The translations under genes were made by a program, and so were the position numbers. The notes below the pieces were generated by a model, which was not told where the DNA came from, ran no database searches, and saw nothing but the letters and a program-made list of their open reading frames with translations. Below, one piece after another: positions 1 through 64,000 of a DNA stretch of 64,000 nucleotides (positions are counted from its first letter, which is position 1; every line of letters starts with the position of its first letter). The stretch is from an uncultured Gemmatimonadales bacterium (GTDB taxonomy: Bacteria > Gemmatimonadota > Gemmatimonadetes > Gemmatimonadales > GWC2-71-9): NCBI GenBank assembly GCA_963795085.1, contig CAWCFX010000004.1, positions 512,001 through 576,000 on the forward strand, read 5' to 3'.

Positions 1-211
1 CCGCGGCCTGGAACTGCCCGGCGAGGTACCCACCCGCCCGCCGTCCCCCCGGGGTATCCGGTGCCCGGCCTTCCATGGAATCATGCGCCAGGATGGACAG
101 GTGAGCTTTCATCCGGTTCGAATCCAGCGCGGCCAGCACCCGGTCAACCGGTTCCTGCGCGGAGAGCGCCAGGGGAAACCACAGGGCCGCTACCAGGGCT
201 GGACATCTCAT
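1..211 (-). CDS. M28-family peptidase, N-terminal part (runs off left edge)
   Basis: Manual translation from ATG 211: MRCPALVAALWFPLALSAQEPVDRVLAALDSNRMKAHLSILAHDSMEGRAPDTPGGRRAGGYLAGQF. Signal peptide plus LAHDSMEGR motif typical of M28 N-termini; start overlaps the upstream stop (ATGA). Confidence 0.75.
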   Translation of the reverse strand, partial: MRCPALVAALWFPLALSAQEPVDRVLAALDSNRMKAHLSILAHDSMEGRAPDTPGGRRAGGYLAGQFQAA

Positions 212-1098
212 TGCGGTTCCCTCGAATGGAGAAAAGTGAGAATTTCTCGGGCTACCCGTTCCGGCTGCTCGACATGGGGCCGGTGCCACGCGTTGCCGAT
301 CTCCACCAGCCTTCCGTGCGGCAGGCTGGCGGCGATCTTCAGGCCGATTTCTATCGGAATGAGGGGATCCATTCCGCCCCACAGCAGCAGTGTCGGCTGG
401 GTCAGCTGCGAGAAGCGGCCCTTCATGGCGGTAAAGTCAAAGTCGCGGAGAAACATGGTGGCGGCCATTCGTTCGGCGCTGTCGGACCGCGCGGCCGGTC
501 CCGGCTCGGGGGGATCGGCAAGCCAGGCGGGGTCCTCGATCGGTACCAGCAGTTCCCGCGCTTTCAGGGCTGCCGCCGCCAGGGTCCTGGCGTCATCGGA
601 CACCGGTTCGTTGCCGAGGCCAAGCCCCAGTCCGTAGCCGGCGGGGGCGATGAGTATGGCCGACACAATCCGGTCCGGTCTCCGGATGGCCAGTTCGGCG
701 GCGATCTCTCCCCCCATGGAATGGCCCACAACCACGACCGGGCCGCGGATCCACGAGTCGAGCGCCCGCTCCAGCCGGGACGCCATGGGGCCCAGGTCGT
801 ACCCGCTGGACGGCTTCTCGCTGAGGCCGGAGCCGGGCAGGTCCAGCGCGACCACCGAGTACTGTGCCGCCAGCGGCTCGATCAGCCCGCGGAACGCGAG
901 CAGCGATTCGCCAAAGCCATGGAGCAGCAGGAGGGTCGTGTCCCCTGCGCCGGTCCGCAGTACCCGGAGATGCACGTCGCCGGCCGGCAGCCATTCGGCC
1001 TGGTAGGGCTCGCGGGCTTGCTGGCCCCGGTCCAGCAGAAAGACGAGCGGCACCGTGAGCGCGGCCGCGAGCATCCACCACTTGCTCCGGCGGGTCAT
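208..1098 (-). CDS. Alpha/beta-fold hydrolase
   Basis: LLLHGFG oxyanion motif, GHSMGG nucleophile elbow, C-terminal His; ATG 1098 overlaps the upstream stop. Confidence 0.9.
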   Translation of the reverse strand: MTRRSKWWMLAAALTVPLVFLLDRGQQAREPYQAEWLPAGDVHLRVLRTGAGDTTLLLLHGFGESLLAFRGLIEPLAAQYSVVALDLPGSGLSEKPSSGYDLGPMASRLERALDSWIRGPVVVVGHSMGGEIAAELAIRRPDRIVSAILIAPAGYGLGLGLGNEPVSDDARTLAAAALKARELLVPIEDPAWLADPPEPGPAARSDSAERMAATMFLRDFDFTAMKGRFSQLTQPTLLLWGGMDPLIPIEIGLKIAASLPHGRLVEIGNAWHRPHVEQPERVAREILTFLHSREPQ

Positions 1099-1982
1099 TC
1101 CGACCGGCACTCCACCAGGGATATCGTTCCGCCCAGCGTGAGGACCCGTTCACTGGTGGTCGCGAGCAACCCCCGGCTGGTCCAGGCGATGCCTTCGCCC
1201 TGGACATCCAGTCCACCGGCATCGCACCGGGGACGCTCCCGGTCCGGCTCGAGCCTGCCCTCATGGAGCCGAAAGAAGTAGATGTAACGGTAGGTCCGGA
1301 TCGCCACCTCGCTGCCGTTGGCCGCCAGGGCCGCATCGGTCACCTGGTATCCGAGGCCATCGGGGAAGGGGAGATCGTGCAGGAATCTGGCGGTCACCCG
1401 GCCCCGGCGGTCCCAGCCGCGGCGGTCCACGAAATAGACCCGGCCGCCGCCCGACCGTTCCTTGCTCACCAGGTACAGGTCCTGGTCGGCCGTCACCAGG
1501 ATGGCTTCGACGTTCCGGGGACCGTCCTCAAACTCCAGTTCCAGCTCGGCGTCCACCCCGAGAGTGCCGGAAGACACGTTCCGGGTATCAGGTTCGCTCA
1601 CCCGGTACACCAGGACCGATTGCCGCCGCAGGGCATTGTCCCCGGTATCGGCAAGGTAGAGGCAGTACCGCGTGCCACAGGGCGCCAGCGCCATCGCTTC
1701 CCAGTCCACGTTGTCGGCCCCGCGAACCCGGTAGCTTCCCCGGTCCGCCCCGCTGCTGTCGGTGGCAAAGATCTCCGGGGGATTCCCCGAGTCGTTGAGA
1801 GTCCAGAAGAGCCCCCGCTCCCGCCGGCTCGCCGCCAGGCCCGAACTCTCCCGGATCCGGGGGTTGGCCAGTGCGCTCTGGTGCAGCACCCGGACCGTGT
1901 CCTCTCGGATCACCGCCTGGGCCCCCCCTCGCTCGGTCAGCCCCAGCGCCAGCGCGACAAGGACCAGTGTTGTTCTCGCCAT
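1095..1982 (-). CDS. Secreted beta-propeller-like hypothetical protein
   Basis: Signal peptide MARTTLVLVALALGL; motifs ESSGLAAS, NDSG, DWEAMA, ADTGDN, QGEGIAW. Confidence 0.75.
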   Translation of the reverse strand: MARTTLVLVALALGLTERGGAQAVIREDTVRVLHQSALANPRIRESSGLAASRRERGLFWTLNDSGNPPEIFATDSSGADRGSYRVRGADNVDWEAMALAPCGTRYCLYLADTGDNALRRQSVLVYRVSEPDTRNVSSGTLGVDAELELEFEDGPRNVEAILVTADQDLYLVSKERSGGGRVYFVDRRGWDRRGRVTARFLHDLPFPDGLGYQVTDAALAANGSEVAIRTYRYIYFFRLHEGRLEPDRERPRCDAGGLDVQGEGIAWTSRGLLATTSERVLTLGGTISLVECRSE

Positions 1983-2114
1983 GCCTAATGATAGCTGGCC
2001 CCCCGGTCCGCCCATTCCGCTGACCTGCCACCTTGCCCCTCGCCCCCTTGCCCCCTTTTCTCTCCCCCGCCATGCGGCCATCTTGCTACTCTACTTTCAG
2101 CCCGAACGAGCCTC

Positions 2115-4148
2115 ATGCTTGATAGCCTTAAGTCTCGCCCTACACCCAAGTTACCGGACAATGTCCGGTTCGATGGGCGGATTCTCTTCCTGACCGAGGA
2201 CCCGGTCCTGCTGAATCAGCAGCTTTCCGGCGAGGATCTGGACTGGAACCCGGCGATCCCCCTCAGGAATGATATCTCTACCGACGAGATTACCCCGGCT
2301 TACATCTGTTACTACTTCGACGAGACCCTGGGAGAATTTCCCTACCTGGGACTCAAGGCCGGGGAGGAATTTCCCATCGGCCGGGGCTCAGTCAAGCAGG
2401 GCGGGTTTGCGGTATCGGTCAGCGGCAAACGTCGCGGCAAGGGATCCAGCCGGGAGCAGTCGCCGTACGCGGAAATGATGGCGGGTATCCGGCTGGTGAT
2501 CGCCGAGAACATCGAGCGGATCTACCGGGAGAACTGCCAGAACCTGGGGTTGTTCACCAGTACCGACTTCACCCTGATCGGCCGGATTCGCCGCGGCGAG
2601 GCAATTCCCCTGGCGGAGTTCACCCGCGGGGAAGGGGAGATCACCCGCGGCATCATTGAGTACGGCGGGCTCTTCCAGTACAATGTGGCCCGGCTGCAGG
2701 GAAAGGTCTCGGTCCCCGCGCCGTCGGCGCCGCCCCGGCCCATGACCCTGGCCGAGAAGATCATCGCCCGGCACTGGGTGGCGGACCTGTCCTCCAACCG
2801 GGTTGGCACGCCCTTCGTCACCCCCGGCGACGAGGGCTTCATCCGCACCGACATCCGCTTCAGCCACGAGTACGTCACCCCCATGTCGGCCATCTTCTGG
2901 CGGGACTACGTGGGGGAACACGAGAAGGTCGTGGACCCGGAGTCCATCTTCTTTTTCCGCGACCACCTGACCTTCCTCGAGCTGGCCATGACCGACGAAC
3001 GGAAGGCAGAAGGCCTGCTGGACGTCGCGCTGGAACTCAAGAAGAAGCAGGAGGACTTCTCGGAAGAGCAGGGAATCAAGCTCTACGGAGAGCTGCCCCG
3101 GCTGGGACCCAACATGGTGGTGCAGGGCTCCGAGGCGATCTGCCATTCGAAGATGCTGGAGCAGCACGCTCTCCCCGGCCAGGTGATCATCGGGAGCGAT
3201 AGCCACACCCCCCACAGCGGCGCGATGGGCGCGCTGGCCTTCGGCGTCGGTACCACGGCGATCTTCAACTCCTGGCTGACCAAGGATGTTCGTATCCAGG
3301 TCCCGCCCTCGGTGCTCATCCGGGTGAACGGCGTCAAGCCGGAGAACGTCACCGCCAAGGACTTCATGCTGCAGATCCTGCGGCAGCCCTACGTGAAGAA
3401 CGGCAAGGCCATTGGCAAGATCGTGGAGTACGCCGGCGACGCGGTCCAGGCGCTTTCGATAGACGAGCGCGCCACCATGACCAACATGGCCGCCGAGGTG
3501 GGCGCCTTTACCGGCCTGATTCAGCCCGATGAGAAGAACGTGGAGTTCCTGGTGCGGGAGCGGGGGACGCCTCCCGCTGCGGCGCGGGCCCTGCTGGAAG
3601 GCATGTTCTCCGATCGGGACGCGGTCTACGAGGAAGTCATCGAGATCGATGCCCATGCCTTACGGCCCATGATCGCCCTGCCCGGCGATCCCGGGAACGG
3701 TCTCTTCATCGAGGAGCTGGGCCAGGATGTCAAGGTGGATATCGCCTACGCCGGCAGCTGCACCGCCGGGAAGAAGGAGGACATGGACATGTATGCCCGG
3801 GTCCTCAAGGAAGCGGCCGACCAGGGCGAACGGATCCATCCCGATGTCCGGTTCTATATCCAGTTCGGCAGCCAGGACGTCAAGCGGTACGCCGAACGGA
3901 TGGGTTATGTGGAGGTGTTTCGGGCGGTAGGGGCGGAGATCATCGAACCCTCCTGCGGGGCCTGCATCAACGCCGGACCCGGCGTCTCCTATGACAAGCA
4001 GACAGTGACCGTGAGCGCGATCAACCGGAACTTTCCGGGCCGCTCCGGGCCGGGTCAGCTCTACCTCGCCAGCCCCTATACCACGGCCGCCAGTGCACTG
4101 GCGGGCCGGATCTCGGTGTGGGAACAGGCTGTAGGAAGTGAGAAGTGA
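2115..4148 (+). CDS. Aconitase-family dehydratase, swivel (LeuD-like) domain fused N-terminal to the LeuC-like [4Fe-4S] domain
   Basis: DISTDEITP and GSSREQ in the N-terminal part; TLAEKI, GSDSHT, GSCTAG, PSCGAC, NRNFPGR in the C-terminal part. Confidence 0.9.
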   Translation: MLDSLKSRPTPKLPDNVRFDGRILFLTEDPVLLNQQLSGEDLDWNPAIPLRNDISTDEITPAYICYYFDETLGEFPYLGLKAGEEFPIGRGSVKQGGFAVSVSGKRRGKGSSREQSPYAEMMAGIRLVIAENIERIYRENCQNLGLFTSTDFTLIGRIRRGEAIPLAEFTRGEGEITRGIIEYGGLFQYNVARLQGKVSVPAPSAPPRPMTLAEKIIARHWVADLSSNRVGTPFVTPGDEGFIRTDIRFSHEYVTPMSAIFWRDYVGEHEKVVDPESIFFFRDHLTFLELAMTDERKAEGLLDVALELKKKQEDFSEEQGIKLYGELPRLGPNMVVQGSEAICHSKMLEQHALPGQVIIGSDSHTPHSGAMGALAFGVGTTAIFNSWLTKDVRIQVPPSVLIRVNGVKPENVTAKDFMLQILRQPYVKNGKAIGKIVEYAGDAVQALSIDERATMTNMAAEVGAFTGLIQPDEKNVEFLVRERGTPPAAARALLEGMFSDRDAVYEEVIEIDAHALRPMIALPGDPGNGLFIEELGQDVKVDIAYAGSCTAGKKEDMDMYARVLKEAADQGERIHPDVRFYIQFGSQDVKRYAERMGYVEVFRAVGAEIIEPSCGACINAGPGVSYDKQTVTVSAINRNFPGRSGPGQLYLASPYTTAASALAGRISVWEQAVGSEK

Positions 4149-4160
4149 GCCGAATTCCGG

Positions 4161-5348
4161 TTACTCGTTGCCTGGCGCTTCACTGACGGTTTCGTCCGGC
4201 TCCCGCGCCGGCCGGAATGACCCAGGGTCATACACGCCGCGGGGGTTCCACAGGATCCAGGACTTGAGGCCCACGTCCTCCACGGCCCGGATTTGTTCCT
4301 TCACATGGAACGCTGAATAGCGCGGCGCTCCCAGGGTGAACGCCTGCAGCCAGGGGCGAATCTCCGCCGTTTCGCCCAGCGGGGCGGAGCGCTTGATCCC
4401 GTCCTCCAGCGCCCGGCGGACCACCTTGTACGGCTCGCTGTTGGGATGGCGGATGTCCCCGAACCCGCCATAGTAGTGGCTGGGATACACCATCGGCAGC
4501 ACCACGTCCGCGCTGGTCACCAGGTCCTCCCAGACCTGCCCGATCCCCATGTCCACGGTGGTGCTGGACGTCATCCCGAAGATGTCGATGGTAAAGGGGA
4601 CCCCCAGCGGCTTGACCAGGTCCCGGAGGAGCCGGATGTTGCGGCGGACCCCCTCCCGGGTGGACTCCCCTTCCCGGCGGGACGAGAAGACCGCGGAGGC
4701 CATCCTGGACCGGGGCTCGTCCGGAAACCGCACGTAGTCGAACTGCAGTTCCGCAAACCCCATCCGCACCGCTTCCTCGCCCAACTGGGCCGCATAGACC
4801 CACACCGAATCGTTGAAGGCATCCACCCAGGCAAAGTTGAGCCGGTCCCGCCAGAGGCCTCCCGCAGTGTGCCGGACCGACCAGTTGCTCTTCTTCGTCG
4901 CGAGCAGGGGGTCCTTGGCGACCACGATCCGGGCGATCGGGTAGATCCCGCGGGCATGGAGGAGCTGGAGCCGCTCCCGGACGTCGGGCGCCCGCAGTTC
5001 GCTGTTGGCGCCGATCTGAATGGCCGTGGGCACCGACGACCGGTAGGTCAGGTACCCGGTGTCGTCCTTCACGTCGATGACGAACGCGTTGACCTCGGTG
5101 CTGTCGGCCAGCCGGACCAGGTCGTAGAAACGCCGGCTGCCGAAGACCCATGCGTTGAGATAGACCGCCCGAATGGAGGCGGGTGGCTTCGCCAGGGGCG
5201 GCGCCGGCCAGGCGACGGGGTCGGGACGGGTCCGGGCCAGGCTTTCAGGCGGAGCGGTCGGGGCGGGCAGTTCATCCCACTGCTGCGCGGCAGCCGGGAG
5301 GGCAAGGCCCGCCAGGACCGGCAGAAAAAAGAAAACGCGGCTTGTCAT
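4161..5348 (-). CDS. Secreted putative glycoside hydrolase (DUF4015-like)
   Basis: Signal peptide; VIDVKDDTG, IARIVVAKD, ELQFDYVRFP, PMVYPSHY, IRPWLQAF, WILWNP. Confidence 0.85.
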   Translation of the reverse strand: MTSRVFFFLPVLAGLALPAAAQQWDELPAPTAPPESLARTRPDPVAWPAPPLAKPPASIRAVYLNAWVFGSRRFYDLVRLADSTEVNAFVIDVKDDTGYLTYRSSVPTAIQIGANSELRAPDVRERLQLLHARGIYPIARIVVAKDPLLATKKSNWSVRHTAGGLWRDRLNFAWVDAFNDSVWVYAAQLGEEAVRMGFAELQFDYVRFPDEPRSRMASAVFSSRREGESTREGVRRNIRLLRDLVKPLGVPFTIDIFGMTSSTTVDMGIGQVWEDLVTSADVVLPMVYPSHYYGGFGDIRHPNSEPYKVVRRALEDGIKRSAPLGETAEIRPWLQAFTLGAPRYSAFHVKEQIRAVEDVGLKSWILWNPRGVYDPGSFRPAREPDETVSEAPGNE

Positions 5349-5360
5349 GACGCGTAATCT

Positions 5361-5376
5361 AGCAAGCGATGTGCCT
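5361..5376 (-). promoter_or_regulatory. Possible sigma-54 promoter
   Basis: Minus strand AGGCAC-ATCGC-TTGCT with GG-N10-GC spacing, just upstream of ATG 5348. Confidence 0.4.
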
Positions 5377-5401
5377 GCCAACCTGTGCTCCGAGTCACCC
5401 C

Positions 5402-7000
5402 TTACGGGGGCGAAATCACCCGGATCTCGATCCGGCGGTTCAAGACCCGTGCGACATCAGAGGAATCTTGCGTTATGAAGTTGGTGGCGCCGTAACCCTT
5501 GATCGTCAACTGGCTGCCGGCGACTCCCTGTTCCAGCAGGTAGATCCGAATGGCCTGCGCCCGGTCGGTGGACAGCCTGAGGTTCTGGGCCGGGGGCAAC
5601 CGGTCGTGCGCGTTGCCGCCGATCTCCACCCGGATCGATGGATTGGCACGCAGGGTAGCGGCGATCGAGTCCAGCAACGGTTTCACCGCCGGGCGGACCG
5701 TGGAGCTGCGAAGCGCAAAGGCGTTCCCCGGTATCGTCCAGTTGCCCCGCGCGTTAGCCGCCGGCGGGATCACCGCGGCGGCGCTGTCGCCCGGTGGCTG
5801 AACTGGGGTAACCGGGCACCCATAGGCATCCACCCGGGTGCCAGCGGGCGTGTCGGGACAGAGATCGCCGGTATCCGGGGTGCCGTCCCCGTCGGCGTCG
5901 GGGGCCACCGGGCACCCGTTGGCGTCCACCCGGGACCCGGCCGGGGTGTTGGGACACCGGTCGTTGGGGTCATTCACTCCGTCGCGGTCGCTGTCCACGA
6001 CCGGTTCGCAGCCGAAGGCATTGACGATGGCGCCCGGCGGCGTGTTGGGGCAGCGGTCGATTCCATCGAACACCCGGTCATTGTCCTGGTCTCCCGGGCA
6101 TCCCAGCCGGTCCACGGTGGCCCCGGCCGGAGTGTTGGGACAGCGGTCCAGCCCTTCGAACACCTTGTCGCCATCCGTGTCCGAGGGGCAGCCCGTCGCA
6201 TCCACCAGTGCCCCGGAGGGGGTATCCTCGCACTGGTCCACGCCGTCCAGCACGCCGTCCCGGTCGGTATCCTTGGGACACCCGGCCGCATCCACCAGGG
6301 CCCCGGCGGGGCTGCTGGGACAGCGGTCTATGCCATCCAGTACCGTGTCACCGTCGGTGTCGCTGGGGCATCCGTGCCGGTTGACGATCGCCCCCAGCGG
6401 GGTGGCCGGGCAGCGGTCGTATCGGTCAAAGACCAGGTCCTCGTCGGTGTCCGCCAGCCGGCGGCTCGCCAGCATCCAGCTGAAACCGGCGCTGAATGAG
6501 AGATTGGAAAACGAGGGCGACGAGCTCCGGCTCATCAGCGCCTCGGTCCGGAGCATCAGGGTCGGCGAAAGGGCCAGGCGCAATCCTACGCCGCCCAGGA
6601 GGGCGCCTGCCGAACCGCAGATGGTGCTGGGCGCCACGCTATCCGGGCAGTTACCGTAGCCGATGCGGCCCAGGCCGGCCCGCAGGTAGGCAGAGCTGTA
6701 CAGGCCGAGGGGAAGGTTGTACAGGGCGGACCCGGCCAGGCTGGCGACGTTGACGCTCTGGCCATTGCTCGACTGGGGACTGGCGAACGAGCCTTCGAAC
6801 TCGATCGACGCGTAGCGCCAGAACCAGTACCCCAGCCGGCCGGTTCCCCCGATGGTTCCATTCAGTTCGGTGGCGCCGTCGAATGAGTTATAGGACCCGG
6901 CCGCGCCGGCTTCGATTCTATAGAGGCGCTGGGCTTCGGTACGCCCGGGCAACGCCATGGCGAGGGCCGTTATCAGAACCAGTTGCGACAGCCGCGTCAT
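5402..7000 (-). CDS. OmpA-family protein: beta-barrel, seven thrombospondin type-3-like repeats, OmpA C-terminal domain
   Basis: Signal peptide from ATG 7000; seven DxDxD..D.CP..P.G..V...GC repeats; NLRLSTDRA, GYG, NRRIE. Confidence 0.9.
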   Translation of the reverse strand: MTRLSQLVLITALAMALPGRTEAQRLYRIEAGAAGSYNSFDGATELNGTIGGTGRLGYWFWRYASIEFEGSFASPQSSNGQSVNVASLAGSALYNLPLGLYSSAYLRAGLGRIGYGNCPDSVAPSTICGSAGALLGGVGLRLALSPTLMLRTEALMSRSSSPSFSNLSFSAGFSWMLASRRLADTDEDLVFDRYDRCPATPLGAIVNRHGCPSDTDGDTVLDGIDRCPSSPAGALVDAAGCPKDTDRDGVLDGVDQCEDTPSGALVDATGCPSDTDGDKVFEGLDRCPNTPAGATVDRLGCPGDQDNDRVFDGIDRCPNTPPGAIVNAFGCEPVVDSDRDGVNDPNDRCPNTPAGSRVDANGCPVAPDADGDGTPDTGDLCPDTPAGTRVDAYGCPVTPVQPPGDSAAAVIPPAANARGNWTIPGNAFALRSSTVRPAVKPLLDSIAATLRANPSIRVEIGGNAHDRLPPAQNLRLSTDRAQAIRIYLLEQGVAGSQLTIKGYGATNFITQDSSDVARVLNRRIEIRVISPP

Positions 7001-7166
7001 AATATCCTGGGCGGGGGGACACCGGAGCGGCGCACCGCTGCCCCTCCGGGAGGATGGAAGTATGGGCCGGTGCCGGCGCCCGGGGCAAGACAAACCCTTG
7101 GCACCGGGCCGGACGCTGGCTACGATTCGCGGGACCAGCCTGACTCCTTGAGCCTCCTGTGAGCCC

Positions 7167-7391
7167 ATGCGCATCTCGATTGAATACTGCGTCGTTTGAA
7201 ACTATCAGCCCCGGGCGTCCAGTTTGGCCGCCGAACTGAAGCGAGCGTTTCCGGATGCCGAAGTGCGCCTGGTCGAGTCATCGGGCGGCGTCTTCGAGGT
7301 CTCGGTCGATAGCGCCGTCGTTTTTTCCAAGAAGACCGCCGGCCGTCACGCCGACCCCGGCGAAGTCCTCGACATCATCCGGAAGCGCTGA
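7167..7391 (+). CDS. SelW/SelT/SelH (Rdx) family selenoprotein, CxxU motif, in-frame UGA at 7197-7199
   Basis: Read-through translation MRISIEYCVV(U)NYQPRASSLAAELKRAFPDAEVRLVESSGGVFEVSVDSAVVFSKKTAGRHADPGEVLDIIRKR*; I.YCxxU.Y..RA, GGxFEV and FSKK..GR motifs. Confidence 0.88.
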
Positions 7392-8468
7392 GTGAGAATC
7401 GCGATCTCCACCGGCGGCGGCGACGCCCCCGGCCTCAATGCCGTCATCCGCGCCATCGTCCTCTCCGCCTACCAGCGCGGCTGGCAGACCTATGGCATCC
7501 GCCGCGGTTTCGACGGACTCCTGGAAAACGAAGGTATCATGAGCCTGGGCCCCCGCGAGGTGAAGGGGATCACCCACCTCGGCGGGACGATCCTGGGCAC
7601 CACCAACCGGGGCAACCCCTTCAAATACATCAAGACCAGCGAGAACGGCACCGAAGTCGAGTATGACCGGTCCGATGAGCTGATTTCCGCGTTCCATGCC
7701 AGTGGATTCGAGGCCCTGATCTCCATCGGCGGAGACGGCAGCCTCCTGATCGCCCACGAACTCTGGAAGAAGGGTCTTCCGGTGGTGGGCGTCCCCAAGA
7801 CCATCGACAACGACGTGGTCGGCACCCTGGCTACCTTCGGGTTCGATACCGCGGTCAGCACCGCCACCGAGGCCATCGACAAGCTGCACTCCACCGCCGA
7901 GAGCCATCAGCGTGTGATGATCGTGGAGGTGATGGGGAGGTACGCCGGCTGGATCGCGCTTCACAGCGGGCTGTCCGCCACCGCCGATGTCATCCTGATT
8001 CCGGAGATCCCGTTCGACATCGAGAAGGTGTGCGACAAGATCCGGCGCCGGGAAGCCCAGGGGCGCCATTTCAGCATCGTGGTGGTCGCCGAAGGCGCCG
8101 TACCGGTGGGTGGGTCGGTGGTGCTGCTGGAGCGGCGGGCCGGCACGCCCGACCGGCTGGGCGGGATCGGCAGCCAGGTCGCGCGGGCCATCCAGGAGCG
8201 GACCGGCAAGGAAACTCGCACCCTGGTGCTGGGACACCTGCAGCGGGGCGGGTCGCCCACGACCTTCGACCGCCTGCTGGGCCTGCGGTTCGGCGCAGCG
8301 GCCGTGCGGGCCGTGGCCGAGCGCGAATTTGGCGTCATGATCGGCTATACTCCGCCGACCATATCCCGGGTGCCGCTGGACCAGGTCGTGGGAAGGCAGA
8401 AAAACGTTCCGGTCGATTCCGACACGGTGATGACCGCCCGCGAACTCGGCCTCAGCCTGGGCGACTGA
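7392..8468 (+). CDS. pfkA: 6-phosphofructokinase, probably ATP-dependent
   Basis: TGGGDAPGLN, GGTILGT, GGDGS, PKTIDND, EVMGR, LGHLQRGG. Confidence 0.95.
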   Translation: MRIAISTGGGDAPGLNAVIRAIVLSAYQRGWQTYGIRRGFDGLLENEGIMSLGPREVKGITHLGGTILGTTNRGNPFKYIKTSENGTEVEYDRSDELISAFHASGFEALISIGGDGSLLIAHELWKKGLPVVGVPKTIDNDVVGTLATFGFDTAVSTATEAIDKLHSTAESHQRVMIVEVMGRYAGWIALHSGLSATADVILIPEIPFDIEKVCDKIRRREAQGRHFSIVVVAEGAVPVGGSVVLLERRAGTPDRLGGIGSQVARAIQERTGKETRTLVLGHLQRGGSPTTFDRLLGLRFGAAAVRAVAEREFGVMIGYTPPTISRVPLDQVVGRQKNVPVDSDTVMTARELGLSLGD

Positions 8469-8509
8469 CCATCCCGCACGGGGCGCGGATCCATCGCGCC
8501 CGAGGCTTC

Positions 8510-10549
8510 ATGAACTACCCACCCTCCCGGCAGGACCCCGTCACCGAAATCTTGCACGGCCACCTGGTCGACGATCCCTACCGCTGGCTGGAAGAGGACG
8601 GCAGCGCCGAAACCCTGGAATGGACCCGGCAGCAGAACGCCGCCACCGAGTCCTACCTCGCCGGCGTCCCCGGGCGCCAGCGAATCCGCGCACGGCTGGA
8701 GGAGCTGCTCGCCATCGGGGCCATCAGCGTCCCGGTTCCCGCCAGCGGCCGCTACTTCTACCAACTGCGTGAAGGCGGGCAGGACCAGCCCGTGCTCCTG
8801 GTCCGCGACGGCCTGGCCGGGGCCGATCGCCCCCTGGTCGATCCCAACCGGATCAACGCCGATGGCACCACTGCGCTGGACTGGTTCTACCCGAGCGAGG
8901 ATGGGTCGCTGCTCGCCTTCGGACTGTCGGAAGACGGCAGCGAGGAGAGCGTCCTCCACGTGATGGACGCAGCTACCGGGTCGCTCCGGCCCGACCGGAT
9001 CCCGCACACCCGCGCGGCCGATCTTGCCTGGCTCCCCGATAATTCCGGGTTCTACTACACCCGCTACCCCGCTCCGGGCCAGGTCGCCGGCGGCGAGGAG
9101 CACTACCACCGCGCGGTATACTTTCACCGGCTCGGCGCCGACCCCGCGCAGGATCCGCTGGTTTACCAGCCGGACCACAAGGAATACTGGCCCGGAGTGG
9201 ACCTCTCGCCCAATGGGCGTTGGTTGTTGATTTCGGTGGCCCGCACCTTCGACCAGACCGACGTCTATATCCAGGACCGCGTCGCCGCCGGCCCGCTGGT
9301 CGTGATCGCGAAGGACCTCGACGCGTCTTTCGACACGGCCGTAGTCCGGGAGCGGCTGTACCTCCGGACCAACCTCGACGCGCCCAACTATCGCGTGTTC
9401 GTGGCCGACCCCGAGCACCCGGAGCGGCCCAACTGGCGGGAAATTGTTCCTTCCCGTCCCGACGCGGTCCTGGAGGGGATGGGAATTACCGGCGGTCACC
9501 TGGTCCTGACCTACGTCGAGCGGGCCTCCTCCCGGCTCACCATTGCGGATCTCGAAGGGCGCCCGGTGCGCGAGGTGGCACTCCCCGCAATCGGCAGCCT
9601 GTTCGGTATCGGGGTCGAATGGGACTCCTCGGAGCTGCTGGTCGGCTTCTCTTCGTTCACCTTGCCGCCGGCCATTTATCGAGTTCAACTGCCCGGGGCT
9701 GAGCCGGAACTGTGGCGGCAGGTTGCCGTGGACATCGACCCGGGCCGATTTGCCGTCGAGCAGGTGAGTTACGCCTCAAAGGACGGAACGGCGGTGACCA
9801 TGTTCATCGTCGCGCCGGGGGACCTGGAGCGGGACGGGAACCGGCCGGTCTACCTGACCGGGTACGGGGGATTCAACATCAGCATGCTGCCGGGATTCTC
9901 CCGTTCGATGCTCCTGTGGCTGGAGGCTGGGGGCGTGGTGGCGATTCCCAACCTCCGGGGCGGCGGCGAATACGGAGAAAGCTGGCACCAGGCTGGCATG
10001 CTGGCCCACAAGCAGAACACGTTCGATGATTTCATCGCGGCCGCGGAGTACCTCGTGCGCGAACGATATACCTCACCCGGGCGCCTGGCGGTGGCCGGCG
10101 GTTCCAATGGCGGGCTCCTGATGGGGGCGGTGCTGACGCAGCGTCCCGACCTGTTCCGGGCCGTGATCATCCAGGTGCCGCTGCTCGACATGCTTCGCTA
10201 CCACCTGTTTCTGATCGCCCGGCTCTGGATCCCGGAGTATGGCTCTCCCGATGTCCCGGAAGAATTCGAGTGGCTGCGCGCGTATTCCCCCTACCATCAC
10301 GTCAGGGAAGGCACCCCCTATCCGGCGGTCCTCCTTGCCACCGCGGAGTCCGATACCCGGGTCCACCCCATGCATGCACGGAAAATGACTGCCCGCCTGC
10401 AGGCCGCGACCGGGTCCGGCCATCCGGTGCTCCTGCGGCTGGAAACCCAGGCCGGACACGGCGCCGGCAAGCCGGTTTCCAAGCTGGTGGAAGAACTGAC
10501 CGACAGCTGGACGTTCGTGTTCAGGGAACTGGGCATGGACGTCCCGTAG
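8510..10549 (+). CDS. Prolyl oligopeptidase (S9A)
   Basis: DPYRWLE, YGGF, RGGGEYG, GGSNGG, DTRV, AGHG; ATG 8510 chosen as start. Confidence 0.95.
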   Translation: MNYPPSRQDPVTEILHGHLVDDPYRWLEEDGSAETLEWTRQQNAATESYLAGVPGRQRIRARLEELLAIGAISVPVPASGRYFYQLREGGQDQPVLLVRDGLAGADRPLVDPNRINADGTTALDWFYPSEDGSLLAFGLSEDGSEESVLHVMDAATGSLRPDRIPHTRAADLAWLPDNSGFYYTRYPAPGQVAGGEEHYHRAVYFHRLGADPAQDPLVYQPDHKEYWPGVDLSPNGRWLLISVARTFDQTDVYIQDRVAAGPLVVIAKDLDASFDTAVVRERLYLRTNLDAPNYRVFVADPEHPERPNWREIVPSRPDAVLEGMGITGGHLVLTYVERASSRLTIADLEGRPVREVALPAIGSLFGIGVEWDSSELLVGFSSFTLPPAIYRVQLPGAEPELWRQVAVDIDPGRFAVEQVSYASKDGTAVTMFIVAPGDLERDGNRPVYLTGYGGFNISMLPGFSRSMLLWLEAGGVVAIPNLRGGGEYGESWHQAGMLAHKQNTFDDFIAAAEYLVRERYTSPGRLAVAGGSNGGLLMGAVLTQRPDLFRAVIIQVPLLDMLRYHLFLIARLWIPEYGSPDVPEEFEWLRAYSPYHHVREGTPYPAVLLATAESDTRVHPMHARKMTARLQAATGSGHPVLLRLETQAGHGAGKPVSKLVEELTDSWTFVFRELGMDVP

Positions 10550-10640
10550 CGGCGGGTCACCCTATCGGGGCTGTGTCTTGCCCGGTACATTCCGACTCGT
10601 CGCCCACGCCGTGGGATGATCCCTGCCATGGAGGACCGTT

Positions 10641-11348
10641 ATGCCAGGCCCGCTCCGCCGCGCCGGTTTCGTCGCGCTCGCCTTGATCCTTGCCGGCCCC
10701 GTGACGGCGGCAGCCCAGGGCGAACGACTCCTGACGCTCCAGGATGTCAGCCCCGGCCTGGCCCGTCTCCTCGGCAACACTCCGCTCGATTTCGTCGCGG
10801 CGGCCCGCATTACCTACGGCCACACCGGCCAGGCCAGCTACGACGAGTTCTTTCGCAGTTCGGCGATCTCCTACGGTGGTTTTCATGTGGGGCAGAAGCT
10901 GACCGACAACGCCACGCTCAATCTCAAGAAATACGCCCGCAGCAAGGCTGCGGTCGCCTCACTGCAGGAAGAGATCGCCGCGCTCACCCAGGGCGCTGAT
11001 ACTTCCGAGTGGACTACCGAACAATCCTTCGCCGTGCTCCAGGCCGCCAAGAAGAAAGACGAGTTGACCGGCGAAGAGCGGGACTACATGCTGGCCACCG
11101 CGGTCAATGTGGCGGCCACCATTCCAGTCGTCGAGGCGGCCACCTCGTCGGCCACTGACCTTACCGGCGCGGCTCCGGGGCTGATCAGCAATGCCCGCTC
11201 CGCGTTCGGCGCACTCAAGGCGGCCGGGGTTGCCCGCAGCGTCAGGCAGAGCGCCGACCGGGTCTCCACGATTCCAGCCCGGGCTCCCCGGCTGCTCGAA
11301 TCGCTGGCCGTGCTCTCCCGCGGGCTGGCCATGCTCAATGAGAACTAG
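10641..11348 (+). CDS. Secreted, probably helical hypothetical protein
   Basis: GGAGG RBS, signal peptide ending AAAQ, typical codon usage; overlaps the next gene. Confidence 0.75.
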   Translation: MPGPLRRAGFVALALILAGPVTAAAQGERLLTLQDVSPGLARLLGNTPLDFVAAARITYGHTGQASYDEFFRSSAISYGGFHVGQKLTDNATLNLKKYARSKAAVASLQEEIAALTQGADTSEWTTEQSFAVLQAAKKKDELTGEERDYMLATAVNVAATIPVVEAATSSATDLTGAAPGLISNARSAFGALKAAGVARSVRQSADRVSTIPARAPRLLESLAVLSRGLAMLNEN

Positions 11349-12288
11349 GCGGCCCGCCAGGACGGACGGCGCGGCCGTTTTCCTTCTCCTGGCCCTGGTC
11401 ACGGCTGGTGCCAATGCCCAGCGCCCTCGGCCTGCCCCTCTCGCCCTGCCCGCCGGCTGGAACGATTCCTACTTTGCCCGGCTGGACGAAGGACGCAAGC
11501 CCAAGACCGTAGTCGCCGTGATGGACTTCACCGGCGGCGAATCGCTGGAGGCGCGGCTGCGCCTCCGCATGGCGGACGCGCTGGTCACCTCGCTGGTGCA
11601 GGCCGGCCGGTTCGACGTGGTCGAGCGGGAACGGCTTGACCTGGTACTGAGTGAACAGAACCTGGGGCAGTCCGGCCGGGTGGACCCCGCCACCGCCGCG
11701 CGGGTCGGCCGCATCCTGGGCGCCGAGCTGGTGGTGTTCGGGCTGGTCACCGGGGCCACCGAGCAGAAGATCGACAAGTTCTCCTACGACCTGGTCCGGA
11801 TCGAAGTCTCGATCGACGTCCGCGCCGTCAACGTGTCCACCGGGCGGGTGGTGATCTCCGAGAACGCCAGGGGCGCGGCGGAGGCCCGCGTGATTACCAC
11901 CGCCAGCGGCGAGGTGGTAAGCGGCCCCACCAATTTCGACCCGTTGTATCACGAAGCATCCCGGACCGCACTGGACCGCGCCGCGGCGCTGGTGTCCGGC
12001 GCGGCGCCGCTGGTCGGCTACGTGGTAGCCCGAAGCGGGCCGGGTGTCACGCTGGACCTCGGGGAAGACCGGGGTGTGAAAGCGGGAGACGGCTTTATCG
12101 CCTTTCGCCGCGGCAATCCAATTCTGCATCCCGTGAGCGGAGAGCGGATCGGCTGGGAGAAGACCGTGCTGGCGGCCCTCGAAGTGACCGCGACCGAAGC
12201 CGACCTGTCACAGGCCCGGATCGTCAACGCCGCCCCCGGTGCCGACCTCAAACCGGGCGACTTGGTCATCTTCCGGCCCAGTCCCTGA
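11338..12288 (+). CDS. CsgG/HfaB-family protein with FlgT-like C-terminal domain
   Basis: VAVMDF, RFDVVERERLDLVLSEQ, AARVGRILGAELVVFG; C-terminal LDLGEDRGVKAGD and LKPGDLV. Confidence 0.85.
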   Translation: MRTRRPARTDGAAVFLLLALVTAGANAQRPRPAPLALPAGWNDSYFARLDEGRKPKTVVAVMDFTGGESLEARLRLRMADALVTSLVQAGRFDVVERERLDLVLSEQNLGQSGRVDPATAARVGRILGAELVVFGLVTGATEQKIDKFSYDLVRIEVSIDVRAVNVSTGRVVISENARGAAEARVITTASGEVVSGPTNFDPLYHEASRTALDRAAALVSGAAPLVGYVVARSGPGVTLDLGEDRGVKAGDGFIAFRRGNPILHPVSGERIGWEKTVLAALEVTATEADLSQARIVNAAPGADLKPGDLVIFRPSP

Positions 12289-12293
12289 CGAAC

Positions 12294-12357
12294 CACGCTT
12301 CTCACCTCGTACCTCGTACCTCTCACCTCTCACCTCTCACTTCTCACTTCCACACCT
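12294..12357. repeat. Heptamer tandem micro-array (CTCACCT/CGTACCT/CTCACTT), about 8 units
   Basis: CACGCTT CTCACCT CGTACCT CGTACCT CTCACCT CTCACCT CTCACTT CTCACTT. Confidence 0.9.
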
Positions 12358-12374
12358 TGTCACCGTCACCTCAC

Positions 12375-12971
12375 ATGCCGCCAGAGAAGGATGAACTCCG
12401 CCACCAGCTGCTGGCTCGCCGGGACGCGGAACCGGACCGGGAATCGCGCAGCCGCCTGATTCAGGATCGGCTTCTCGTCCTGCCGGAGTTCGACCGGGCC
12501 GAGCGGGTCCTGACGTATATCGGTGTCAAGAGCGAAGTGGGGACGGAGAGGATCGTGCAGGAAGCGCTGCGGCGGAGCAAGCGGGTGGCTGTGCCCTACG
12601 TAGCCGGGGATGTCTTGCGGGCTGCGTACATCTCCTCGCCGGCTGAACTCGCGCCCGCCGGGTTCGGGTTGCTCGAGCCCCTCATCGCGGTGCGGGAAGA
12701 CCCGGCCCGGCATTGCGCCCTCGAGACGGTGGACCTGTTCGTGGTGCCGGGGGTGGGTTTTGACCGCCGGGGAGGCCGCCTCGGTCACGGACGGGCGTAC
12801 TACGATCGCATGCTGGCAGGGTCCGGCCGCGGGGCCCGGTTCATCGCCGTGGCCTTTGCATGCCAGGTGGTCCCGGTGATTCCCATGACGCCGACCGACG
12901 TATATGTCCATGCGATCGTGACCGAACGCGAGACGGTCAGGCCGGCCGGCCCGCCGCCAGAAAGTTCCTGA
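12375..12971 (+). CDS. 5-formyltetrahydrofolate cyclo-ligase
   Basis: SEVGT, VPGVGFDRRGGRLGHGRAYYDR, IVTE. Confidence 0.93.
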   Translation: MPPEKDELRHQLLARRDAEPDRESRSRLIQDRLLVLPEFDRAERVLTYIGVKSEVGTERIVQEALRRSKRVAVPYVAGDVLRAAYISSPAELAPAGFGLLEPLIAVREDPARHCALETVDLFVVPGVGFDRRGGRLGHGRAYYDRMLAGSGRGARFIAVAFACQVVPVIPMTPTDVYVHAIVTERETVRPAGPPPESS

Positions 12972-13512
12972 GCAGGTCATATCCCGACTGCGTCAGCACC
13001 GACTCGGGATGGAACTGGACGCCGCTGACCGGATATTGCCGGTGGGCGACTCCCATGATTTCGCCGTCCGGCGCGGTGGCCGTGACCCGGAGAACCCCAG
13101 GCAGATCCTTCTGGTTGATGGCCAGCGAGTGATAGCGCGTGGCGGTCAGCGGATTGGGCAGGCCTCGAAAGACATCGTCGCCCGAATGGCTGATGCTCGA
13201 CGTTTTACCGTGCATCGGCTGTCGGGAGCGCACGGTGGACCCGCCATACGCTTCCCCGATGCACTGGTGCCCCAGGCATACTCCCAGGATGGGCACGGTG
13301 GAGCCCAGTTCCCGGATCACGGCGGTGGAGACTCCCGCCTCCGCCGGCGTCCCGGGTCCCGGTGAAATGATGATATGCGAGGGGTGCATCGCCCCGATGT
13401 CGGCGGCCGCCAGGTCGTCGTTGCGGCGGACCGACGGGTCGCCGCCCAGCTCCCGCACATACCTCGCCAGGTTGAACACGAACGAATCGTAGTTGTCGAT
13501 CAGGAGGATCAC
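12937..13512 (-). CDS. pabA: Aminodeoxychorismate/anthranilate synthase component II
   Basis: IDNYDSF, ISPGPG, GVCLGHQ, RYHSL, QFHPES. Confidence 0.93.
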   Translation of the reverse strand: MILLIDNYDSFVFNLARYVRELGGDPSVRRNDDLAAADIGAMHPSHIIISPGPGTPAEAGVSTAVIRELGSTVPILGVCLGHQCIGEAYGGSTVRSRQPMHGKTSSISHSGDDVFRGLPNPLTATRYHSLAINQKDLPGVLRVTATAPDGEIMGVAHRQYPVSGVQFHPESVLTQSGYDLLRNFLAAGRPA

Positions 13513-14975
13513 GGTTCCACCGCCCGGATCAGGGCCTCGGCCTTGTCGAGGGTCTCCCGGTATTCCGCCTCCGGGTCGGAATCCGCGACGATGCCGCCCC
13601 CGGCGTGGAAATAAGCGCGGCCTTCCACGATGACATAGGTACGGATCAGGATGCTGCTGTCCATGTGACCCGTCAGGCTCCAGTAGCCCAGCGCGCCGGT
13701 ATAGGGCCCTCGCACCGTCGGCTCCAGCTCGGCGATGATCTCCATTGCCCGGATCTTGGGCGCGCCGGTAATGGAACCGCCGGGAAAGGTGGCATGGACC
13801 AGGTCAACCAGGGTCTTCCCCTTCTCCAGTGTGCCGGTCACCGTCGACACCAGGTGATGCACCGTGGGATGGCTCTCCAGGGCCAGCAGGGACGGGACCT
13901 CGACCGACCCCGGCGCGCAGACCCGCGACAAGTCATTCCGCAGCAGGTCCACGATCATCACGTTCTCGGCCTGGTCCTTGGCGCTGGCGACCAGGTCCTC
14001 GCGGAGGCGGGCGTCTTCCCGGAGCGATCCGCCGCGGGGACGGGTGCCCTTGATCGGCCGGGTCTCCACCGCGCGGGTGCCTGCGTCATAAAGGAGGAAG
14101 CGCTCCGGGGAGGCGCTGGCGATCACCGCTTCACCGAGGTCAAGCAATCCCCCAAAGGGCGCCGGGGTGATCGCCCGCAATCGTTCGTACAGCGCGAGAG
14201 GACTCTCCCCCAGAGGTGCATCGAACCGCTGCGAGAGGTTCACCTGGAACACGTCGCCCCGGAGAATGTACCGCACCACTTCGGCCACCGCGGCCCGATA
14301 CCGGTCGGCGGTGAACGAGGACCGCACCTGGCCCGCCAGCGGAAAGCTGGGTGCCAGCATGGTGCGCGACGTCACCTCACGCTGGTTCCGGCGGCCCGGC
14401 GCCCGAGCGGCCAGCGCCGACTGCACCAGGCGAAGCCGCTCCGCGGCACGCCGGGCGCGTGCCGGCCCCAGGTCAGGCAGCCCGGTGGAAACAATCCACG
14501 CCCGCCCGGCAAGATGGTCCCAGGCGATGGTCCAGTCGTACACACCGATACTGAGATCGGGGAGGTTGAGGTCATCGAATCGGGCCCGGGGAATCCGCTC
14601 CAGGCGGCGGCCATACTCGTACCCGATGAAGCCGATGGCTCCCCCCTGGAACGGGGGCAGTCCCGCCACCGGAGCCGCACCATAGGGAGCCATCTGGTCC
14701 CACACGGCCTGCACCGGGTCACCCGCCAGTTCGAGGACCTCTCCCCGGGCAGGAGTCGCCCGGGTGGTTCGCTCGCCACGGCACTGGATGAGGTAGACCG
14801 GATCGGCGGAAAGAAAGGAATAGCGGCTGGCGCCAGAAGCAGGCGCAGAACTGTCCAGGAATGCCAGGTGGGGCAGGCCGGCGAGCAGGGTCACGGCTTC
14901 CAGCGGCGCCGGCGGCGGGTTCAGCTCCAGGACGAGGGGCAGGTCATCCCCGAGGCCGGAGCCTCCAGCCTTCAT
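13509..14975 (-). CDS. pabB: Aminodeoxychorismate synthase component I
   Basis: PIKGT (PabB-type rather than the TrpE PIAGT), ENVMIVDLLRND, GSITGAPK, AGGGIV. Confidence 0.92.
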   Translation of the reverse strand: MKAGGSGLGDDLPLVLELNPPPAPLEAVTLLAGLPHLAFLDSSAPASGASRYSFLSADPVYLIQCRGERTTRATPARGEVLELAGDPVQAVWDQMAPYGAAPVAGLPPFQGGAIGFIGYEYGRRLERIPRARFDDLNLPDLSIGVYDWTIAWDHLAGRAWIVSTGLPDLGPARARRAAERLRLVQSALAARAPGRRNQREVTSRTMLAPSFPLAGQVRSSFTADRYRAAVAEVVRYILRGDVFQVNLSQRFDAPLGESPLALYERLRAITPAPFGGLLDLGEAVIASASPERFLLYDAGTRAVETRPIKGTRPRGGSLREDARLREDLVASAKDQAENVMIVDLLRNDLSRVCAPGSVEVPSLLALESHPTVHHLVSTVTGTLEKGKTLVDLVHATFPGGSITGAPKIRAMEIIAELEPTVRGPYTGALGYWSLTGHMDSSILIRTYVIVEGRAYFHAGGGIVADSDPEAEYRETLDKAEALIRAVEP

Positions 14976-15337
14976 GCCGGGGGAGCCGCGTTTCCGCTCA
15001 CAATAGGCTTGGGGGGGCCGCTCAGGGAACTTGAGGCTGGTGGGGTCCAGAGAACCGTATCCTCGATAAGTCGGGCGGCGTCGAAATCCAGCGCCGTGAT
15101 CCCTTCCGCCGTGTGGGTCCAGAGTCGCACGCCGACGCTGGACCAGGAGACGCTGAGATCAGGATGGTGCCCTGCCGCTTCACAGAGAAACCCGATCGCG
15201 TTCACGACCATGAGGGTGCTGCCCCACCCGCTTGTTGTATAGGTGCGCGACAGTGCCTGCCCGTCCTGCGCCCATCCGGGCAGGGTGTCGAGCCGGCGCG
15301 CGATGCCGGCACTATCCAGCGGGGTTTCTTTTCTCAT
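14972..15337 (-). CDS. phhB: Pterin-4-alpha-carbinolamine dehydratase
   Basis: EAAGHHPDL, LWTHTAEGITALD. Confidence 0.9.
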   Translation of the reverse strand: MRKETPLDSAGIARRLDTLPGWAQDGQALSRTYTTSGWGSTLMVVNAIGFLCEAAGHHPDLSVSWSSVGVRLWTHTAEGITALDFDAARLIEDTVLWTPPASSSLSGPPKPIVSGNAAPPA

Positions 15338-15346
15338 TGGACTCTC

Positions 15347-15844
15347 CTAGTCGGGCTGGAGCGTGGATCGGTAGTATGCGGCCTGGCCCACGCTCTCTTC
15401 CACCTCGATCTCCAGCATCGCCAGGTTCGCGAACCGCACCAGGTGAGGGCGCAATTGCTCCGCCAGGTACTGGGCGATCATCTCCGCCGTGGTGTTGGTG
15501 ATCGGGAGCAGGGCACAGTCCGCCCGGGGAAACACAAACCGGCGGTGGCCGAAATAGTCCACGACCAGGCTCTCGCCTTCTTCGCGGTATCCCAGCTTGG
15601 GGTTCTGGGCCGGCAGCAGCACCCGGTGGTCCATTGGCTTGATCAGCCCCCGCACCGCGTCCTTGAGAATCGCGAAATCCACGACGAAGGCGCATTCCGG
15701 GTCCACGTCCCCTTCGACCCTCACGCCGACTCGATAGTTATGGCCGTGGAGAGACTCGCACTGGTGGCCGGAGAAGGTGATGAAATGGGCCGAGGAAAAA
15801 GTAAGGTAGTCCTTGCTCACCACGACCTTGAACTGGTGCCCCAC
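15347..15844 (-). CDS. 6-pyruvoyl-tetrahydropterin synthase family (QueD/PTPS), CExxHGH type
   Basis: FSSAHF, CESLHGHNY, DF..LK, TTAE; GTG start at 15844. Confidence 0.9.
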   Translation of the reverse strand: MGHQFKVVVSKDYLTFSSAHFITFSGHQCESLHGHNYRVGVRVEGDVDPECAFVVDFAILKDAVRGLIKPMDHRVLLPAQNPKLGYREEGESLVVDYFGHRRFVFPRADCALLPITNTTAEMIAQYLAEQLRPHLVRFANLAMLEIEVEESVGQAAYYRSTLQPD

Positions 15845-15954
15845 ATGCCGCCTTCGACAAAGGTGAACGAAGAATATAGAGACGTCCCGTATGGAGGACA
15901 GAACCAATCCCCTAGGCTTCTCGTAAATCATTGCTGTACAATGACATAAATGGT

Positions 15955-15970
15955 TGGCACGGGGCTGGCA
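15955..15970 (+). promoter_or_regulatory. Possible sigma-54 promoter
   Basis: TGGCAC-GGGGC-TGGCA (GG-N10-GC), preceded by the palindrome TCATTG-N5-CAATGA. Confidence 0.45.
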
Positions 15971-16015
15971 CTAGGGGACGACAGTATCCGATTCGCCAAC
16001 GTAATGGAGGACACC

Positions 16016-16568
16016 ATGAAACGAATGATCAGCGCTGCTGCCCTGGCGCTTGCCGTCGCGGCCTTCAGTGGGATCAAAGCGGAGGCCCAGTCCAGGGATT
16101 CCAATTGGGATGACCGGGTAGGTCAGGTGTCGGGCCGGCCGGACTCCCGCCAGTCACAGAGAGTGGAATCACGGTCGGGGTCGTATTGGGGTGACCGGGT
16201 GGGCCAGGTTTCCGGCCGCCGGGTCGTCGTTCGGCAGCCGGCCCGAACCGTCTATCGGCCGTCCGGGCCAGTGTACCGAAACGCTCCGCGAGTCCTCGTG
16301 GTGGACCAGATTCACCAGCCCGGCAAGTGGTTCAAGCGGCATCGGAATGCGCGGGTAGTGACGGTATGGTACGACCGGGATCGGGCCCAGTACTACGATG
16401 CCTACCGGCCTGGACTCCGCGAAGTGGAGATCTACCGAGTGAACGGGCGCTATTTCGATCGCTATCCGGCCAGTCACTACCGGTCCAACGGAAGGGACCG
16501 GGACCGCGGACTACGACCGGGATCGGGATCGGGACCGCGATAGGGATCGCGACCGGAACGACGATTGA
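16016..16568 (+). CDS. Secreted Arg/Asp-rich low-complexity protein; probable +1 frameshift near 16508
   Basis: GGAGG RBS, signal peptide MKRMISAAALALAVAAF, duplicated WxDRVGQVSGR; the shifted frame continues DYDRDRDRDRDRDRDRNDD* to 16568. Confidence 0.65.
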
Positions 16569-16679
16569 AGGTGATCACGAAAGGAGCCGGCCGTTCTACT
16601 ACGCGGCTAAGCATTACCCGGCTGGCTCGCTAAACCTGTGGCTCCCCGCCACGGGTTCGAATAGCCCCGAAGTTCGGGG

Positions 16680-17217
16680 CTATTTGTTTGCCCCCTCGCC
16701 ATGGATTGGCTTGGTGTCGGAACCAAAGCGCTTCGCGACTGCCCTCAAGTAGCTGTCGATCGTGCCATGGTACCCCATTATTCTGGAAATGACCCGGAAG
16801 AAGGGATTGCCCACCCACCCGTCTTCGGTGATCGTGAGCCGGCTGCCGCTTCCCTCAGGGATTATGTCATAGGTCCAGGTGCCCCCAAACGGTGCTTTCC
16901 CTTCGGTCGCGATCCGCGTGACCAGTCGGCGGGGGGGATCCTCTGCCTCGATCACCAGGGGCAATTCAAAGCCGTTCTTCATCGCCTGGGTCCACGATTC
17001 CCGGTCTTGCCGGCGTGTCCCGCACCGAGGACACGATATCGGGCCAGAACGCGGGGACCTGGCCCAGGTCCCGCACGAGCGCCCAGACTTCCTCCGGTGT
17101 GGCGCTCAGGTCGATCCAGCTGGTGGCGCGGTGCTCTTTTGGGAGGACCAGGCCGACCAGGAACAGGACCAGGAGCAGCGCCAGGGCTCCGCCGACCAGC
17201 AGAAGGATCCATCGCAT
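16680..17217 (-). CDS. SRPBCC/polyketide-cyclase-fold membrane-anchored protein, frameshifted near 17013
   Basis: N-terminal half (TM, ATPEEVWALVRD) and C-terminal half (GGTWTY, LTITEDG) lie in different frames. Confidence 0.75.
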
Positions 17218-17303
17218 GGTTTTTCTCCGGTGGGCTCGACAGGGCTATGATTAGAAAGCAAGTATACAGCGGCCCCGCAGGGAGACAAGCACGGAGAGCA
17301 TGC

Positions 17304-17801
17304 ATGCCTGAGCACGCCTACCAGGTACCCGACGGCACCGATATCGGCCACGTCCATCTCAAGGTGGCGGACCTGGACCGTGCCCTCGCGTTCTATACCG
17401 GCGTCCTCGGTTTCCGGTTGATGACGCGGATGGGCCCCGGCGCCGCCTTCGTCTCGGCGGGCGGCTATCACCACCATATCGGCCTGAACACCTGGGAGAG
17501 CGCCGGAGGATCACCGCCGCCCGCCGGTCATTCCGGGCTGTATCACCTGGCCATTCGGTATCCCGCCCGGCGCGATCTCGCTGAGGTCCTCCGCCGGCTC
17601 CAGTCCGCGAAAGTTCCCCTCCAGGGCGCGGCCGATCATGGGGTGAGCGAAGCCCTGTACCTCGCCGACCCCGACCAGAACGGCGTGGAACTGTACTGGG
17701 ATCGCCCCCGGGACCAGTGGCCCGCCTCCCCGGACGGCTCCCTCACCATGTACACCAGGCCGCTGGACCTCGCCGGCCTGCTGGCCACCTTGAACCCATG
17801 A
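17304..17801 (+). CDS. VOC/glyoxalase family protein
   Basis: IGHVHLKVADL, AGGYHHHIGLNTW, DHGVSEALYLADPDQNGVELY. Confidence 0.92.
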   Translation: MPEHAYQVPDGTDIGHVHLKVADLDRALAFYTGVLGFRLMTRMGPGAAFVSAGGYHHHIGLNTWESAGGSPPPAGHSGLYHLAIRYPARRDLAEVLRRLQSAKVPLQGAADHGVSEALYLADPDQNGVELYWDRPRDQWPASPDGSLTMYTRPLDLAGLLATLNP

Positions 17802-20410
17802 TCCCCGCCCGCGACCACCAGCTTCCCCCCGATCCCGATGCGTACCGCTCGGCTCCCCATCCCAAGGGGCGAGTCATCGTCATCGCCCCGACCCGGGCCG
17901 CTTGCGAAACCATCGAGCTGGCGATGGCGCTGCACCTGGACACGGTGCTGGAGCGGGAGCACGGAGACGAGTTACGCCAGTGGGCCCGGGAAGGGAAGGG
18001 CTTTGGCATCGTCGCGGGCACGGGCACCGGGAAGACCCTGGGCATCCGTCCCATCGCGGAGGCAATCGTCCAGGCGCCCCTCAAGGTCGGCGTCGTCAAC
18101 CGGGAGCGCGAAGCGACCCCCGAAACGCCGCAGTGGAACGTCGTCATCGTCACCACCGGCATCGCCCGCCGCTGGTTCCAGGACGACCTGATCACCGGCC
18201 GCGACACCATCGTGGCCGATGAGATCCACCAGACCTCCGCCGAACTGGAACTGTGCCTGGCCCTGGGGAAGCGGGCCGGGTGCCGGTTTATCTGGCTCAG
18301 CGCGACCGTGGATCCCTCCTTCTATGCCCGCTACCTCAATAGCGCCGAGGTACTGCAGACCTCCGCGTTTGATCCGGCGCTCAAGGCCCGGGTCCGGGTG
18401 CTGGCGCAGGAGCCCGCCGAGTTCCTGGATGACAAGTTCATCCGCCACGTGATCAAGGAAAAGCGGGGAGTGGCCGTGTTCGTGCCCACCAGGAAGGAAG
18501 TCGAGAACCTGGCCGAGTCCCTCGGCGACCGCTGGCCCCGGCTCAACGCGGCTTTCTATCATGGGGGCGAGCCGATCCGGGTCATCCGGCCCTTCCTCGA
18601 GGGCGAAGCGGAGCACCCGTTCCTGCTCGCCATGACCGCCGCGGGACAATCGGCGTTGAATGTCCGGGGCCTCGACACCGTGGTGATTTTCGATGCCCGC
18701 TACGGGAACGTGGTGGACCGCGGCCGGAACGTTCTCCACCGCCTTCACCTCGGCGCCAACGAGATCCTCCAGATGGCGGGCCGGGTGCACGGCCGGGTCG
18801 CCAACGGCGAAGTCGTCATCCTCAGTGACCGCCGCCTGGTGTTCGATCAGCTGCGTCCCACGCCGCCGGAGTTCCAGTTGGCCGGCGATGCCGAGCGGGT
18901 CGCCATCACCTGCGCCGCGATCGGGGTGGACGCGCAGGATCTCGACCTCCCGGTCCCGCTGGATCGGACCGCCTACCGCCGGGCTGTCGGGCTGCTCACC
19001 TCCCGGGGCATCATCGAAGAGGGGCGGCTTACCAACTACGGCCGCAAGGTGGAAGCCCTGCCGGTGGAGCGGGCCTGGGGCGAACTGCTGGTGCACGCGG
19101 ATCCGGATCTGGTGCCGGTCATCGCGGTCGCCTCGAGTATCGAATCGCTCCACCGGATGACGCGGGAAGAACGGGAGCTTCACGGGGTGGCCGTCAATGG
19201 CAGTGACCACCTCACGGCCTATAATCTCTACGCCGAAGCGGTCAACCAGTACGGGAGCATGGGGTCCGTGTACGGCCTGCCCCGTCACGTTTTTGAGGAG
19301 GGCCTGGGGGAGTGGGCCGAGAAGCGGGGGGTGCTCATCAAGGCCGTGGAGGATACCGCCCTGGGCGTCGCGTCGGTGTACCGGTCCCTGGACCTGGACC
19401 TGCCCGCGCGTTTGCCGCACGCGTCCCGCGATGTTCACCGCCGTTTTCGCGAGCTGCTTGCCCGCATCATGCCCTTTGACCTGGTAATCGATGAGCACAC
19501 CGCCGATGGCCAGGAAGCCCGGGTCTCCCGCAGCTCCCTGGCCGGGAGCTGGGGTGGGGTGGCCGGTTCCCTGCGCTACTTCGCCGACCGGATGGGGATT
19601 CCCCGGGCGGCCATCGAGGGCACCACGCTCCCCTACGACCTGATCCGGGAGCACGCCCAGTGGGGTGCTCCCGTGGTGGCGCTCTCGCCCCGGCGGAAGG
19701 ACCAGCACCTCATCACCCGGCGGCGGCTCAGTTACTTCGGGTTCGAGCTGGAAACGGTGGTGGAGGCGATCGACGGCCAGGTGCCGGCGCCCCTGGCGGA
19801 GACGGCCCGGGACACGATGGCCGATGGTCTCATGTCCGGCGAAACGGTGCACCCCGACCAGGGGAAAGTCCGGCGGGTGCTCGAAGAGATGGGAGAACTC
19901 TGGCGCCGGTCCGCGGGAACTCTCCCTGAGTTAAGCGGCGGATCCCTCCGGGGCCGTATCCGGAGCCAGCTGGGAGCCGTGGAAAGCTGGGAGGAATTCA
20001 TGCGAACCCGGGTCACGCTCACGCCCTCCGAGCTGGTGCCCGACGATGTGAGGGAAGCCCTGATGCAGCTGCCATCCATGATCCGCCTGAAAGGCGATGC
20101 CGTGGCGCTGGACTATGCCCTGGAGGACGAGGTGGGGGTGGTACGGCTGCGGTTACGCGAGGGGCAGGCCCACCAGCTGCAGGAACGGGACATTCCCGAA
20201 TTCGACCGGCCCCTGCGGTTCACCGTGGTGCGGGGCGGTGGCGAGGCTATCCGGGCCGCGAGTCTGCCCGAACTCAAGGCCCTCCTCAGGGGCATCGGAA
20301 AGCCGAAGAAATCTCGCCAGCCCAACCGGGGTGACGGACGCCCCGACCCCCGGGGGGGGCATCGGGGCAAAGGGCGGGGCCAGCACCACCAGCGACGCGG
20401 CCGCCGCTGA
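17798..20410 (+). CDS. DExH-box helicase, HrpA/HrpB-like
   Basis: AGTGTGKT, DEIH, SAT, QMAGRVHGR; HA2-like LTNYGR segment; basic C-terminal tail. Confidence 0.85.
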   Translation: MIPARDHQLPPDPDAYRSAPHPKGRVIVIAPTRAACETIELAMALHLDTVLEREHGDELRQWAREGKGFGIVAGTGTGKTLGIRPIAEAIVQAPLKVGVVNREREATPETPQWNVVIVTTGIARRWFQDDLITGRDTIVADEIHQTSAELELCLALGKRAGCRFIWLSATVDPSFYARYLNSAEVLQTSAFDPALKARVRVLAQEPAEFLDDKFIRHVIKEKRGVAVFVPTRKEVENLAESLGDRWPRLNAAFYHGGEPIRVIRPFLEGEAEHPFLLAMTAAGQSALNVRGLDTVVIFDARYGNVVDRGRNVLHRLHLGANEILQMAGRVHGRVANGEVVILSDRRLVFDQLRPTPPEFQLAGDAERVAITCAAIGVDAQDLDLPVPLDRTAYRRAVGLLTSRGIIEEGRLTNYGRKVEALPVERAWGELLVHADPDLVPVIAVASSIESLHRMTREERELHGVAVNGSDHLTAYNLYAEAVNQYGSMGSVYGLPRHVFEEGLGEWAEKRGVLIKAVEDTALGVASVYRSLDLDLPARLPHASRDVHRRFRELLARIMPFDLVIDEHTADGQEARVSRSSLAGSWGGVAGSLRYFADRMGIPRAAIEGTTLPYDLIREHAQWGAPVVALSPRRKDQHLITRRRLSYFGFELETVVEAIDGQVPAPLAETARDTMADGLMSGETVHPDQGKVRRVLEEMGELWRRSAGTLPELSGGSLRGRIRSQLGAVESWEEFMRTRVTLTPSELVPDDVREALMQLPSMIRLKGDAVALDYALEDEVGVVRLRLREGQAHQLQERDIPEFDRPLRFTVVRGGGEAIRAASLPELKALLRGIGKPKKSRQPNRGDGRPDPRGGHRGKGRGQHHQRRGRR

Positions 20411-20429
20411 CCCACTTTTCCGAATCCGG

Positions 20430-20942
20430 CTACAGCACCCCCAGCCAGAACCGGTGGTACGATTCCCGAACGGCCTGGTCGTCATGGCCATGGAGAAGGG
20501 CAATCTGGAAGCCGGTCAGCACCGATTCGATGACATGGCCCAGGCTCGGTTCGCTGGAACCGAGCGCACGGGCCGCCGCCTGTTCCAACCGGGCCAAGTC
20601 CCGCTCCTGAGAGCGAAGGCCGTGATGGACCGCCTGGTCCGTCAGGGCGGAAAGGGAGAGCCACGCCGCGAACTCTCCTGTCCGCACTTCGGCCGTGAGC
20701 GTATTCCATAGCGCGTCCAGGGCCGTCGCCCCGTCATGCTCCAGCGCGGCCAGCCGGCGGGCGATTCTCTCGCCTTTCAGGGACTCGCCTGCCTGGGCCA
20801 GCAGGTTCGCCTTGGTCTTGTAGTGATAGTTCACCAGCCCCTTGGCGCAGCTGGCTTCCCGCGCCACATCTTCAATAGTCCAGGCGGCCAGCCCGTTCCG
20901 CACCAGCACCGCCTTGGCCGCCTCAAGGATTTCGCTTTTCAT
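20430..20942 (-). CDS. TetR/AcrR family regulator
   Basis: ILEAA, TIEDVAREASCAKGLVNYHYKTK HTH. Confidence 0.88.
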   Translation of the reverse strand: MKSEILEAAKAVLVRNGLAAWTIEDVAREASCAKGLVNYHYKTKANLLAQAGESLKGERIARRLAALEHDGATALDALWNTLTAEVRTGEFAAWLSLSALTDQAVHHGLRSQERDLARLEQAAARALGSSEPSLGHVIESVLTGFQIALLHGHDDQAVRESYHRFWLGVL

Positions 20943-21081
20943 TTCCGTTCGAATCTCGATCGGGTCGGTTTTCGTCAAGATACCGGTTGCGTCACGTTTG
21001 TCCGGTTGAAACGTCATATCTAGGGACGGCAAAACGTCAGGTCAAACTTACGACACCTGCCGTCAGCCGGTTTGTTCGACT

Positions 21082-21094
21082 TAAGTGCTTGATT
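21082..21094 (-). promoter_or_regulatory. IHF-consensus site
   Basis: Minus strand AATCAAGCACTTA matches WATCAANNNNTTR, inside the divergent promoter region. Confidence 0.5.
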
Positions 21095-21184
21095 TTCAAT
21101 GTTGTAGGTACCCCCGTTATCATTGGGGCGCCTTCCCGACGTCCCGGGTTGAAACCTTCACTTGTCCGAAACGTAGGCCCACCT

Positions 21185-21652
21185 ATGCCGGAAAACATGA
21201 CCCCTCACGTGTCGACTCCATTGCCGTCGGTCTTCAGCCCCCTGGCCAAGGCGTTGCTGGATGGGTTCAGCGAGGGCGTGGTCGTCTTCGATTCAGAAGG
21301 CAAGGTCCTTTACGCCAACCAGCAGGCCCGCGATGCGCTGGAAGGTACCATCGATCTCTCCGATGCCTCGCAGGACATCCTGCCCCGCCTGGCCGCAATG
21401 GGCGGACGCCTGCGCCCCCTTCGGGTGGGTAGCCTTGAGCTGGGCGAAGCCATGTTCATCCCTGGTGTCAGCGGTCCCACGACCCTGGCTGACCGCGAGA
21501 AGGAAGCCATTGTACGCACTCTCGATTCTCACGGCTGGAAGCTCGCCGAGACGGCGAAGTCGCTGGGCATCAGCCGTACCACTCTCTGGCGGCGCCTCAA
21601 GGCCTACGGACTTCACCGCGACGGGCGCAGCCGCTGGGCCCACTCGGCCTGA
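21185..21652 (+). CDS. PAS-like plus Fis-type HTH small regulator (no AAA+ domain)
   Basis: LLDGFSEGVVVFDSEGKVLYANQQA; TLADREKEAI, ETAKSLGISRTTLWRRLKAYGL. Confidence 0.85.
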   Translation: MPENMTPHVSTPLPSVFSPLAKALLDGFSEGVVVFDSEGKVLYANQQARDALEGTIDLSDASQDILPRLAAMGGRLRPLRVGSLELGEAMFIPGVSGPTTLADREKEAIVRTLDSHGWKLAETAKSLGISRTTLWRRLKAYGLHRDGRSRWAHSA

Positions 21653-23855
21653 TCCGCGCTCGACTCCGTTCTTCCCGGCTCCCCGGCCGGCGGCATCCCG
21701 CGTTGGTGCGGCGCTGGGCCTGCTCCTCGGCCTGACCGCTTCACCGCTCCCCGCTCAGCAAGACGACACCGCTCCCTTTGCCAATTCCGCGACCCGGCAC
21801 CTCGTCGAGGCGGCGATGGCCCGGCATCGCGACCAGGATTCCCTGGTACACGACTACCGCGCCACCATTCGCTACCGGATGTCGTTCGGTCTCGGCCGGC
21901 GCCGGTGGGCACGGGCGCTTACCATGGCGGTGGAGGAACAGCAGGGGCTGGTCCACTGGCAGCGGCCCAACGACCTGCGCCTCGATATCCTGGGCCGCCG
22001 TTCCGCCTCGCGCCGGGAAGACATCAACCTCAGCACTAATTTCGACCGCCCGTGGTTCGTGCCCCGGGGTCTCGGCGATTCGGTCCGCTTCTTCGGGAAC
22101 GATTTCCCGGAGCGCGCGGCCCTCCACCCCCTGGCTCCCGATGGTGCCGACTGGTATCGCTACGCACTGGAGGACAGTGTCGCCTTCGCCAATCCGGAGC
22201 TGGGGCAGGTCAAGCTGTATCGGCTGTCGGTCATTCCCCGCCGCAACGGGCCCTCGCTCATCGCGGGCGCGATGTACCTTGATGCCCGGACCCGGGACGT
22301 GGTCCGGCTCACGTTCCGCTACGTCGGGACCGCGCTCTGGATCGATGCCGGGGACGACGAGTTCAGGGGGGACTCGACCCGGGCTCGGCGGGCGAACGCA
22401 TTCGTCAACCGGATTCTCAGCGTCAACGCCGACCTGGAATACAGTCTGCAGGATGGCAAGTACTGGATGCCTTACCGCCAGCTGCTGGCCGGCACCGCGC
22501 AGATCCCCCTGATCAGCGACGTGGTGGTGCCGTTCGAAGTGATCACCTCATTCAGCGGCTACGCCATCAACACCGGGACGCCGGTTTCCTTCGTCATGTC
22601 GCTTCCGGATAGCGGGGCCGTGGAGGAAGGGCCCGACAGCAGCCGTCACGGGGGCGATCACGCCTATGATGCGCGGCACCGGGCGGCCCGCTGGAATGGG
22701 GGACGCTACGAGGTCCACCGGGCGCGAAAGGATTCCCTGGAGGCTTTCGATGGCTGGTCGGACAGCCTGCATCTCGACCTGGCGGCCGCCGATGACAGGC
22801 GGCTGCACGAGCTGACGGGGGACCTGGCCCGGCTCTCGGAGGAGTTGCCCTCGGAACTGACGGGGCGGCGTCTGCATGGCATCAGCTACGATCGGTTTGC
22901 CGATATCGCGCGCTACAACCGGGTCCAGGGCCTCTCGCTGGGACTGGGCTACCAGGTCCGCCTTCCCTGGGCCTTTACCGCCCTCCGGGGGACCGGCCGG
23001 GTGGGTCTCAGCGATGGAAGGCTGACGGGACGCCTGGCCATCGAGCGGGACGCGCCGGGCGGCAGCCTCGCAATGGCCGGATACCGGGAGGTAACGCCGG
23101 TCGAGACCTTCACGCGCGGCTTTGCTGTGGGGAATTCCATCAACGCGCTGTTGGTCGCGCACGACGACGCGGATTACTACCTGGCCGAAGGCGGCAGCCT
23201 GGTGTATGAGCGCTCGCTGCGCAGAGGGGTTGACCTGACGCTGGGGGCGCGGCTGGAGCGCCAGTCCAGCGTGGCGGCTGAGGCGGAATCGGAGGTCAAC
23301 GACCTCCTGGGAGGGGCGGGCGTGTTCGCACTGAACCCGGGTGTCCGTCCCGGCGAGTTTGCCGTCGGTTCCGCGCGCCTGGAGGGTCAACGCGGCGTGA
23401 CCAGCTGGAGTCTCAGCGGCGAAGGGTTCACCGGCGAGGGGGAGGCCGTGGCCCGGCTCGAGGCTGGTCTGCGGCAGCGATTCGGGGGAAAGGGCGGGCT
23501 CACAGTTTCCGCCCGTGCGGGGATAGCCAGCAGTGCGGCCCTTCCCCAGGCGCTTTTCCGGGCCGGCGGGCTCAAGACCGTGCGGGGTTTCGACTATGGA
23601 ACCGCCCGGGGCGAGGCGTTCTGGTCGGTGCAGGCCGACTACACCTGGTCGGAAAGCTGGGGGCCTCGCCCCGTGGTGTTCTTCGATGCGGGCCAGGCGG
23701 ACCGTCCCGGGGAGCTCTTCAGCCAGGAACCGCTGCTGGGCGCCGGGGTTGGCGCATCGCTGGCGCGGGGCCTGGTCCGGTTCGACCTGAGCCATGCGCT
23801 CACTGGCGATCGCCGGAGGATGCGATTCGATATCGTGTTCTCGGCCCCGCGATAG
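21651..23855 (+). CDS. Large outer-membrane beta-barrel protein; start uncertain
   Basis: Signal-like ALGLLLGLTASPLPAQ; RYNRVQG, GGLKTVRGF, VFFDAG, C-terminal strand. No canonical in-frame start between 21652 and the signal peptide. Confidence 0.75.
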   Translation, partial: DPRSTPFFPAPRPAASRVGAALGLLLGLTASPLPAQQDDTAPFANSATRHLVEAAMARHRDQDSLVHDYRATIRYRMSFGLGRRRWARALTMAVEEQQGLVHWQRPNDLRLDILGRRSASRREDINLSTNFDRPWFVPRGLGDSVRFFGNDFPERAALHPLAPDGADWYRYALEDSVAFANPELGQVKLYRLSVIPRRNGPSLIAGAMYLDARTRDVVRLTFRYVGTALWIDAGDDEFRGDSTRARRANAFVNRILSVNADLEYSLQDGKYWMPYRQLLAGTAQIPLISDVVVPFEVITSFSGYAINTGTPVSFVMSLPDSGAVEEGPDSSRHGGDHAYDARHRAARWNGGRYEVHRARKDSLEAFDGWSDSLHLDLAAADDRRLHELTGDLARLSEELPSELTGRRLHGISYDRFADIARYNRVQGLSLGLGYQVRLPWAFTALRGTGRVGLSDGRLTGRLAIERDAPGGSLAMAGYREVTPVETFTRGFAVGNSINALLVAHDDADYYLAEGGSLVYERSLRRGVDLTLGARLERQSSVAAEAESEVNDLLGGAGVFALNPGVRPGEFAVGSARLEGQRGVTSWSLSGEGFTGEGEAVARLEAGLRQRFGGKGGLTVSARAGIASSAALPQALFRAGGLKTVRGFDYGTARGEAFWSVQADYTWSESWGPRPVVFFDAGQADRPGELFSQEPLLGAGVGASLARGLVRFDLSHALTGDRRRMRFDIVFSAPR

Positions 23856-23907
23856 GCCGGAGCGGGCGGTCTTACCCTCACCTACCCACTCCCTTAAGTT
23901 CTCCTCC

Positions 23908-24366
23908 ATGGCGAAGCCGTTTGTGGTGGAAGAGTACGTGCGGTGGTCGGACGTAGATGCGGCAGGGATTATTTTCTACGGTTCCTACGTCCGCCTGTTC
24001 GAGCTGGCGGAGATGGAACTGTTCCGGGCGGCCGGCATCCCGTTCGGCACCGTCTTCGAGACCTATGACATCTACCTGCCCCGGGTGCAGGTGCACACCG
24101 AGTTTCACTACCCGGTCCGCCTCGACGACCGGCTGAAGGTGGCGGCGTACGTGAGCCGCATCGGCACCAAGTCCATCACCATGAGCTTCGACGTGGTGCA
24201 TATCGGCACCGGGCGGCTGGGTGCCGAAGGGCACCTGGTGCTGGTGTGTACTTCCCGTGAGGAGTTGACCTCCCGCCCATTGCCGGTGGACCTGGTACGG
24301 CGCCTCGAGCCCTTCACGCTGAGCGTCCCCGCGGCCCGGGCAATCTTGGGCCTGGAGTCAGCATGA
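23908..24366 (+). CDS. Acyl-CoA thioesterase (4HBT/YbgC-like)
   Basis: VRWSDVDAAGIIFYGSY. Confidence 0.9.
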   Translation: MAKPFVVEEYVRWSDVDAAGIIFYGSYVRLFELAEMELFRAAGIPFGTVFETYDIYLPRVQVHTEFHYPVRLDDRLKVAAYVSRIGTKSITMSFDVVHIGTGRLGAEGHLVLVCTSREELTSRPLPVDLVRRLEPFTLSVPAARAILGLESA

Positions 24367-24875
24367 GAGCGGTGATCCTGGTGATACTCTCGCTGCTCCC
24401 GGGGTGCGGGGACGGAGGAGACGGATCGGCCCGGCTTCAGCTCTCCTGGACGGGGTCGGATACCGGCGCGTTCAGCGGGCCCGCCACGGCGATCTGGTGT
24501 GTCCGGGATACGGCACTCGAGGTGAGCGCGGCCGCCGGGGATACCGGCATCGCCTTCGCACTGCTGCCCGCGGACAGCGTGGTTACCGGTTCCTACGCCG
24601 TGGGCATGCCGCTCGCGATGCGGGCCCGGCCCGGCGCCCGGGTGGCCCTGCGCTGGCTGGGTGTGAACATGATCGACGGGTACTACGGCGTCTCCGGGGA
24701 AGTGGTCCTGGATTCGGGGGCGGCGCTCCAGGGACGTGTCGAGGCCACGATGCGTGACGTCAACACGGGGACCGAGGTCACCGTGCGGGGGCGGTTCGAT
24801 GGGCTCGCAGTTGAGCAGGGATCGCCCAATGCCTGCGGGTCGGCTGGCAACATCACAGCAGGGACGGAGGGTTAG
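24363..24875 (+). CDS. Hypothetical lipoprotein
   Basis: Lipobox LPGC after a hydrophobic stretch; ATGA coupling. Confidence 0.75.
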   Translation: MRAVILVILSLLPGCGDGGDGSARLQLSWTGSDTGAFSGPATAIWCVRDTALEVSAAAGDTGIAFALLPADSVVTGSYAVGMPLAMRARPGARVALRWLGVNMIDGYYGVSGEVVLDSGAALQGRVEATMRDVNTGTEVTVRGRFDGLAVEQGSPNACGSAGNITAGTEG

Positions 24876-24878
24876 CCG

Positions 24879-26090
24879 GTGGCGGACAGCACCTATTTCA
24901 GAAAAGGGTTCGGACTCAAGGGCGCCATCGAAGGCACCCTGACGCGGGACTATCACAGCGGACTGGTGGAGACGCTCAAGGCCGGCGGATACCGGCTCGA
25001 GGTGGGGCCCCTCACCTTTACGCTGGCGCGGGAGTTCGGTTTCTGCTATGGCGTGGACCGGGCGGTGGACTACGCCTACGAGACCCGCGCGAAGTTTCCC
25101 GACCGGCCGATCTCTCTCGTGGGCGAAATCATCCACAATCCCCACGTCAACCGCAAGCTCGAAGAGATGGGCATTCGGTTTCTGATGCGAAGCCCCGAAG
25201 GCGAGTTCGATTTCGGCCATCTCACGACGGACGATGTCGTCATCATGCCCGCGTTCGGAGTGACCATCGCCGACTTCGAGCGGCTGCGCGGCATCGGGTG
25301 CGTCATGGTGGATACCACCTGCGGTTCGGTTCTCAACGTGTGGAAGCGGGTGGATAGCTACGCCCGCGACGGCTATACCGCCATCATCCACGGCAAGCAC
25401 TATCACGAGGAAACCAAGGCGACCGCCAGCCAGGTCATGAAGTACCCGGGCGGGCGGTACCTGGTCGTGCTCAACATGGCCGAAGCGCGGATGGTGTGCG
25501 ACTATATCGAAGGCCGTGGCCCGGTGGACGGGCTGCAGCGCCATTTCGCCCGGGCGGTTTCTCCGGGGTTCGATTTCGCGGCCGACCTGGTGCGGGTGGG
25601 GCTCGCCAACCAGACTACGATGCTGTCCCAGGAGTCCCTGGCTATCGCCGAGGAGTTTCGCCGGAGCATGGAGGCGCGGTACGGTGCCGAGCAGCTGGCG
25701 TCCCACTTCCGGACCTTCGACACGATTTGTTCGGCGACCCAGGAGCGGCAGGACGCCGTGGTGGAACTGCTGGCCCGCCCGCTCGACGTCATGGTGGTGG
25801 TGGGCGGGTATAATTCCAGCAACACCTGCCACCTGGCCGCACTGGCGCAGAGCCGCGGGGTTCGCACCTTCCATATTGAAGATGCCCACGGGATCGACCC
25901 GGCAGGTTCGATTCGGCACCAGCCGGTAGGCCAGAAGATCGAGACGGAGGAACCGGGCTGGCTGCAGGACGCCATCCGCATCGGCATTACCGCGGGCGCT
26001 TCCACTCCCAACAACAAGATCGGCGAGACGATTTCCCGGATCTGTGCATCCGCCGGCTTCGCGCCGGAACTGGAGCGGCTGCTCGCCTGA
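24879..26090 (+). CDS. ispH: 4-hydroxy-3-methylbut-2-enyl diphosphate reductase
   Basis: GFCYGV, IIHN, DTTC, HEET, QTT, TICSATQERQ, SSNT, TAGASTP. Confidence 0.95.
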   Translation: MADSTYFRKGFGLKGAIEGTLTRDYHSGLVETLKAGGYRLEVGPLTFTLAREFGFCYGVDRAVDYAYETRAKFPDRPISLVGEIIHNPHVNRKLEEMGIRFLMRSPEGEFDFGHLTTDDVVIMPAFGVTIADFERLRGIGCVMVDTTCGSVLNVWKRVDSYARDGYTAIIHGKHYHEETKATASQVMKYPGGRYLVVLNMAEARMVCDYIEGRGPVDGLQRHFARAVSPGFDFAADLVRVGLANQTTMLSQESLAIAEEFRRSMEARYGAEQLASHFRTFDTICSATQERQDAVVELLARPLDVMVVVGGYNSSNTCHLAALAQSRGVRTFHIEDAHGIDPAGSIRHQPVGQKIETEEPGWLQDAIRIGITAGASTPNNKIGETISRICASAGFAPELERLLA

Positions 26091-26102
26091 AGCGGGCCGA
26101 CC

Positions 26103-27050
26103 ATGTCCTACCGCCAGGTCCAGGTCTCCGGCTTTCCCGCCGTCGCCCTCCGCTCGGCCGAGCTCGAGGTTGTCGTCATTCCCGCCCTGGGCGGCAAGCT
26201 CACCAATCTCCGGAGACTCAAGGGCCGGGAGTGGCTCTGGCGCAGCGACCAGATTCCCCTCGCGGCGCCCCGCGCCGGCACCAGCTACGTCGAAACGGCG
26301 GACAGCGGCGGGTGGGACGAGTGTTTTCCCACCGTGGGTCCCTGCCCGATGCCGGGACGCCCCGGCCTCCAGCTTCCCGACCACGGCGAGCTCTGGAGCC
26401 TGCCGTGGGAGTGTCGAGTCTATGACTTCGCGGAAGGAACCGGGTTCACCGGCACGGCGGTGGGAAGCCTCCTGCCCTACGAGTTTCACCGCGAGGTCAT
26501 TCTCGACCGGCAGGAACCGCTGGTGCGCTTTCAGTATCGGCTGCGCCACCTGGGAGATGCCCCTTTTCCGTGGATCTGGTCCGCGCACCCCCTCTTCAAT
26601 GTCCGGCCCGGTACCACGCTTACCCTTCCCTCGGTGCACGAGGTCAGGGTCGATGCGGCCGTGGGCCGGCGGGAGGGGAGGGGCGACGTGCTGGCCTGGC
26701 CGCCCGCCGGAGCGGCATCTATGGTGCTGCCGGAGGGTGAACGCTGGGCGATGAAGTTGTTCGGCGATATCGGGGCCTCGGGCCGGGCCATCCTGACCGA
26801 CCCCGCGATGGGGGAGCAACTGGAGTTCGTCGTGCCCTCCGAACAGGTGCCCCAGGTCGGGATCTGGATCAACTGCCATGGCTGGGCGCCGGAGGGCAAG
26901 CGACCGTATTACAACCTGGCTGTGGAGCCCTGTATCGGGGCGCCGGACCGGCTGGACGACGCGGTGGATTCATGGCATCTCGCCCAGATGCTGGCGCCGG
27001 GCGAGACGAGGGAATGGGGGTTCGAGGTGTGGCTTCCAGAGGTTCGGTGA
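26103..27050 (+). CDS. Galactose mutarotase/aldose epimerase-like protein
   Basis: GGWDECFPT, DHGELW, WSAHP, AVEP. Confidence 0.85.
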   Translation: MSYRQVQVSGFPAVALRSAELEVVVIPALGGKLTNLRRLKGREWLWRSDQIPLAAPRAGTSYVETADSGGWDECFPTVGPCPMPGRPGLQLPDHGELWSLPWECRVYDFAEGTGFTGTAVGSLLPYEFHREVILDRQEPLVRFQYRLRHLGDAPFPWIWSAHPLFNVRPGTTLTLPSVHEVRVDAAVGRREGRGDVLAWPPAGAASMVLPEGERWAMKLFGDIGASGRAILTDPAMGEQLEFVVPSEQVPQVGIWINCHGWAPEGKRPYYNLAVEPCIGAPDRLDDAVDSWHLAQMLAPGETREWGFEVWLPEVR

Positions 27051-27073
27051 GAGGTGGGAGGAGATAAGTGAAA
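27046..27073. repeat. Degenerate heptamer micro-array
   Basis: GGTGAGA GGTGGGA GGAGATA AGTGAAA between convergent genes. Confidence 0.55.
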
Positions 27074-27075
27074 TG

Positions 27076-27990
27076 TCACGCATTCGGTCCGAGGGTCCGA
27101 ACGATCTCCATGATCGTTTGGGGGGCGCTGCCTTCGGCCCGGTTGTTCACCAGGATGTAGGCGGGGATGCGCATGGCGCGGGCCTGCCCGATCAGCCGGG
27201 CCACGTCCGACCGCATCTCCGGGTTGGGTTCCCGGATCCGGTCGTAGGGCGAGAAGGCATCCACCGCCTCGTCGTAGTACATCCCGGGACGCAGGAGGAC
27301 CCGGGCCACCGTGAATGGGGCGGTGATGGATTCCGGGATATCGAGCTGGCTGCCGATCGTGGGCATCCGGGTCCATGAGTTGAACACGTGGGAAACGCCG
27401 TGCTCCCGCAGGACCGCGAAGTACGCGGGTGTCAGGTATTCCTGGTTCCGGATCTCGACGCCATAGCGCCCCTCCCGCGGCAGCACTCCGAAAAACTCGT
27501 CCAGCCGGTTGGCAAACTCATCGGGAGCAAGCCGGCTGGCCTGGAACTCGAAGATGAATGGCCCGTCGTGGCCGCCGAAGTGACGCCGGTAGGGCTCGTA
27601 CATTTCCCGGACAAACAGGCCGGCGTTGAGATAGTCGGGGTTGAGTGCGCCGCGGGGGCCGTCTCGCTGGCCCGAATGGGTGTGGACGGTGATCTGGTCC
27701 CACACCTTGCTGACACAGGGAAACCCCGGCGGCAAGACCGCGGCGTACGACTCCAGGGTCGCCGCGGAGGGAGGGCGGTAGAAACTGGAGTCGATCCCGA
27801 CCGTACGGAACAGCGGAAAACGGGCATACTCTTCGAGCATCCGCGCCGCCGGGGCCGACTTGGGGTAACTTCGGTGATAGACCAGTCCGCTCCACCCCGT
27901 ATAGGTCCAGGTCGATGTCCCGAACAGCACCTGGTCCGGCACCCGTGCCGCCAGGGCCTCGATTTCGTCCCGGTTCGCAAGCAGGTCCAT
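27076..27990 (-). CDS. DUF72 family protein
   Basis: FGTSTWTYTGW, TVGIDSSFYRPP, VEIRN, VNNRAEGSAP. Confidence 0.9.
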   Translation of the reverse strand: MDLLANRDEIEALAARVPDQVLFGTSTWTYTGWSGLVYHRSYPKSAPAARMLEEYARFPLFRTVGIDSSFYRPPSAATLESYAAVLPPGFPCVSKVWDQITVHTHSGQRDGPRGALNPDYLNAGLFVREMYEPYRRHFGGHDGPFIFEFQASRLAPDEFANRLDEFFGVLPREGRYGVEIRNQEYLTPAYFAVLREHGVSHVFNSWTRMPTIGSQLDIPESITAPFTVARVLLRPGMYYDEAVDAFSPYDRIREPNPEMRSDVARLIGQARAMRIPAYILVNNRAEGSAPQTIMEIVRTLGPNA

Positions 27991-28061
27991 GGCTGGAATG
28001 TGCGCTGGCCCCGCCCCCACCGCCAAGGCCCCGGACCATCTACACCACCACGAGGATCCTC

Positions 28062-29426
28062 ATGCCGCTCCGATTGTCGTTGCTCGCGCTCCTGCTCGCC
28101 CCCGTCCTCCATGCCCAGGCCGGCCCTACCGCACTGCAGGCACGGTATCAGCCGGCCGCCGACCGTCTGATCCAGGCCGCGCTCGCCGATAGTGCCGCCT
28201 ACCGCCGGCTGGCGGAACTGGTGGACCGGTTCGGCCACCGCCTGAGCGGCTCGGCGAGCCTGGAGCGGGCGATCGACTGGATGCTGGCGGAGATGCGCCG
28301 CGACGGTCTCGACCGGGTACGCGGAGAGCGAGTCATGGTGCCCCACTGGGTGCGGGGTGAAGAATCGGCGAACCTGGTGGAGCCCCGGCCGATGCCGCTC
28401 CCCATGCTGGGCCTGGGCGGCAGCATTGGGACGCCGGCGGGCGGTATCACCGCGCCGGTGCTGGTGGTGAGCAGCTTCGCGGACCTGGCCGCGCGAGCCG
28501 CCGAGGCTCGAGGCAGGATCGTGCTGTTCGATGTGCCGTTCACGACCTACGGGGAGACCGTAGCCTACCGCCGCAATGGCGCGGTGGAGGCGGCCCGGGC
28601 CGGCGCGGTCGCCAGCCTGATCCGGTCAGTGGCGTCCGGGTCCATGCGGTCGCCACACACCGGGTCCATGGCCTATGACTCCAGCGTAACACGAATTCCC
28701 CACGCCGCGATCACCGTGGAAGACGCGGCCATGCTGCACCGGATGCAGGAGCGGGGGCAGCGGGTGGTGGTGCGGCTTCACATGTCGGCCGAGACGCTGC
28801 CGGACGCGGAGAGCCGGAACGTGGTGGCGGAACTGCGGGGATCGGAGTTGCCCGAGGAGATCGTCGTGCTGGGCGGCCACATCGATTCCTGGGACGTGGG
28901 GCAGGGCGCCATGGACGACGCGGGAGGCGTCGTGGCGGCCTGGGAGGCGGTGCGGTTGATGAAACAGTTGGGATTGCGGCCCCGGCGGACGTTGCGGGTG
29001 GTAGGCTGGACCAACGAGGAGAACGGGCTGCGGGGCGGCAACGCCTACCGCGATGCGCACGACGCCGAACTTGCCAACCATGTCCTGGCCATCGAATCCG
29101 ATGGCGGGGTCTTCCGTCCCCTCGGCTTCGGCTTCCAGGGCTCGGACTCGGCGTTCGCCCGGGTCCGCGACGTCGCCCGGCTGCTGCGGCCGATCGGGTC
29201 CGATTCGATCGCCCGGGGCGGCGGCGGGGCCGACATCGGCCCTATCATGCAGCGCGGGGTGCCCGGCATGGGGCTGAACGTGGACGGCACCCGCTACTTC
29301 TGGTACCATCACAGCGATGCGGACACCATCGATAAACTGGACCCGCGCGACGTGGGCCTCTCGGTGGCGACCCTCGCGGTGATGGCATATGTCATTGCGG
29401 ATATGCCGGAGCGGCTGGCGCGATAG
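28062..29426 (+). CDS. Secreted M28 peptidase (carboxypeptidase Q-like)
   Basis: Signal peptide; GHIDSWDVGQGAMDD, NEENG, ESDGG, YHHSDADT. Confidence 0.92.
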   Translation: MPLRLSLLALLLAPVLHAQAGPTALQARYQPAADRLIQAALADSAAYRRLAELVDRFGHRLSGSASLERAIDWMLAEMRRDGLDRVRGERVMVPHWVRGEESANLVEPRPMPLPMLGLGGSIGTPAGGITAPVLVVSSFADLAARAAEARGRIVLFDVPFTTYGETVAYRRNGAVEAARAGAVASLIRSVASGSMRSPHTGSMAYDSSVTRIPHAAITVEDAAMLHRMQERGQRVVVRLHMSAETLPDAESRNVVAELRGSELPEEIVVLGGHIDSWDVGQGAMDDAGGVVAAWEAVRLMKQLGLRPRRTLRVVGWTNEENGLRGGNAYRDAHDAELANHVLAIESDGGVFRPLGFGFQGSDSAFARVRDVARLLRPIGSDSIARGGGGADIGPIMQRGVPGMGLNVDGTRYFWYHHSDADTIDKLDPRDVGLSVATLAVMAYVIADMPERLAR

Positions 29427-29588
29427 GGGGACCTGGCGCCAGGCTGCCTTGAACTGCCCCTCGCGGAGGCCCCGGGGTTAGCCCAGGACGCGGAGCCGGA
29501 CAACAACAAGATGAGACGTGACGATGTGGGCGTCAGTGCTGGACGTTGCCACGAAAGCTTTCAGGTACTTCGTGATTTCGTGATTGAG

Positions 29589-29960
29589 CTACCCCTGGGG
29601 CGGGACCATCGTCAGCGTACCGGTCCCGCCTTCTTCGTCGGTGCAGGGGCCGCTAAAACTGCCGCCCTCGCCGGGGACGAGCACGCAGTTGACCACCACG
29701 CCCGGTTCCCACTGGAAGAGAAGCTTGCCTTCCTCGAGCCGGATCTGGGAGAGGGGAAAGCTCTCGCCATCGGGGGCGATCAGGGCGATCGAGAGGCTGT
29801 CCCCATCGTTCCTGACCTCGAAGGTGATATCAAAGGCTTCGCCGCCCGGGCCGGCCCCGGTGCCGCTCCAGGTTCCCGACTTGAGGCCCTGGGCTTCGGC
29901 GCCGGTGGTGGCCCCGCTGAGGAGGGCCAGCAAGGCCAGGACACGCACGGCTGATCGCAT
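29589..29960 (-). CDS. Small secreted beta-rich hypothetical protein
   Basis: Signal peptide MRSAVRVLALLALL..AEAQ; GTWSG motif. Confidence 0.7.
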   Translation of the reverse strand: MRSAVRVLALLALLSGATTGAEAQGLKSGTWSGTGAGPGGEAFDITFEVRNDGDSLSIALIAPDGESFPLSQIRLEEGKLLFQWEPGVVVNCVLVPGEGGSFSGPCTDEEGGTGTLTMVPPQG

Positions 29961-29989
29961 GATACAATCCGGAAGGGGGAGCGTAAAAG

Positions 29990-30325
29990 CTACTGTCCTG
30001 CTGCCCGGGGGCGCCAGCCATAGCGATCGAGATCGATTCTTCCCTCCCGGTCCACCTTTACCCCTTCCTCCCGGAGCACCAGGGCCTGGAGCCGGTGGTC
30101 GTCGGAGCCGGCCCGGGGACTGACCCGGCCGGCCGCGTTGACCACCCGCTGCCATGGCACCCGGGTCCCGCTTTCCAGCGCGTGCAGGGCATATCCGACC
30201 TGCCGAGCCCGGCCGGGCAGGCCCGCCAGGCGGGCTACCTGGCCATAGGTCGCCACCCGGCCCCGGGGTATCCGCCGGACTACAGCATAGATTCGAAGGT
30301 AGGAGGATCCGGGAGCGTTCTTCAC
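29990..30325 (-). CDS. Alkyltransferase-like (ATL/YbaZ) protein
   Basis: IPRGRVATYGQVA, ARQVG; PWQRV has Trp in place of the catalytic Cys of PCHRV. Confidence 0.9.
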   Translation of the reverse strand: MKNAPGSSYLRIYAVVRRIPRGRVATYGQVARLAGLPGRARQVGYALHALESGTRVPWQRVVNAAGRVSPRAGSDDHRLQALVLREEGVKVDREGRIDLDRYGWRPRAAGQ

Positions 30326-30444
30326 CGCCGTTCACTCCATCCGGGGGCGAAGCCGGGATCCTGTGCGATGGCGCACAGCGACCCGGGCCGATTTGCCTCT
30401 AGGTTGCGCCAGAGCCGATCCAGGACCTTCACGAAGGAACCACG

Positions 30445-31176
30445 ATGCCCAGTCATGCGCTGCAGAAGCTGATTCCGCCTGTGAACGTTGGAGAAACCGA
30501 ACGCTGGCTCTCGGTGATTGCCGGGGTCGGCCTGATCGCCTGGGGGCTTAACAGCCGCCGGCTCCGGAGCACCCTCCTCCCCACTGGCGGCGCGCTCCTG
30601 CTCCGCGGGGTCAGCGGGCGCTGCTCCGTCAACCAGGCGCTCGGCCGCGACACCGCCGAAGCCGAGCCCGAGTTCGACAGCCCGGTGGCCAGCGTGCACC
30701 GGGGCGAGGGCATCCGGGTCGAGAAGACCATCACGGTGTACCGGCCCGCAGAGGAATTGTACCAGTACTGGCGCAATTTCGAGAACCTGCCGCAGATCAT
30801 GCGCCACGTGGACTCGGTTACCCTGCTGGATGATTACCGCTCGCACTGGGTGGTGGACGGGCCGGCCGGGACCCACTTCGAGTGGGACGCCGAGATTCAC
30901 AACGAGAAGGAGAACGAGCTGATCGCGTGGCGCTCGCTCGACGGGGACGTCAACCACGCCGGGTCGGTGCGTTTCCGTCCCACGCCCACCGGCCGGGGCA
31001 CCCAGGTGCGGGTGGAACTGCGTTACGAGCCGCCGGCCGGCATGCTGGGCGCCGCGATCGCGCGGTTGTTCGGCGAGGAGCCGTCGCAGCAGGTAGCCGA
31101 GGACCTGCTCCGGTTCAAGCGGGCGATGGAAGCGGGCGAGGTGCCGGCGATCGGGGAGCAGCCCACCGGGCGTTGA
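30445..31176 (+). CDS. SRPBCC cyclase family protein with N-terminal DUF2892-like membrane domain
   Basis: NVGETERW, WRNFENLP, IAWRS, DLLRFK. Confidence 0.9.
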   Translation: MPSHALQKLIPPVNVGETERWLSVIAGVGLIAWGLNSRRLRSTLLPTGGALLLRGVSGRCSVNQALGRDTAEAEPEFDSPVASVHRGEGIRVEKTITVYRPAEELYQYWRNFENLPQIMRHVDSVTLLDDYRSHWVVDGPAGTHFEWDAEIHNEKENELIAWRSLDGDVNHAGSVRFRPTPTGRGTQVRVELRYEPPAGMLGAAIARLFGEEPSQQVAEDLLRFKRAMEAGEVPAIGEQPTGR

Positions 31177-31189
31177 GCCACCGGCGGGT

Positions 31190-34100
31190 TCACCGGGTGG
31201 CATTCCGCACTTTCGCCAGCATCCGCTCCAGCCGGTCGAGGTGGGTGATCGTCAGCGTCACCGCGCCGAACTCCATCTCGACCTTCCCCCGGAAAATAAA
31301 AGGCCCCTGGTCGAAGAGCACGTGGCCCCGCTCCCGGTAGACGTCGGGAAAGAGCACGGCCTCGATCAGGCCCGGCCCGTCATCGAAGGTGACAAACTCC
31401 ATCGGCTCTTCCTTCGCTGTGTGCACCGGCTTGGAGGTGGTCAGCATGCCGGCGGCCAGCACGCTCCGGCCCACGTGCCGGGCGAGCTCGGTGCTCCGGA
31501 CCAGCCGGAACCGCCGGAGCGATTCCCCGTGCAGGTCCATCGGATGGGCGTCGGTAATGAATCCCAGCGATTCGTACTGCTCCCGGCGCCGGCGGGTGCT
31601 ATCGTATTCCCGGAGCGCCGGGACCCGGTCGCATGAAGCGGCCAGGCCCAGCGGCGAACCGCCCGCCCGCCCGCCCGCCAGTTCCAGGTCCCGGTCCCGC
31701 GTCTTTACCCGGCGAAGCTCCGCCTCGTCGATTTCCCAGAGCATCATGGGCCGGGTCTTCCCGCCGGCAATGCCGTCGAGTGCCCCCACCCGGACCAGGA
31801 TCCGCAGGTCGTCATGGGAGAGGCCGGCGCGATCCCGCAGGTCGTCCACTGATGCAAAGGGACGGACCACCCGGCCCGCCAGGAGCCGCTCCACGCCCGC
31901 CGCCGACAGCCCCTTGATGAACTGAAAACCGACCCGGAGCCAGTCGTCCTTCCCGGTGCAGCGGAACTCGCTCTCGTTGACATCCGGCGGGAGAATCCGG
32001 ATTCCGTTCCGCATCGCCTCCGCGATATAGGCGAAGGGATGGTAGAACCCGCCCCCGTTCGCCAGCACCGCGGCGAAGAACTCGGCGGGATGGTTGGCCC
32101 GGAGATAACAGGAGTGCTGGGCCACCTGGATGTAGGAACAGGAGTGCCCCTTGCAGAAGCTGTAGCCGGCAAAGGACATCACCATGTTCCAGACCTTCTT
32201 TGTGGTCTCCGGGTCGCGCCCCAGCGCCTCGGCGCCGGCGAAGAACTCCCCGGCATAGGCCACCAGGCGCTTGCCCGGTCGCTTGTGGGAGAGCGCCTTG
32301 CGCAGCCCGTCCCCGCTGGACAGCGGCATCCCCGCGAAGGCGGCGCAGACGTTGACCACGTCCTCCTGGTAAACCATAACGCCGAAGGTTTCGCTCAGGG
32401 TGTCGCGGAGTACCGGGTCGAGGGGCTCGTAGGGAGCGCCGTGGAGCCGCTCGAGATAGACCCGGATGTACTGGTTGGAGGCGGGACGGATGATGCTGGT
32501 GTTGAGCACCAGCAGCTCGAAGGTGTTGGCCTGGCTCTTCTGGCAGAGCTGCCGCGAGGCGGGCGACTCGGTGTAGAACACGCCCATGGTCTGGCCGGTG
32601 CGGAACAGCTCCCGGGTCTTCGGGTCGTCGCCCGCCTCCGACGAGGTGTAGTCGATCAGCGTGCCGGTGTGCTGGTGAACCGCACCGATGGCGTCGCGGA
32701 TCACGGCCAATGAGCGGTTGCCCAGCAGGTCAATCTTGACCAGGCCGGCGTCTTCGGCCCCGTCCTTTTCGAACTGGATGACCGGCATCGTCAGGTCGGG
32801 GTGTCCCTCCAGTGTCTTGACCGCGGGCTCGAGGGGGACGTAGTCGGTGAGCGCGCCCGGCACGATGACCACGCCGCCGGGGTGGAGCGACAGGTGCCGG
32901 GGGATTCCCACCAGGGGCTCCGCCATGCGGGCCAGGTCGGCCCAGATACCGGGCAGTTCCAGGCTCCGGAAGTTGGGATGGCCCCGCATCATGTCCGCCA
33001 GGGTGGCATCGTCGTCTCCCCACCAGGGCAGCCGGCGGGTGACCTCGCGGATCTCGCCCGGCGGCCGGCCGTGGACCTTGGCGACCTCGCGGAGCGCGCC
33101 CCGAAGCCGGAAACAGTTGTGGTTGGCGACCATCGCGGCGCGGGGCCGGGGGTAACGACGAAAGACATAGGCCAGCACCTGGTCCCGCTCGTCCCAGGGA
33201 AAATCGAGGTCAATGTCCGGCGGGTCTTTCCGCTCCGGATTGAGAAACCGCTCGAAGAGAAGCCCCGCGCCCAGCGGCTCCACGTGGGTGATGCCGAGGC
33301 AGTAGCTGACCACCGAGTTGGCGACGGAACCGCGGCCGCAGTGAGTGGGGCCGTGCTGCACGATGTCGCGGACGACGAGGAAGTAATCGGCGAATCCCTT
33401 CATCTCGATAACCCGCAGCTCGTGCTCCAGCCGGTCGCGGGTGACCGGCGCGACGGTGCCATAACGGCGAGCCGCGCCCTCGTAGGCCAGTGCCCGCAAC
33501 TGCCCCATGGCATCTTCGTGTGCCGCCAGCCTGGGGGGGATGATTCGCCCCCGGGGAATCTGGTACCGGCACTCGTCGGCGATGGCCGCGGCGTTATGGA
33601 GTGCTTCGGGACAGTCGGGGAAGAGCCGGTCGAGGTCGGCGGCCGGCCGGAGCCAGGCCTCGCGCGGCGCCAGGCGGTCGGCCGGGCAGGCGGACAGGGC
33701 GGTGTTCAAGCTGATGGCGCGGAGCAGCCGGTGCCGTGACCAGTCTTCGGCGTTAGCAACCACTACGCCATTGGTGGCGACCGGTGGAAGGCCCAGCCGC
33801 CGCGCCGCCGCCAGCACCAGGTGGCGGTGTTTGCCGGGGACCAGCTCGGCATACAGGTTGTCGGGACCGCTCTCCTGGAGCAGGTGCTCCAGCAGCGCAA
33901 TGTCGGCGGAGAGGAGGGCCAGTCCCTCGCGGTCGGCGGCCAGGTGTCGCGCCAGCGAAAAACTCCCCGGCTCCCGTCCCCTGCCGCCCTGCCAGTGAAT
34001 CGCCGTGATCGCGCGGCAAAGTGCGGCCCAGCCGTGCTCGTCCCGGGCGAGGGCGACGGCTTCCTCGCCTCCGTGGACGAGATGGGCGCCCAGGATGGGA

Positions 34101-34276
34101 CGGATCCCCGCCGCCTCGGCGGCGTTCTGGAACTCGATGGCGCCATAGACCCCGTTGGTGTCGGTACAGGCGAGGGCGCTGAATCCCCGCGCAGCGGCAG
34201 CGGTGGCGAGAGCCTCCGGGCTGGAGGCGCCGATCCCGAAGGAGAAATGGGTGTGGACGTGGAGGTGGGTAAACAC
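31190..34276 (-). CDS. dnaE2: DNA polymerase III alpha, error-prone DnaE2-type
   Basis: PHP HLHVHTHFS; GRGSVANS, PPDIDLDF, RHLSLHPGG, KIDLLG; C-terminal OB fold; neighbours an ImuB-like gene. Confidence 0.88.
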   Translation of the reverse strand: MFTHLHVHTHFSFGIGASSPEALATAAAARGFSALACTDTNGVYGAIEFQNAAEAAGIRPILGAHLVHGGEEAVALARDEHGWAALCRAITAIHWQGGRGREPGSFSLARHLAADREGLALLSADIALLEHLLQESGPDNLYAELVPGKHRHLVLAAARRLGLPPVATNGVVVANAEDWSRHRLLRAISLNTALSACPADRLAPREAWLRPAADLDRLFPDCPEALHNAAAIADECRYQIPRGRIIPPRLAAHEDAMGQLRALAYEGAARRYGTVAPVTRDRLEHELRVIEMKGFADYFLVVRDIVQHGPTHCGRGSVANSVVSYCLGITHVEPLGAGLLFERFLNPERKDPPDIDLDFPWDERDQVLAYVFRRYPRPRAAMVANHNCFRLRGALREVAKVHGRPPGEIREVTRRLPWWGDDDATLADMMRGHPNFRSLELPGIWADLARMAEPLVGIPRHLSLHPGGVVIVPGALTDYVPLEPAVKTLEGHPDLTMPVIQFEKDGAEDAGLVKIDLLGNRSLAVIRDAIGAVHQHTGTLIDYTSSEAGDDPKTRELFRTGQTMGVFYTESPASRQLCQKSQANTFELLVLNTSIIRPASNQYIRVYLERLHGAPYEPLDPVLRDTLSETFGVMVYQEDVVNVCAAFAGMPLSSGDGLRKALSHKRPGKRLVAYAGEFFAGAEALGRDPETTKKVWNMVMSFAGYSFCKGHSCSYIQVAQHSCYLRANHPAEFFAAVLANGGGFYHPFAYIAEAMRNGIRILPPDVNESEFRCTGKDDWLRVGFQFIKGLSAAGVERLLAGRVVRPFASVDDLRDRAGLSHDDLRILVRVGALDGIAGGKTRPMMLWEIDEAELRRVKTRDRDLELAGGRAGGSPLGLAASCDRVPALREYDSTRRRREQYESLGFITDAHPMDLHGESLRRFRLVRSTELARHVGRSVLAAGMLTTSKPVHTAKEEPMEFVTFDDGPGLIEAVLFPDVYRERGHVLFDQGPFIFRGKVEMEFGAVTLTITHLDRLERMLAKVRNATR

Positions 34277-34365
34277 GCGAACGATACCTTAAGTGTCATG
34301 CGTTTTTGCGCTCTGTTCAAAAACAGGATCTTGCCTAACTATGTGGCTGTGTAGACCCAGCCAGG

Positions 34366-34580
34366 TTGATCCACCCAGGCTCAGCTGGTTGATCAATACC
34401 AGGCCCAACGGTGATCTCTACCCGGCCCAGCGTGTTGATCACTATCCGGCCCAGCGTGTTGATCTCTATCCGGCCCAGCGTGTTGATCTCTACCCGGCCC
34501 AGCGTGTTGATCACTACCCGGCCCAGCGTGTTGATCACTATCCGGCCCAGCGTGTTGATCACTATCCGGCCCAGCGGGCC
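34366..34580. repeat. 24-bp tandem array GATCWCTAYCCGGCCCAGCGTGTT: 7 near-perfect plus 2 degenerate copies
   Basis: GATC phased at 34413, 34437, 34461, 34485, 34509, 34533, 34557; degenerate units at 34368 and 34391. Confidence 0.95.
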
Positions 34581-34652
34581 TGAATCCATGAGCCCAAGGC
34601 GGGAGCCTTGGGCTCGGGTATCAACCCAAATCCAGGCGGCCTGAAAGGCCGC
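34568..34652. repeat. Left REP-like hairpin cluster
   Basis: GGCCCAGCGGGCC; GAGCCCAAGGC-GGGA-GCCTTGGGCTC; GCGGCCTGAAAGGCCGC. Confidence 0.8.
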
Positions 34653-34667
34653 GATACCCGTTCAAGC

Positions 34668-35119
34668 ATGCCGCAATCATTGTCCCGCATTCTCATTCAC
34701 ATGGTATTCAGTACCAAGCACCGTGCATCGGTACTCACGCCAGGAATCCGTGCGGAATTGCATCCCTATCTTGCCGCCGTCCTGACCAACAATGGCTGCC
34801 CCTCGCTGCGAGTTGGCGGCGTCGAAGATCATATCCATCTCTTCTTTGGCCTTCTCGCACGTTGACTGTTGCTCAAGTCGCAGAAATGGTCAAAACCAGT
34901 TCCTCCAAATGAATCAAGACCAAAGGCAGGGAGTTCAGCCAGTTTCATTGGCAAGGGGGATATGGAGCTTTCTCCGTGAGCGAGTCAGCCGCGGATGTCG
35001 TCATACGCTACATCAGGAAACAGCCGGAACATCACAAGCGACGGACTTACCAGGAGGAGTTCCGCAAGCTCCTCGGACATCACCATGTCACCTATGATGA
35101 GCGGTATGTCTGGGACTGA
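34668..35119 (+). pseudogene. tnpA: IS200/IS605-family (RAYT-like) HUH Y1 transposase, disrupted
   Basis: MPQSLSRILIHMVFSTKHR..GGVEDHIH, then a -1 frameshift near 34853, TGA at 34910 where Trp is expected, then FHWQGGYGAFSVS..RYIRKQPEHH..YDERYVWD*. Confidence 0.9.
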
Positions 35120-35135
35120 TGATGTCGCCCGTCGC

Positions 35136-35260
35136 CCCGGCCCGATGGGCCGGGATGATGGATCACGCGCCGTTGGCGCGTTTCCGTGATCCGTGGGGCC
35201 ATCCCGCGCGACCCCGGCCCGATGGGCCGGGCTGACGAATCGCTCGCGCCGTTGGCGCGT
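35136..35260. repeat. Right REP-like hairpin doublets, two copies
   Basis: CCCGGCCCGATGGGCCGGG at 35136 and 35213, each followed by CGCGCCGTTGGCGCG (35166, 35245). Confidence 0.85.
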
Positions 35261-35302
35261 TGCTACTCGCGTGTCGCGGGCCTGTTTTCCGTATCCAGTT
35301 GC

Positions 35303-35869
35303 TCACCTGCGTTTCGCTCCCCGGCCTTGCTGCACCACCGCCCAGGCCGGCTTGAGCCGGGCGATGCGCCGGTACACCGGGCACTCCGGCGCGTGGGCGC
35401 CCCGCAGGTAGCCGATGCTCATCAGGAACTCGCCGACGATCTCTCCGCCGGTGAAGCGAAAGGTCTTCCTGAAGAGTGCCACCCATTCCTGTTTCGACCG
35501 GGGGTGGTGGGCCTCGAGCCATCCGGCAAAGGACCCGTGACTCTTCTGCAGTTCCAGGATGGTCTGCGCATTACTGATGGCCGCGTCGACCTTGAGGCGG
35601 TTCCGGATGACGCCCGGGTCTGCCAGGAGGCGGGCCCGGTCCCGGGCTCCAAATCGCGCCACTACCGCCGGGTCAAACCCCCGGTATGCCGAGCGGAACG
35701 ACTCTTGTTTTTTGAGGATCGTGAGCCAGGACAGACCCGCCTGGTTGATCTCCAGGACGAGACGCTCGAACAGCGCGGCATCGTCTCCGATGGGGAACCC
35801 GTACTGGGTGTCGTGGTACGGCCCGTGCCATTCATGGCCGGAAGCGATTTGACAATACGTGGTGGTCAT
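35303..35869 (-). CDS. tag: DNA-3-methyladenine glycosylase I
   Basis: YHDTQYG, LFERLVLEINQAGLSWLTILKK, IRNRLKVDAAISNA, AHAPEC. Confidence 0.93.
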   Translation of the reverse strand: MTTTYCQIASGHEWHGPYHDTQYGFPIGDDAALFERLVLEINQAGLSWLTILKKQESFRSAYRGFDPAVVARFGARDRARLLADPGVIRNRLKVDAAISNAQTILELQKSHGSFAGWLEAHHPRSKQEWVALFRKTFRFTGGEIVGEFLMSIGYLRGAHAPECPVYRRIARLKPAWAVVQQGRGAKRR

Positions 35870-35871
35870 AC

Positions 35872-35977
35872 CGAGTCATTGTGCGAAAGTGGCCTGCCCA
35901 ATCGTCGATCATAGTGCGAAGCGAGCCTACTCAATCTCGATCGAGTCATCGCGCGAAGTGAGCCTGCCCGATCTCGA
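35872..35977. repeat. Three degenerate 33-37 bp direct repeats
   Basis: TCAT.G.GCGAA..(G)AGCCT.C.C.ATC.CGA-like units at 35872, 35909, 35942. Confidence 0.6.
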
Positions 35978-36086
35978 AAGCACGAAATACCAAAAAACTC
36001 AGAGAACAGTACTGCTATCTGGTCGCGTTTTTCTTGCTTTCATCATTTATCGTCCGGCTGTCTCCGGCGGCCTTCCGAACTTTGCA

Positions 36087-37321
36087 TCAAGCCACGAGGC
36101 CAGCCGCTTTTCCCCGCACCAGTTTCCCCGCTCCCCAGCGAGTGGTGATGCGGTCAATGGCGGCCTGCAGGTTGCCCGGCGGGGTGTAGCGGACGGGGAC
36201 CTGCGCCGCGGAAGCGGGCCGGCGTTCACCCGCCTTGAGGAGGACATCAGACCAGAAGAGGTCCAGCTGCGATTCCTCTTCCACCAGGCGGTCAGCCCGG
36301 ACGGTGACCGTGCGGATCGCGACCGGCCGCGCCCTGGCCAGCGTGAACGCCCGGCGTGCGGCGTCCCACAACTCCACGTCCAGCAGGGCGGGGGCGAGGG
36401 CCAGCCCGTGACGGGCCGTCAGGTAATCGGTATAGCACAGTTCGATCACCACCCGCCGGGCCGCCAGGTGCCGGGCCCGCAGCCGGCGGCCCAGCCGCTC
36501 CGTCATCCGGCGAAGCAGGGTATGCAGCAGTCCCACATCGTTGCTGTCGCTTCCCAGCGTATGGCTCAACTCGAACTCGGCCCGCACGGCGGGCGGAAGC
36601 ACCGGGCGGGGATCAATGCCGCGGGCCCGGGTTACCAATTCGCGCCCCGGCCGCCCGAAGACCGAACAGGCCTGCTGCTCGGTCAGCGCCGCGACCTCGC
36701 CGATCAGGTCCAGCTGGTAATCGTCAAGCCGGGTCCGCATGGGCGCCGGCAGATCGGGCAGGAGTTCGACCTGGTGGGGCGCCAGGAAACCGGCCTCGTG
36801 ACCGGCTTGGACTTCCACCAACGGCTCGCCATCGCCGCCACCGTCTAGCCGGTCCGCCCGCACTGCCGCTTGGCTGACCAGCTTGTTGGTGGCCACCCCG
36901 ACGGTGAGGGGAAGCCGGATCCGGTCGCGGGTCTCCCGCTGGATCCGGTCCGCCAGGTCTGCGGCGGGGCCAAAGAGCCCGGCGGTGCCGCTCACATCGA
37001 GGAAGGCGTGGCCGTACCCCGCGGCTCGATGACCGGGGCATAGCAGCGAAGGACCTCGTGCAGCGCCCGCGATGCCCGGGCGTAGAGCTGGGGATTGGGC
37101 GGGAGAATCACCAGGTCGGGGCAGATTTTCCGGGCTCGGGGCAGGAGCATTCCTGGCCGGATGCCGGCCCGCCGGGCCTCCAAGGAAAGCGCCAGGACCG
37201 TGGCCCGGTCCGCCCCCGGGGGAGCGATCACGATGGGACGGCTCCGGAGCCCCGGCGCCGCCAATCCCTCTACCGTGGTACAGAAGGAAGGGGGGTCTAC
37301 ATAAAGAACGGCCCGGAGCAT
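36087..37321 (-). CDS. Y-family polymerase homologue (ImuB/DinB-like, catalytic acids degenerate); -1 frameshift near 37018
   Basis: YVDPPSFCTTVE, EARRAGIRPGM, CPDL, EPRG/YGHAFLD, TVGVATNKLVS; C-terminal QLDLF clamp-binding-like motif. Confidence 0.85.
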
Positions 37322-37322
37322 C

Positions 37323-37375
37323 TTCGGTCTTTCTTCGGTTATTCCGGAAGATATGCCTCCCGCCGCCGACGTCAA
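37323..37375 (-). promoter_or_regulatory. Sigma-70 promoter (TTGACG-N16-TATCTT) plus CCGAA-N6-CCGAA box
   Basis: -35 at 37375-37370, -10 at 37353-37348, direct repeat at 37338-37323 next to the ATG. Confidence 0.65.
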
Positions 37376-37503
37376 GGCTCAACACTTTTCCCCGGGACTG
37401 CTACTTTGAATCTCTGAAACGCAGTGGAATCTCCCGCCGTCTGACCGGTTACCTGGGCCCAGCTTTCCGGGGCCCGGCTCACTTTCACCGTGGACCTTCC
37501 TTC

Positions 37504-39128
37504 ATGACTGATCGCCGGGAATTTCTCAAGCTGGCCGGCCTCACGGCTGCCGCGGTCGCGGCGGACGGTGCGCTCCAGCGTGCCCTCGCTCAGGCCCGCC
37601 CCGCGGCACCCCGGGCTCCCACCATGGATCCCGCGACCCGGGAGCTGCTGATGGAGGCGCTCAACGCCGCCAAGCTATCGGGGGCGACCTACGCCGACGC
37701 CCGAATCGGCCGGCAGCGGCAGAGTTCGGTATCCACCCGCGAACGGCAGATCACCAATGTCTCCGACACCGAGACGATGGGCTGTGGCGTCCGCGCCCTG
37801 GTGGACGGCACCTGGGGCTTCGCGGCGACCCGCACCCTGACGAAGGAAGGCGTTGCCGTTGCCGCCCGCGAGGCCGCAGCCATCGCGAAGGCCAACCGGA
37901 TGGCCCGGGACCGCGCCGTGGAACTGCTCCCCTCGCCGGTCTACCAGGACGCCAGCTGGCAGAGTGCCTTCACTATCGACCCGTGGACCATCTCGGTCGA
38001 GGAGAAGGCCGACCTGCTGCTCCGGGCCAACGCCGAGGCGATCAAGGTGCCCAACGTCCAGTTCGTGAACAGCTCGCTGTTCTTGGTCAAGGACGAGCGG
38101 AACTACGCCAACACCGACGGCTCGGTCATCACCCAGTCGTTCATCCGGGTCTCGCCCAACTTCACCGCGACGGCGGTGGCGCCGGACCGCTCCGACTTCC
38201 AGCGCCGCTCGTCCGACATCGCGCCGATGGGCCGCGGCTGGGAGTATGTCCTCGAAAGCGACCTGGTGGGCAACGGGCCGGCAAGTGGGGCGAGGAGGCC
38301 GCCCAGAAGCTCTCCGCCACGCCCGGTGGAGGTGGGCCGCTACGACCTGATCCTGCATCCCTCGCACCTCTGGCTCACGATCCACGAGTCCATCGGCCAT
38401 CCCACCGAGCTCGACCGCGCCATGGGCTACGAGGCCAACTACGCCGGCACCAGCTTCATCGCGCCGCCGGACAAGATGCTCGGGCATTCTCAAGTACGGC
38501 CCCGAGTTCATGAACATCCAGGGCGACCGCTCGCAGGAGGGCGCCCTCTCCACGATCGGCTACGATGACGACGGGGTGAAGCCCGACGATTTCCTGATCG
38601 TGAAGAACGGCGTGTTCAACGACTACCAGACCACGCGCGAGCAGGCGCCCTGGCTCCGCTGGTGGTACGACCGGCAGGGCCAGCCCACGCGGTCGCACGG
38701 CTGCTCGTACGCCCAGAACTGGGCCAGTGTCCAGTTCCAGCGCATGCCCAACGTGTCGCTCCTTCCGGGCGAAGCCGACCACTCGTTCGAGGACATCATC
38801 GCCGCGACCGACCGCGGGATCGCCATCGTCGGCGACGGGTCATTCTCCATCGACCAGCAGCGCTACAACGCGCAGTTCGGCGGCCAGATGTTCCACGAGG
38901 TCCGGGGCGGCAAGATCGTCGGGATGCTGAAGGACGTGGCATACCAGATCCGCACGCCCGACTTCTGGAACTCGATGGACATGATCGGCGGTCGCCGGAG
39001 CTACCAGTTGGGCGGCACATTCTTCGACGGCAAGGGCCAGCCGGGCCAGAGCAACGCGCGTGAGCCACGGCTCGGTGCCGGCGCGCTTCCGCCAGGTCAA
39101 CGTGATCAACACCGGGAGGCGGGCATGA
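37504..39128 (+). CDS. tldD: Tat-exported TldD-family metalloprotease, four apparent indels
   Basis: DRREFLKL twin-Arg signal, GVRALVDGTWGFA, IHESIGH, GYDDDG, QRMPN; indels near 38277, 38326, 38485, 39059. Confidence 0.88.
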
Positions 39129-40464
39129 GCGCCGGCATTCTTTCCCGCGAGGAGGCCCAGGCCCTGCTCGCCCGGGTCATCGGATACAGCAAGGCGGAGC
39201 GGATCCAGGCCGGGGTTAACAGCGGCCGGACCGCCAACACCCGCTTCGCCGCCAACCAGCTCTCCACCTCCGGCAGCGTGGAGAACGCGTCCCTCTTCGT
39301 CCGCAGCTGGTTCGGGGCCCGCAACGCCGGCTCCTCGACCAACGACTTTTCGGAGGAGTCGCTGCGCCGGGTGGTGGCCCAGTCCGAGACCCTCGCCCGG
39401 CTCGCCCCCGACGATCCCGAGGACATGCCGCTCCTCGGCCCCCAGACCTACGCCCCCGTCAGCGCCTATTTCGAGAGCACCGCGAACCTGACGCCGGCCG
39501 ATCGCGCGAGGGCGGCGATGACAGCCCTGGAAGCGAGCCGGTCGGCCGGCGACCTGGAATCGGCCGGCTTCATCGTGACCGGCGCCAGTGCGTCCGCGCT
39601 GGCCAACAGCGCCGGACTCTTCGCCTACCATCCCAGCACCGTTGCCAATTACACGCTCACCGTGCGGACCACCGACGGCACCGGGTCGGGCTGGGCCGGG
39701 GCGGACCAGAAGGACTGGACCAGGCTCGATTTCAACGCGGTGAGCGCCCGGGCCATCGACAAGGCGCGGGCCTCCCGGAACCCGGTGGCGATCGAACCGG
39801 GGCGGTACACGGTCATCATCGAGCCGCAGGCGGTGGGCGACCTGGTCCAGCTCATCCTGGGCTACGCCAGCGCCCGCTCCGCCGATGAAGGACGCAGCCC
39901 CTTCGTCAAGGAAGGCGGCGGCAACAAGATCGGCGAGAAGATCCTGGACGAACGGGTCAGCCTGGTCTCCGATCCCACCGATCCCGAACTCCTGGCCCAG
40001 CCGTTCGACGGCGAAGGCCTGCCGCTGGGCCGCCAGGTGTGGGTCGACAAGGGTACCCTGCGGCAGCTTTCCTATACCCGGTTCTGGGCCAGGAAGCAGG
40101 GCAAGACGCCGACCGGCGGAGCCTCGTCGGTGCGGATGGAAGGCGGGTCCTCCACGCTGGAGGAGATGATCGCCTCGACCGAACGGGGGGTGCTGGTCAC
40201 CCGGCTCTGGTATCTCCGCGAGGTAGATCCCCGGACGATCCTGTACACCGGTCTCACCCGTGACGGGACCTTCCTCATCGAGAACGGAAAGATCACCCGG
40301 TCGCTCCGGAACTTCCGGTTCAACGAGTCGCCGCTCTTCATGCTGAACAACCTGGAGGCCCTGGGCCGCCCGGTCCGCCTGGCCGGCACCGAGGCGGGCG
40401 GAAACATCGTGATGCCGCCGCTCAAGGTGCGCGACTTCAACTTCACCAGCCTCTCCGAGGCGGT

Positions 40465-40468
<4 letters not shown>
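39125..40468 (+). CDS. TldE/PmbA-family partner subunit
   Basis: TRFAANQ, EPGRYTVIIEP, FDGEG, TGLTRDGTFLIENG, NFRFNESP; no HExxH; ATGA-coupled to tldD. Confidence 0.9.
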
Positions 40469-41432
<964 letters not shown>

Positions 41433-41436
<4 letters not shown>

Positions 41437-42380
41437 CTCCAATTCCTTCAATTCCTTCAATTCCTTCAATTCCCTCAATTCCCTCAATTCCCTCAATTCC
41501 TTCAATTCCCTCAATTCCCTCAATTCCCATGCTCCCCTACGGTCCCCTCCTCGACTCCCTCGCCGGCCTGCGCTGGCCCGCGCGGAGGGTGGCCGGAGCC
41601 GGTGCGTCGGGGATCCATCCATCCCGCCTGCGGGGAGCCACCTCGGATTTCACCGAGTACCGCCTCTACCGCCAGGGCGACGATTTCCGCCGGCTGGACT
41701 GGAAACTCCTGGCCCGGACCGACCGCGCCTACCTGCGCATCACCGACGACCACGCTGTTCGCACCACGCTGATCCTGCTCGATGCCTCAGCCTCCCTGGC
41801 CTTTCCCGCCGGGTCACTGGGCAAGTGGGTCCAGGCCCGCCGGGTGACGGTGGGATTGGCGGCGGTGGCGCGGAGTGGCGGAGACCCGGTCGGGCTGGTG
41901 GCGGCGGCCGCCCACGGGCTGGTCCGCCTGCCGCCCCGCTCCCGCCAGGGCACCATCGGGGAGATCGCGCGGGCCGTGGACGAGATCAGTCCCGCCGGCA
42001 GCACCGGCCTGGCCGGGGCGCTCGACCTGGTGCGCCCGGGGTGGCGCGTGGTAATCATCTCGGATTTCCTGGGAGACGAGGACGCCCTGCTGGCCGCCGC
42101 CGCGGCCCGCTCGGTGGCGGGGGCCGAGGTGTTTGCGCTGCATGTCGTGGCGGATGAAGAGACCGATCCGCCTGGCTCGGTGCGGCTGGCCACCGATCCG
42201 GAGCAACCCGGCCTGCAACGCGTGCTGCACGAGGAGGTTCGCGCCGGATACGTGGACGCCTTTGCGCAGTGGCGGTCGGCATTGGCGGGCCGCTGGCGCA
42301 GGGCTGGCCTCGAGTATGTCGAGATCCGCGACAGCGAGGACACCACCGCGGCCATCCGCAGGATCGTACGGCCGGCATGA
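41433..42380 (+). CDS. DUF58 (vWA-like) protein; start GTG 41433 or ATG 41529
   Basis: DFTEYRLYRQGDDFRRLDWK, DASAS MIDAS-like, ISDF. Confidence 0.9.
41440..41528. repeat. Nonamer tandem array (CAATTCCYT), 10 units, last partial
   Basis: Units phased every 9 nt from 41440 to 41521. Confidence 0.95.
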
Positions 42381-43549
42381 CGTTTCTCGTCCCTGCCTGG
42401 CTTGCGGGCACCGCCGTGCTGATGGCCGCCGTGCTGGCGCTCCACCTGCTGGCCCGGAGCCGGCCCCGGCCCGCGATGCTGCCGACGGCGCGGTTCGTCC
42501 CCGACCGCCCGGCAACCGCTACGGCCCTCGCGCGCCGCCCCGCTGATCTCCTGCTTCTGCTGCTCCGGCTCCTGGTCGTGGCCCTGCTGGGGTTGTCCTT
42601 TGCCCAACCGATCCGACCGGGCACCCGCACGGTGCGGCTGGTGTTGCTCGATTCAGCGCGTATCTCGCCGGCCCTGGATTCGGCGACCCAGGCACTGGTC
42701 AAGCAGGCGGATGCCGTCATTTCCTTCGGCACACCGGACCAGGGGGCGCTTTCCGCCGCCCTGGTGGCCGCGGTCCGGGCGGCATCGGCGATAACAACAC
42801 CGGGCGACTCGGTGCTGCTCGCCATCGTCTCGCCGTTTCCGGCCGAGGCATTCGACGCGGCCACCCAGCGCATTCGGCGGCAGTGGAAGGGACGCATACA
42901 CCTCGTCGTCCTCCCGCCCCGGGTCTTCGTTGCGAGATCGCAGCCGCCCCAGTTGGCCGCGGATGATCCGCTCGCCGCCACCCTGGCCGGCGGGAGTTTT
43001 CCCGCTCGGCTGGTTCGGGGCCTGCCGAGCGCCGCCGATTCCGCGTGGGCCCGGGAGGGCGGAGCCCTGGTCATGTGGCCCCGGACGCCCGCCCAACCCG
43101 ACGCGCCGGCCGCGAGCGGAGACACCGTGAACGGCGTCGCCATGTCTGGCATCGCGATCGTTGCCCGGTTCCGGCGCGATGCGGCGCCGCCTCCCGGGAC
43201 GGCAGTCGCCTTCTGGCTGGATGGCCAGCCCGCCGCTACCGCAGCCCCGCTGGGACAGGGATGCGTGCGCTGGGTGGCTGTCCCCGTGCCGGAAACCGGC
43301 GACCTGGTCCTCCGCGAGAGTTTCGTCCGGTTCGCGCGGCAGATGCTGCAGCCGTGCCAGGGCCAGCTGAGTTCCGGGCCGGCCGCGCCGCACCTGCTGG
43401 ATAGCCTGCGAGGTGGCCAGCTTGCCCCGGCCCACCTGGCCGGCAAGCGCAATGAGCGCCGGGTCCCCGCCAATCCCTGGCTGCTGCTCGGCGCCGCACT
43501 CCTCTACGCCGGTGAGCCGCTCCTGCGCCGGCGGGTCGTGGCCCGGTGA
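42377..43549 (+). CDS. BatA N-terminal double-transmembrane domain protein
   Basis: MTFLVPAWL..LALHLL..LPTARF..LLLLLRLLVVALLGLSFAQP; C-terminal TM ending EPLLRRR. Confidence 0.85.
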   Translation: MTFLVPAWLAGTAVLMAAVLALHLLARSRPRPAMLPTARFVPDRPATATALARRPADLLLLLLRLLVVALLGLSFAQPIRPGTRTVRLVLLDSARISPALDSATQALVKQADAVISFGTPDQGALSAALVAAVRAASAITTPGDSVLLAIVSPFPAEAFDAATQRIRRQWKGRIHLVVLPPRVFVARSQPPQLAADDPLAATLAGGSFPARLVRGLPSAADSAWAREGGALVMWPRTPAQPDAPAASGDTVNGVAMSGIAIVARFRRDAAPPPGTAVAFWLDGQPAATAAPLGQGCVRWVAVPVPETGDLVLRESFVRFARQMLQPCQGQLSSGPAAPHLLDSLRGGQLAPAHLAGKRNERRVPANPWLLLGAALLYAGEPLLRRRVVAR

Positions 43550-45510
43550 CCGCGTTCGAACGCGTCGCGGGTGCCGCCCGCCTGCTGGTGCTGGCCGCCC
43601 TGGTGCAGGGCTTCTTCTGGGCTGCCGCCGCCGGGCTCGGTGTGCTGGCTGTGTCGAGATTGCTGGCCGCGCTGGCCGGCCGGCCGGTCGCGACCCGCCT
43701 CCTTGAGGTTGGGATAGCGGTAGCCGCCGCGGTTGTCGCGCTGGTCGTCGTCTTCTGGCGAATCAGGAAAGCGGGGGACCGGCTGGAGGTTGCTCTCTGG
43801 ATCGAGGAACGGGTGCCCCGCCTGCGCTATGCGCTGGTCACCCTGCTGGCGGATCCCGGTCCGGCCCGTGCTGCCCTGGAGGCACGGGTGGCGGACACAT
43901 CGTGGGCCGGCCCGCTGCGCCAGATGTGGCTGGGGCGGCCGCTGCTGGCCCTCGCGATTGCCCTGGGGGCCGCTGCTTTGCTGCTGATTATGCCGGCGCC
44001 CAGGGATGCGGCTTCCACGGCGGGCCGGGCGCGCGGTGGAGAAACCGCTCCCAATGGCGACTCCGATCCCTTCCGGAGTTTTCGCGTCACTGTCACGCCG
44101 CCCTCCTACTCCGGGCTCCGGACGCAGGCGCTCGACCGCCCTGAGACGATCACGGCGCTCGCCGGCAGCGCCCTCCGCGTGGACGGAGATGGCTGGTCCA
44201 CGGCGGCGCGCATGCCGGATACCGCGACGGCGTGGTGGCTGGAGCAGGCGGGGCGCCGGCGCCTCCTGGCCCTGTTCCCGGTGCCGGATTCTGTCCCCTC
44301 GGTTGAACTGCTGGTGCCCCGGGGGGACTCGGTGCTCCGCGAAGGCAGCGGCACGCTCCCGCTCCAGGCGCGGGCCCGGGATGATTACGGGCTCGTCGAG
44401 ACATGGCTGGAATACATCGTGAGCGCGGGCGAGGGCGAGAACTTCACCTTTCGGTCCGGCGTGATTGGCCGCCGCCACTTTACGAATGCCCGGGGCGCGG
44501 AGATCACGGGCCGCCTGTCGCTCGACAGCCTCCGGCTGGCGCCCGGCAACATCGTGCATCTCCGGGCCGTGGCGCGAGACGGGAACCAGGCGACCGGGCC
44601 CGGCACCGGATATTCCGACACCCGGACGCTGCGTATCGCCCGGCCGGGTGAAGGGGACTCGGTCTCGGTGGGCCAGGTAGCGCCGGCCGCCGGCGATTCC
44701 TCGCTTCTGAGCCAGCGGATGCTGATCATGATGACCGAAGCGCTGGAGCGCCGCCGCCGCGCCATCGCGCGGGACTCGCTGGTGGCTGAGTCGCGCCGGA
44801 TCGCGGCCGACCAGGCGGCTCTGCGGCGGCGGGTCGCGGATATCATCTTCCTCCGGCTGGGCGGCGAAGGGAGCATGGAGGAAAGCGAAGATTCCGCGGA
44901 GCCGCTCACCCCGGAGGCGCTGATGGCCGCCGCGGCCGAGGCCTCTGGAGCGGACGGTGTTCCCCTGGACTTCAGCGGCGATGAGACCCCGGTGGTCGCC
45001 CTCAACCGGCCGCTGCTGGAGGCGTACAACGCCATGTGGTCGGCCGGCCGTGAACTCGAGATCGGGGCACCCGGGCGGGCGCTGCCCCACATGCGGACCG
45101 CCCTCGAGGCGATTCAGCGGGCTCGGCAGGCGGAGCGGATCTATCTTCGCGGCCGCTCGGCGCCCATGGTCATTGATCTCGCAAAGGTTCGGCTGGTGGG
45201 GAAGGTCGCCGATGCCGCGCCCGGGTCGCGGCGCCCGGTGCCGGCCGGGCTGCGAAGCCGGGAGACCCTGCTGCGCCGGTTCACCGGGTTGTTCGCGCGG
45301 CAGCCGGGGCCGGAACTTCTCGATTCTCTGCAGCTGCTTCGCATTGACGCGCTGGCCGCCGAACCGGCGTTTGCCGCGGCGCTGGGAGACGCGGTGGCCC
45401 GGCTCCGCGATGGGGCGGACGCGACCGATGCCTTGATCCAGGCCCGCCGTGCTCTGGCGGGTGCCGTCGAGACCGCGGCCGGCCTTCGGGACTGGGACGT
45501 GGCGCCATGA
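43546..45510 (+). CDS. Membrane protein with Ig-like and helical domains (DUF4175-like)
   Basis: N-terminal TMs, VTPPSYSG, ARDDYGL, helical C-terminal part. Confidence 0.75.
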   Translation: MTAFERVAGAARLLVLAALVQGFFWAAAAGLGVLAVSRLLAALAGRPVATRLLEVGIAVAAAVVALVVVFWRIRKAGDRLEVALWIEERVPRLRYALVTLLADPGPARAALEARVADTSWAGPLRQMWLGRPLLALAIALGAAALLLIMPAPRDAASTAGRARGGETAPNGDSDPFRSFRVTVTPPSYSGLRTQALDRPETITALAGSALRVDGDGWSTAARMPDTATAWWLEQAGRRRLLALFPVPDSVPSVELLVPRGDSVLREGSGTLPLQARARDDYGLVETWLEYIVSAGEGENFTFRSGVIGRRHFTNARGAEITGRLSLDSLRLAPGNIVHLRAVARDGNQATGPGTGYSDTRTLRIARPGEGDSVSVGQVAPAAGDSSLLSQRMLIMMTEALERRRRAIARDSLVAESRRIAADQAALRRRVADIIFLRLGGEGSMEESEDSAEPLTPEALMAAAAEASGADGVPLDFSGDETPVVALNRPLLEAYNAMWSAGRELEIGAPGRALPHMRTALEAIQRARQAERIYLRGRSAPMVIDLAKVRLVGKVADAAPGSRRPVPAGLRSRETLLRRFTGLFARQPGPELLDSLQLLRIDALAAEPAFAAALGDAVARLRDGADATDALIQARRALAGAVETAAGLRDWDVAP

Positions 45511-46118
45511 GCCGCTTCGTCTTCGCCACCGCGCAGTACGAGTCGGGCGACTGGGATTCGGCGCCGCTGGTGCCCGGCAATATCATCGACTCGGTGGCCC
45601 GCTACACCGCGATCGACGTGGCACCGTCCGGCGTTATCGTACCGCTGGGTTCGCCCGACCTGCTCCGCTATCCCTTCGTGTACCTGACCGGGCACCTCCC
45701 GGTCCGGCTGGACCAGGCCGAACGGCGAATGGTCCGGGCCCTGGTGGAGCGGGGAGGCCTGCTCTTCGTGGACGATCACAACCACGACGTGGACGGCGCC
45801 TTTCACCGCACCGTCACCGAGGAGATCGGCCGCGCCGTGGGACCGCTCAAGGAACTCCCCAACACCCATCCGCTCTATTCCGCCTTCTTCCGGTTTCCCG
45901 ACGGGCCGCCCACCACCAGCCACGAACTGAACGGCTGGGGCGACAACCTGGTGCACCCCCACCTGATGGCGGTCGAACGGGATGGGCGGATCGGGGTGCT
46001 CTACAGCAACAAGGACTATAGCTCGGAGTGGAGCTACCACCCCGAAACCAAACGGTTCCAGTCGGTGGACAACACCCGGTTCGGGGTCAACATCGTGGTC
46101 TATGCTCTCACCCGCTGA
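45507..46118 (+). CDS. DUF4159 family protein
   Basis: YESGDWD, YPFVYLTGH, GGLLFVDD, HPLY, GVNIVVYAL. Confidence 0.88.
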   Translation: MSRFVFATAQYESGDWDSAPLVPGNIIDSVARYTAIDVAPSGVIVPLGSPDLLRYPFVYLTGHLPVRLDQAERRMVRALVERGGLLFVDDHNHDVDGAFHRTVTEEIGRAVGPLKELPNTHPLYSAFFRFPDGPPTTSHELNGWGDNLVHPHLMAVERDGRIGVLYSNKDYSSEWSYHPETKRFQSVDNTRFGVNIVVYALTR

Positions 46119-47364
46119 CCGGGTCCTCGTGGAGCGGGTGCTCAGGGTGTGCGCGCTCGGCGCTCTTGCCTGGCTCATCATCGGCGCGTTCCGCGAGCGG
46201 CCGACACCCGGTGCCGTGACTGTCTCCGCGGACGTGGCCATCGCGTCGCTCGATCGTTGGGTGCGCCGGGCACCGGCGGAGACACTCGGGCTTCGGCTCG
46301 GCCAGGTCCCCAGCGTCGAGACCCGCGACTACCTGCGGGCCCTTCTCGCCAACGGCACCGCCCTCGCGTGGTCGAACGAGAGCATTGCCTCCATCATGCT
46401 GGACGCCGAGCCGCTGGCCGACCCTGCGGGCGGCGCCATCGCGCGAATCGCGGCGACCGGGGGATCTTCAGTTGTCCTGGGAGACAGCCTGGGAACGCTG
46501 GACAGCATCGAGTCCGTGGGGTCAGGTGCCACGGTGCGGCTCCCGGCAATTGCGGGCGGGTTGATGGCCCGGACCGGAGGGACGGTTGCCGCCCTGACGG
46601 TGTCGAGATACCAGGGGGACCGGTCGGCCGTGCTGCTGGGCATGGCAGGATGGGAATCGAAGTTTGTGCAGCGCGCTCTGGAGGAGCGGGGGTGGCGGGT
46701 GGAGTCACGCCTGGCGATCGCGCCGCGCCTGGCGACCGTGCAGGGTACGCCGCTTCCGCTGGACACCGCCCGGCACGCCGTAGTGATCGCGCTGGACTCG
46801 GTGGCGGGCGCCCATGGCCAGGAGATCCGACGCTTTGTCGAATCCGGGGGCGGCCTCGTCCTGGGAGAGGCCGCGGCCTCGGCCCTGCGGGCGTTGGCGC
46901 CGGGTGGCCGGGGGGCGCTGGTGCGCCCGGCCCCGGACGTGGCGGGAAGCGGGCGTGCGCGGCTGGATTTTCAGCGCCTGGATCCGCTTCGCGGAGGAGC
47001 CGCCGCGCTGGAGCGGCGGCGGGACGATGTTGCGGTGGCCGCCTGGCGGGTCGGCCGGGGCCGAGTGGTGCAGTCGGGATACCGGGATACCTGGCGCTGG
47101 CGCATGGAGGGGGGCGAATCGGCGGTGGCGGAGCACCGGGCGTGGTGGTCGGGGCTGGTGGCCGCGGCGGCCTATCGACCGTTGTCGGCAGCCGGCCCGG
47201 CCGGCAACCCCGCTCCGTTGGCGGCACTCATGGTCCAATGGGGGCCGCCGTCGCCGCTTCCTGTGTCCGGACGCGAGGCCGTGCTGTGGCCATGGTTGGC
47301 CGGACTGCTGGTACTGGCCGTGCTGGGCGAGTGGCTGTCCCGGCGGCTCCGGGGAACGGCGTAA
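46102..47364 (+). CDS. Membrane-anchored protein with a GATase-like domain
   Basis: WESKF, FVESGGGLVL, GRGRV, TWRWR, C-terminal TM ending EWLSRRLRG. Confidence 0.75.
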   Translation: MLSPADRVLVERVLRVCALGALAWLIIGAFRERPTPGAVTVSADVAIASLDRWVRRAPAETLGLRLGQVPSVETRDYLRALLANGTALAWSNESIASIMLDAEPLADPAGGAIARIAATGGSSVVLGDSLGTLDSIESVGSGATVRLPAIAGGLMARTGGTVAALTVSRYQGDRSAVLLGMAGWESKFVQRALEERGWRVESRLAIAPRLATVQGTPLPLDTARHAVVIALDSVAGAHGQEIRRFVESGGGLVLGEAAASALRALAPGGRGALVRPAPDVAGSGRARLDFQRLDPLRGGAAALERRRDDVAVAAWRVGRGRVVQSGYRDTWRWRMEGGESAVAEHRAWWSGLVAAAAYRPLSAAGPAGNPAPLAALMVQWGPPSPLPVSGREAVLWPWLAGLLVLAVLGEWLSRRLRGTA

Positions 47365-47382
47365 GGTCCGGGGCCTGAAGAG

Positions 47383-48516
47383 CTACAAGCCAGCTATCCC
47401 CTGGAAGAGGGCGACCTGGTGGTTGGCGGGTTTCCGCGCGGGCGCGCGATAGCGTTCTTCCCGGGTCCGGCGGAAGCCAAACTCGGCTTGGAGTTCCTGC
47501 AGACGCCGGGTCAGGGCGGCCTGGTACTCCCGCGACACGTAGTAACGGCTCTCGAAGTGGGCGTGGTAGCGGGCCGCCACCTCGGGGAACTCCGCTGCCA
47601 CGAAGGCGAGGAAGCGGGGGGCCAGGACTGGATCGAGCCGGAGCGCCGACCCGTGGACGTAGTATGCCCCCGCCTCCTTCGCAGCGGCGAAGAGAGCGGC
47701 CAGCCCCGGGCGATCGTCACTGATGCCGGGCAGGATCGGCGCCACCAGCAAGCCGGCGTGAATCCCCCCGTTTACGAGCGTTCTGAGCGCACGGAGCCTG
47801 GCCGCCGGAATGGGCGACCTTCGCTCCAGCCGCCGGGCCAGCGCGGCGCTGGCGGTGAGGAGCGAAATGTTGACGGTGACCTCGTGGATCCGGGACAGCT
47901 GCTGCAACAGCTCGAGGTCCCGGGTTACCAGCGGCGACTTGGTGATGATCCCGATCGAGAGCCCACGGTAGGACCGGAGCCGCTCCAGGATCTGCCGGGT
48001 GATCCGGTACGTCCGCTCGGCCGGCTGGTAGGGATCGGTGGCAGTGCCTATGACCAGCGAACTGTCCCGGAGCCTGGCGGGGTCCAGTGTTCTTGCCAGG
48101 ACCTCGGGTGCAGTGGCCTTGACGAGGATGTCCTTCTCGAAGGCCTCAAACTCACCGCCCGGCCCCCTCTCCGTAAGCGGGGAGGGGGAGCCGTTGGCCA
48201 TGGCTCTCTCGGTGGCGTAGCGATGGGTCTCCCGGGCGTAGCAATAGCTGCAGCCGAATTCACATCCGACGTAGGGGTTGATGGACCAGTAGCCCATACC
48301 CGTGGTGGCCGGCGTGTTGAGCACCGAGCGGACGTCCCACTCGATGAAGCGGGCGCCGCGCTGGCGCTGATCCAGGACGGAGAGGGCCGGCGGACCGGCG
48401 GACAGCAGCACCAGTTGCGCTTCGCTCGTGCCTCGCTTGGCTGGGGTGAGCACGGGAAGTTCGCGCCTGGCATGTTGTCCGTCGGAACGCCGAGCCGTCT
48501 CTCCGGCTAGCCACAT
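47383..48516 (-). CDS. Radical SAM protein, SplB/Rv2578c-like DNA-repair family; start uncertain
   Basis: INPYVGCEFGCSYCYA, GTATDPYQPAE, ITKSPLVTRD, APILPGISD. Confidence 0.9.
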   Translation of the reverse strand: MWLAGETARRSDGQHARRELPVLTPAKRGTSEAQLVLLSAGPPALSVLDQRQRGARFIEWDVRSVLNTPATTGMGYWSINPYVGCEFGCSYCYARETHRYATERAMANGSPSPLTERGPGGEFEAFEKDILVKATAPEVLARTLDPARLRDSSLVIGTATDPYQPAERTYRITRQILERLRSYRGLSIGIITKSPLVTRDLELLQQLSRIHEVTVNISLLTASAALARRLERRSPIPAARLRALRTLVNGGIHAGLLVAPILPGISDDRPGLAALFAAAKEAGAYYVHGSALRLDPVLAPRFLAFVAAEFPEVAARYHAHFESRYYVSREYQAALTRRLQELQAEFGFRRTREERYRAPARKPANHQVALFQGIAGL

Positions 48517-48674
48517 CTGCCCCATCCGCATTGCAGGCAGTGCACACAACCCGAGTTGCGCGCGATCGGCCCGGAGCAGTCGGGGCAGACGCGCACCAGG
48601 GCAATGAGCGCCGGTTTGATTTGCGGCGTGGGGGTGGCCGGGCGGGGTTCTTGGGGAGGGGGAAAGTGGAGCAT
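48507..48674 (-). CDS. 55-aa stand-alone Cys-rich zinc-ribbon protein
   Basis: Manual translation MLHFPPPQEPRPATPTPQIKPALIALVRVCPDCSGPIARNSGCVHCLQCGWGRCG*; lies directly downstream of a predicted promoter. Confidence 0.75.
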   Translation of the reverse strand: MLHFPPPQEPRPATPTPQIKPALIALVRVCPDCSGPIARNSGCVHCLQCGWGRCG

Positions 48675-48683
48675 GGGTCTGCC

Positions 48684-48738
48684 TTCGGCTTATGTTCGGT
48701 ACTACATCCGAATATACGCCGAACCTTTTGGCCGTCAA
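48684..48738 (-). promoter_or_regulatory. Sigma-70 promoter (TTGACG-N16-TATATT) overlapped by TTCGG-N6-TTCGG-N8-CCGAA-N6-CCGAA
   Basis: -35 at 48738-48733, -10 at 48716-48711; pentamers at 48684, 48695, 48708, 48719. Confidence 0.7.
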
Positions 48739-48806
48739 GAACACCGTGCAAGTCACTCCCACCCGCGCATCCCCGGTTCTCACGCCACCCGAACAGTGAG
48801 GACCGT

Positions 48807-49706
48807 ATGCCCCGGAGACTTCTGCTGGCCCTGACCCTTCCGTTCCTGGCGCTGGCCTGCGAAGGCCGCCTGTCCAGCCCGGAAGCCAATGCCGTCGACG
48901 GCGGCTCCGCCGGCCGGATGGACGCCTTGCAGTCCCGTGGTTACGACGGTCCCGCCGAGCCGGCCACGCCGCCTCCAGGTCTTTCGATCAAGGCCGTTTC
49001 GTCGCCCGGAACCATTCCCCGGGACTCGGTCTCACTTTCCATGATCATCCGGACCGGCAACGCCTACATCGAGGTGGACTCCCTCGAGTCCGCTATCGCG
49101 GCCGTCCGGCGGCTGGCGGAGAGCGCCGGCGGGTATATCGCCAATAGCGCCATTCAGTCGGGCCAGGGCCAGCTCCGCCAAGCCACGCTGGAGATCAAGA
49201 TCCCCTCCACCCGCTACGACCAGGCCATTGGTGGCCTGGCCGCGATCGGCAAACTGGTGAACTCCTCCACCAGCGCGCAGGACGTGGGCGAAGAGTTCGT
49301 GGATGTGAGCGCCCGGGTGTCCAACGCCCGCCGGATGGAGGAGCGGCTGGTGAACCTGCTTGCCACCCGGACCGGGAAGCTGGAAGATGTGCTGGCGGTG
49401 GAACGGGAGCTGGCGCGGGTGCGGGAAGAGATCGAACGGTATGAAGGCCGGCTGCGCTATCTCCGAACCCAGGTCGCCATGAGCACGCTGTCGGTGACGG
49501 TATCCGAGCCGGGCCCAGTGGTGGGGCAGCCGGGTTCCAACGTGGTAGTCGAAGCGCTCAAGCAGGCCTGGCGCAACAGCGTGATGGTGGTGGCCAACGG
49601 GATTGAGATGCTGGGCGCGGTGCTGCCGGTGGCGTTGCTGGGCCTGGTGGCCTGGCTGGGCCTTCGGCGGTGGCGGTCGCGGAGGGCCGCGGTCTCACAA
49701 GCCTGA
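48807..49706 (+). CDS. DUF4349 lipoprotein
   Basis: Lipobox ALAC; MIIRTG, AQDVGEEFVD, ELARVREEIERYEGRLRYL; C-terminal TM. Confidence 0.88.
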   Translation: MPRRLLLALTLPFLALACEGRLSSPEANAVDGGSAGRMDALQSRGYDGPAEPATPPPGLSIKAVSSPGTIPRDSVSLSMIIRTGNAYIEVDSLESAIAAVRRLAESAGGYIANSAIQSGQGQLRQATLEIKIPSTRYDQAIGGLAAIGKLVNSSTSAQDVGEEFVDVSARVSNARRMEERLVNLLATRTGKLEDVLAVERELARVREEIERYEGRLRYLRTQVAMSTLSVTVSEPGPVVGQPGSNVVVEALKQAWRNSVMVVANGIEMLGAVLPVALLGLVAWLGLRRWRSRRAAVSQA

Positions 49707-49722
49707 CCAACGGGGTGTCGCG

Positions 49723-50577
49723 TCAGCCGCCGGTTTCCACCGGGCCGAGCCGGCGCGACACCCACTCTTCGACATCTCCCAGCACCTCCCGCCAGTTGAG
49801 GTCCACGAAGAGGTTGTGATAGCCGCCCGGATAGATCCGGAGTTCCTTGTCCGGGTGGCGCACCCGCTCGTAGAACCAGGTGGTGCCCTCCGGAGCGGCG
49901 ACCTTGTCGTCCGCGCCGTGCTGCAGAAGCAGCGGGACCGCGAATTCACCGGCCTGCCCCCGCACCCGCGCAATCGCCGCCACGAGCTCGGTGCCCAGCC
50001 GCGCCGTGCCGCGGCCATGGACCAGCGGGTCCGCGTCCAGCCGTTCCACCGCTTTCGGGTCGCGCGACATGTTGGCGCTGTCGAGACCGGTGTCCAGGCC
50101 GAAGCCGGGCCAGACCCGTGACATCACCCGGCTCACCCGCATCAGGATCGGCGAGACACCGATATCGCCCAGCGCGGGACCCATGGCCACCAGCCCCCGC
50201 AGCTCGCTGCCGTAATGAAGGGCATAATCAATCGATATGAGCCCACCCATGCTGTGCCCCACCAGGTGAACCGGCACCGCGGGGCCGGCGGCCCGCGCCA
50301 GCTGCACCATGGTGTGAACATCCTCGCGGTACTCGGCCCACCGGCCGATATACCCCCGGGCGCCGGAGGATCGGCCGTGCCCCCGCAGGTCAAAGGTGAG
50401 CACCCGGTAGCCGCGCCCGACGAAGTACTCGCTGAGGTGATCGTAGATCGTGCCGTACTCCCCAAACCCGTGGACCACTACGAGCGTGGCGCGGGGCGAT
50501 GCGGTCCCGGCGGGGGCGGCCAGGCGGTAGTGCAGGGTGGTGCCGGAGGGTGTTCGGCGGGTGCCTTCGGCACTCAT
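49723..50577 (-). CDS. Lysophospholipase/monoglyceride lipase-like hydrolase
   Basis: VHGFGE, DLRGHGRS, GHSMGG, HGADD, GGYH. Confidence 0.92.
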   Translation of the reverse strand: MSAEGTRRTPSGTTLHYRLAAPAGTASPRATLVVVHGFGEYGTIYDHLSEYFVGRGYRVLTFDLRGHGRSSGARGYIGRWAEYREDVHTMVQLARAAGPAVPVHLVGHSMGGLISIDYALHYGSELRGLVAMGPALGDIGVSPILMRVSRVMSRVWPGFGLDTGLDSANMSRDPKAVERLDADPLVHGRGTARLGTELVAAIARVRGQAGEFAVPLLLQHGADDKVAAPEGTTWFYERVRHPDKELRIYPGGYHNLFVDLNWREVLGDVEEWVSRRLGPVETGG

Positions 50578-51476
50578 GCCGGCACCCGGTCTTCCTCTTC
50601 CAGCGACTGGTTGATTTCGCGAGCCGCTTCGGCGCCCTCGGCGGCCGCCACGATCACGAACTGGGTCGCCTTGGATGCATCGCCGGCGACGAAGAGGCCG
50701 GGAACGTTGGTGGTCTCGCAGTGGCCGGTCAGGACGGCGCCCTTGTCGGTGAATTCGCAGCCAAAATCGGCAGCGATCGCGGAGCGCTGCCGCTGGCCGT
50801 TGGTGAAGAAGAGCGCCCGGCAGGGAAAGGGGTCGCCCGATTCGAAGACCACCCGTTCCAGCCGGTCCCCGGCGCCTTCCAGCCGAGCCACCCGCTCCTC
50901 CCGGACGGCGATCCCGTGACGCTCCAGCATGGCACGGTCCCCTGGCTCGATGAGCGAAGGCCCGTCGGAACAGACCACGAGATTCCCGGTCCAGGTGCGG
51001 AGCGTCATCGCCAGGCCGGTCACTTCGGCGCCCTTGCCGTAAGCGGCGATGGGCTGGTCACGCACTTCCCACCCGTCGCAGTACGGACAGTGGTGGACGC
51101 TGGCTCCGTAGAACTGGTCCAGCCCCTCGACCGGGGGGATCTCGTCCACCACGCCCGTCGCGAGCAGAAGCCGCCGTGCCGATCGGGTCTCGTCGTTGGC
51201 CAGCCGGACGGTGAAATGGCCGGCTTCCCGCCGTGCGGATACGACCTCCATCGTTTCCTGCGTCACGGTTTCGTACTGCCGCAGGTCCTCCCGGCCGGCG
51301 GCGAGAAAATCCGCCGGAGCCATGCCGTCGCGGCTCAGGTAGCCGTGCATGGCGCCGGCCCGGATGTTCCGCGGGCTTCCCACGTCGCAGACCAGGACCG
51401 ACCGGCGGCAGCGGCCCAGCATGAGGGCGGCGCTGAGCCCGGCGGGACCACCTCCGACAATGATGACGTCGAGCAT
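50574..51476 (-). CDS. Thioredoxin-reductase-like FAD oxidoreductase
   Basis: GGGPAG, LLATG, HCPYCDGWE, TNVPGLFVAGD. Confidence 0.9.
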   Translation of the reverse strand: MLDVIIVGGGPAGLSAALMLGRCRRSVLVCDVGSPRNIRAGAMHGYLSRDGMAPADFLAAGREDLRQYETVTQETMEVVSARREAGHFTVRLANDETRSARRLLLATGVVDEIPPVEGLDQFYGASVHHCPYCDGWEVRDQPIAAYGKGAEVTGLAMTLRTWTGNLVVCSDGPSLIEPGDRAMLERHGIAVREERVARLEGAGDRLERVVFESGDPFPCRALFFTNGQRQRSAIAADFGCEFTDKGAVLTGHCETTNVPGLFVAGDASKATQFVIVAAAEGAEAAREINQSLEEEDRVPA

Positions 51477-51486
51477 AGGAGTAGTC

Positions 51487-51556
51487 GAGTGCAGAGTGCA
51501 GAGTGCAGAGTGCAGAGGGGAAAGTGCAGCGTGCAGCGTACCGCGTGCCGCGAGCT
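51487..51556. repeat. Heptamer tandem array, 10 units, GAGTGCA drifting to GCGTGCC
   Basis: GAGTGCA x4, GAGGGGA, AAGTGCA, GCGTGCA, GCGTACC, GCGTGCC, GCGAGCT. Confidence 0.9.
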
Positions 51557-52082
51557 ATTGCCGGATTACCAAGACCGGCTGGTTCTCCGGCAGCCAGGTT
51601 CCCGGTCCCTTCCGAACCGCCTCCACCGGAACATTAACCACGGGGAGACCTTTGTGGTCCAGGGAAAGGGAATTGTCATGGCTGAACTGCAGATAATAAA
51701 GCGTGGGGCCGGCATTGCGGGCGTGCTCGACCACGAATGAAGCCACCGCTTTCGGCCAGTGCCCTTCGGGCCGTACCTTCTTCTCAAGGGCCCGGCGATG
51801 GTTATCGAGCGCCCTGACGATCGCCTCCCGGTCCAGGCCAATCTCCTTGTACCTGGCCCTGAGGTGGGCCTCGTCCTCCCGGCTGAGCGGTTGCCGAAAC
51901 CGCACCAGGTCGCAGGAGCAGGCACCATGCACCAGCCGGAGCGCCGTCTGGGCGTCGGGGTGTTCGGCCAGCAACGCGCGTGCTTCGCCGGGATCCAGCA
52001 GCTCGGCGGAGAGGCCCGGGGCGATCATGGACCGCACCTCACTCAGGGTGAGCGGGCTGGCGAGGTAGAGGAAGTAACACAA
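51555..52082 (-). CDS. Hypothetical protein with CSC motif
   Basis: Fills the gap in a minus-strand gene run; typical codon usage; TTG start. Confidence 0.7.
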   Translation of the reverse strand: MCYFLYLASPLTLSEVRSMIAPGLSAELLDPGEARALLAEHPDAQTALRLVHGACSCDLVRFRQPLSREDEAHLRARYKEIGLDREAIVRALDNHRRALEKKVRPEGHWPKAVASFVVEHARNAGPTLYYLQFSHDNSLSLDHKGLPVVNVPVEAVRKGPGTWLPENQPVLVIRQ

Positions 52083-52113
52083 GGGCAGTGAGAGGTGAGA
52101 AGGGAGAGGTAAA

Positions 52114-52488
52114 CTAGCCGGTTGGCGGGGTTTCGCGCTTCTGGAGGAGCATCCGGGCCGCGTCGCCGGCGGGTCCGCCGCTGGCCACGATCCGCTGGAG
52201 GGTCGCAGTGTCCTCGTCCTTGAGCATGCCGGCCATCATGACCAGCATGGCATGTGAGGTGTTGGCGGTCCGCCCATCGAGCCCGGCCTGGCGGGCCTTA
52301 TATCCGAGAAGCAGGGCACAGAGGAGGCAGAGGAAGAATCCGCCGAGGGAGAGGAGACCGACTTCGCGGGGCAGCACGCCGCGGGCGCCGGCCAGCCCAG
52401 TGGCGAGGAACCCGAGGGCCAGGATGAGAAAGACCCAGAGTCCCACGCGGTAGGGGCGGGCGGCGGACGGCGTTGGTGCTGGGCTCAG
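52114..52488 (-). CDS. Small two-TM membrane protein; start uncertain (possible CTG overlapping the groES stop)
   Basis: Two hydrophobic helices in the ORF 52114..52650 frame. Confidence 0.6.
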   Translation of the reverse strand: MSPAPTPSAARPYRVGLWVFLILALGFLATGLAGARGVLPREVGLLSLGGFFLCLLCALLLGYKARQAGLDGRTANTSHAMLVMMAGMLKDEDTATLQRIVASGGPAGDAARMLLQKRETPPTG

Positions 52489-52847
52489 GTGTTCTGCCGG
52501 ATGAGGACGAGAATGGCGGCCTGGGGGACCACGAGGTAGCGCTTCTCCTCGAAGGTGATCTCGACCGCGGCCTTGCGGAAGAAGATCGCGTGGTCTCCGA
52601 TCCGGGCCTGCATCGGGCGGAAGCGGCCCTGCTTCTCGCCGGCGCGCCACGGCTCTTCGTCGAAGCTGCCGAGGTCGGGGACCGGGTCCCCGGGCCCGGT
52701 GGCGACGATTACGCCGCTCTGGACCTGCTGGGACTCAATGGCGGTGGGGGGCAGGTACAGCCCGACCCGGGTGCGCTCCTCGCCCTCTTCGGGAGAGATG
52801 AGCACCCGGTCGCCCACGACCATCAGTTCTTTGTGATCTGGATCCAT
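52485..52847 (-). CDS. groES: GroES-family co-chaperonin (no adjacent groEL)
   Basis: GDRVLI, GLYLP, GVIVATGPG, IGD, YLVV. Confidence 0.85.
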   Translation of the reverse strand: MDPDHKELMVVGDRVLISPEEGEERTRVGLYLPPTAIESQQVQSGVIVATGPGDPVPDLGSFDEEPWRAGEKQGRFRPMQARIGDHAIFFRKAAVEITFEEKRYLVVPQAAILVLIRQNT

Positions 52848-52895
52848 CGAAACTCCGTGTTACCCCTGCTCACTTCACCTCGCACTTCTCTCTTC

Positions 52896-53363
52896 TCACT
52901 GCATCTCATGCGCCGTCATCAGGTCGGTGATCCGGAGCCGGCGCTGGCCATTGGGGAGCCGGAGGTCCACCTCATCTCCCGTCTTGCCATCCTTGAGGGC
53001 GCGGCCGAGGGGCGAGGCCACGGAGATATGGCCGAGGTCGAAGTCGGCCATCTCGCCCAGCACCAGCACGTAGGTCTCGGTCTCTCCGCTCTTGAGGTCC
53101 TCCACCGTGACCTTGGAGCCCAGGCCGACCCGGTCGGTGGGGGAGTGTCCGGTCATCTCGCTCAGCTGGCTCAGCCGCTGGTGCAGCTGTCCCAGCCGCG
53201 CCTGCACGAACTGCTGCCGCTCGAGGGCCGCCTTGTATTCTGAGTTCTCCCGGAGGTCGCCCAGCTCCACGGCGGTGGCGATGGCCTGCGGAAGGGTCAC
53301 ATTGAGTTCGTGGCTGAGCTGTTCGACTTCATGGCTCAGCTTCTCGCGCATTTCGCGTATCAT
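52896..53363 (-). CDS. greA: Transcription elongation factor GreA/GreB
   Basis: GDLRENSEY, VGLGSKV, ISVASPLGRAL. Confidence 0.92.
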   Translation of the reverse strand: MIREMREKLSHEVEQLSHELNVTLPQAIATAVELGDLRENSEYKAALERQQFVQARLGQLHQRLSQLSEMTGHSPTDRVGLGSKVTVEDLKSGETETYVLVLGEMADFDLGHISVASPLGRALKDGKTGDEVDLRLPNGQRRLRITDLMTAHEMQ

Positions 53364-53378
53364 GGTGGCTTACAAGCG

Positions 53379-53416
53379 AAAAAAGGTTGACCCGGACGGC
53401 ACTCCGCCCGGGTTCC
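53379..53416 (-). terminator. Intrinsic-terminator-like hairpin upstream of greA
   Basis: Minus strand ACCCGGGCGG-AGTG-CCGTCCGGGT then CAACCTTTTTT. Confidence 0.55.
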
Positions 53417-53660
53417 AGGGACTGCTGGCATGGGGCATTGTGGCCCCGCCAGTCTCAAGATACGCAACATTCCGCCGTTTGGGGAGAACCCCGGTTTCTT
53501 GCCGCTTGCGAGACTGCAAACCAGGTTGAAAAGTGTGGCATTATTGTACGGTTCCGCTGACCCCATGTTCAAATGTGTAAGCGTATGACATGGCTTCTCT
53601 TGACGGCTCTTTGCATCCTCGAAAACTGGGCAGGAAATGACCGGATCGACCACCGGAATC

Positions 53661-53676
53661 TGGCATATGTTGTGCC
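53661..53676 (+). promoter_or_regulatory. Possible sigma-54 promoter
   Basis: TGGCAT-ATGTT-GTGCC (GG-N10-GC) upstream of the M23 gene. Confidence 0.35.
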
Positions 53677-53731
53677 TTCTTCTTCGCTGACCTGATGCCG
53701 TCCCTGAGCCGCTCCTTTTCCTGAGTCCCTC

Positions 53732-54706
53732 ATGACCCCTCGGTGGCCTGCCCTTGTCGCGCTGCTCAGCCTGGTGCTGGCTCTGCCGGCGCGCGCCCGG
53801 GCCGGCGATCCATCGCGGGCTTCCATCACGATTCTCAGCACACCGCGTCATGACGGCGGTTATTGGGCGCCGCAGGTGATCCGGGCCGAGGGGTCGCTGG
53901 ATGGCTCGCTCTACCGCTCGTTCGCCGCGGTCTTTCCCGATAGCATTCTCAGTCAGCGGGAACGGGCTTACATGGCCTGGGAGGTGGCGGAGATCTTCCG
54001 GTGGCGCGCCGACTTTACCCGGGGCATCCAGCCCGGCGATCATTTCCGGGTCATCTTCGAGCGGCTGCTGTCGCCCCATGGGGAGGTCCGCTATGGCCGG
54101 TTGCTGGCGGCTGATATCGTGCTGCAGGGCCGGGTGCTCATCGCCTACGAGTTCGACGATCCCCAGGGCCGCACCGCCTTCTACGACCACGAGGGCAAGT
54201 CGCTCCAGCGGGATTTCCTCCGGGTTCCGGTCGAGTTCAAGCGGATCTCATCTGATTTCGGATCCCGTTATCACCCCATCCTGCGCCGCTGGCGCGACCA
54301 CGAAGGGATTGACTACGCGGCGCTTTCCGGCTCGCCAGTGATGAGCGTGGGCGAGGGCACCGTGATCCGGGCCGGCATGGCCGGCGGCTATGGCCGGCTG
54401 GTCGAAATTCGCCACGGTGATGGGATGATCACCCGGTACGCCCATCTGCGCGGCTACGGCGCTGGCGTCCGTGCGGGCGCCCGGGTGAGCCAGGGGCAGG
54501 TGATCGGCTACGTCGGGAAGACCGGCCTGGCGACCGGTCCCCATCTGCATTTCGAGTTCCGGGTGAACGGTGTGGCCCGTGATCCCGATGAGATCACCAG
54601 CGGCGAAGGCACTCCCGTGCCGGCCGGCCAGAGGGCGGCTTTCCTGGCGCAGGTGGAGCGGTACCGCCTCTACCTGGAACTGGAGCGCGAGTTGGCCCGG
54701 AACTGA
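53732..54706 (+). CDS. M23 peptidoglycan endopeptidase
   Basis: HEGIDYA, YAHL, TGPHLHFE. Confidence 0.93.
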   Translation: MTPRWPALVALLSLVLALPARARAGDPSRASITILSTPRHDGGYWAPQVIRAEGSLDGSLYRSFAAVFPDSILSQRERAYMAWEVAEIFRWRADFTRGIQPGDHFRVIFERLLSPHGEVRYGRLLAADIVLQGRVLIAYEFDDPQGRTAFYDHEGKSLQRDFLRVPVEFKRISSDFGSRYHPILRRWRDHEGIDYAALSGSPVMSVGEGTVIRAGMAGGYGRLVEIRHGDGMITRYAHLRGYGAGVRAGARVSQGQVIGYVGKTGLATGPHLHFEFRVNGVARDPDEITSGEGTPVPAGQRAAFLAQVERYRLYLELERELARN

Positions 54707-54818
54707 GCTGACCGGGAAGGGAAGGGAACGATCGTAATTCCCGTGATGTCCCTTCCCGACGCATCAACCCTTCATTGCGTCCTGCCGGGTCTCCCTCGCA
54801 GTCGTGTCCCGCCCTTCC

Positions 54819-56096
54819 CTATTCTCTCAGATCAAACTGGTAGATGCGTCCCGGCAGTATCGCGGTGGGCCGGGTGACGAACAGCGTGCGGGTGGTACTG
54901 GAGTAGGTGACCGCCCAGATGTCCCTCGTATCCTCGCAGGAGTCCTGGTCCGGTGGCACCCCGAGGCTGGCCTGGAGTGCGAGTGTCGCGGGATCAAGAA
55001 CGAACAGACGTACCCGGCAGTCAGCTCCCACAACCGGCACGTAGAGCCCCGCCGTCCCCAGCGCAAGGCCAGCGGTCCAGCCCTGGAGTCCCCGGGTGGC
55101 CAGGATCTCTCCGTCCTCAGCGTCGGCCAACATCACCAGCGAGGAATCGCTGGTGATGCCCCCCGTCATGTACAGGTGGTTGCCATCAGGGGAGAAGGCG
55201 GCCGCGGCGTCCGATTTGATCGCGGTAATTCGATAGGCTACATCTCCGGTCGTCATGTCTAACACGGGTATGGCGGGATTATTCAATCCCGAACAGCAAT
55301 TAACGCCCGATGCGGCACGATTGGCGCTGGGGCTGTAGTACATGTGACTCAGGGGCCGAAAATCCTGGAAAGTCCGCACCCAGCTGCCTCCCCGGCCAAT
55401 TATGGTTCCAGAGCTGGTCGGGTCAACATTCAATTGTGAAAACACGAAGGCCGAATCGGCGACTTGGAACAGAATGCCACCGGAGAAGGGAAGGCTGTCA
55501 ATCAGCGTTGGGAGCGGCTCCAGTCGCCACCGCTCGGTCAGGTCGCGCTTCGGGACCAGGAGTAAGCCCTGCTGATAGCTGGTTCCGAGATAAATCGGAA
55601 CCCCGGCTGTACTCAATCCTGGAAAGCTCTTGAGACTTCCCGTCCTCGGGTCAAGGACGACGGGCGCAAACTGCCCGCCGGTGTTGATGTGCCCGAGGAC
55701 CTGCTGGCCGTTGGCGTCCGGCCAGCGACGCACGGGCGGGTACACGATCCCCGCAATGTCTCGCGCATCCTTGAACCCGGTGACCTCGACCGTGCCGAGC
55801 GGCCGGGTACCCCGGGAGGATTGGTAGCTCAGGGCAATGCTGCCACTCGACACCCCTGGCAGTGTCACCGCGATCGTGGAATCATCAACTCTCCGCCAGG
55901 CGAGGACGCTGTCGGCGGTCCGGATACTGAACCGGGGGAGCCCGCTCTCCACGAGCGCCCCCTGGATGGTGACTTCGGCGCCGCTCCATTGCCGGGAGGG
56001 CACGATGACCGGATCCTCGGACGGAAGGCCCACCGGAGGGTCGTTGCAGCCGAGCAGGCCCAGCAGACTCGCTAAACTGACTAGCACGGGTTTCAT
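54819..56096 (-). CDS. Hypothetical lipoprotein, probable beta-propeller
   Basis: MKPVLVSLASLLGLLGC lipobox; FSPDG repeat-like motif. Confidence 0.7.
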   Translation of the reverse strand: MKPVLVSLASLLGLLGCNDPPVGLPSEDPVIVPSRQWSGAEVTIQGALVESGLPRFSIRTADSVLAWRRVDDSTIAVTLPGVSSGSIALSYQSSRGTRPLGTVEVTGFKDARDIAGIVYPPVRRWPDANGQQVLGHINTGGQFAPVVLDPRTGSLKSFPGLSTAGVPIYLGTSYQQGLLLVPKRDLTERWRLEPLPTLIDSLPFSGGILFQVADSAFVFSQLNVDPTSSGTIIGRGGSWVRTFQDFRPLSHMYYSPSANRAASGVNCCSGLNNPAIPVLDMTTGDVAYRITAIKSDAAAAFSPDGNHLYMTGGITSDSSLVMLADAEDGEILATRGLQGWTAGLALGTAGLYVPVVGADCRVRLFVLDPATLALQASLGVPPDQDSCEDTRDIWAVTYSSTTRTLFVTRPTAILPGRIYQFDLRE

Positions 56097-56260
56097 AGGA
56101 AACTGGGCTAAGATGTCGTTGGGTCCGGGAGGGGACGAAGCCTGACTCAGCCTACAGCACCGGTGCCTGCGGGGGAAGACCATTCCGTTTCCCTGAAACC
56201 ACCTGACGGGGCCCCCGTAACGACCCCGGCGGGTTTGAATTTCCACTTCCTGGAGGAACC

Positions 56261-57574
56261 ATGCGGTACGTCGTGTTTGCCCTGGTCGTCTCAAGCCTTC
56301 AGCCTGGCTTACTTCGGGCCCAGGCCGGCTCGCCCGCCGGACCGGTGCCGGTGGAGCGGCTGACCGCCCGCCGGGCCGCGCTGCTCGACCGCATCGGGGA
56401 CGGGGTCGCGATTGTCCGGTCGGCGGATGAAAAGAGCATCGAGGGGGACTACCCGCAGGACAGCGATTTCCGGCAGGACAACAACTTCTTCTACCTGACC
56501 GGCCTGGAAACCCCGAAGTCCTGGCTGGTGCTGGTGGCGCGAACCGCCGGTCCGGACAGCGTCATCCTGTTCATCCCGCCCCGGGACAGCATGCAGGAGC
56601 GGTGGACGGGCCCGCAGATGGGACCCGGCCCGGAGGCCACCGCCGCCACCGGGATCGCCGACGTGCGCTCCAACCGCGACCTGCGCGACCAGGTGCGGGA
56701 GCTGGTGCTGGCCGCAAAGTCTCCGGTCTTTCTTCCCCGGTACCGGGCGCCCCGCGACTCGCTGGTGCTCCGGGAACTGGGGCTGGCTGATTCCGCCACC
56801 CGGTCGATCGAAAGGAAATCGCTGGCGGGGCACCTGGCCGCGCTCCGCCAGGTCAAGGACGCCGACGAACTTGCCCGGCTTCGCCGCGCGATTGACATCA
56901 CCGCCGAGGCGCACCGGGAGGCGATGAAGGCGGCCCGCCCCGGGATGTGGGAATATGAACTGGAAGCGCTGATCGAGTACACGTTCCGGAGGCTGGGGGC
57001 CGAACGGGTGGGGTTTCCGACCATCGTCGGTACCGGGATCAACGCCACGACCCTGCACTATGACAAGGGGCGCCGGCAGAGCGCGGCCGGCGAGATGGTC
57101 GTCATGGACATTGGCGCCGAGTTCGGGTACTACTCCGCCGACGTCACCCGGACCATTCCCATCAGCGGCCGTTTCACTCCGCGCCAGCGCGACATTTATA
57201 ACCTTGTCCTGGGCGCCCAGCAGGCGGCCATAGACTCGGTCCGGCCCGGCATGACCATCAGCCAGCTGCAGCAGATCGCTTCCGATTATATGCGGGAACA
57301 TTCGGGGGATCTGTGCGCGCCCGGCCCCTGCAACCGCTACTTCATCCACGGCCTCTCCCACTGGCTCGGCATGGACGTCCACGACGTGGGGAACTACGCC
57401 GCGAAACTGGCTCCCGGCATGGTCCTCACCGTGGAGCCGGGGATCTACATCCCGGGCGAGGCCCTCGGTGTCCGGATCGAGGACGACATCCTGGTGACCG
57501 CGACCGGCTCCGAGAACCTCTCGGCCAAGGCACCCCGGACGGTGGAAGAAATCGAGCGGCTGATGCGCCGGTAG
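56261..57574 (+). CDS. pepP: Secreted Xaa-Pro aminopeptidase (M24B)
   Basis: FRQDNNFFYLTG, DIGAE..ADVTRT, HGLSHWLGMDVHD, TVEPG, RIEDD. Confidence 0.93.
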   Translation: MRYVVFALVVSSLQPGLLRAQAGSPAGPVPVERLTARRAALLDRIGDGVAIVRSADEKSIEGDYPQDSDFRQDNNFFYLTGLETPKSWLVLVARTAGPDSVILFIPPRDSMQERWTGPQMGPGPEATAATGIADVRSNRDLRDQVRELVLAAKSPVFLPRYRAPRDSLVLRELGLADSATRSIERKSLAGHLAALRQVKDADELARLRRAIDITAEAHREAMKAARPGMWEYELEALIEYTFRRLGAERVGFPTIVGTGINATTLHYDKGRRQSAAGEMVVMDIGAEFGYYSADVTRTIPISGRFTPRQRDIYNLVLGAQQAAIDSVRPGMTISQLQQIASDYMREHSGDLCAPGPCNRYFIHGLSHWLGMDVHDVGNYAAKLAPGMVLTVEPGIYIPGEALGVRIEDDILVTATGSENLSAKAPRTVEEIERLMRR

Positions 57575-57580
57575 GCCCGG

Positions 57581-58069
57581 TCAGGTTTTGCCCGGGCCGG
57601 CCGTCCAGGCCGCCAGGTTCCGTTCGATCTGCCGGGCATGCACCTCCAGGTGCTCGGCGTAGAGTTCCATCCATTTTTCCACTCCGTAACTGGCGTGCTC
57701 GGTGTGGCGGCCGGCCTTGGCCCAGGCCGAATCCGGCAGGCTGGTGAGCAGCGGCACCGTATTGGCCCGAACCGCGACAATCGTGGCCAGCGCCGGTTCC
57801 AGCGGTAACTCGTGATAGTTGAAGGCCTTGGCCCACAGATCCTGGTCGTAGCCCACGATCAGCGGGTCGGCCTCGCCGAGGAGGTAGCGGATCCGCATAT
57901 GGGCATTGGTCTCGCTGTCCGCGCAGTGCAGGATGACCTCGTGCACCGACCATTTTCCAGCCGAGGGGCGCCATTTCCGGGCGCCCGGCGGAACCTTGTC
58001 CAGGGCCTGGCTGAGCAGGGCCGGGCCCTCGGCGTAGCGGCGGATGAGCGCTTCGTGGCTGTCGGGCAT
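57581..58069 (-). CDS. DinB/YfiT-like four-helix bundle protein
   Basis: KWSVHEVILHCADSE, YDQDLWA, HLEVH. Confidence 0.88.
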   Translation of the reverse strand: MPDSHEALIRRYAEGPALLSQALDKVPPGARKWRPSAGKWSVHEVILHCADSETNAHMRIRYLLGEADPLIVGYDQDLWAKAFNYHELPLEPALATIVAVRANTVPLLTSLPDSAWAKAGRHTEHASYGVEKWMELYAEHLEVHARQIERNLAAWTAGPGKT

Positions 58070-58206
58070 GGCGACCTCGGGTGACGGGGTTTGGAACTTA
58101 ACAAAGCCAGCGACTTAAGTGCTTGACTCAGCGGGGATTGGTAGCTATCCTGCCCTCGATTTTTCAATAGCTTGCCCCACGTCATTTTCGTCGGGATAAA
58201 ATCCAC

Positions 58207-59307
58207 ATGAGCCTCCGGAAAGTCATTTCCGGTCCTGCCATCCGGGCATGGTTGCCGCTTCTCGCGATGTTGGTGCTCGCGGGCTGCTCTTCGGACCAGT
58301 TTCCGAACACCACGCTCGATCCGAAGACCGAGTTTACCACCATGATCGACGACGTCTTCATGACGACCGTCATGTGGGCGGTAGTGGTCTTCATCCTGGT
58401 TGAAGGGGCCCTGGTCTTCGCCATTCTCAGGTTTCGGGGCAAACCTTCCGACCCGGAACCGGTGCAGACCCACGGCAACACGACCGTCGAGATCGTCTGG
58501 ACGATCATCCCTGCCGTCATTCTCGCCCTGATCGCCGTGCCCACGATTCGGGGGATATTCTCCACCGCCGACACCCCCGAGGGGGCGCTGGCGGTCGAGG
58601 TGATCGGCCACCAGTGGTGGTGGGAGTTCCGGTATCCCGGCCAGAAAGTGGTGACCGCGAGCGAACTGCATGTCCCGGCCGGCCAGAAGGTCGTGCTCTA
58701 CATGAAGACGGCGGACGTGCTCCACAGTTTCTGGAGCCCTCAGCTGGCGGCCAAGCGGGACGTGTTCCCCAACCGATATACCACCCTCTGGTTCAGTGCG
58801 CCGGATACCGGCCGCTATGGCGGCCAGTGCGCCGAGTTCTGCGGCATCCAGCATGCGCGGATGGGGTTTGAGATCTTCGTGGACAGCCCGGCGGATTTCG
58901 AACGCTGGGTGGCGCGGCAGCAGGTTGGGTCGCCGATGATCAACGGCGGCCAGGTGGTTCGGGACACCACGGCGGCGGTGGACAGCGCATCGCTGGCGAG
59001 CCGGGGGGCCACGGACAGTCTGATGGCGCGCGGCACCCAGGCGTTCATCGGGGCCGGGTGCATCGGGTGCCACGCCATGGTGGGCACGCCCATGGCGGGT
59101 CAACTGGGGGTCATCGGGCCCAACCTGTCCCACGTCGGGAGCCGGGCCACCCTGGCCGGGGCCATGATGCCCAATACCGACGAAAACCTCGCCCGCTGGC
59201 TCCGGGATCCCCAGGCGGTGAAGCCGGGCACCCTGATGAAACTGCCGAGGAAGCTGACGGAGGAAGAAATCCAGACGCTGGTGGCGTACCTGCGCGCTCA
59301 CCAATAG
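58207..59307 (+). CDS. ctaC: Cytochrome c oxidase subunit II fused to cytochrome c (caa3 type)
   Basis: Lipobox LAGC, DVLHSFW, CAEFCGIQHARM (CuA), CIGCH. Confidence 0.95.
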   Translation: MSLRKVISGPAIRAWLPLLAMLVLAGCSSDQFPNTTLDPKTEFTTMIDDVFMTTVMWAVVVFILVEGALVFAILRFRGKPSDPEPVQTHGNTTVEIVWTIIPAVILALIAVPTIRGIFSTADTPEGALAVEVIGHQWWWEFRYPGQKVVTASELHVPAGQKVVLYMKTADVLHSFWSPQLAAKRDVFPNRYTTLWFSAPDTGRYGGQCAEFCGIQHARMGFEIFVDSPADFERWVARQQVGSPMINGGQVVRDTTAAVDSASLASRGATDSLMARGTQAFIGAGCIGCHAMVGTPMAGQLGVIGPNLSHVGSRATLAGAMMPNTDENLARWLRDPQAVKPGTLMKLPRKLTEEEIQTLVAYLRAHQ

Positions 59308-59423
59308 CAGCAGAAGGATGCAGGACCGGAACTGGTAAAGTGGGAGCTGGCAATGCGTGACGCGGTGGCCGGGCTTTCCCGTTCACCACTCACCGCTTAC
59401 CGCTCACGATTCATTGAGGAGTT

Positions 59424-61247
59424 ATGGCGACTACGGCAATAGACCACTCCGACGCGCATGCGCATCCCCCGTCCGGGCTGTGGAGCTGGCTCACCACGGT
59501 GGACCATAAGCGCATCGGGATTCTCTACGGCGCCTCGGCCTTTGCCTTCTTCCTGATCGGGGGGCTGGAAGCCCTGCTGATCCGGATCCAGCTGGGCTCG
59601 GCGAACAACACCTTCCTGTCGCCGGAGGCGTACAACCAGCTCTTCACGATGCACGGCACCACCATGATCTTCCTGGCGGTGATGCCGTTGTCGGCGATGT
59701 ACTTCAACTACCTGATTCCGCTCCAGATCGGGGCCCGCGACGTCGCCTTTCCCCGGCTCAATGCGTTCAGCTACTGGGTGTTCATCCTGGGCGGGCTCTT
59801 CCTCAACGCCAGTTTCCTGTTCAACGCCGCGCCGAACGCCGGGTGGTTCGGCTACGCCAACCTGACCACCAGGCCCTATTCGCCGGGGCTCAACGTGGAT
59901 TTCTGGGTGCTGGGCCTCCAGATCCTGGGGATCGCGTCGCTGGCGGCGGGCGTCAACTTCTTCGTGACGATCATCAACCTGCGCGGACCGGGCATGAAGC
60001 TGATGCGAATGCCCATGTTCGTGTGGATGAGCTTCATCACCCAGATCCTGATCCTGCTGGCCTTCCCGGTGATCACGGTCGCGCTGATCATGCTGATGTT
60101 CGACCGGAACTTCGGCACCATGTTTTTCACGGTGGCCCAGGGGGGCGATCCCACCCTGTGGCAGCACCTGTTCTGGGTTTTCGGCCATCCCGAGGTGTAC
60201 ATCCTGATCCTGCCGGCCTTCGGCATCGTGTCCGAGATCCTGCCGGTCTTTTCCCGGAAACCGCTCTTCGGGTATGCCGCGATGGTGTTCTCGGGCGCCT
60301 TCATCGCGTTTCTCGGCTTCGGGGTGTGGGCGCACCACATGTTCGCCACCGGCATGGGCCCGATCGCGGACGCCGCGTTCTCGCTGACGACCATGCTGAT
60401 CGCGGTGCCCACCGGGGTGAAGATCTTCAACTGGATCGGCACCATCTGGGGCGGCTCGATCCAGATGAAGACGCCGATGTACTTCGCCCTCGGCTTCATC
60501 GCGATGTTCATCATCGGCGGCCTCTCCGGCGTGATGCACGCCTCGCCGCCGGCCGACCTGCAGCAGACCGACACCTACTTCGTGGTGGCGCACTTCCACT
60601 ACGTCCTGTTCGGCGGGAGTATCTTCGCCCTCACCGCCGGCGCCTATTTCTGGTTCCCCAAGATGTTCGGCAAGATGCTGGGCGAGGGTCTCGGCAAGCT
60701 CCACTTCTGGCTGATGTTCGCCGGGTTCAACCTGACCTTCATGCCGATGCACTTCCTGGGGCTCCACGGCATGCCGCGCCGGGTGTACACCTACCCCGAA
60801 GGGCTGGGCTTCGAGTTCTGGAACATGGTCCAAACGGCCGGGTCGTTCCTGCTCGCCGTCTCCTTCCTGGTGTTCATCTGGAACATCATCAAGAGCGTAC
60901 GGAGCCCGGAGCAGGCCCCGGCGGACCCCTGGAACGGCGCCACGCTGGAGTGGTCCATACCGTCCCCGCCGCAGGAGTTCAACTTCGCCGAGGTCCCGGT
61001 GGTCACCTCGCGTGACCCGCTGTGGGAGTGGAGGCGGGAGCGGGGCGGAGGACCCCTGCCGGAGCCGGCCCGGGTGAGCGGCAAGGGGATTCACATGCCC
61101 AATCCGTCCTACTGGCCGCTGGTCACCGCGATCGGCGTCCTGGTGACGCTGGTTGGGTTCATGGTGGGATTTCCCTACGTCAATCTGGTCGGCGCCGTGA
61201 TCCTGCTGCTCGGCATGTTCAAGTGGGCCTTCGAGCCGGCCGGCTGA
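59424..61247 (+). CDS. ctaD: Cytochrome c oxidase subunit I (type A1)
   Basis: DHKRIG, TMHG, GHPEVY, WAHHM, AHFHY, MPRR. Confidence 0.97.
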   Translation: MATTAIDHSDAHAHPPSGLWSWLTTVDHKRIGILYGASAFAFFLIGGLEALLIRIQLGSANNTFLSPEAYNQLFTMHGTTMIFLAVMPLSAMYFNYLIPLQIGARDVAFPRLNAFSYWVFILGGLFLNASFLFNAAPNAGWFGYANLTTRPYSPGLNVDFWVLGLQILGIASLAAGVNFFVTIINLRGPGMKLMRMPMFVWMSFITQILILLAFPVITVALIMLMFDRNFGTMFFTVAQGGDPTLWQHLFWVFGHPEVYILILPAFGIVSEILPVFSRKPLFGYAAMVFSGAFIAFLGFGVWAHHMFATGMGPIADAAFSLTTMLIAVPTGVKIFNWIGTIWGGSIQMKTPMYFALGFIAMFIIGGLSGVMHASPPADLQQTDTYFVVAHFHYVLFGGSIFALTAGAYFWFPKMFGKMLGEGLGKLHFWLMFAGFNLTFMPMHFLGLHGMPRRVYTYPEGLGFEFWNMVQTAGSFLLAVSFLVFIWNIIKSVRSPEQAPADPWNGATLEWSIPSPPQEFNFAEVPVVTSRDPLWEWRRERGGGPLPEPARVSGKGIHMPNPSYWPLVTAIGVLVTLVGFMVGFPYVNLVGAVILLLGMFKWAFEPAG

Positions 61248-61269
61248 TCTTCAACCCAGGGGTCTGACC

Positions 61270-61899
61270 TTGTCTCACGACGCGCACGCGATGCAGCTCG
61301 CGACCAGCACCGGTCTCGACAGCCGGAAGATGGCCATCTGGACCTTTATCGGGTCCGAATGCCTCTTCTTTGCCTCGCTCATTTCCACCTACATGGTGTA
61401 CAAGGGCAAGAGCATCACCGGCCCCTATCCGCACACGCCGTGGACCAATCCTGCTACCGGCGAAGTGGTTCCCCCGATCCTCAACATCCCGCTTACCTCG
61501 ATCAGCACCTTCGTCCTGCTGATGAGTTCGTTCGCGGTGGTGCTGGCGCTCTACGGCGCGCAGCGGGGCAACCGGAAGATGCTCATCGGCTGGCTGTCGC
61601 TCACCATGGTGGGCGGGCTGATCTTCCTGGGCGGCCAGGTGTACGAGTTCAGCCACTTCGTTCACCAGGGGCTGACCCTCAAGCAGAACCTGTTCGGCGC
61701 CACGTTTTTCACCCTGACCGGGTTCCACGGCGGCCACGTCACGGTGGGCCTGATCTGGCTGGGCACGGTGCTGGTCACCGCGGTCCGGGGCGACCTGCCG
61801 CCGGCCAAGGCGCTCAATCTCGAGATCGCGGCGCTGTACTGGCACTTCGTGGACGTCATCTGGATCATCATCTTCACCGTCCTCTACCTGATTCAATAG
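61270..61899 (+). CDS. ctaE: Cytochrome c oxidase subunit III
   Basis: SECLFF, LTGFHGGHV, YWHFVDVIW. Confidence 0.95.
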   Translation: MSHDAHAMQLATSTGLDSRKMAIWTFIGSECLFFASLISTYMVYKGKSITGPYPHTPWTNPATGEVVPPILNIPLTSISTFVLLMSSFAVVLALYGAQRGNRKMLIGWLSLTMVGGLIFLGGQVYEFSHFVHQGLTLKQNLFGATFFTLTGFHGGHVTVGLIWLGTVLVTAVRGDLPPAKALNLEIAALYWHFVDVIWIIIFTVLYLIQ

Positions 61900-61912
61900 G
61901 CCAGGCGCATCC

Positions 61913-62248
61913 ATGGACGCACACGCGGAAGTACATACCGGCGGCGGTGAGCATGCCCATCCGACGCCGGGACTCTATACCAAGATCGCGGTCACGCTGA
62001 TAATCCTGACGGCCCTGGAAGTGGCGGTGTACTATGTCGAATCCATCCGCGCCTTCCTGGTACCGATCCTGATCGTGCTGATGATCGTGAAGTTCGCCCT
62101 GGTAGGGATGTACTACATGCACCTCAAGCAGGACGCGAAGCTGTTCACCGGGCTGTTCGTGTTTCCCATCCTGCTGGCCGTCGGCGTCATCGTGGCACTC
62201 ATGGCCCTCTTCGGGGTCAGTCACCCGACGATGCCCGGAGCGCCGTAG
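61913..62248 (+). CDS. Cytochrome c oxidase subunit IV family
   Basis: LTALEV, KFALVGMYYMHLK; three TMs. Confidence 0.88.
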   Translation: MDAHAEVHTGGGEHAHPTPGLYTKIAVTLIILTALEVAVYYVESIRAFLVPILIVLMIVKFALVGMYYMHLKQDAKLFTGLFVFPILLAVGVIVALMALFGVSHPTMPGAP

Positions 62249-62254
62249 CCGTCG

Positions 62255-63073
62255 TTGATTCCGCTCCCGTTCCTGTTTGACCAGAGGGTCCGGCCCGCCG
62301 GGCCCTTTGTCGCTGACTGGTCGCTCCACCCCAGCGTCCTGATTGGCACCGCCATCTTCGCCGGCCTCTACATTTACGGCATCACGGCCTGGCGCCGGCG
62401 GCACCTGCCCGATGCGCGCATCTCTCCCTGGCGCATCCTGTCGTTTGCAACGGGCTGCCTGCTCCTGCTCGGCGTCCTGAACGGCCCCATCCATGACCTG
62501 AGCGATTACTACCTCTTCTCGGCCCACATGTTTCAGCATCTGCTGCTGACCCTGGTGGTGCCGCCGCTCTGGCTGGCGGGAACCCCGTCCTGGCTGCTCC
62601 GGCCCCTGTTCGCCCGGCCCCGGGTGCGGTCGGCCGCCCGCCTGCTCACCCGGCCGGTGGTGGCCGGCCTGATCTACACCGTGACGATATCGGCCTGGCA
62701 CGTGATCCAGCTCTACGACCTGATGATGCGGAGCCACGAGGTCCACATCGTGACCCATCTCATGTTCATCGCCGTCGCGGTGCTGATGTGGTGGCCGATC
62801 CTGAGCCCTTCGCCCGAGGTGCCGCGGGCCACCCCAGGGGTGGGGATGCTCTATCTCTTCCTGGTGGGCATCCCGATGCAGATCGTGGCGGCCCTGATCA
62901 GCCTCTCCAAATCGGTCCTGTACGAGTGGTATGCCGCCGCGCCCCGAACCTGGGGCCTCAGCGCAATCGATGACCAGCAGATCGGCGGATTGATGATGTG
63001 GGTGCCGGGCGGACTCTACCTGGCCGGTGCGATCGGGATCGTCTTCTTTGTCTGGGCCGGCAGGGAAAAGTAG
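62255..63073 (+). CDS. ctaG: Caa3 assembly factor CtaG
   Basis: LFSAHMFQHLLL, AWH, DQQIGGLMMWVPG. Confidence 0.9.
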   Translation: MIPLPFLFDQRVRPAGPFVADWSLHPSVLIGTAIFAGLYIYGITAWRRRHLPDARISPWRILSFATGCLLLLGVLNGPIHDLSDYYLFSAHMFQHLLLTLVVPPLWLAGTPSWLLRPLFARPRVRSAARLLTRPVVAGLIYTVTISAWHVIQLYDLMMRSHEVHIVTHLMFIAVAVLMWWPILSPSPEVPRATPGVGMLYLFLVGIPMQIVAALISLSKSVLYEWYAAAPRTWGLSAIDDQQIGGLMMWVPGGLYLAGAIGIVFFVWAGREK

Positions 63074-63131
63074 GAGCACAGGTTCGTGGCTGACGCCGGC
63101 TGCCCTTCTCTCGATGGGTGAGCCTGCCCGG

Positions 63132-63268
63132 AACCACAAACCACACACCACAAATCACGAAGGCACGAAGAAACAAGAAAAGTCGGTTGGGGCTCTTCCT
63201 GTTGTTTCGTGCCTTTGTGCCAATGCTGTTGCCGGACGCCGGTTTCCTTGTCCTTCGTTCTTTGTGGT
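63132..63268. repeat. Heptamer run plus long inverted repeat between convergent genes
   Basis: AACCACA AACCACA CACCACA; CACGAAGGCACGAA (63156) pairs with TTCGTGCCTTTGTG (63206). Confidence 0.75.
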
Positions 63269-63329
63269 CAAGGCTGGTAGCAGTTGGCCGAGCCCTCGGG
63301 TCCATGCCTGTTGTCCCTCGGGGTTTCCT

Positions 63330-63947
63330 TCATGAAAATCTGGCGATGGCCGCGGCAATGGTGGTCTCGAACCCCGCCTGGTCCGGGGTACCGAACAGCG
63401 TGACGGCCGCGGTTTCGAGGCATGCCGTCTCGGCGTCCTCCAGGGTTTCCAGGTCAAAGGGCTGCGGCGGGAGCGCCGGGTATCCGGGAAATTCCGCCAT
63501 GATCGGGCACTGGTTCTCGATTACCCGGCCGGCTGGAGTGACCATGCCCAGGCCGGTCATCCGGCAGACCAGGGGGCGGCTCTCGTAGATCCGGCAGACC
63601 CCCTCGTCGTCCAGCAGGGGACACGGCTCCAGCGCCATCCCCTCGCTCACCCGGTCGAAATCCTCGTCGCCGATGCCGGCGGTGCCTTTCAGCACATCCC
63701 ATCCCGGCTCAAGCTGCCCCATCCGGACTACCTGCTCCCGGGCTCGTGACCGTATGGTGGCTTGCGCCTCCGGCGGAAGCTCCCCGACGGCTGCTATCAC
63801 CAGCGCGGTATCGGCAACGCTGATATCAAAGGGCCCCCGGCAACAGGCGCTGCATCCGCGCCGGCAGGGCACCACGCCGGAGCGCGCCGCGGACTCGGCG
63901 AACCACCGGTCGAGGTGCTGCAGCAGGCTACGATAAGGTGCGGCCAT
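63330..63947 (-). CDS. YkgJ-family cysteine-cluster (CxxCxxCC) protein
   Basis: CRRGCSACC, CPLL..CRIYESRPLVCR. Confidence 0.9.
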   Translation of the reverse strand: MAAPYRSLLQHLDRWFAESAARSGVVPCRRGCSACCRGPFDISVADTALVIAAVGELPPEAQATIRSRAREQVVRMGQLEPGWDVLKGTAGIGDEDFDRVSEGMALEPCPLLDDEGVCRIYESRPLVCRMTGLGMVTPAGRVIENQCPIMAEFPGYPALPPQPFDLETLEDAETACLETAAVTLFGTPDQAGFETTIAAAIARFS

Positions 63948-64000
63948 GGTCACCTGGGACCAGCAACAGGGACGGGAAAAGAAACGACTTACTGATCGCT

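Follow-up and report, generated by a model that had tools for sequence, protein, structure and literature searches.

The window, by which we mean the whole stretch of 64,000 nt that was analyzed, harbors two loci on the minus strand at which the sequence-only reading had recognized an ImuB-like gene and a Zn-ribbon/radical SAM unit. Both gene calls held in the domain search. The gene for the imuB-like Y-family polymerase (36087..37321, -) has ImuB/IMS domains and is interrupted by a frameshift near position 37016 in this assembly; the neighboring tldD-like gene is also split by a frameshift, at about 38510-38568. As imuB is unbroken in relatives of the same genus, both frameshifts are probably assembly errors. 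Downstream of imuB lies a methyladenine glycosylase gene (tag; 35303..35869, -). The region 34293-35189, between tag and a dnaE2-like polymerase gene (31190..34276, -), contains short repeats and a broken transposase-like ORF, which we take to belong to the IS200/REP-associated family. At the second locus, an ORF for a 55-aa Zn-ribbon protein (48507..48674, -) with weak similarity to the C-terminal tail of B12-dependent ribonucleotide reductase overlaps the gene for an Rv2578c/PA0069-like radical SAM protein (47383..48531, -) that scored below the curated family cut-offs. In several relatives (loci L214, L217, L221, L224 and L236), Zn-ribbon, radical SAM and imuB form one gene run without an imuA-sized gap. 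In the window, the radical SAM unit and imuB are separated by a tldD/MoxR cluster, and imuB has its own promoter with the repeat described below.

A promoter scan predicted one sigma70-like site per scanned region at each locus (shuffle mean 0.1), namely TTGACG-16-TATCTT for imuB (37348..37375, -) and TTGACG-16-TATATT for the Zn-ribbon/radical SAM unit (48711..48738, -). The direct repeat CCGAA-N6-CCGAA follows the -10 hexamer at a distance of 9 nt and 11 nt, respectively, and the 18-mers of the two loci are identical at 14 of 18 positions. This confirmed in the sequence what had been claimed before, that both loci share TTGACG-N16-TAT[C/A]TT and, 9-11 nt further on, a CCGAA repeat. The candidate LexA box of imuB (37323..37338, -; CCGAA orientation on the transcribed strand) ends 2 nt before the start codon, and that of the radical SAM unit (48684..48699, -; same orientation) lies between the -10 hexamer and the Zn-ribbon start codon. 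The sequence-only reading had counted two copies in the window and had missed a third, inverted one: this candidate box (48708..48723, -), in TTCGG orientation on the transcribed strand, overlaps the -10 hexamer of the radical SAM promoter. The same arrangement was seen again in relatives. Three copies in the window compare with a shuffle mean of 0.25, and none of 100 shuffles reached this number.

The source genome assembly (G000) has a size of 3.89 Mb and is 93% complete. Exact TTCGG-N6-TTCGG occurred at 14 sites genome-wide, while 13.0 were expected. There is thus no enrichment by count, and the signal lies in the placement and the conservation of the sites. Nine of the 14 exact sites stand just upstream of genes and five overlap long ORFs. 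The nine upstream sites belong to lexA (two), recA, imuB, the Zn-ribbon/radical SAM unit (two), a radical SAM-HhH gene, a DUF5131 gene and an Hpt-like/RND intergenic region. The radical SAM-HhH gene, which is TIGR03916-like but below the cut-off, is a second repair radical SAM gene with an exact box. A copy with one mismatch was present at uvrB. No box with ≤1 mismatch was found in the source genome within 300 nt upstream of uvrA (two genes), ssb, recN, dinB, dnaE2 or tag. The check on repair genes that was proposed together with the sequence-only reading was largely borne out: lexA (twice) and recA carried the box, although uvrA, ssb and recN did not. As dnaE2 has no box of its own, SOS control of this gene would hypothetically need read-through from the imuB promoter, from which it may be separated by the repeats and the transposase-like ORF at 34293-35189.

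We built a scoring matrix from 111 sites at the lexA and recA loci of other genomes. The matrix ranked the nine upstream sites as the top nine of the source genome, with the imuB site first. At ≥18 bits it detected 11 sites; 15 matrices with permuted columns gave 2.9 on average and 7 at most. Since it was trained on exact matches, the matrix ranks sites mainly by their flanks, which partly reflects promoter context. The uvrB site scored 14.3 bits, a value within the noise of the matrix.

Two of the upstream sites concern genes of other types. The exact box at 304889-304904 of contig C4 fills the -35/-10 spacer of a promoter that faces an AcrB-type RND efflux gene. It was first considered as the operator of the small Hpt-like gene, an assignment that was rejected in view of the direction of the promoter. 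The site was common to only 1 of 14 other loci (in a genome of the same genus) and is therefore not claimed as a conserved member; a recent recruitment of the RND efflux promoter to the SOS response is possible. The exact box at 3337-3352 of contig C1 stands 15 nt before the DUF5131 gene, which is adjoined by a TcmP-like gene. The two genes are possibly a damage-inducible pair.

The regulator had been stated to lie outside the window, and this was indeed the case. It is most likely a canonical LexA of 202 aa, encoded on another contig (C2:36025-36633) by the only S24-peptidase gene of the source genome. The protein passed TIGR00498 with 208 bits (cut-off 111), and alignment to solved LexA structures showed that it retains the Ala-Gly site for cleavage as well as the catalytic Ser and Lys. 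Relatives with 83-92% identity are present in records named Gemmatimonadales or Gemmatimonadota. A second, weak match to the LexA DNA-binding domain (C1:1121794) has no S24 domain and was rejected as LexA; this protein is presumably HrcA. Many genomes of families f2-f8 hold a second, divergent LexA-like gene with about 25-38% identity (L189-L192). These genes encode a different helix 3 and are not preceded by the box.

Conservation of the box was strongest upstream of lexA. Among the best 80 of 193 GTDB relatives, 78 had one or more exact boxes no farther than 150 nt from the lexA start and 77 had two, whereas three control windows contained no exact box. The spacer was 6 nt in 78 of these 80 loci, and spacers of 0-5 and 7 nt occurred in none. 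In all 78 tandem loci, box 1 begins 6 nt after TTG, directly behind the TTG-led -35 hexamer; it fills the -35/-10 spacer, and box 2 comes after the -10 hexamer. As judged from the sequences, this placement of box 1 is the geometry of a repressor site. A phylum-wide search matched lexA in 117 of 121 genomes, and 70 loci were examined. The exact box was present at the primary lexA gene in all 54 genomes of the own class (families f1-f9, source genome included); it was absent from all 12 loci of other classes and from all four paralogues. These two lexA sets overlap in part, and the kin within them are not independent.

The examination of recA covered 50 loci from 61 genomes. The exact box was found in 26 of 26 genomes of the own family, and a box with one mismatch in 7 of 7 genomes of family f2 (mostly TTCGT-N6-TTCGG) and in two of the four genomes that represent the remaining families of this class. 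None of 13 genomes of other classes had a TTCGG box with ≤1 mismatch before recA; the windows for such distant genomes were short and loosely anchored. The weakened box TTCGT-N6-TTCGG of the family f2 recA promoters (L141, L148, L151, L152, L211, L212) may allow higher basal expression of recA. The radical SAM unit (33 genomes matched) carried the exact box in 28 of 30 loci, and the two misses end short of the promoter. Conservation at orthologous promoters, which had been named as a check on the sequence-only reading, was therefore seen at lexA, recA and the radical SAM unit. The radical SAM-HhH gene had the exact box in 6 of 6 loci. At uvrB (41 matched), 6 of 30 loci had the exact box and 15 of 30 a box with ≤1 mismatch.

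The imuB gene differed in its context between genomes. Among ten other imuB loci, two had their own box, six were located directly behind the radical SAM gene, one was cut by a contig end, and one distant homologue was without box. Because imuB follows the radical SAM gene in six of ten relatives, the two promoters of the window may go back to a single operon promoter and do not count as independent evidence. From such a common origin one could argue that the two promoters are alike only through duplication of one ancestral promoter when the operon was split, and that the repeat has no function. A duplication would cover at most the two window promoters and not lexA, recA, uvrB or radical SAM-HhH. 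Moreover, the half-sites stay fixed while the spacers vary freely, and we give this explanation hardly any credence. Unlike the two window promoters, the boxes at lexA, recA and uvrB are independent evidence.

We also scanned metagenomes for the tandem box at the DNA level only. At least 119 stretches were retrieved, 56 of them beside lexA. None of the 119 stood beside another of the SOS queries, and 63 were beside neither, many of these being simple repeats. On viral contigs, none of 69 tandem TTCGG matches was near LexA or another SOS query, and among the TTCGC matches listed none was near LexA. A LexA search of the viral contigs retrieved mostly phage repressors. Some viral-contig LexA genes with the helix SVSTAHYHV (L502, L503) show a CGAA-N7-CGAA-like repeat directly after TATAAT, which might belong to this box family as well.

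The position of the boxes relative to the predicted promoters bears on what kind of protein they serve. The sequence-only reading had placed the box near +1. This was correct for both window loci in so far as a copy follows the -10 hexamer, but boxes were also found in the -35/-10 spacer or over the -10 hexamer, and in either orientation. The motif was always within or adjoining the -35/-10 elements, as would also be expected if it belonged to the promoter itself, either as the recognition element of an alternative sigma factor or as an extension of the promoter. A sigma factor could not contact the motif in two orientations and at three different places around the -10 hexamer, and this reading has a negligible probability in our view. 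The two orientations and three positions instead fit a repressor site.

Further information on the binding protein came from the other classes of the phylum, one family of which matches proteins named Glassbacteria. The layout of the lexA promoter is the same there, and the half-site is TTCGC. Three of the 12 lexA loci of other classes were without box. Helix 3 of LexA reads ATVH-E-H in the own class versus AT[VA]H-K-H in the other classes, and alignment to solved structures placed the E/K position at Glu45 of E. coli LexA. Glu45 is listed among the DNA-contacting residues in PMC3091678 and PMC13416735. All 54 LexA proteins of the class have Glu45, and the fifth base of the half-site was G in 205 of 208 half-sites within 300 nt; all 12 LexA proteins of other classes have Lys45, and the fifth base within 300 nt was C in 27 of 30 half-sites, T in 3 and G in none. 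Read on the CGAA strand, the pairs are Glu/C and Lys/G, in agreement with the usual side-chain preferences. In E. coli, Glu45 presumably contacts the outer cytosine of its site. We infer that residue 45 of helix 3 (E. coli numbering) reads the outer base of the half-site.

In a tree of 40 proteins the Glu/Lys split followed the branching, and it amounts to one or two events, with some forks of the tree left open. A distant metagenomic LexA (L390), which is 45% identical and sits on a long branch, combines Asp at position 45 with TTCGG boxes. No box was present at four lexA paralogues whose residue at this position is Glu or Asp. In the search that named Glassbacteria, 119 of the 120 proteins listed have Lys, several of them named Acidobacteria or Vicinamibacterales. 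The TTCGC form was not enriched in five genomes, with 44 matches versus 35 for the reversed control. Another 18 TTCGC sites were selected by eye among the 44. Two of them lie before a umuDC-like pair and before a dinB-like gene, respectively, and the others of the 18 showed no link to genes of these types. No exact TTCGC box was found near recA in the five genomes scanned.

The change from Glu to Lys in step with that from TTCGG to TTCGC points to LexA as the binder. The site could alternatively be bound by another DNA-damage regulator, such as a tandem pair of WYL-domain proteins resembling PafBC, with lexA as merely one of its targets. Two adjacent WYL-domain genes are indeed present in the source genome (C6:810939-812102), and direct repeats are unusual for the symmetric LexA dimer. 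This pair has no box upstream, and the base change tracks a residue of the LexA helix. PafBC and DriD are activators, whereas the sites lie over core promoter elements in either direction, as is typical for a repressor. We therefore consider binding by a WYL pair very unlikely; the PafBC-like genes may serve a LexA-independent damage response.

Taken together, a cleavable LexA is encoded, the lexA promoter is boxed and conserved, recA, imuB and two radical SAM genes are boxed and uvrB is so in part, and the boxes overlap or adjoin predicted core promoter elements. On these grounds TTCGG-N6-TTCGG, on either strand, is very probably the LexA operator (SOS box) of Gemmatimonadetes, a little-studied class. 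The two boxes at lexA, the box at recA and the conserved orthologous promoters also support the idea of the sequence-only reading that the repeat is the operator of a DNA-damage repressor. As far as sequence comparison can tell, LexA would bind and repress at the boxes, and the genes would be induced by damage. The scheme that LexA sits on its boxes until RecA filaments trigger its cleavage follows established SOS biology (PMC9578287). The LexA dimer would bind two half-sites of the same direction 11 bp apart, a period that brings the half-sites to the same side of the DNA helix. Bound in the -35/-10 spacer, over the -10 hexamer or just after +1, it would block RNA polymerase. DNA damage would lead to RecA filaments and self-cleavage of LexA, which would relieve the repression of lexA, recA, imuB and the repair genes of the radical SAM type, as well as of uvrB in some genomes. 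A usable motif for the SOS regulon would thereby become available for a phylum that is abundant and mostly uncultured, and genome sequences alone would suffice to predict damage-inducible and mutagenic genes. Two questions of LexA biology could be cleanly tested in this system: how lineages come to differ in operator specificity (one residue, one base), and in what way a direct repeat is read by a symmetric dimer.

The alphaproteobacterial LexA box is GTTC-N7-GTTC (PMC8565304, PMC9578287, PMC3323433). The Gemmatimonadetes box is likewise a direct repeat with an 11-bp period and a TTC core, located before lexA, recA and imuB-type genes. It differs in that G precedes TTC in no more than 24 of the 158 first half-sites and 53 of the 158 second ones, whereas GG at the 3' side is fixed. 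Helix 3 is also different, with SLATVHEHL in Gemmatimonadetes and SKSG[IV]HRLI in Alphaproteobacteria. None of the six own promoters matched the GTTC-N7-GTTC consensus, and none contained the palindromes GAAC-N4-GTTC or CTG-N10-CAG. The boxes of Gram-positive bacteria (CGAAC-N4-GTTCG) and E. coli (CTGT-N8-ACAG) are palindromes, unlike the TTCGG direct repeat. The half-site CCGAA nevertheless contains the CGAA core of the Gram-positive box, the helix S-x-x-TVH is Gram-positive-like, and Glu45 is common to the LexA proteins of Gemmatimonadetes and E. coli.

Direct-repeat LexA boxes are reported in PMC8565304, PMC7739468 and PMC3323433 for Alphaproteobacteria and Balneolaeota and, by citation, for Acidobacteria and Patescibacteria. 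The Patescibacteria motif (Sanchez-Osuna, Barbe, Erill 2017) is cited among the direct-repeat motifs in PMC7739468; it stems from another phylum and may be identical to TTCGG-N6-TTCGG. No SOS box of Gemmatimonadota was found in the literature searched, which included few subscription papers, and "gemmatimon" had no match in the supplement of PMC8565304. The box had been called new, and for Gemmatimonadota this holds within the literature searched, although the motif published for Patescibacteria may have this very sequence. Lineage-specific LexA boxes are well known, and the surprise is modest.

LexA proteins named Acidobacteria or Vicinamibacterales are close relatives that share the helix SLATVH-x-HL but have Lys at position 45, which under our interpretation predicts TTCGC-N6-TTCGC for these bacteria. 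The LexA box of Acidobacterium capsulatum, reportedly described by Mazon et al. in 2006, is said to be GTTC-N7-GTTC. It is conceivable, at a little below an even chance, that Gemmatimonadota, Glassbacteria, Acidobacteriota and perhaps Patescibacteria share a single family of direct-repeat boxes, TTCG-N7-TTCG, in which one LexA residue determines the fifth base: an acidic residue 45 would give TTCGG and Lys45 TTCGC. If true, a one-residue switch of specificity would have been caught in nature, and GTTC-N7-GTTC of the Acidobacteria would be an off-register reading of such a box and not a sign of transfer from Alphaproteobacteria.

What the first reader, a model, noticed from the sequence alone, without database searches (positions are those of the whole stretch)
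47383..48674. Unannotated stand-alone zinc-ribbon microprotein coupled to an SplB-like radical SAM gene
Seen: a 55-aa ORF ending CPDC-x9-CVHCLQCGWGRCG is first after the boxed promoter, and its stop overlaps a plausible radical SAM start (ATGTGGCTAG). Known: many class II ribonucleotide reductases end in a similar CPxC...GCxxCxxCG.SxC tail. Inference: a free version acting as redox shuttle, metal carrier or partner for a damage-inducible radical SAM repair enzyme, a possibly undescribed two-gene repair module.
Basis: partly seen in the sequence, partly recalled or inferred. Interest (0 to 1): 0.75.

Follow-up and report, generated by a model that had tools for sequence, protein, structure and literature searches.

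The report
SOS-controlled free ribonucleotide-reductase zinc-finger microprotein
A real, conserved 55-residue gene in Gemmatimonadales bacteria encodes a free-standing copy of the six-cysteine zinc-finger tip that class II ribonucleotide reductases use to re-reduce their active site, placed under a DNA-damage (SOS) promoter and usually, but not always, in front of a photoproduct-lyase-like radical SAM gene.

Summary
On the minus strand, a 55-aa ORF (48507-48674) ends in six cysteines. Its stop overlaps the ATG of a 377-aa radical SAM gene (47383-48516). It lies behind a sigma-70-like promoter that carries two 16-bp boxes.

The ORF is a gene. Relatives keep all six cysteines (25 of 25 aligned). 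Across 116 unique sequences, pN/pS is 0.32 in frame against 1.45 and 1.64 out of frame.

A profile comparison places it on the extreme C-terminus of the class II ribonucleotide reductase (NrdJ) cysteine-rich domain (98.7%, E 2e-16).

In the window's own genome the box also precedes recA and lexA, so it is the SOS box. It precedes the microprotein in 120 of 123 non-redundant loci.

The gene was found only in two families of Gemmatimonadales. It is adjacent to the radical SAM gene in 99 of 123 loci, but the two are separable. A sister family has the boxed radical SAM gene alone. Eight genomes have the boxed microprotein and no radical SAM match, one of them cut at a contig end.

Best reading: an autonomous damage-induced zinc-finger/dithiol module acting in trans. 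Whether its client is the radical SAM enzyme or NrdJ is unresolved. It is a new variant of a known domain.

The parts
48733..48738 (-). -35 hexamer TTGACG
   Evidence: promoter scan, 10 of 12 matches, 1 site found against 0.1 expected
48711..48716 (-). -10 hexamer TATATT, lying inside the spacer of SOS box 1
48708..48723 (-). SOS box 1, TTCGG-N6-TTCGG read in the gene's direction
   Evidence: exact pattern; the same pattern lies upstream of recA, lexA, a Y-family polymerase, DUF5131 and a radical SAM+HhH gene in the same genome
48684..48699 (-). SOS box 2, the inverted copy (CCGAA-N6-CCGAA in the gene's direction), in the 5' leader 10 nt before the ATG
   Evidence: paired inverted boxes recur in many relatives
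48507..48674 (-). microprotein gene, 55 codons plus TAG
48510..48587 (-). six-cysteine module, residues 30-55 (C30, C33, C43, C46, C49, C54); predicted zinc ribbon homologous to the NrdJ tail tip
   Evidence: invariant in 25 of 25 sequences; hhalign 98.7%; AF2 pLDDT 84-89 over residues 31-55
48588..48674 (-). variable, proline-rich N-terminal half (residues 1-29), low model confidence
48507..48516 (-). ATGTGGCTAG: the microprotein stop overlaps the candidate radical SAM start
   Evidence: in the 26 loci, most have in-frame start codons at -9, -3 or 0 relative to the stop
47383..48516 (-). SplB-like (COG1533-type) radical SAM gene, 377 codons plus stop
48241..48264 (-). CX3CX2C cluster motif (C85, C89, C92), the only cysteines in the protein
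48403..48417 (-). QLVLL (residues 34-38), an N-terminal motif resembling a beta-clamp-binding motif
   Evidence: Q[LVIM]xL[FL] found in 43 of 109 unique orthologues; the consensus is recalled, not tested
47404..47418 (-). QVALF (residues 367-371), a C-terminal motif resembling a beta-clamp-binding motif
   Evidence: a similar motif lies in the last 30 residues of 55 of 94 complete orthologues

Best explanation
The 55-aa ORF is a real gene for an autonomous, DNA-damage-induced microprotein. Its C-terminal 26 residues are a free-standing copy of the six-cysteine zinc-finger tip of the class II ribonucleotide reductase (NrdJ) cysteine-rich domain. SHOWN: it is conserved and under purifying selection. 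It is homologous to the NrdJ tip, with the same cysteine spacing. It lies behind this lineage's SOS box. It usually lies in one transcription unit with an SOS-controlled, photoproduct-lyase-like radical SAM gene, yet it is kept intact in genomes where that gene was not found. INFERRED: four cysteines hold a zinc ion and the other two form a redox-active pair, as proposed for NrdJ. When LexA repression is lifted, the small protein is made and acts in trans as a thiol/disulfide (electron or H-atom) shuttle for a radical enzyme of DNA metabolism. Two clients are possible. One is NrdJ, which is present with its own homologous tail in all 5 genomes tested that carry the microprotein but gave no radical SAM match. 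The other is the co-transcribed radical SAM enzyme, which in this window has no cysteine outside its Fe-S motif. My split is about 0.2 for NrdJ, 0.25 for the radical SAM enzyme as a facultative client, and the rest for neither. The operon link is explained at least in part by the shared SOS promoter.
For: Gene reality: six Cys are invariant in 25 of 25 aligned sequences. Across 116 unique 78-nt blocks and 6670 pairs, pN/pS is 0.32 in frame against 1.45 and 1.64 in the other two frames. Third-position entropy is 1.26 against 0.55 and 0.54 for positions 1 and 2. The motif always ends at a stop codon, in 147 of 147 instances. In the 1.84-billion-protein library, 2134 proteins reach E<=1e-3 and 31 reach E<=1e-10; most of the best 150 are 43-105 aa with the match at the C-terminus.

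Homology: NF006417, last 29 positions, E 1.1e-5. hhalign against an NrdJ cysteine-rich-domain alignment gives 98.7%, E 2.2e-16, with 37 columns on the extreme C-terminus. The spacing C-x2-C-x9-C-x2-C-x2-C-x4-C matches Cys-920/923/933/936/939/945 of the studied NrdJd except for x5 in the last gap, and the Gemmatimonadales NrdJ tails also have x4.

Function of the homologue: in NrdJd all six Cys are needed for TCEP-driven turnover, zinc is bound, electron transfer can occur between subunits, and the native reductant is unknown (PMC5704485, abstract and sections 5, 9, 12 read). AlphaFold models of NrdJ tails show four Cys on zinc and a Cys pair at the opposite end (PMC9669993, passages read).

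Fold: residues 31-55 have pLDDT 84-89 with three short strands.

SOS control: 14 exact boxes occur in the genome against about 8 expected. They lie upstream of recA, lexA (two boxes), a Y-family polymerase, DUF5131, a radical SAM+HhH gene and this ORF (two boxes). A box lies within 260 nt upstream in 120 of 123 non-redundant microprotein loci, including 12 of the 13 with no radical SAM gene downstream.

Autonomy: with profile A3 (positive control G211, E 1.3e-149), no radical SAM match at E<=1e-3 was found in G070 (98% complete), G126 (99%), G107 (96%, microprotein 274 nt from a contig end) or G434-G438 (completeness not given). All of them carry an intact boxed microprotein. Of these, all 5 tested have NrdJ with a full cysteine-rich domain in frames of 852-903 aa.
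Against: No experiment or expression data exist; no RNA run holds the stretch. The redox role is transferred from a homologue that carries a further ~150-200-aa domain which the microprotein lacks. In that study a separately expressed cysteine-rich domain did not restore TCEP-driven activity to the truncated enzyme (PMC5704485, section 9). NrdJ with its tail is also present in the sister family that lacks the microprotein, so its presence does not discriminate between clients. Adjacency to the radical SAM gene in 99 of 123 loci and the candidate overlapping radical SAM start codons argue for a closer tie to that enzyme than 'autonomous' implies. A generic zinc ribbon could bind nucleic acid or protein without any redox chemistry. 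Completeness of G434-G438 is unknown.
Confidence: 0.45

Rival explanations
1. Dedicated subunit of the radical SAM enzyme. The microprotein binds the SplB-like enzyme and supplies the thiol H-atom donor or reductant, or a zinc-ribbon DNA grip, that the enzyme lacks.
For: It is adjacent, on the same strand, in 99 of 123 non-redundant loci. Candidate in-frame radical SAM start codons at -9, -3 or 0 occur in most of the 26 loci examined. The window's enzyme has only the three cluster cysteines, whereas its closest solved fold, spore photoproduct lyase, is listed with C140 mutants (the H-donor role of that Cys is recalled). In 12 sister-family enzymes without the microprotein, three columns carry Cys in 9, 9 and 8 of 12, against 0 of 114 in microprotein-linked enzymes.
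Against: Eight genomes keep an intact boxed microprotein and gave no radical SAM match at E<=1e-3; one of them, G107, has the microprotein at a contig end. The radical SAM gene stands alone behind the box in all 12 sister-family loci and 3 own-family loci examined. The Cys-column contrast is one clade against another, and the 5 other microprotein-less enzymes show 0, 0 and 1 of 5. DinB_2, PEP_mutase or ORF6N genes separate the two in some lineages.
Confidence: 0.25
2. A non-redox zinc-ribbon adaptor. The SOS-induced small zinc ribbon binds DNA, RNA or a protein such as RecA, LexA, the clamp or a polymerase, and the likeness to the NrdJ tip reflects only descent of the fold.
For: The closest structures by Foldseek are generic zinc ribbons (TFS4, L37Ae/eL43, YfgJ), though none reaches E<=1e-3. 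Weak profile matches go to ribosomal and polymerase zinc ribbons. The gene is autonomous of the radical SAM gene.
Against: All six cysteines are invariant, not only four. A structural zinc site needs four. The two extra positions correspond to those proposed as the redox pair in NrdJ.
Confidence: 0.2
3. A leader peptide (upstream ORF) whose translation only tunes expression of the downstream radical SAM gene.
For: Candidate radical SAM start codons overlap the microprotein stop. The ORF is first after the promoter.
Against: Amino-acid-level selection on a 26-residue cysteine motif. Persistence where no radical SAM gene follows. Homology to a folded domain.
Confidence: 0.04
4. A chance ORF in G+C-rich DNA, or an out-of-frame shadow of the radical SAM 5' region.
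For: The genome is 67% G+C and long spurious ORFs abound. A 466-aa frame overlaps the region.
Against. In addition, the radical SAM N-terminal ~45 residues are not conserved, and the long frame's extra 89 residues match nothing.
Confidence: 0.01

Closest known systems
C-terminal zinc-finger tip of the cysteine-rich domain (CRD) of class II ribonucleotide reductase NrdJ (Loderer et al. 2017, PMC5704485; Burnim et al. 2022, PMC9669993)
   Same: Six cysteines with the same order and spacing at the very C-terminus, including CP[DE]C and CG motifs. Profile-profile probability 98.7%. A predicted small beta zinc-finger fold.
   Different: The microprotein is only the last ~26-30 residues. It has no catalytic barrel and no IscU-like part of the 150-220-aa CRD. 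It is encoded apart from nrdJ, behind an SOS box, usually next to a radical SAM gene. Zinc binding and redox activity are untested.
NrdJb, the separately encoded CRD subunit of split NrdJa+b reductases (as described in PMC5704485 and PMC9669993)
   Same: A case where the cysteine-rich tail is a separate gene product acting in trans.
   Different: As described in those papers, NrdJb carries the whole CRD (IscU-like domain plus zinc finger). The 55-aa protein here is the tip alone and lies in an SOS operon.
SplB-like (COG1533) radical SAM proteins of SOS regulons: NCBIfam families Rv2578c (NF038135) and PA0069 (NF033668)
   Same: The downstream gene matches both models (E 1.6e-58 and 2e-57). SOS control of this group is documented: a LexA ChIP-seq site at Rv2578c/Rv2579 (PMC3381160, one table passage read), and splB as a conserved SOS member (PMC8565304 and PMC3765255, passages read).
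   Different: Scores of 198 and 195 bits lie below the curated cut-offs of 430 and 360. None of the passages I read mentions an upstream cysteine microprotein.
Spore photoproduct lyase (SPL; PDB 4fhc, 4k9r)
   Same: It is the best structural match of the predicted radical SAM model (E 1.6e-7, TM 0.53-0.59 normalised to the target). Both have a CX3CX2C cluster motif.
   Different: Identity is 13-15%. The TIGR04070 score is 12 bits against a cut-off of 400. The window protein has no cysteine outside the cluster motif.
NrdH-redoxin and other small dedicated RNR reductants (recalled, not tested)
   Same: A small protein with a redox-active cysteine pair that serves a radical enzyme. This is what the microprotein may work like.
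   Different: No thioredoxin fold and no sequence relation. The redox role here is an inference.

Membership tests
NrdJ CRD zinc-finger tip | Six cysteines, C-x2-C-x9-C-x2-C-x2-C-x4/5-C, at the extreme C-terminus | tested here: met
   C30, C33, C43, C46, C49 and C54 of 55 residues; invariant in 25 of 25 sequences; the motif ends at a stop in 147 of 147 instances; the spacing in NrdJd is given
NrdJ CRD zinc-finger tip | Significant profile similarity to NrdJ tails | tested here: met
   hhalign 98.7%, E 2.2e-16; NF006417 positions 731-759 of 759, E 1.1e-5; the microprotein profile hits the ends of 681-883-aa frames at E 2e-10 to 2.5e-12
NrdJ CRD zinc-finger tip | Part of, or encoded with, a class II RNR (fused CRD or the NrdJb subunit) | tested here: not met
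   A stand-alone 55-aa ORF with no RNR domain. The only RNR large-subunit match in the genome lies on another contig (C6:58-1542).
NrdJ CRD zinc-finger tip | Binds zinc and cycles a cysteine pair | not testable with these tools
   Needs metal analysis and thiol chemistry on purified protein
Zinc ribbon fold | Two zinc knuckles on a small beta sheet | tested here: inconclusive
   AF2 gives three short strands with pLDDT 84-89 over residues 31-55. Foldseek's top hits are zinc ribbons, but the best E is 0.52.
SOS (LexA) regulon of this lineage | Operator shared with lexA and recA, overlapping the promoter | tested here: met
   TTCGG-N6-TTCGG lies upstream of recA, lexA, a Y-family polymerase and this ORF. 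The -10 hexamer lies inside box 1. A box precedes 120 of 123 loci.
SOS (LexA) regulon of this lineage | LexA binding and damage induction | not testable with these tools
   No RNA run was listed; needs EMSA or ChIP, and UV or mitomycin C transcriptomics
Rv2578c family radical SAM (NF038135), for the downstream gene | Score over the curated cut-off | tested here: not met
   198.3 bits against 430
PA0069 family radical SAM (NF033668), for the downstream gene | Score over the curated cut-off | tested here: not met
   194.8 bits against 360
Radical SAM superfamily (PF04055), for the downstream gene | Pfam score over the gathering threshold and a CX3CX2C motif | tested here: met
   49.3 bits against 29.5; C85, C89 and C92 invariant in 24 of 24
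Spore photoproduct lyase (TIGR04070), for the downstream gene | Model score over the cut-off; a catalytic cysteine outside the cluster motif (its role is recalled) | tested here: not met
   12.2 bits against 400. There is no non-cluster cysteine in the window protein. SPL is nevertheless the nearest solved fold.

The most novel reading that the evidence does not exclude
The microprotein is a damage-induced, diffusible copy of the ribonucleotide reductase's own re-reduction tip. Under SOS it either feeds extra reducing equivalents into NrdJ or competes with the enzyme's tethered tail for the still unknown physiological reductant. Either way it would set dNTP supply during repair. It would be a bacterial RNR control exerted by a tail mimic, and a bait for finding the missing reductant of CRD-type class II RNRs. 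The same shuttle may also serve the cysteine-free SplB-like radical SAM enzyme.
Probability: 0.2. Interest if true: 0.8.

Novelty: new variant of a known kind. Interest (0 to 1): 0.55.

Why it matters
The six-cysteine tip of class II ribonucleotide reductases is known only as part of the enzyme or of its split NrdJb subunit, and its physiological electron donor is still unknown (PMC5704485). Here the tip exists as an independent 45-65-residue gene product, conserved across two bacterial families and wired to the DNA-damage response. This shows that the tip is an autonomous module. It also offers a minimal, tractable protein for studying its zinc and redox chemistry and for fishing out its partners. 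Finally, it gives a first lead on the SOS-regulated SplB-like radical SAM enzymes, for which I found no solved structure by sequence; that their substrate is unknown is recalled, not tested. The work also defines the SOS box of this Gemmatimonadales lineage: a TTCGG-N6-TTCGG direct repeat, often paired in inverted orientation.

Tried and rejected
(1) The search for homologous proteins with the 55-aa protein found no candidate sharing three 5-residue words. This is uninformative for so short a query.

I repeated it with a 12-sequence sub-alignment.

How public records name these small proteins is therefore unknown.

(5) Complex prediction for radical SAM plus microprotein gave no verdict (score 0.00, controls not run). 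I use it neither for nor against binding. A second job with NrdJ was not possible under the cap.

(6) No RNA holder was listed for the stretch, and two DNA runs hold only 0.09 of its sampled words.

(7) PDB sequence searches found nothing significant for the microprotein (best E 0.0017 to designed zinc fingers; Cys_rich_CPCC 8ey3 at E 0.0047). The radical SAM profile had 0 hits at E<=0.01.

(8) Foldseek of the microprotein model had no match at E<=1e-3.

(9) The ESM Atlas returned only unnamed 'hypothetical protein' clusters.

(10) I considered and rejected the 466-aa frame from GTG 48783 as the true radical SAM gene. Its extra 89 residues add no domain match, and relatives do not conserve that region.

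(11) I considered fusion proteins. Open frames of 260-581 aa ending in the motif were fetched (L144-L148), but I did not scan their upstream parts. In G+C-rich DNA they may be only stop-free stretches.

(12) The cysteine-column contrast between sister-family and microprotein-linked radical SAM enzymes is a one-clade contrast, so I do not use it as evidence of compensation.
Full report
**1. What is in the window**

All features are on the minus strand.
- A sigma-70-like promoter, TTGACG-16-TATATT, lies at 48738..48711. It matches 10 of 12 positions, and it is the one site found against 0.1 expected from shuffles.
- It is followed by two 16-bp boxes in inverted orientation. In the gene's direction these read TTCGG-N6-TTCGG at 48723..48708, whose spacer contains the -10 hexamer, and CCGAA-N6-CCGAA at 48699..48684.
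- Ten bases further on, an ATG at 48674 opens a 55-codon ORF ending CPDC-x9-C-x2-C-x2-CGWGRCG-TAG at 48507.
- The TAG lies inside ATGTGGCTAG, whose ATG (48516) opens a 377-codon frame running to 47383.
- That frame matches Radical_SAM PF04055 (49.3 bits, cut-off 29.5). It also matches the NCBIfam families Rv2578c (198 bits, cut-off 430) and PA0069 (195 bits, cut-off 360), so it falls below both equivalog thresholds.

One caveat applies. Two further in-frame ATGs lie just upstream, and the first ~45 residues of the radical SAM protein are poorly conserved, so the exact start is only plausible.

**2. The ORF is a gene**

- A six-frame search of 41 related genomes found a match in 35. It returned short open frames with the same C-terminal motif, plus weaker matches at the ends of ~840-890-aa frames.
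- In an alignment of 25 sequences the N-terminal half is variable and proline-rich. C30, P31, C33, C43, C46, C49, G50 and C54 are invariant.
- The 151 loci held at that point contained 147 instances of the motif, and every one ends at a stop codon.
- After I dropped the four NrdJ tails and the instances that do not have exactly 26 residues, 141 blocks remained, 116 of them unique. Across 6670 pairs, pN/pS is 0.32 in the ORF's frame against 1.45 and 1.64 in the two shifted frames. Entropy is 0.55, 0.54 and 1.26 at codon positions 1, 2 and 3.
- A profile search of 1.84 billion representative proteins gave 2134 hits at E<=1e-3 and 31 at E<=1e-10. Most of the best 150 are 43-105 aa with the match at their C-terminus, so gene callers do predict this family elsewhere.
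- Pfam has no model for it (best hit 16 bits, below threshold). The ESM Atlas neighbours are unnamed 'hypothetical protein' clusters.

**3. What it is related to**

- NCBIfam places residues 27-55 on the last 29 positions of the B12-dependent ribonucleotide reductase model NF006417 (E 1.1e-5).
- I built an alignment of seven NrdJ C-terminal domains: three from relatives' loci and four from the representative search. hhalign aligns the microprotein profile to its extreme C-terminus with 98.7% probability, E 2.2e-16, over 37 columns.
- The cysteine spacing equals that of the studied Stackebrandtia NrdJd (Cys-920, 923, 933, 936, 939, 945), except that the last gap is x4 instead of x5. The Gemmatimonadales NrdJ tails also have x4.
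- In NrdJd all six cysteines are needed for TCEP-supported turnover and zinc is bound. Four cysteines are proposed as zinc ligands and two as the redox pair. Electron transfer can occur between subunits, and the native reductant was not found (PMC5704485: abstract and sections 5, 9, 12 read).
- AlphaFold models of NrdJ tails show the same arrangement, preceded by an IscU-like domain (PMC9669993: passages read).
- The microprotein is only the tip. It lacks the rest of the 150-220-aa domain.
- Its own AF2 model has pLDDT 84-89 over residues 31-55, with three short strands. Foldseek's best matches are generic zinc ribbons, none significant.
- The words 'standalone' and 'stand-alone' do not occur in the main text of PMC9669993, and I saw no free-standing tip described in the sections of PMC5704485 that I read. 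My literature searches returned nothing that describes a free tip or a microprotein upstream of splB-like genes. This is not proof that none is in print.

**4. The boxes are the SOS box of this lineage**

Record titles of 79 of the 80 closest loci name Gemmatimonadota or Gemmatimonadales. One 2.5-kb contig is labelled Acidimicrobiia.

In the window's own 3.9-Mb genome, TTCGG-N6-TTCGG or its complement occurs 14 times, against about 8 expected from base composition. The sites lie directly upstream of:
- recA (PF00154) and lexA (PF01726 plus PF00717; two boxes);
- a DUF5131 gene;
- a radical SAM plus helix-hairpin-helix gene;
- a Y-family polymerase, inside this window at 37323;
- the microprotein (two boxes).

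Among 123 non-redundant microprotein loci, 120 have an exact box within 260 nt upstream of the cysteine motif. SOS control of SplB-like (COG1533) radical SAM genes is already documented. There is a LexA ChIP-seq site at Rv2578c/Rv2579 (PMC3381160, one table passage read). splB is reported as a conserved SOS member in PMC8565304 and PMC3765255 (passages read). LexA binding and induction were not testable here.

**5. Distribution and linkage**

- In 401 genomes sampled across the phylum, matches at E<=1e-9 occur in 135 of 165 genomes of the window's family (f1) and 4 of 5 of family f3.
- They occur in 0 of 94 genomes of the sister family f2 and in 0 of every other family (0 of 7, 2, 30, 70, 4, 13, 3 and 3).
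- The one exception is f9 (4 of 4), where the match is the tail of a 681-883-aa NrdJ frame.
- The radical SAM orthologue (E<=1e-20) is present in 39 of 46 f1, 33 of 47 f2 and 26 of 27 f3 genomes.

Of the 123 non-redundant microprotein loci:
- 99 have the radical SAM gene starting within -80 to +400 nt on the same strand;
- 11 have it 413-1759 nt downstream;
- 13 show none in the DNA held, and in two of these the contig ends within 13 and 274 nt.

In most of the 26 loci examined for start codons, candidate radical SAM starts fall at -9, -3 or 0 relative to the microprotein stop. The intervening genes are DinB_2/mycothiol-S-transferase-like in five loci scanned, PEP_mutase in two and ORF6N in one.

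**6. The two genes are separable**

- In all 12 f2 loci examined, and in 3 f1 loci, the radical SAM gene lies directly behind the box with no microprotein. A fourth f1 locus (L195) has a 25-codon remnant with only the last four cysteines.
- Conversely, the radical SAM profile A3 scores E 1.3e-149 in control genome G211. It finds nothing at E<=1e-3 in G070 (98% complete), G126 (99%) or G107 (96%, microprotein near a contig end).
- It also finds nothing in the five genomes G434-G438, whose completeness was not given. These carry a distinct sub-group of boxed microproteins (L087, L108, L111, L114, L115).
- In G070 the gene is followed by a convergent ORF, and in G126 by an ORF of DinB-like sequence (by eye, not scanned). 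All of these copies keep the six cysteines.
- Cross-tabulating the 46 f1 genomes against searches gives 35 with both genes (one at E 1.5e-9), 4 with the radical SAM gene only, 3 with the microprotein only and 4 with neither. Related genomes are not independent, so this is descriptive only.
- All 5 tested genomes that carry the microprotein but gave no radical SAM match have an NrdJ with a full cysteine-rich domain, in frames of 852-903 aa.
- The window's own NrdJ lies at a contig end (C6:58-1542), so its tail is not assembled.

**7. The radical SAM partner**

- Its AF2 model (pLDDT 76.5, with both termini disordered) is closest to spore photoproduct lyase: 4fhc at E 1.6e-7 and 4k9r at E 1.9e-7, TM 0.53-0.59 normalised to the target, 13-15% identity. 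Generic radical SAM folds follow.
- It is not an SPL by model score (12 bits against a cut-off of 400).
- The window protein has no cysteine outside CX3CX2C.
- No solved structure matches the family by sequence.
- Many orthologues carry QLxL[LF]-type motifs near the N-terminus (43 of 109) and at the extreme C-terminus (55 of 94). The f2 N-termini often read Q(L)xLF. These resemble beta-clamp-binding motifs. The consensus is recalled, not tested. If they are real, they tie the enzyme to DNA replication or repair sites.

**8. Mechanism**

Shown: this is a conserved, selected, SOS-box-controlled gene that encodes a free NrdJ-type six-cysteine tip. [quoted passage not shown]

Inferred: the protein holds zinc and has a redox-active cysteine pair. 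After LexA cleavage it acts in trans as a small thiol/disulfide shuttle for a radical enzyme.

The radical SAM enzyme is the obvious client from gene order and from its lack of cysteines. NrdJ is the obvious client from homology and from the genomes where no radical SAM gene was found. The shared SOS promoter alone could preserve the gene order. I give 0.45 to the autonomous trans-acting redox module. Within that, I cannot separate the two clients with confidence. I give 0.25 to an obligate-style radical SAM subunit, 0.2 to a non-redox zinc-ribbon adaptor and about 0.05 to leader peptide or artefact. The complex prediction gave no verdict, and no expression data were available.

**9. Novelty**

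The domain, the SOS link of SplB-like genes and split NrdJ tails are all known. A free tip-only microprotein, SOS-wired and lineage-specific, is a new variant in a new context.

Counts include a few genomes flagged as unpublished (G018, G083, G121, G177, G202). No claim depends on them alone.

Noticed in passing
window 36087-37338: A Y-family polymerase gene on the minus strand is split into two ORFs that overlap by 4 nt. The ORF at 36992-37321 carries IMS positions 1-94. The ORF at 36087-36995 carries IMS positions 104-146 plus IMS_C. This is a frameshift, an assembly error or a programmed shift. An exact TTCGG-N6-TTCGG box (37323-37338) abuts its start.
   Followed up: partly
window 47404-47418 and 48403-48417; loci L182-L197: The SplB-like radical SAM proteins carry QLxL[LF]-type motifs near the N-terminus and at the extreme C-terminus. 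Sister-family N-termini often read Q(L)xLF. They look like beta-clamp-binding motifs (consensus recalled).
   Followed up: partly
loci L182-L191, L196, L197 against 114 microprotein-linked orthologues: Sister-family radical SAM enzymes, which have no microprotein, carry cysteines in three columns (window residues V258, S290, Q343) in 9, 9 and 8 of 12. Microprotein-linked enzymes carry 0 of 114 in those columns. Five other microprotein-less enzymes do not share the cysteines, so the contrast may simply mark one clade.
   Followed up: partly
G000:C1:802884-804188 and G000:C1:3365-4117 (own genome, outside the window): Two further boxed genes: a radical SAM plus helix-hairpin-helix protein and a DUF5131 protein. 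They extend the predicted SOS regulon of this organism.
   Followed up: partly
L150 (G211:C1:7000-17000): One genome has two microprotein copies with identical 26-residue motifs about 5.2 kb apart, each with boxes. Only the second is followed by the radical SAM gene.
   Followed up: no
L195 (G090:C133:3500-6300): A shortened 25-codon version of the microprotein keeps only the last four cysteines. It still lies between paired boxes and the radical SAM gene, so it is either a decaying copy or a minimal variant.
   Followed up: no
L085, L119, L055, L125, L010; L062, L134; L064: In some lineages a DinB_2 (mycothiol-S-transferase-like), PEP_mutase or ORF6N gene sits between the microprotein and the radical SAM gene. 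DinB_2 proteins are thiol-dependent enzymes (recalled), which may be relevant to a thiol shuttle.
   Followed up: partly
G000:C6:58-1542: The only ribonucleotide reductase large-subunit match in the window's genome runs off a contig end, so the organism's own NrdJ tail is not in the assembly.
   Followed up: no
protein P0001 (representative library): A 3932-aa protein matches the microprotein profile in 41 separate stretches (E 8.4e-31). It is a giant repeat protein built of similar cysteine units. I did not examine it.
   Followed up: no
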